From Armatimonadia bacterium (GTDB lineage: Bacteria; Armatimonadota; Zipacnadia; Zipacnadales; UBA11051), in NCBI GenBank assembly GCA_039683575.1, contig JBDKRC010000174.1, positions 1-10,942 of the forward strand: a stretch of DNA of 10,942 nucleotides, given 5' to 3'. Below the pieces are notes generated by a model. The model was not told the origin of the DNA and did not search any database. It worked only from the letters and a program-made list of their open reading frames with translations. Positions 1 to 10,942 of this stretch are shown piece after piece. Each line of letters starts with the position of its first letter. The first letter of the stretch is position 1. The translations under genes were made by a program, and so were the position numbers.

Positions 1-1
1 C

Positions 2-193
2 GACACGCAAATAGTTCTCGGCACCGGCACCCCGCAGGAGGTCAAAGACGAGGTCCGCCGCCGCTGCGACGACCTCGCCCCCGGCGGCGGCTTCATGTTC
101 TGCCAGGTCCACAACATCCAACCCAACGTCCCGCCAGAGAACATCACGGCGAGGTACGAGGCGCTGGACGAATATCCTGGTTCATCTTCATAG
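2..193 (+). CDS. Uroporphyrinogen decarboxylase (URO-D/MtaA-CmuA-like) family protein, C-terminal fragment (5' end outside window)
   Basis: Frame 2 reads DTQIVLGTGTPQEVKDEVRRRCDDLAPGGGFMFCQVHNIQPNVPPENITARYEALDEYPGSSS*, with stop TAG at 191-193. The GTPxEV...GGGF...HNIQ...PPEN pattern is typical of URO-D-family C-termini. Not in the ORF track. Confidence 0.88.
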   Translation, partial: DTQIVLGTGTPQEVKDEVRRRCDDLAPGGGFMFCQVHNIQPNVPPENITARYEALDEYPGSSS

Positions 194-304
194 GGCGGGC
201 GTCTCGCCCGTCTCCGGCCGTTTCTGCTGGAGGGGCCGCGCTTCAGCCGGCCCAAGCCGTTATCACCGACCCGGCCGCCTGTAGGAGCGGTCACCAGACC
301 GCGA
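190..304 (+). repeat. Cluster of three REP-like hairpins
   Basis: ATAG-GG-CGGGCG-TCT-CGCCCG (190-210); GGAG-GGGCCG-N9-CGGCCC (229-253); GTAG-GA-GCGGTC-ACCA-GACCGC-GA (281-304). A tetranucleotide followed by a GC-rich palindrome is the GTAG-family REP architecture. Confidence 0.7.
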
Positions 305-374
305 TCATCTACGACTAACCAACGCAACACATGGATTCCACCGTACTCCATCAACCCACGGGAGCCTTGACCAA

Positions 375-1334
375 ATGCCACTAGTAGACATGCCGCTCGA
401 AAAACTGAAGACCTACGAAGGCCGCAACCCCCGACCCGCCGACCATACCGACTACTGGGACCGCGCGCTCGCCGAGATGCACGCCCTCGATCCGCAGCTC
501 GAGCTCGTCCCCGCTCCCTTCCAGGTCCCCAACGCCGAATGCTTTGATCTGTACTTCACTGGCGTCAAGGGCGCACGCGTCCATGCCAAATATCTCCGAC
601 CCACCAATGCTCCTGCCCCGCATCCGGCAATCTGCCAATTCCACGGCTACACCGGCAGTTGTGGCGACTGGCATGACAAGCTCGGCTACGTCTCCCTCGG
701 CTATTCGGTCTTTGCGCTGGACTGCCGCGGCCAGGGCGGGCGCTCCGAGGACGCGGGCTGCGTCATCGGCAACACCCAGCGCGGGCACATCATCCGCGGC
801 CTTGACGACGACCCGGACAACCTGCTCTTCCGCCAGATGTACCTAGACACCGCCCAGTTGGCGGGCATCGCCATGAGCATGCCCGAAGTGGATCCTGGCC
901 GTGTCGCCGCCATGGGCGGCTCCCAGGGCGGCGGGCTGACCCTCGCTTGCGCCTCACTGGAGCCCCGCATCAAGAAGGCCGTCCCGGTCTTCCCGTTCCT
1001 TTGCGACTACCTGCGCGTGTGGGAGATGGACCTGGCGATTGGCGCGTACGATGAGATCAAGACCTACTTCCGGATGTTCGACCCGCGCCACGACCGCCAC
1101 CAGGAGATCTTCACCAAGCTCGGCTACATTGACTGTCAGTTCCTCGCCCCGCGCATCAAGGGCGAGGTCCTGATGGCAGTAGGCCTGATGGACACCACCT
1201 GCCCGCCGTCGACGCAGTTCGCGGCCTTCAACAAGATCACGTCCGAAAAGAAACTCGCGATCTTCCCCGACTTCGGCCACGAGGGCCTGCCGGGATTCTA
1301 CGATGAGGCGATGCAGTTCCTGTGCGAGTGGTAG
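375..1334 (+). CDS. Acetyl xylan esterase / cephalosporin-C deacetylase (CE7, alpha/beta hydrolase)
   Basis: 319 aa with the CE7 signature motifs RGQ (DCRGQGG), GxSQG (GGSQGGG) and HE (FGHE), plus FHGY and the catalytic Asp region GLMDTTCPPSTQFAAFN. GGGAG RBS-like site at ~360-365. No signal peptide. Confidence 0.93.
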   Translation: MPLVDMPLEKLKTYEGRNPRPADHTDYWDRALAEMHALDPQLELVPAPFQVPNAECFDLYFTGVKGARVHAKYLRPTNAPAPHPAICQFHGYTGSCGDWHDKLGYVSLGYSVFALDCRGQGGRSEDAGCVIGNTQRGHIIRGLDDDPDNLLFRQMYLDTAQLAGIAMSMPEVDPGRVAAMGGSQGGGLTLACASLEPRIKKAVPVFPFLCDYLRVWEMDLAIGAYDEIKTYFRMFDPRHDRHQEIFTKLGYIDCQFLAPRIKGEVLMAVGLMDTTCPPSTQFAAFNKITSEKKLAIFPDFGHEGLPGFYDEAMQFLCEW

Positions 1335-1367
1335 ATGAGTCGCCGTTCGCACAACCCAACCAGCCGT

Positions 1368-1507
1368 GTAGTGCGGGCGTCCCGCCCGCCTCCGAGCAGC
1401 TTCGCAAGAGTCGTACGAGCGGCATCCATGCGACCGCCGCGGTCGCCACGCGAGGGTAGCGCCAGCCTGTGGGGCTTCCAGCCCCACAGGCTGGGGGTCC
1501 TCCCCAG
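1368..1507 (+). repeat. Cluster of REP-like hairpins
   Basis: GTAG-T-GCGGGCG-TCC-CGCCCGC (1368-1389); GTACGAGCGGCATCCA (1413-1428) followed by GCGACCG-CCG-CGGTCGC (1430-1446); GTAG-CG plus a perfect 14-bp stem CCAGCCTGTGGGGC-TTCCA-GCCCCACAGGCTGG (1456-1494); CTGGGG-GTCCT-CCCCAG (1491-1507). Confidence 0.75.
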
Positions 1508-1539
1508 ACCTTACCAGAGCAACTAGGGGGTAAGAGACC

Positions 1540-2223
1540 ATGAAGCGCCTTTGGAGAGACGGACCCGCCGCCAACCCCATCAACGCCGTCCCCGATGGCT
1601 ACGATGGCCCGCGCTGCACCTGGAAGTACAAGCTCAATTTCGACGACAGCCTGGGCCGCCCGGTCATCTGCGGCTTGCCCGCCTGGGAGGAGGCTGGCCA
1701 GCCGGAGCCCCGCTGCCTGCTGCACGCCCGCCGCAAGCCTGAATGCTTCTATGAGCTCCTTCTGGAGCTCATAGAAGAGGGCGCGGACATTTCCGAGGCC
1801 CGCCTTGAGTACCTCGACCTGCCCGGGATTGACTTCTCCGGCATGGGTGCGGAGGGGCTCTTGTGCAACGGCGCGAACCTGCGCGGAGCCAACTTCTCCG
1901 AGGCCGGCATTAGCTTCGTGACCTTCGACGGCGCCGACCTCACCGGGGCCTGCTTCGAGAAGGCGATGGGCATGCACACCGAGTTCAACGGCGCCTGCCT
2001 GCGCGACGCCAACCTGCGCGACGTAGACATCGAGTTCGCCGAGTTCCGGGGTGCCGACCTCAGGGGAGCCGATCTCACCAACGCCAACTTCGAGCAAGCC
2101 TGGGTCAACGGCTCCCACCCCCCGCCCGAAGAGTGGCAGGTCAAGCACCTATCCCGGCATGAACTCTTCCCGGACGACGACAATGATATCTGGGACGAGA
2201 TTTCGTGGAGCCACCTCAAGTAA
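1540..2223 (+). CDS. Pentapeptide repeat protein with N-terminal Cys3His motif
   Basis: About 22 consecutive in-register pentapeptides at residues 82-191 (e.g. ANLRG, ANFSE, ADLTG, ANLRD, ADLRG, ADLTN). N-terminal C26-x17-C44-x14-C59-x2-H62. Acidic C-terminal tail. Confidence 0.9.
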   Translation: MKRLWRDGPAANPINAVPDGYDGPRCTWKYKLNFDDSLGRPVICGLPAWEEAGQPEPRCLLHARRKPECFYELLLELIEEGADISEARLEYLDLPGIDFSGMGAEGLLCNGANLRGANFSEAGISFVTFDGADLTGACFEKAMGMHTEFNGACLRDANLRDVDIEFAEFRGADLRGADLTNANFEQAWVNGSHPPPEEWQVKHLSRHELFPDDDNDIWDEISWSHLK

Positions 2224-2266
2224 CGGCCCTCCGATCCCGCCGTTGCCTGGCCGTGCCTTTCCGGCT

Positions 2267-2404
2267 GTAGGGCGTAGCGACGTCTGCGTCGCAGGGGGCT
2301 CCGTACCCCGCCTGCCGTTATCACCGACCAACCCACGCCCGCCCGTGACCGAGGAATGAGCCTTCGCCTTTACGCAGGCCCCCCCGCCCCCTGCGGCGAA
2401 CTAC
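2267..2404. repeat. REP-like hairpins in opposite orientations
   Basis: + strand: GTAGGGC[GTAGCGACGTCTGCGTCGCA]GGGGGCTCCGTACCCCGCC (2267-2312). - strand: GTAG-TTCGCC...GGCGAA (2404 to 2363) with an internal GCAGG/CCTGC stem. Confidence 0.65.
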
Positions 2405-2433
2405 CACCCATCACTCCGGGGGAGCCTCCCACC

Positions 2434-3084
2434 ATGAACACCCTCTATGCTCCCCCCCGTGGCGCTACTGGCAAAATAACTACGTTACCTAGGGAGGAAT
2501 CGTCATGGCAACTCTGAAGCTTTACAGACTGAGAGTGACACTGAAGCGTGGTCCTGTCACAGAGGAGTTCGCCAGAGCGAATCCGACTGTCGCTCGCACT
2601 TTTGAGATTCGGGGGGATCAGACTCTGGACGATCTTCATGAGGCGATTATGCAGGAGTTCCAGCGCTGGGATGCTCATCTTTACGAGTTTGAGATTGAGC
2701 CAAGAGGTAAGAGACAGAATCTTAGCCCGTACTTTGTCCTGCCCTTCGATCTTGAAGAGGGACTCAGTATGGGAGAGGCGACAAGAAACGACGCCACCAA
2801 GACAAAGCTCAGTTCGCTCTACCTCAAGGTTGGGGACGATTTCTCATATCTCTTCGACTACGGCGACGGGTGGCGGCACCTGATAGAGGTCGAGGCCATC
2901 ACAACGCTTCCCATATATCCTCGAGTTGTAGCCAGCGAGGGAGATATCCCGCCCCAGTCTGTCGAGTGGGATGACAGCATGATGATCTACGGCGATCCCT
3001 TTCCAGAAGAGTGGGAGGCGGCGCGCGATGCGCAAGCAGATGACAAGCCTATGCCCGAAGAAGATTTGAAATGAACACCCTCTA
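2434..3084 (+). repeat. Perfect 14-bp direct repeat ATGAACACCCTCTA at 2434-2447 and 3071-3084 flanking the pRiA4b-ORF3 gene
   Basis: Both copies read directly from the sequence, 637 bp apart. The second copy is the first 14 nt of the methyltransferase CDS. Confidence 0.9.
2505..3074 (+). CDS. Plasmid pRiA4b ORF-3 family protein (MM3350 / IS1096 passenger TnpR-like)
   Basis: Motifs RTFEIRGDQTLDDLHEAI...WDAHLYEF, FSYLFDYGDGWRHLIEVE and YPRVV...G..PPQ. Strong RBS AGGGAGG at 2491-2497. Its stop TGA overlaps the next ATG (ATGA, 3071-3074). Confidence 0.88.
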   Translation: MATLKLYRLRVTLKRGPVTEEFARANPTVARTFEIRGDQTLDDLHEAIMQEFQRWDAHLYEFEIEPRGKRQNLSPYFVLPFDLEEGLSMGEATRNDATKTKLSSLYLKVGDDFSYLFDYGDGWRHLIEVEAITTLPIYPRVVASEGDIPPQSVEWDDSMMIYGDPFPEEWEAARDAQADDKPMPEEDLK

Positions 3085-4699
3085 CTACGGCGACAACCTC
3101 GACATCCTCCGCCGCTATATCGCCGACGAGTCGGTGGACCTTGTTTACCTCGACCCGCCCTTCAACTCCAACGCCAACTACAACGTGCTCTTCGCTGAAA
3201 AGGACGGGACGCAGGCCGCCTCGCAGATCAAGGCCTTCGACGATACCTGGACCTGGACTCTCGAAGCGCGCGCGGTTTTCGAGGAACTGGCAGAGCGGCA
3301 GGACCGCGTCGCCGACGCCATGATTGCCTTCCAACGCCTCCTGGGCACCAATGACATGCTGGCCTACCTCACCATGATGGCCCCCCGCCTCGTCGAACTC
3401 CGCCGCGTCCTCAAGCCCACGGGCAGCCTGTACCTCCACTGCGATCCGACGGCGAGTCATTACCTGAAGGTGTTGCTGGATGCGGTCTTTGGCGCGGTGA
3501 ACTACCGCAATGAGATCACGTGGCGGCGGACGAGCGGCCACAATGATGCGAAGCGGAAGTATGCGGACACTACTGACATCATTCTGTTCTACTCGAAAGG
3601 CCCCAAGCACACATTCAACGTTCAATACGCCCCTTATTCCGAGAAGTACATCGAGACGTTTTACGTTCATAAGGACCCGGATGGTCGGCGCTGGCGGCGC
3701 GGTGATCTGAGGAGTCCGAACCCGCGTCCGAATCTCATGTATGACTACAAAGGGCACAGACCGCACAAGAACGGATGGGCGGTCTCGCGGGAACGGATGG
3801 AGCAACTCGATGCGGAAGGACGCCTCCATTGCCCTGCCAAGCCCGACGGTCGGATACAACTGAAACGGTATTTGGACGAGCAACCGGGCATGCCTGTCAC
3901 ATGCTCATGGGATGACATTCCGCCGATTCATGCTCTCACAGCCGAACGCCTCGGCTACCCCACCCAAAAGCCCGAGGCGCTGCTCGAACGCATTATCTCC
4001 GCCTCCTCCAATGAGGGCGACGTTGTCCTCGACCCCTTCTGCGGTTGCGGCACTACCATCGCCGCCGCGCAGAAACTCGGCCGGAAATGGATTGGCGTTG
4101 ACGTGACTCATCTCGCCATCACCCTGATGAAACAGCGGTTGGCGGACCACTTCGGCGAGACTGTGGAGTATCAGGTCGTCGGCGAGCCGACTTCGCTGCC
4201 CGATGCCGAGGCCCTCGCTCTGCAGGACCGCCACCAGTTCGAAATCTGGGCGCTCGGTCTCGTCCATGCCCGGCCCTTCGAAGCCAAGCAAGGTGCCGAC
4301 CGGGGCATTGACGGGCGCATTCGTTTTAATCAGGGTATGAACACGTACGACTGGACCGAGGCGCTGATCTCCGTCAAGTCCGGCAATGTCCACTCCAACG
4401 TGGTATCAGAGCTTCGGGGAGTGGTAGAACGGGAGAAGGCTGCGATTGGGGTTCTTATTACCTTGCACGAACCAACTCGCAACATGATTCGCGAGGCAGT
4501 TGACGCCGGGTTCTACACTTTGCCCTATGACGAGACGAAGAAATACCCGAAGCTGCAGATATTGACGATCGCCGATCTGCTCGCCGGAAAGCAGATTGAG
4601 TGCGGTCCCCTCCACCATAGCGCCGGCACCTTCAAACAGGCCCCGAAGGCTGGTCGCCAATCCGGCCAGATGCAGATTGAAACTGACGCCGACGACTAG
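3071..4699 (+). CDS. Site-specific DNA amino-methyltransferase (N6A/N4C, beta class) fused to a C-terminal Mrr-like PD-(D/E)xK domain
   Basis: Catalytic motif IV DPPF (aa 28-31) precedes the SAM-binding motif I DPFCGCGT (from aa 321), which is beta order. Also GSLYLHCD and YPTQKPEALLERII. The C-terminal ~155 aa carry FEIWA...ADRGIDG...ISVKSG...V.ELRGVVERE.A.IGVLITL, an Mrr_cat-like pattern. Confidence 0.9.
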   Translation: MNTLYYGDNLDILRRYIADESVDLVYLDPPFNSNANYNVLFAEKDGTQAASQIKAFDDTWTWTLEARAVFEELAERQDRVADAMIAFQRLLGTNDMLAYLTMMAPRLVELRRVLKPTGSLYLHCDPTASHYLKVLLDAVFGAVNYRNEITWRRTSGHNDAKRKYADTTDIILFYSKGPKHTFNVQYAPYSEKYIETFYVHKDPDGRRWRRGDLRSPNPRPNLMYDYKGHRPHKNGWAVSRERMEQLDAEGRLHCPAKPDGRIQLKRYLDEQPGMPVTCSWDDIPPIHALTAERLGYPTQKPEALLERIISASSNEGDVVLDPFCGCGTTIAAAQKLGRKWIGVDVTHLAITLMKQRLADHFGETVEYQVVGEPTSLPDAEALALQDRHQFEIWALGLVHARPFEAKQGADRGIDGRIRFNQGMNTYDWTEALISVKSGNVHSNVVSELRGVVEREKAAIGVLITLHEPTRNMIREAVDAGFYTLPYDETKKYPKLQILTIADLLAGKQIECGPLHHSAGTFKQAPKAGRQSGQMQIETDADD

Positions 4700-4948
4700 C
4701 CAGCCTCGACTCACCTACTACGCATGGTAGCAGACTTCCCCAAAGGGGGATTCAGAACCTTCTGGGTCCCCATTTTTGCCTCTCCCTCCACCCCTGCTTT
4801 CGCTTTGTGCAAAGTCGTCACTGACATGGTAGAGGAAATCTTCCAATATCACTATCGGTCAAGATTGATTGTGTCAATGAATGGCTGTTTTGAAGCATTT
4901 GTGGTGCCTTTTGCGCGGGCAGGTGAGGACTTCGCGGATGGTCAATTC

Positions 4949-4973
4949 TATAGTTTGCAGCTCTCCAAGGGAG
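4949..4973 (+). promoter_or_regulatory. Candidate -10 box and RBS upstream of the sulfatase
   Basis: TATAGT at 4949-4954 and AAGGGAG at 4967-4973, 7 nt before ATG 4981. No convincing -35 at canonical spacing. Confidence 0.4.
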
Positions 4974-4980
4974 ACGTACC

Positions 4981-6519
4981 ATGTCCGACCAGAAACGCCC
5001 GAATCTGCTCCTCATCATGACCGACCAGCACCGCGGGGACTGTCTGCGGTGTGATGGTAATGAAGTGATAGAGACCCCCTATTTCGACGAACTGGCCTCG
5101 CAGGGCACGCGCTTTACCGCGGCCTATACGGCCTGTCCGTCCTGCATTCCCGCCCGCGCGACGCTGATGACGGGGATGGACCAGTGGCATACCGGGGTCC
5201 TGGGCATGGGGCGCAGCCGGAGCAATATGACCCAGCACTACGCCCATACGCTGCCGGGGGAGTTGGCGGCGGCGGGGTACCATACCCAGGGCATAGGCAA
5301 GATGCACTTTCACCCGCAGAGGGCCCTGTACGGCTTCCACAACACGATTCTCGATGAAAGCAGCCGCGCCGTCAGCTCGGAATTTGTGAGCGATTACCGC
5401 CGGTGGTTCGAAGAGAACAAAGACGGGCCATACGGCTATCGCGACCACAGCGTGGACTGGAATTCGTGGATGAGCCGCCCCTCGCACCTGCCCGAGCACC
5501 TGCACCCCACGTGGTGGACGGCACAGCAGGGAATTGACTGGCTGGACCGCAGAGACCCGGAGAAGCCGTTTTTCCTGAAAGTAAGCTTCGCCCGCCCCCA
5601 TTCGCCCTACGACCCGCCGCAGGCATATTACGATATGTACCGCGATCGCGAGATGCCGCCCGCGCGGGTGGGCAACTGGTCGCATATCCACGATATACAT
5701 TCTGATGACACCAACGCCTGGCGCTCCCACCGCACCGAGGCTGAGATCCAGCGGGCACGGGCCTGCTACTACGGGAATGTGACCTTCATTGACCACCAGG
5801 TCGGGCGGCTGCTGTACGAGCTGCGGCAGCGGTATCCTGAGGACCACCGCAACACGCTGATCGTCTTTACCTCGGACCACGGGGACATGTTGGGCGACCA
5901 CCATTTATGGCGCAAGACGTACGCGTACGACGGCTCAGCGCGGATTCCGATGATTGTGCGGCCCCCGCTGGGTTGGGACGCGCCACGGGGGCAGGTGCGT
6001 GATGAGGTGGTGGAACTGCGGGATGTGATGCCGACATTCCTCGCCGCGGCAGGGGTGGAGATACCTGAGACTGTGGATGGCATGAGCATGATGCCGCTGG
6101 TCAGCCCTCGCCTAGGTGGGTTCGTCTCGAACCCACAACCGGCCGGGGCCGGGGAGGCGGGTTCAGGGATGAACCCGCCTACGCGACAATGGCGGGACTA
6201 TCTACTCGGCGAGCATGACTGGTGCTACAGCCACGAGCAGGCCTACTACAGCGTCACCGACGGGCGCTGGAAGTACATCTGGTTCCCGTATCTCGGCACC
6301 GAGCAGCTTTTCGACCGGGGGGAAGACCCCGGCGAGGAGCATGACCTGGTGACAGCCGGGCAGGGCGGGGAGGCGCTGGAGAAGTGGCGGCAGGTGATGG
6401 TTGAGGAGCTTAAGGCACGGGACTGCGGGCTGGTGGAGGACGAAAGGCTCGTGACGCTGAGCCTCGATCAGGCGATCCGGAGCCCGAATCTGTATACATA
6501 CGGATGCAGGCCGTCCTAG
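4981..6519 (+). CDS. Cys-type (formylglycine-dependent, S1) sulfatase, cytoplasmic; arylsulfatase/choline-sulfatase-like
   Basis: RPNLLLIMTDQHR start, CxPxR signature CIPARATLMTG (C55), GKMH, PHSPYDPP, NTLIVFTSDHGDMLGDH and WKYI...EQLFD...DPGE. No signal peptide. Confidence 0.95.
   Translation: MSDQKRPNLLLIMTDQHRGDCLRCDGNEVIETPYFDELASQGTRFTAAYTACPSCIPARATLMTGMDQWHTGVLGMGRSRSNMTQHYAHTLPGELAAAGYHTQGIGKMHFHPQRALYGFHNTILDESSRAVSSEFVSDYRRWFEENKDGPYGYRDHSVDWNSWMSRPSHLPEHLHPTWWTAQQGIDWLDRRDPEKPFFLKVSFARPHSPYDPPQAYYDMYRDREMPPARVGNWSHIHDIHSDDTNAWRSHRTEAEIQRARACYYGNVTFIDHQVGRLLYELRQRYPEDHRNTLIVFTSDHGDMLGDHHLWRKTYAYDGSARIPMIVRPPLGWDAPRGQVRDEVVELRDVMPTFLAAAGVEIPETVDGMSMMPLVSPRLGGFVSNPQPAGAGEAGSGMNPPTRQWRDYLLGEHDWCYSHEQAYYSVTDGRWKYIWFPYLGTEQLFDRGEDPGEEHDLVTAGQGGEALEKWRQVMVEELKARDCGLVEDERLVTLSLDQAIRSPNLYTYGCRPS
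6108..6186. repeat. Inverted REP doublet (REPIN/BIME-like) inside the sulfatase CDS
   Basis: CTAG-GTGGGTTCG-TCT-CGAACCCAC (6112-6136, 9-bp stem) and AGGCGGGTTCA-GGGA-TGAACCCGCCT-AC (6155-6182, 11-bp stem, reading GTAG... on the - strand). The outer ends 6108-6123 and 6171-6186 are inverted repeats with 14/16 matches. Confidence 0.8.
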
Positions 6520-6584
6520 GTACGGCAGGGGCTCTTGTCGGCTGTCGGAGCGAGTGCCGCAGGCGGATTGGCTATCGTGTCTCC

Positions 6585-6689
6585 GCCCGGCTGGAAGCCG
6601 GGCTCTAGTGGCGTTATCTCGCGGCTGGAAGCCGCTCGTACGACGTTGAAGGGACCTGACATAGTCTGGTCGGAAGCCGCGCGTACGAC
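6585..6689 (-). repeat. Three tandem REP-like units sharing GGAAGCCG
   Basis: Minus-strand reads are CTAGAGCCCGGCTTCCAGCCGGGC (6608 to 6585), GTACGAGCGGCTTCCAGCCGCGA (6641 to 6619) and a degenerate GTACGCGCGGCTTCC (6686 to 6672). The reverse complement of 6626-6644 matches 1410-1428 at 18/19 nt. Confidence 0.75.
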
Positions 6690-6728
6690 ATGGGATTGTT
6701 GCCTTCAGTCTGCGCTGAGGTGACCGCG

Positions 6729-9428
6729 ATGAACCACTGTCGCTCTTTCATTGCGCTGGCGATGTTGGTGCTGCTGGCGGGTCTGGTACCGGCCCACGCC
6801 GATCCGGCGGATCCGGCGAAGACTCGAGGTATCTCGATCCCGGCGGCCGGCATCGGGGGCGACTACCCGGTCGCGGCGCTCCTGGGCCTGGTCCGGACGG
6901 CGAAGGTCGGACAGGTGATCATCGACTGGGACTGTATCCCGGAGACCTGGCCGAAGACGAATGGGCCGGCGGTGGCACAACTCGTCAATACCCTCGCGCT
7001 CGGGGACGTAAAGGTGGCGGCCATGTACCGGCCGAGGTTCCTCAAATCCCCGACGGTCCCCACTCAGGTCAAGGCCAATGGCTTCCCCGCTGATCTGAAG
7101 GGCTTCGAGATCTGCTACTCCGACGAGAAGTCGCGGCAATGGGGTGCGGCGTGGGGGCCGGCGATTCTGGCTCTCTCCCCTGCCTGGGAGGAAGTCATCA
7201 TCTCGCAGCCCGAAGACAGATGCCACTGCCGCCTTTGTGCCGACCGCACACTGCCGCCCACCGCACTACCTACCCCCAGCATCGTGCAATTCCTCGGTGA
7301 GGCACGGCAGGCTCTGAAGCGTTACCGGCCGGAGGCCAAGTTAGGTCTCGCCGGAGGACTCTCCACGCCATACTGGCAGCCAGTGCTCCAGCAGATTGAC
7401 GTGGCGCACCCGCTCATGAACATGAATGAGCAGATCGCATACACCCGGGCGCTGTCGCCGATGGTTGGCCTGCGGCCGCTGATTGGCGACAAGCTGGGCT
7501 CCTGCCTAGCGAGGATCACCTCCGAGTACGACGTGACCTGCAGTGCCGATTACCTGGCGAAGTTTGACAGACAAGCCGCGGCGCAAGGCGTCCCATATGT
7601 GCTGTGGAGCTTCGAGACATCATTCCTGTCGGCTGACTACGATCCGCAGGAGGTCTGTGAGGCGCTGGGGATTGACTGGGCCGCGATCTATCCGTGCCTG
7701 GACCAGATGGTGATCGAGTCACAGACCAACCTGGCGCCGCCGCTGGTGAGAGTGGACGAGGCGCGGCTGGACCGAGAGTCGGTTAAGGGCCGCTATGCGG
7801 TGGTGACAGGGCTGCAGCCTGATGATCCGTACTATCAGGCGGCGGAGGCGCTGGCGGAGCACCGTGGGGTCGAGGTAACGTACATTCCGTTTACGCCGTA
7901 TCAGGCTTTCTACCTGGCGCTGCAGCAGTTGGGGGCCGAGCAGGTCGCGGTAGTGGCGCGGCCCAGCGACGTGGGACCGGATTTCGCCGGCACGCTGTTC
8001 ATGGCGGCCGCCAACATGGACCATGATCCGGAACTCGACTTCACCTATGGGATCATCACCGGAGCAACCGCGCAGGACGCCGTGGATATGGTCACGCGGA
8101 CCGTGATGGCCGAGCGGAACAACCCGGCGCCACGACGGGCGGTGTGCGTGGGTCATGTGTTTGATGGCATGGCACACTGCTTCACGGCCATGGAGAACCG
8201 GGCGAATGACTATAAGCGGATGGGGATGCAGACCGATACCGTGCGGTTTGACGATGCGGACAAGGACTGGGCGCAGCACAAGGATGCGGAGATGGCGAAG
8301 TTTGAGGGCGCGACCGTCGTCGTCTTCTGTGGCCATGGCTCCGGTAGCTGGTCGGCGGGCATCAAGGGGTCTGATCTCTTCAATGTCACGCTCAACGGTG
8401 CCATCTCGTTCGATGGGACGTGCTATGCCAATGCCGTTTCTGAACTGTGGATGGAGGTCAACAAGACCAGGCAACTGCAGCTAGTGAAGCTGGCGCCGCC
8501 GAACAGTGTCACACTGGGGCTGATCCACGCCGGCGCCATTGGCCGTGTGGGTAGCGTCTGCTCAAGCGGGTTCATGCTGGTTTCAGACGCCATGAAAGCG
8601 GTTGACCAAGGCCTCAGCATGGGAGAGGCATTCCGGCGTGGACAGGACGCGAGCATCAAGCGGGCTAAGCTGCGGTCCGTCTCGGTGTGTGCTTACCGCG
8701 AGGGGCAGTTGTCGCCGCAGAAATGCGGTTCGCGAACGCAGAGGTTGTCACACTGTATCGCACCGGTAGTGCTCTATGGGGACCCGGCCTACGTTCCATA
8801 TCCGGGGGGACTGCCGAACGCGGCGGCGGTGAATGCCAAGGCGCCGGCGGGGACGCCAACGCAGGGATTGCCGCAGGAACTGAAGCTCGTGGCCGGGCGG
8901 AATGAGTATGTGATGCGGGGCGGCAATGGGGTGGCGACGATGGTGATCCAGTACCTCGCCGAACGCTTCTTCACCGGCGCGCCGTATGCGGCGGTGTCGG
9001 ACAACAGGGGTGTGCGGGCACTGCTGCGGTTTGACTTGTCACGGGTATCGCTCCCGGCGGGCATGGCGGTCAAGAAGGCGACGCTAAGGGTCTATGCGGA
9101 GAAGCCTGTGGCGACCGGAGAGCCGGGAGAGCGGTTGCTGGGGCTGCATGAGGTGACGCAGGGCTGGGAGCCGGAGGTGACGTGGGCGACGATGCCCAAG
9201 TTTGCCGAGGCACCGCTGGTGACGGTCCCCTTCGAGCGGGCGGTGAAGTGGCTGGAGTTCGACGTGACCAAGCAGGTGAACGCGTGGCTTAAGGCACCGG
9301 CTGATAACCACGGATTGATGTTCAAGTTTGTGACGGAGGGGCAGCAGCCGTTCGTGTCCTGGAATTTGGCCAATGGCATGGCCACGGACGAAAGCACTCG
9401 ACCACGGCTGATGATCGAATGTCAGTGA
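6729..9428 (+). CDS. Secreted multidomain protein: signal peptide, GH-like domain with CxCxxC, C25/gingipain-like (clan CD) peptidase domain, C-terminal DNRLRE domain
   Basis: Start 6729 is preferred over 6690 because of the RBS GAGGTGA (6717-6723) and the signal peptide MNHCRSFIALAMLVLLAGLVPAHA-DP. Motifs: CHCRLC (7221-7238); VVVFCGHG...FDGTCY...GAIGRVG...MGEAF...LYGDP; RALLRFDLS...KATLRVY...VTW...FDVTKQVNAW...NHGLMFK...RPRLMI. The CDS is secure; domain calls are less so. Confidence 0.75.
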   Translation: MNHCRSFIALAMLVLLAGLVPAHADPADPAKTRGISIPAAGIGGDYPVAALLGLVRTAKVGQVIIDWDCIPETWPKTNGPAVAQLVNTLALGDVKVAAMYRPRFLKSPTVPTQVKANGFPADLKGFEICYSDEKSRQWGAAWGPAILALSPAWEEVIISQPEDRCHCRLCADRTLPPTALPTPSIVQFLGEARQALKRYRPEAKLGLAGGLSTPYWQPVLQQIDVAHPLMNMNEQIAYTRALSPMVGLRPLIGDKLGSCLARITSEYDVTCSADYLAKFDRQAAAQGVPYVLWSFETSFLSADYDPQEVCEALGIDWAAIYPCLDQMVIESQTNLAPPLVRVDEARLDRESVKGRYAVVTGLQPDDPYYQAAEALAEHRGVEVTYIPFTPYQAFYLALQQLGAEQVAVVARPSDVGPDFAGTLFMAAANMDHDPELDFTYGIITGATAQDAVDMVTRTVMAERNNPAPRRAVCVGHVFDGMAHCFTAMENRANDYKRMGMQTDTVRFDDADKDWAQHKDAEMAKFEGATVVVFCGHGSGSWSAGIKGSDLFNVTLNGAISFDGTCYANAVSELWMEVNKTRQLQLVKLAPPNSVTLGLIHAGAIGRVGSVCSSGFMLVSDAMKAVDQGLSMGEAFRRGQDASIKRAKLRSVSVCAYREGQLSPQKCGSRTQRLSHCIAPVVLYGDPAYVPYPGGLPNAAAVNAKAPAGTPTQGLPQELKLVAGRNEYVMRGGNGVATMVIQYLAERFFTGAPYAAVSDNRGVRALLRFDLSRVSLPAGMAVKKATLRVYAEKPVATGEPGERLLGLHEVTQGWEPEVTWATMPKFAEAPLVTVPFERAVKWLEFDVTKQVNAWLKAPADNHGLMFKFVTEGQQPFVSWNLANGMATDESTRPRLMIECQ

Positions 9429-9464
9429 GATGAGCAGAGCAACTTAGTAAAGGACTTGAGGCTC

Positions 9465-10942
9465 ATGCGAACGATCTTGGTGTTGCTGGTGTTGCTGGCG
9501 ATGCTGGCGTGTCTGACGGCGGCGGTGGCGGATTTCCCGGTGGTGCAGGGCGGGCAGGCGCGGTGCCAGATTGTGTTGGGCAAGGGTGCCCAGCCGGTGG
9601 AGCAGCAGGCGGCGAAGGACCTGGCGCGGTGTCTGAAGCTCATGACCGAAGTCGAAGTGCCGCTGGTGGGCGAGGGCGCGGAGCAGGCGGGCGTGCCGAA
9701 GATACTGGTGGGGCCTTGTGCGCTGCCTGAGGCGGTTGCCAAGGACGTAGCGAAGCAGGACTACGGCGGCTACATCATCAGGCAGGTGGGCTCGGACCTG
9801 GTGCTGCGCGGGCCAAGCGAGTATGGCAGCGCCAATGCGGTCTATGGGCTGCTGGAGGATAGTCTGGGCTGTCACTGGTTCATGCCCGGCGAGCTGTTTG
9901 AGTATGTGCCCCAGCGTGCCGAGGTGGTGCTGCCGACGCTCAACGTGGCGCTGAACCCCGGCTTCCGCTTCCGGTACTTCAGCGGCGTCACGGAGGGCGG
10001 GGAGTGGCAGTTCCGCAACCGTCTGGACCGCCCGGGCAACCCCAACGCGCCGTTCCTGGCGCAGGGGCACATCCTGTACCGACTCTACCCGCCGAGCAAG
10101 TATGGCAAGGAGCATCCGGAGTACTACCCGCTCAAGGGTGGCAAGCGGCATGTGAACAGCGACGACCAGGACCAGTATGCGCAGCCATGCACGAGCAACC
10201 CGGCGGTGGTCAAGGTCGCCGTGGACACCATCAGCAAGTACTTCGATGACCACCCGCAGGCCCACACGCATTCGCTGTGCATCAATGACAACAACGACTG
10301 GTGCGAGTGCGACCCGTGCAAGGCGCAGGATGTGGCGGTGCCGCAGTTCAGGGGCCGCACGATCTACTCGGATCGCTACTACACCTACGTCAATGGCGTG
10401 GCAAGGGGCCTGTCGGCCACGCATCCGGACAAGTTCCTCGGCGTGTTCGCGTACGCCGGGGTCGAGCCGGTGCCGGCCAGGATCGACAAGATCGAGCCGA
10501 ACGTGTATGTCAGCATCACCCAGGACTGCGCGCAGCACTTCGACCCATCGTACCGGCAAACCGACTATGACTTCATCAAGCAGTGGCAGAAGAAGGCGGC
10601 GCATGTCGGGAAGTATGACTACTACGGGCTGGGGGCGGTCATCCCGCGGTATTACCCGCACCTGATCGCCAAGGATATCAAGCACTCGCAGCAGGTGGGG
10701 CTGGAGGGCTTCCACTCAGAGGCGTACCCGCTGTGGGCGGAGTTTGGGCCGCAGGTGTACGTGGCGGCACGGATGCTCTACAACCCGGCGCTGGACTGCG
10801 ACAAGCTGCTGCGTGAGTACTTCCAGTGCCTGTATGGCCCGGCGGCGCCGGAGATGGCGGGGCTGTACCAGACGTTTGAGGACGCGTGGATGCAGTACAA
10901 GCGGCCGGGACGCTGGTTTGAGGGCATCAGCAGCATGGCCCA
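9465..10942 (+). CDS. Secreted DUF4838-domain protein (putative glycoside hydrolase-like, with a GH20/GH67 N-terminal-like domain), 3' end outside window
   Basis: Open frame from ATG 9465 to the window end, starting MRTILVLLVLLAMLACLTAAVA-DF (signal peptide). Motifs: AAKDLARCLKLMT, GSANAVYGLLEDSLGCHWFMPG, PGFRFR, HPEYYPL, QPCTSNP, NDNNDWCECDPC, SDRYYTYVNGVA, YVAARMLYNP, YGPAAPEM. GAGG RBS at 9458-9461. Missing from the ORF track because there is no stop codon in the window. Confidence 0.9.
   Translation, partial: MRTILVLLVLLAMLACLTAAVADFPVVQGGQARCQIVLGKGAQPVEQQAAKDLARCLKLMTEVEVPLVGEGAEQAGVPKILVGPCALPEAVAKDVAKQDYGGYIIRQVGSDLVLRGPSEYGSANAVYGLLEDSLGCHWFMPGELFEYVPQRAEVVLPTLNVALNPGFRFRYFSGVTEGGEWQFRNRLDRPGNPNAPFLAQGHILYRLYPPSKYGKEHPEYYPLKGGKRHVNSDDQDQYAQPCTSNPAVVKVAVDTISKYFDDHPQAHTHSLCINDNNDWCECDPCKAQDVAVPQFRGRTIYSDRYYTYVNGVARGLSATHPDKFLGVFAYAGVEPVPARIDKIEPNVYVSITQDCAQHFDPSYRQTDYDFIKQWQKKAAHVGKYDYYGLGAVIPRYYPHLIAKDIKHSQQVGLEGFHSEAYPLWAEFGPQVYVAARMLYNPALDCDKLLREYFQCLYGPAAPEMAGLYQTFEDAWMQYKRPGRWFEGISSMA

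What the first reader, a model, noticed from the sequence alone, without database searches (positions are those of the whole stretch)
2418..3084. 637-bp cassette apparently integrated at the start of the methyltransferase-nuclease gene, with a 14-bp duplication
Seen: ATGAACACCCTCTA occurs at 2434-2447 and at 3071-3084, and both copies begin MNTLY. The upstream copy has its own RBS-like GGGGGAG (2418-2424) but opens only a 27-aa ORF (MNTLYAPPRG...SWQL*, 2434-2517). The 637 bp between them hold just the pRiA4b-ORF3 gene and are lower in GC (29/60 at 2701-2760 versus 44/60 at 421-480). The downstream copy supplies that gene's stop codon (ATGA overlap). Inference: a single-gene cassette with no recombinase integrated at the MTase start, separated the gene from its original RBS and coupled its translation to ORF3. 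Recombination between the repeats would restore RBS-ATG-MTase exactly, which could act as an expression switch. pRiA4b-ORF3 proteins have no established function. An alternative is that the upstream copy is the stump of a related MTase replaced by an incoming ORF3+MTase block.
Basis: partly seen in the sequence, partly recalled or inferred. Interest (0 to 1): 0.8.

Follow-up and report, generated by a model that had tools for sequence, protein, structure and literature searches.

The report
Foreign gene inserted into methyltransferase start
A small foreign gene of unknown function was spliced into the first five codons of a DNA-methyltransferase gene, and those 14 bases were copied so that the gene stayed whole and a dead stub was left behind; this looks like an ordinary insertion scar, not a genetic switch.

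Summary
ATGAACACCCTCTA lies at 2434-2447 and 3071-3084 and nowhere else in the 6.2-Mb genome. The upstream copy follows GGGGGAG and opens a 27-codon stub. The 623 bp between the copies hold one PF07929 (pRiA4b ORF3-like) gene, and the downstream copy is the canonical MNTLYYGDNL start of an intact N6_N4-MTase/Mrr fusion.

ORF3 is a lineage-specific addition:
- None of 99 other MTase-Mrr loci carries it.
- Its nearest relative among 5.8 billion proteins is 45-47% identical.
- The two closest MTase alleles (98% identical over residues 1-60) come from contigs for which no ORF3 orthologue is on record.

Third-position GC is 0.60 in ORF3, 0.90 in the first 60 MTase codons and 0.79-0.89 in host genes.

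My best reading (0.62) is a one-off insertion with a 14-bp target duplication, which leaves stub, ORF3 and MTase as a chain of overlapping cistrons.

Nothing supports a mobile cassette or a switch. There is no recombinase, terminal inverted repeat or integron core site, and no second case turned up in this genome, in 96 related MTase loci or in 57 ORF3 loci. Read mapping could not be done, and no site without the insert could be read directly.

The scan has noted similar start-duplicating insertions in restriction genes of other genomes. The closest published kind is "insertion with long target duplication" (Furuta et al. 2010).

The parts
2418..2424 (+). Shine-Dalgarno-like GGGGGAG, presumed original ribosome-binding site of the MTase gene, now serving the stub
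   Evidence: Sequence. SD-like word in -18..-4 of the stub start. The same test scores 0.147 at random genome positions and 0.439 at first ATGs of 1801 long ORFs, so the support is modest.
2434..2447 (+). Upstream copy of the 14-bp direct repeat (the displaced original first 14 nt of the MTase gene)
   Evidence: One of only two copies in the genome.
2434..2517 (+). 27-codon stub ORF (MNTLY + 22 unrelated residues). Its stop lies 10 nt past the ORF3 start codon.
   Evidence: Translation. No Pfam family.
2448..3070 (+). Inserted segment (623 bp): a 57-nt leader with its own SD, plus the ORF3 coding sequence up to its last two sense bases
   Evidence: Lower GC and GC3 than both sides. Single copy in the genome. 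No terminal inverted repeats and no integron core sites.
2492..2499 (+). SD-like GGGAGGAA of ORF3, 5 nt before its ATG
   Evidence: Sequence; SD test.
2505..3074 (+). ORF3, 189 aa, PRiA4_ORF3 / MM3350-like family, function unknown. It has an acidic C-terminal tail longer than in its relatives.
   Evidence: PF07929 at E 1.3e-23. PDB 2i1s at E 1.6e-4. Nearest homologue 45-47% identical. The tail is not covered by any of 30 aligned homologues.
3071..3084 (+). Downstream copy of the 14-bp repeat. It is the working start of the MTase gene and supplies ORF3's TGA.
   Evidence: MNxLYYGDNL is the usual start of the family.
3071..4699 (+). Intact 542-aa fusion of a beta-class N6/N4 DNA methyltransferase and an Mrr-like PD-(D/E)xK domain; this is the interrupted-and-restored target gene
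   Evidence: PF01555 at E 7.7e-47, PF04471 at 2e-7, PF22722 at 4e-7. DPPF at residue 28, FCGCG at 323, GIDG at 412. Full-length relatives without stops.
4746..4771 (+). Terminator-like hairpin followed by ATTTTTG, the probable end of the stub-ORF3-MTase transcription unit
   Evidence: Consensus scan. The number of such sites in the region (3) is not above shuffles (mean 2.1), so this is weak.

Best explanation
A foreign DNA segment of about 623 bp (2448-3070) was inserted once, by an unknown recombinase-independent route, 14 nt into the coding sequence of a resident MTase-Mrr gene. The segment carries one complete PRiA4_ORF3 gene with its own ribosome-binding site. The 14 nt from the ATG to the insertion point ended up on both sides of the insert as a target duplication.

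Consequences:
- The upstream copy stays behind the gene's original Shine-Dalgarno motif and opens a dead 27-codon stub.
- The downstream copy re-creates an intact MTase start.
- ORF3 terminates in the TGA of the duplicated ATGA, so MTase translation is now most likely coupled to ORF3 by termination-reinitiation.
- The stub stops 10 nt after the ORF3 start, which gives a chain of three overlapping cistrons.

This is a scar of one insertion event, of the same general kind as 'insertion with target duplication' seen around restriction-modification genes. It is not a programmed switch. Exact loss by slippage between the 14-bp repeats is possible but should be rare.

Shown: the repeat, its uniqueness, the compositional edges, the absence of ORF3 from all other loci of the family, and the intactness of the MTase. 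Inferred: the direction of the event, the route, the coupling and the rarity of reversal.
For: 1. **The repeat.** It is exact, sharply bounded, in direct orientation and present only twice in the genome. The downstream copy starts at the first start codon of the 542-aa ORF, which is the canonical family start.
2. **ORF3 is not part of the family's gene order.**
   - A tblastn with ORF3 found nothing better than E 1.2 in 99 other MTase-Mrr loci: 19 from relatives and 80 from metagenomes. Of these, 74 have at least 650 nt of upstream flank.
   - ORF3 homologues occur in 20 of 60 related genomes, but on other contigs than the full-length MTase matches.
   - Only 1 of 61 ORF3-homologue loci holds any match to the MTase, and it lies about 2.6 kb away.
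3. **Close alleles appear to lack it.** P0038 and P0039 are 98% identical to the window's MTase over residues 1-60 and 94-95% over 61-140. The same protein collection holds no ORF3 relative above 47% identity at 103-331 aa and none at all at 30-102 aa.
4. **Composition.** GC3 is 0.60 in ORF3, 0.57 in its tail, 0.90 in the first two 30-codon windows of the MTase, and 0.79-0.89 in five flanking genes. The leader has GC 0.56 against 0.71 for the upstream intergenic stretch. The left GC change-point interval, 2427-2476, includes the repeat.
5. **Ribosome-binding sites.** There is an SD-like word before the stub and none before the present MTase start.
6. **The MTase is intact**, with motifs IV and I.
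7. **A published kind of event gives this picture:** genes inserted with flanking target duplication and no mobility genes (PMC2853133; abstract, passages and Discussion read).
Against: - No site without the insert could be read. No allele closer than 81% DNA identity over the first 420 nt was found in 79 genomes of the class or in 401 of the phylum. The contigs of P0038 and P0039 could not be fetched, so the absence of ORF3 there rests on the protein collection alone.
- The upstream region of the stub shows no significant similarity to the upstream regions of 96 homologues, the in-genome paralogue or the G002 orthologue. Those regions are not alike among themselves either, so this test says nothing either way.
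- A 14-bp duplication fits no defined route. It is longer than the <10 bp typical of transposons and shorter than the >30 bp used to define 'long target duplication'.
- That the repeat begins exactly at the A of ATG is a coincidence under a plain target-duplication model. It would follow naturally if the upstream copy were the head of another allele.
- Short local repeats are common in this genome (1166 pairs), and the scan looks at very many windows.
- Reads were not available, so an assembly fault is not excluded.
Confidence: 0.62

Rival explanations
1. The upstream 14 nt are the stump of another MTase allele. Either a block [ORF3 + MTase allele] arrived from elsewhere and replaced a resident allele, with an illegitimate left junction after nt 14 and a homologous right junction. 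Or there were two tandem alleles with ORF3 between them, and all but the first 14 nt of the upstream one was deleted.
For: - Alleles of this gene with nearly identical ends and a swapped middle exist: P0038 and P0039 are 98% identical over residues 1-60 and 35-42% over 141-290. Two alleles could therefore share the first 14 nt, and recombination between alleles is evidently going on.
- This explains why identity starts exactly at the ATG.
- Earlier notes on this genome describe arrays of displaced gene tails elsewhere (not checked here).
Against: - It needs an ORF3-MTase arrangement in a donor, and none was seen in 99 loci or in the protein collection.
- GC3 jumps from 0.63-0.67 to 0.90 exactly at 3071, so ORF3 and the MTase 5' part do not look as if they arrived together.
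- Among 95 homologues with a usable start, the closest first 14 nt I saw on reading the list were 13/14 (L090), and none was 14/14. This was read by eye, not counted by script.
- No other MTase fragment lies in the window.
- It takes two or more events where an insertion takes one.
Confidence: 0.15
2. The 637 bp are an active, recombinase-less mini-element. It would be a cis-mobilisable cassette with a 14-bp att core that contains its own stop codon. A recombinase acting in trans would integrate it into the conserved 5' end of MTase genes and could excise it, switching MTase translation between direct and ORF3-coupled modes.
For: - Exact direct repeats of att-core size flank a single promoterless-looking gene.
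- ORF3's stop lies inside the repeat, as expected if the core belongs to the element.
- The target encodes a highly conserved peptide.
- PF07929 genes travel as passengers in ISAzba1-group Mutator-like transposons (PMC3942029, passages read).
- Earlier notes report integrase-less cassette arrays in this same genome (unchecked).
Against: - None of 96 other MTase-Mrr loci has a repeat of its start of 12 nt or more upstream. An 11-nt match occurs in 2 loci, equal to the reverse-complement control.
- Among 57 other ORF3-homologue loci, the only long flanking repeat is a 4-copy REP-like element.
- The 14-mer and ORF3 are single in the genome apart from this pair.
- No recombinase lies on the contig.
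- ORF3 has no close relative anywhere, which is not what a spreading element would show.
Confidence: 0.08
3. The 14-nt identity is a chance match. ORF3 came to lie upstream of the MTase by some other route, and the 'stub' means nothing.
For: - Local short repeats are about 17 times commoner in this genome than a uniform random model predicts: 1166 observed pairs against my estimate of about 67.
- About one chance coincidence of a repeat with a true gene start is expected per genome of this size, by my estimate.
- The scan covers very many windows.
Against: - The other copy would have to fall in the 281-nt intergenic stretch just upstream of the one foreign gene, in the same orientation. My estimate for that is 1e-6 to 1e-7 for this locus.
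- It also follows an SD-like word and lies inside the GC change-point interval.
- The only other hits of the genome-wide screen are real duplications.
Confidence: 0.07
4. Assembly artefact: the contig joins or collapses strain variants around 2434-2460.
For: The genome is a fragmented assembly of 352 contigs, and the window is a whole 10,942-nt contig. Reads could not be examined.
Against: From general knowledge, a 14-nt overlap is shorter than the word sizes assemblers join on. All reading frames around both junctions are coherent: the stub, ORF3 with its SD, and an intact MTase.
Confidence: 0.03

Closest known systems
Insertion with long target duplication of restriction-modification genes (Nobusato et al. 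2000, recalled through its citation; Furuta, Abe and Kobayashi 2010, PMC2853133, with abstract, passages and Discussion read)
   Same: A gene-sized insert is flanked by a direct duplication of target sequence, with no transposase, integrase or inverted repeats. It is associated with restriction-modification loci. The mechanism is unknown, and the authors suspect double-strand breakage.
   Different: The duplication here is 14 bp; the paper's criterion is >30 bp and its examples are 26-65 bp and more. The insert here is not an R-M system but a PF07929 gene, and the R-M-type gene is the target. No empty site is available for comparison.
Site-specific integration into a gene end with short att-core direct repeats, including elements that lack their own recombinase (SCCmec and pseudo-SCC in rlmH with 15-bp repeats; cis-mobilisable elements of streptococci). 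Recalled, not checked in a call.
   Same: Direct repeats of 14-15 bp lie at the end of a conserved gene. The interrupted gene stays intact. An element can lack a recombinase and depend on one in trans.
   Different: No recombinase is in sight. The site is not used recurrently (0 of 96 loci). There is a single copy, and the insert sits at the 5' end rather than the 3' end.
Transposon or IS target-site duplication, and PF07929 as a passenger gene of ISAzba1-group Mutator-like transposons (PMC3942029, passages read)
   Same: A direct duplication of the target flanks the insert, and the passenger family is the same.
   Different: There is no transposase, and no terminal inverted repeats: end-against-end alignment scores 5 against a shuffle mean of 6.3. 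14 bp is longer than the <10 bp said to be typical (figure legend in PMC2853133).
Earlier cases in this scan on other DNA: e1-823526 (ATPase gene in the hsdR start, 48-bp duplication, ATGA overlaps), e1-1002467 (nuclease gene in the hsdS start, 75 bp) and e1-2046760 (cassette in the rpsJ start). These are AI notes seen.
   Same: A self-contained gene lies in the first codons of a gene, often a restriction gene. The codons are duplicated, leaving a dead stub upstream and an intact gene downstream, with overlapping stop and start codons.
   Different: The duplication here is shorter (14 bp) and the passenger family is different. Those notes were not re-tested here.

Membership tests
Insertion with long target duplication (criteria of Furuta et al. 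2010, PMC2853133) | The insert is flanked by a direct duplication of a sequence that is otherwise unique in the genome | tested here: met
   A 14/14 direct repeat with only two copies in G000.
Insertion with long target duplication (criteria of Furuta et al. 2010, PMC2853133) | Target duplication longer than 30 bp | tested here: not met
   14 bp, with identity ending sharply on both sides. The criterion was read.
Insertion with long target duplication (criteria of Furuta et al. 2010, PMC2853133) | The inserted sequence contains R and M gene homologues | tested here: not met
   The insert holds only a PF07929 gene. Other frames in it have no family.
Insertion with long target duplication (criteria of Furuta et al. 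2010, PMC2853133) | No other mobile-element genes in or beside the insert | tested here: met
   Pfam on the nine main ORFs of the contig found no transposase, integrase or resolvase.
Insertion with long target duplication (criteria of Furuta et al. 2010, PMC2853133) | A compared genome shows the empty site with the target present once | not testable with these tools
   No close allele was found in 60 relatives, 79 class genomes or 401 phylum genomes, nor in 80 metagenome loci. The contigs of P0038 and P0039 could not be fetched.
Transposon / insertion sequence | Terminal inverted repeats at the ends of the insert | tested here: not met
   First 50 nt against the reverse complement of the last 50 nt scores 5, and 951 of 1000 shuffles reach that.
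Transposon / insertion sequence | A transposase gene in the element, or further copies of the element in the genome | tested here: not met
   No transposase. The 2448-3070 stretch is single in G000.
Site-specific integrative or cis-mobilisable element | Recurrent use of the same att core or target in independent genomes or loci | tested here: not met
   None of 96 other MTase-Mrr loci has its start repeated upstream over 12 nt or more.
Site-specific integrative or cis-mobilisable element | Excised circle and empty site detectable in reads | not testable with these tools
   No sequencing runs could be obtained.
Integron gene cassette | attC with core sites GTTRRRY / RYYYAAC at the cassette boundaries, and an integron integrase nearby | tested here: not met
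   Neither pattern occurs between 2380 and 3120. No integrase was found on the contig.
PRiA4_ORF3 (PF07929) / MM3350-like, for ORF3 | Match to the family HMM above the gathering score | tested here: met
   84 bits against a cut-off of 26.6, E 1.3e-23. PDB 2i1s at E 1.6e-4. Invariant family columns such as the YxFDxGDxW block are present.
N6_N4 DNA methyltransferase fused to an Mrr-like nuclease domain, for the target gene | Both domains above threshold, with catalytic motif IV (DPPF/Y) and the AdoMet motif I (FxGxG) | tested here: met
   PF01555 at 160.5 bits and PF04471 at 31.6 bits. DPPF at 28 and FCGCG at 323. Whether the Mrr-like domain cuts DNA is open, since it reads GIDG...ISVKSG and also matches NA-iREase1.

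The most novel reading that the evidence does not exclude
The 637 bp are a live, recombinase-less mini-cassette. It would home to the conserved MNTLYYGDNL-coding 5' end of this widespread MTase-Mrr family through a 14-bp core that carries the cassette's own stop codon. It would belong to the same unexplained, integrase-free way of docking genes at gene ends that earlier notes report elsewhere in this genome. Its excision and re-entry would toggle the methyltransferase between direct and ORF3-coupled translation.
Probability: 0.07. Interest if true: 0.7.

Novelty: new member of a known kind. Interest (0 to 1): 0.33.

Why it matters
This is a clean, datable example of how a foreign gene can enter the first codons of a working gene without killing it. 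The few interrupted bases are duplicated, the old ribosome-binding site is left to a dead stub, and the host gene is re-expressed by overlap with the guest.

Such events around restriction-modification genes are known from genome comparison, but their mechanism is unexplained. A case with only 14 bp of duplication narrows the gap between transposon-like and 'long' target duplications.

It also puts a PF07929 protein, a family with no known function, in obligatory translational series with a DNA methyltransferase. That gives a concrete construct to test.

As a single unrepeated event it does not establish a new mobile element or a switch.

Tried and rejected
- **Reads.** Deletion junctions, circles and assembly faults remain untested.
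- **Empty allele in assembled data.** No MTase allele closer than 64-66% protein identity was found in 60 relatives or 80 metagenome loci. None was closer than 81% DNA identity over the first 420 nt in 79 class genomes or 401 phylum genomes. The predicted empty junction itself was not searched as a string.
- **Conserved 5' UTR.** The 106-150 nt before the stub are no more like the upstream regions of 96 homologues than the control stretch before 3071 (mean scores 8.96 against 8.88). They are also unlike those of the paralogue on C45 or the G002 orthologue (z -0.2 and 0.5). The test is uninformative, because those regions do not resemble each other either.
- **Flanking repeats as a general trait of PF07929 genes.**
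  - 62 loci were available; 4 were dropped for short flanks (L031, L037, L145, L154) and 1 is the window itself.
  - Of the remaining 57, only L158 has a repeat of 12 nt or more (33 nt). It proved to be a 4-copy REP-like element.
- **A second case in the same genome.**
  - 146 rows came from a screen of 9810 ORFs of 150 aa or more. Many were artefacts of my script at contig ends, with spacing 0 or negative.
  - I inspected 8 rows with positive spacing. They are palindromic REP-like repeats or repeats inside coding or spurious frames.
- **Displaced gene tails like those noted elsewhere in this genome.** No copy of the 3' ends of the esterase, pentapeptide or MTase genes was found in the window.
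- **Neighbours of 61 ORF3-homologue loci.** The 103 neighbouring ORFs are heterogeneous: AbiEii 3, Fic 3, Metallophos 3, HsdM/N6_Mtase 2, PIN 2. No transposase family is among the 25 most frequent of the 84 families matched; the other 59 were not shown.
- **Other libraries.** Rfam found nothing in the window. PADLOC, NCBIfam and PHROGs found nothing for ORF3.
- **Literature.** Two full-text searches for pRiA4b, PF07929, PRiA4_ORF3, MM3350, 'ORF-3-like protein' and IS1096 were run. From titles and abstract openings, no listed paper looks like a functional study of the family. I opened only PMC3942029 (passages), which reports these genes as transposon passengers of unknown function.
- **Structure prediction and complex prediction** were not run, because no claim here depends on them.
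Full report
**What is there.** The window is a whole 10,942-nt contig (C174) of a 6.23-Mb assembly in 352 contigs. Earlier notes of this scan call the organism an uncultured Armatimonadia bacterium (I did not check this). On the + strand the contig carries, in order:

| Coordinates | Feature |
|---|---|
| 375-1334 | acetyl-xylan esterase |
| 1540-2223 | pentapeptide-repeat protein |
| 2224-2504 | 281-nt gap |
| 2505-3074 | 189-aa PF07929 protein (ORF3) |
| 3071-4699 | 542-aa N6_N4 methyltransferase fused to an Mrr-like domain |
| 4981-6519 | sulfatase |
| beyond 6519 | two further large genes |

The 14-mer ATGAACACCCTCTA stands at 2434-2447 and at 3071-3084. It occurs nowhere else in the genome on either strand. 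Identity ends abruptly on both sides.

- The upstream copy lies 9 nt behind GGGGGAG and opens a 27-codon frame that stops at 2515-2517, 10 nt after the ORF3 start codon.
- ORF3 has its own GGGAGGAA 5 nt before its ATG.
- ORF3's TGA is the last three letters of the ATGA that begins the methyltransferase.
- No other frame inside the 623 bp has a family, and Rfam finds nothing in the window.

**Is the repeat more than chance?** On its own it is not. G000 holds 1166 direct-repeat pairs of 14-20 nt that are unique in the genome and 100-3000 nt apart, which is far above a uniform random expectation. The position is what counts. In only 3 of the 1166 pairs does the downstream copy begin at the first start codon of an ORF of 200 aa or more:

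- this pair;
- a pair of tandem paralogues that both open long frames (C50);
- a pair that is the core of a duplication of about 65 nt of a gene's leader and start, with a REP-like array between the copies (C288).

In addition, the upstream copy here falls in the short intergenic stretch just before the single intervening gene. It follows a Shine-Dalgarno-like word. Such a word is seen at 14.7% of random positions and at 43.9% of first ATGs of 1801 long ORFs, and is absent from -18..-4 of the present MTase start. The copy also lies inside the support interval (2427-2476) of the GC change-point. I put chance at about 7%.

**ORF3 is a late, foreign addition.** MNxLYYGDNL, with 0-6 residues before it, is the normal N-terminus of this methyltransferase family, so the downstream copy is the true gene start.

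- A tblastn with ORF3 against 99 other loci of the family gave nothing better than E 1.2. These were 19 loci from related genomes and 80 from metagenomes. Of the 99, 74 have at least 650 nt upstream.
- ORF3 relatives at 43-50% identity exist in 20 of 60 related genomes, but on other contigs than the methyltransferase.
- Only 1 of 61 ORF3-homologue loci holds any match to the methyltransferase, about 2.6 kb away.
- In the 5.8-billion protein collection the nearest ORF3 relative is 45-47% identical and covers at most 84% of it. No piece of 30-102 aa matches at all.

The methyltransferase, by contrast, has two close alleles there, P0038 and P0039. Their identity to the window's protein by segment is:

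| Residues | Identity |
|---|---|
| 1-60 | 98% |
| 61-140 | 94-95% |
| 141-290 | 35-42% |
| 291-460 | 89-93% |

They are the same gene with a swapped middle region. Both come from contigs of 7.8 and 20.6 kb, and no ORF3 orthologue is on record from any contig. I could not read their DNA, so this is indirect evidence that the near alleles lack ORF3.

**Composition.** Third-position GC is as follows:

| Region | GC3 |
|---|---|
| five flanking genes | 0.79-0.89 |
| whole methyltransferase | 0.75 |
| first two 30-codon windows of the methyltransferase | 0.90 |
| ORF3 | 0.60 |
| ORF3 tail | 0.57 |

The last ORF3 windows are at 0.63-0.67, so the jump falls at 3071. The 57-nt leader has GC 0.56 against 0.71 for 2224-2433.

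**Which event?** The simplest account is one insertion of about 623 bp after nt 14 of the coding sequence, with those 14 nt ending up on both sides. This explains four things: the exact and sharply bounded direct repeat, the orphaned ribosome-binding site, the intact gene, and the two compositional edges. Only insertions that regenerate the start would leave a working gene, so a duplication reaching from the ATG to the insertion point is what one expects to see in a survivor.

The route is unknown.

- The insert has no terminal inverted repeats and no integron core sites.
- The contig has no transposase, integrase or resolvase.
- Fourteen base pairs is longer than the <10 bp typical of transposons and shorter than the >30 bp by which Furuta et al. 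defined 'insertion with long target duplication' of restriction-modification genes. That is a class with no mobility genes, for which they suspect double-strand breakage (PMC2853133).
- A replication or repair template switch that left the methyltransferase after nt 14, copied a donor through ORF3 and returned at ATGA would give the same picture. This is inference.

ORF3's C-terminal tail runs 38 residues past the conserved PPQ. That is at least about 18 residues more than in any of the 30 aligned nearest homologues, so its original stop may have been lost or may be the TGA in the repeat. I cannot tell which.

**Rivals.**

It would also explain why identity begins exactly at the ATG. Against it: no ORF3-MTase arrangement exists anywhere else, GC3 jumps at the junction, and it needs at least two events. 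I give it 0.15.
- *Live recombinase-less cassette or switch.* This has no positive support. None of 96 other loci of the family repeats its start upstream over 12 nt or more, and 11-nt matches occur in 2 loci, as in the reverse-complement control. Of 57 other ORF3-homologue loci, only one has a long flanking repeat, and it is a 4-copy REP-like element. No further case was found in this genome. I give it 0.08.
- *Exact loss of the insert.* From recalled knowledge (lacI deletion hotspots; RecA needs longer homology), loss by slippage between 14-bp repeats 623 bp apart is possible but rare.
- *Assembly artefact.* This cannot be excluded without reads but is unlikely (0.03).

**How it works now (inferred).** Transcription presumably enters from upstream of 2418 and ends at the hairpin at 4746-4771 (weak evidence). 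Ribosomes that load at the old GGGGGAG translate the stub across ORF3's ribosome-binding site and start, and stop 10 nt later. ORF3 is translated from its own site or by re-initiation. The methyltransferase has no Shine-Dalgarno-like word of its own, so it depends on ribosomes that terminate at the ATGA. The methyltransferase keeps motifs IV (DPPF) and I (FCGCG) and its full length. Whether its Mrr-like domain cuts DNA is open.

ORF3's function is unknown.

- It belongs to the MM3350-like fold family (PDB 2i1s).
- It has no PADLOC, NCBIfam or PHROG match.
- Relatives travel as passengers in ISAzba1-group Mutator-like transposons (PMC3942029).
- Relatives sit among heterogeneous neighbours, some of them toxin-antitoxin and type I methylase genes.

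**Relation to earlier notes of the scan.** A word look-up showed that the scan has met the same shape on other DNA. Examples are an ATPase gene in the first codons of hsdR with a 48-bp duplication and ATGA overlaps (e1-823526), a nuclease gene in hsdS with 75 bp (e1-1002467), and a cassette in rpsJ (e1-2046760). The first of these pointed me to the Furuta paper, which I then read and tested against this window; two of its criteria are not met. Notes on this same genome describe arrays of displaced gene tails without an integrase (e1-5099308, e1-940092). I found no such tail copies in this window and did not re-examine those arrays.

**Verdict.** The insertion reading is supported and the switch reading is not. 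This is a further, unusually short-repeat member of a known but mechanistically unexplained kind of insertion, and it is of moderate interest.

Noticed in passing
window 2255-2345: REP-like dispersed element: 52 further matches of 81-100% identity elsewhere in G000, and weaker copies in same-genus genomes. As RNA it folds no better than shuffles, z 0.61. It ends about 90 nt before the upstream repeat copy.
   Followed up: partly
window ~224-310, 1364-1395, 4825-4869, 6109-6186, 6618-6645: Further short dispersed repeats of 25-80 nt in intergenic stretches, with tens of copies in G000 and in the same-genus genome G003.
   Followed up: no
window 3071-4699; proteins P0038, P0039: The two nearest relatives of the MTase-Mrr protein are mosaic alleles: 94-98% identical over residues 1-140, 89-93% over 291-460, but only 35-42% over 141-290. 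The middle region, probably the target-recognition part, has been swapped between alleles.
   Followed up: partly
G000 contig C45:630-2216 (minus strand): A second MTase-Mrr gene in the same genome, 73-74% identical in protein, with its own GAGGGGG ribosome-binding site and no ORF3.
   Followed up: partly
G000 contig C288:9897-10430: An imperfect duplication of about 65 nt of a gene's leader plus its first 14 nt, with a REP-like array between the copies. The upstream copy opens only 5 codons. This is another displaced gene head, but made by repeat elements and not by a gene insertion.
   Followed up: partly
window 1335-4980 compared with L141 (G002:C59) and L142 (G003:C6): The interval between the esterase and the sulfatase is variable in the genus. 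G002 and G003 hold other ORFs there (390, 468, 825 and 264 aa; 414, 257 and 827 aa), and the listed MTase matches of those genomes lie on other contigs. The pentapeptide gene, ORF3 and the MTase may therefore all be accessory here.
   Followed up: partly
window 4700-4980: Low-GC (0.505) gap after the MTase, with a terminator-like hairpin at 4746-4771. The 98-aa ORF at 4724-5020 has no family in Pfam, NCBIfam or PADLOC and is probably not a gene.
   Followed up: partly
window 4290-4380 (protein residues 407-437): The Mrr-like domain reads GIDG...ISVKSG and also matches the 'inactive restriction endonuclease' family NA-iREase1, E 4e-7. Its nuclease activity is doubtful.
   Followed up: no
L158:2887-4693: In an alphaproteobacterial MAG, several small genes, one of them PF07929, are separated by a 39-nt REP-like repeat with four direct copies and inverted copies.
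   Followed up: partly
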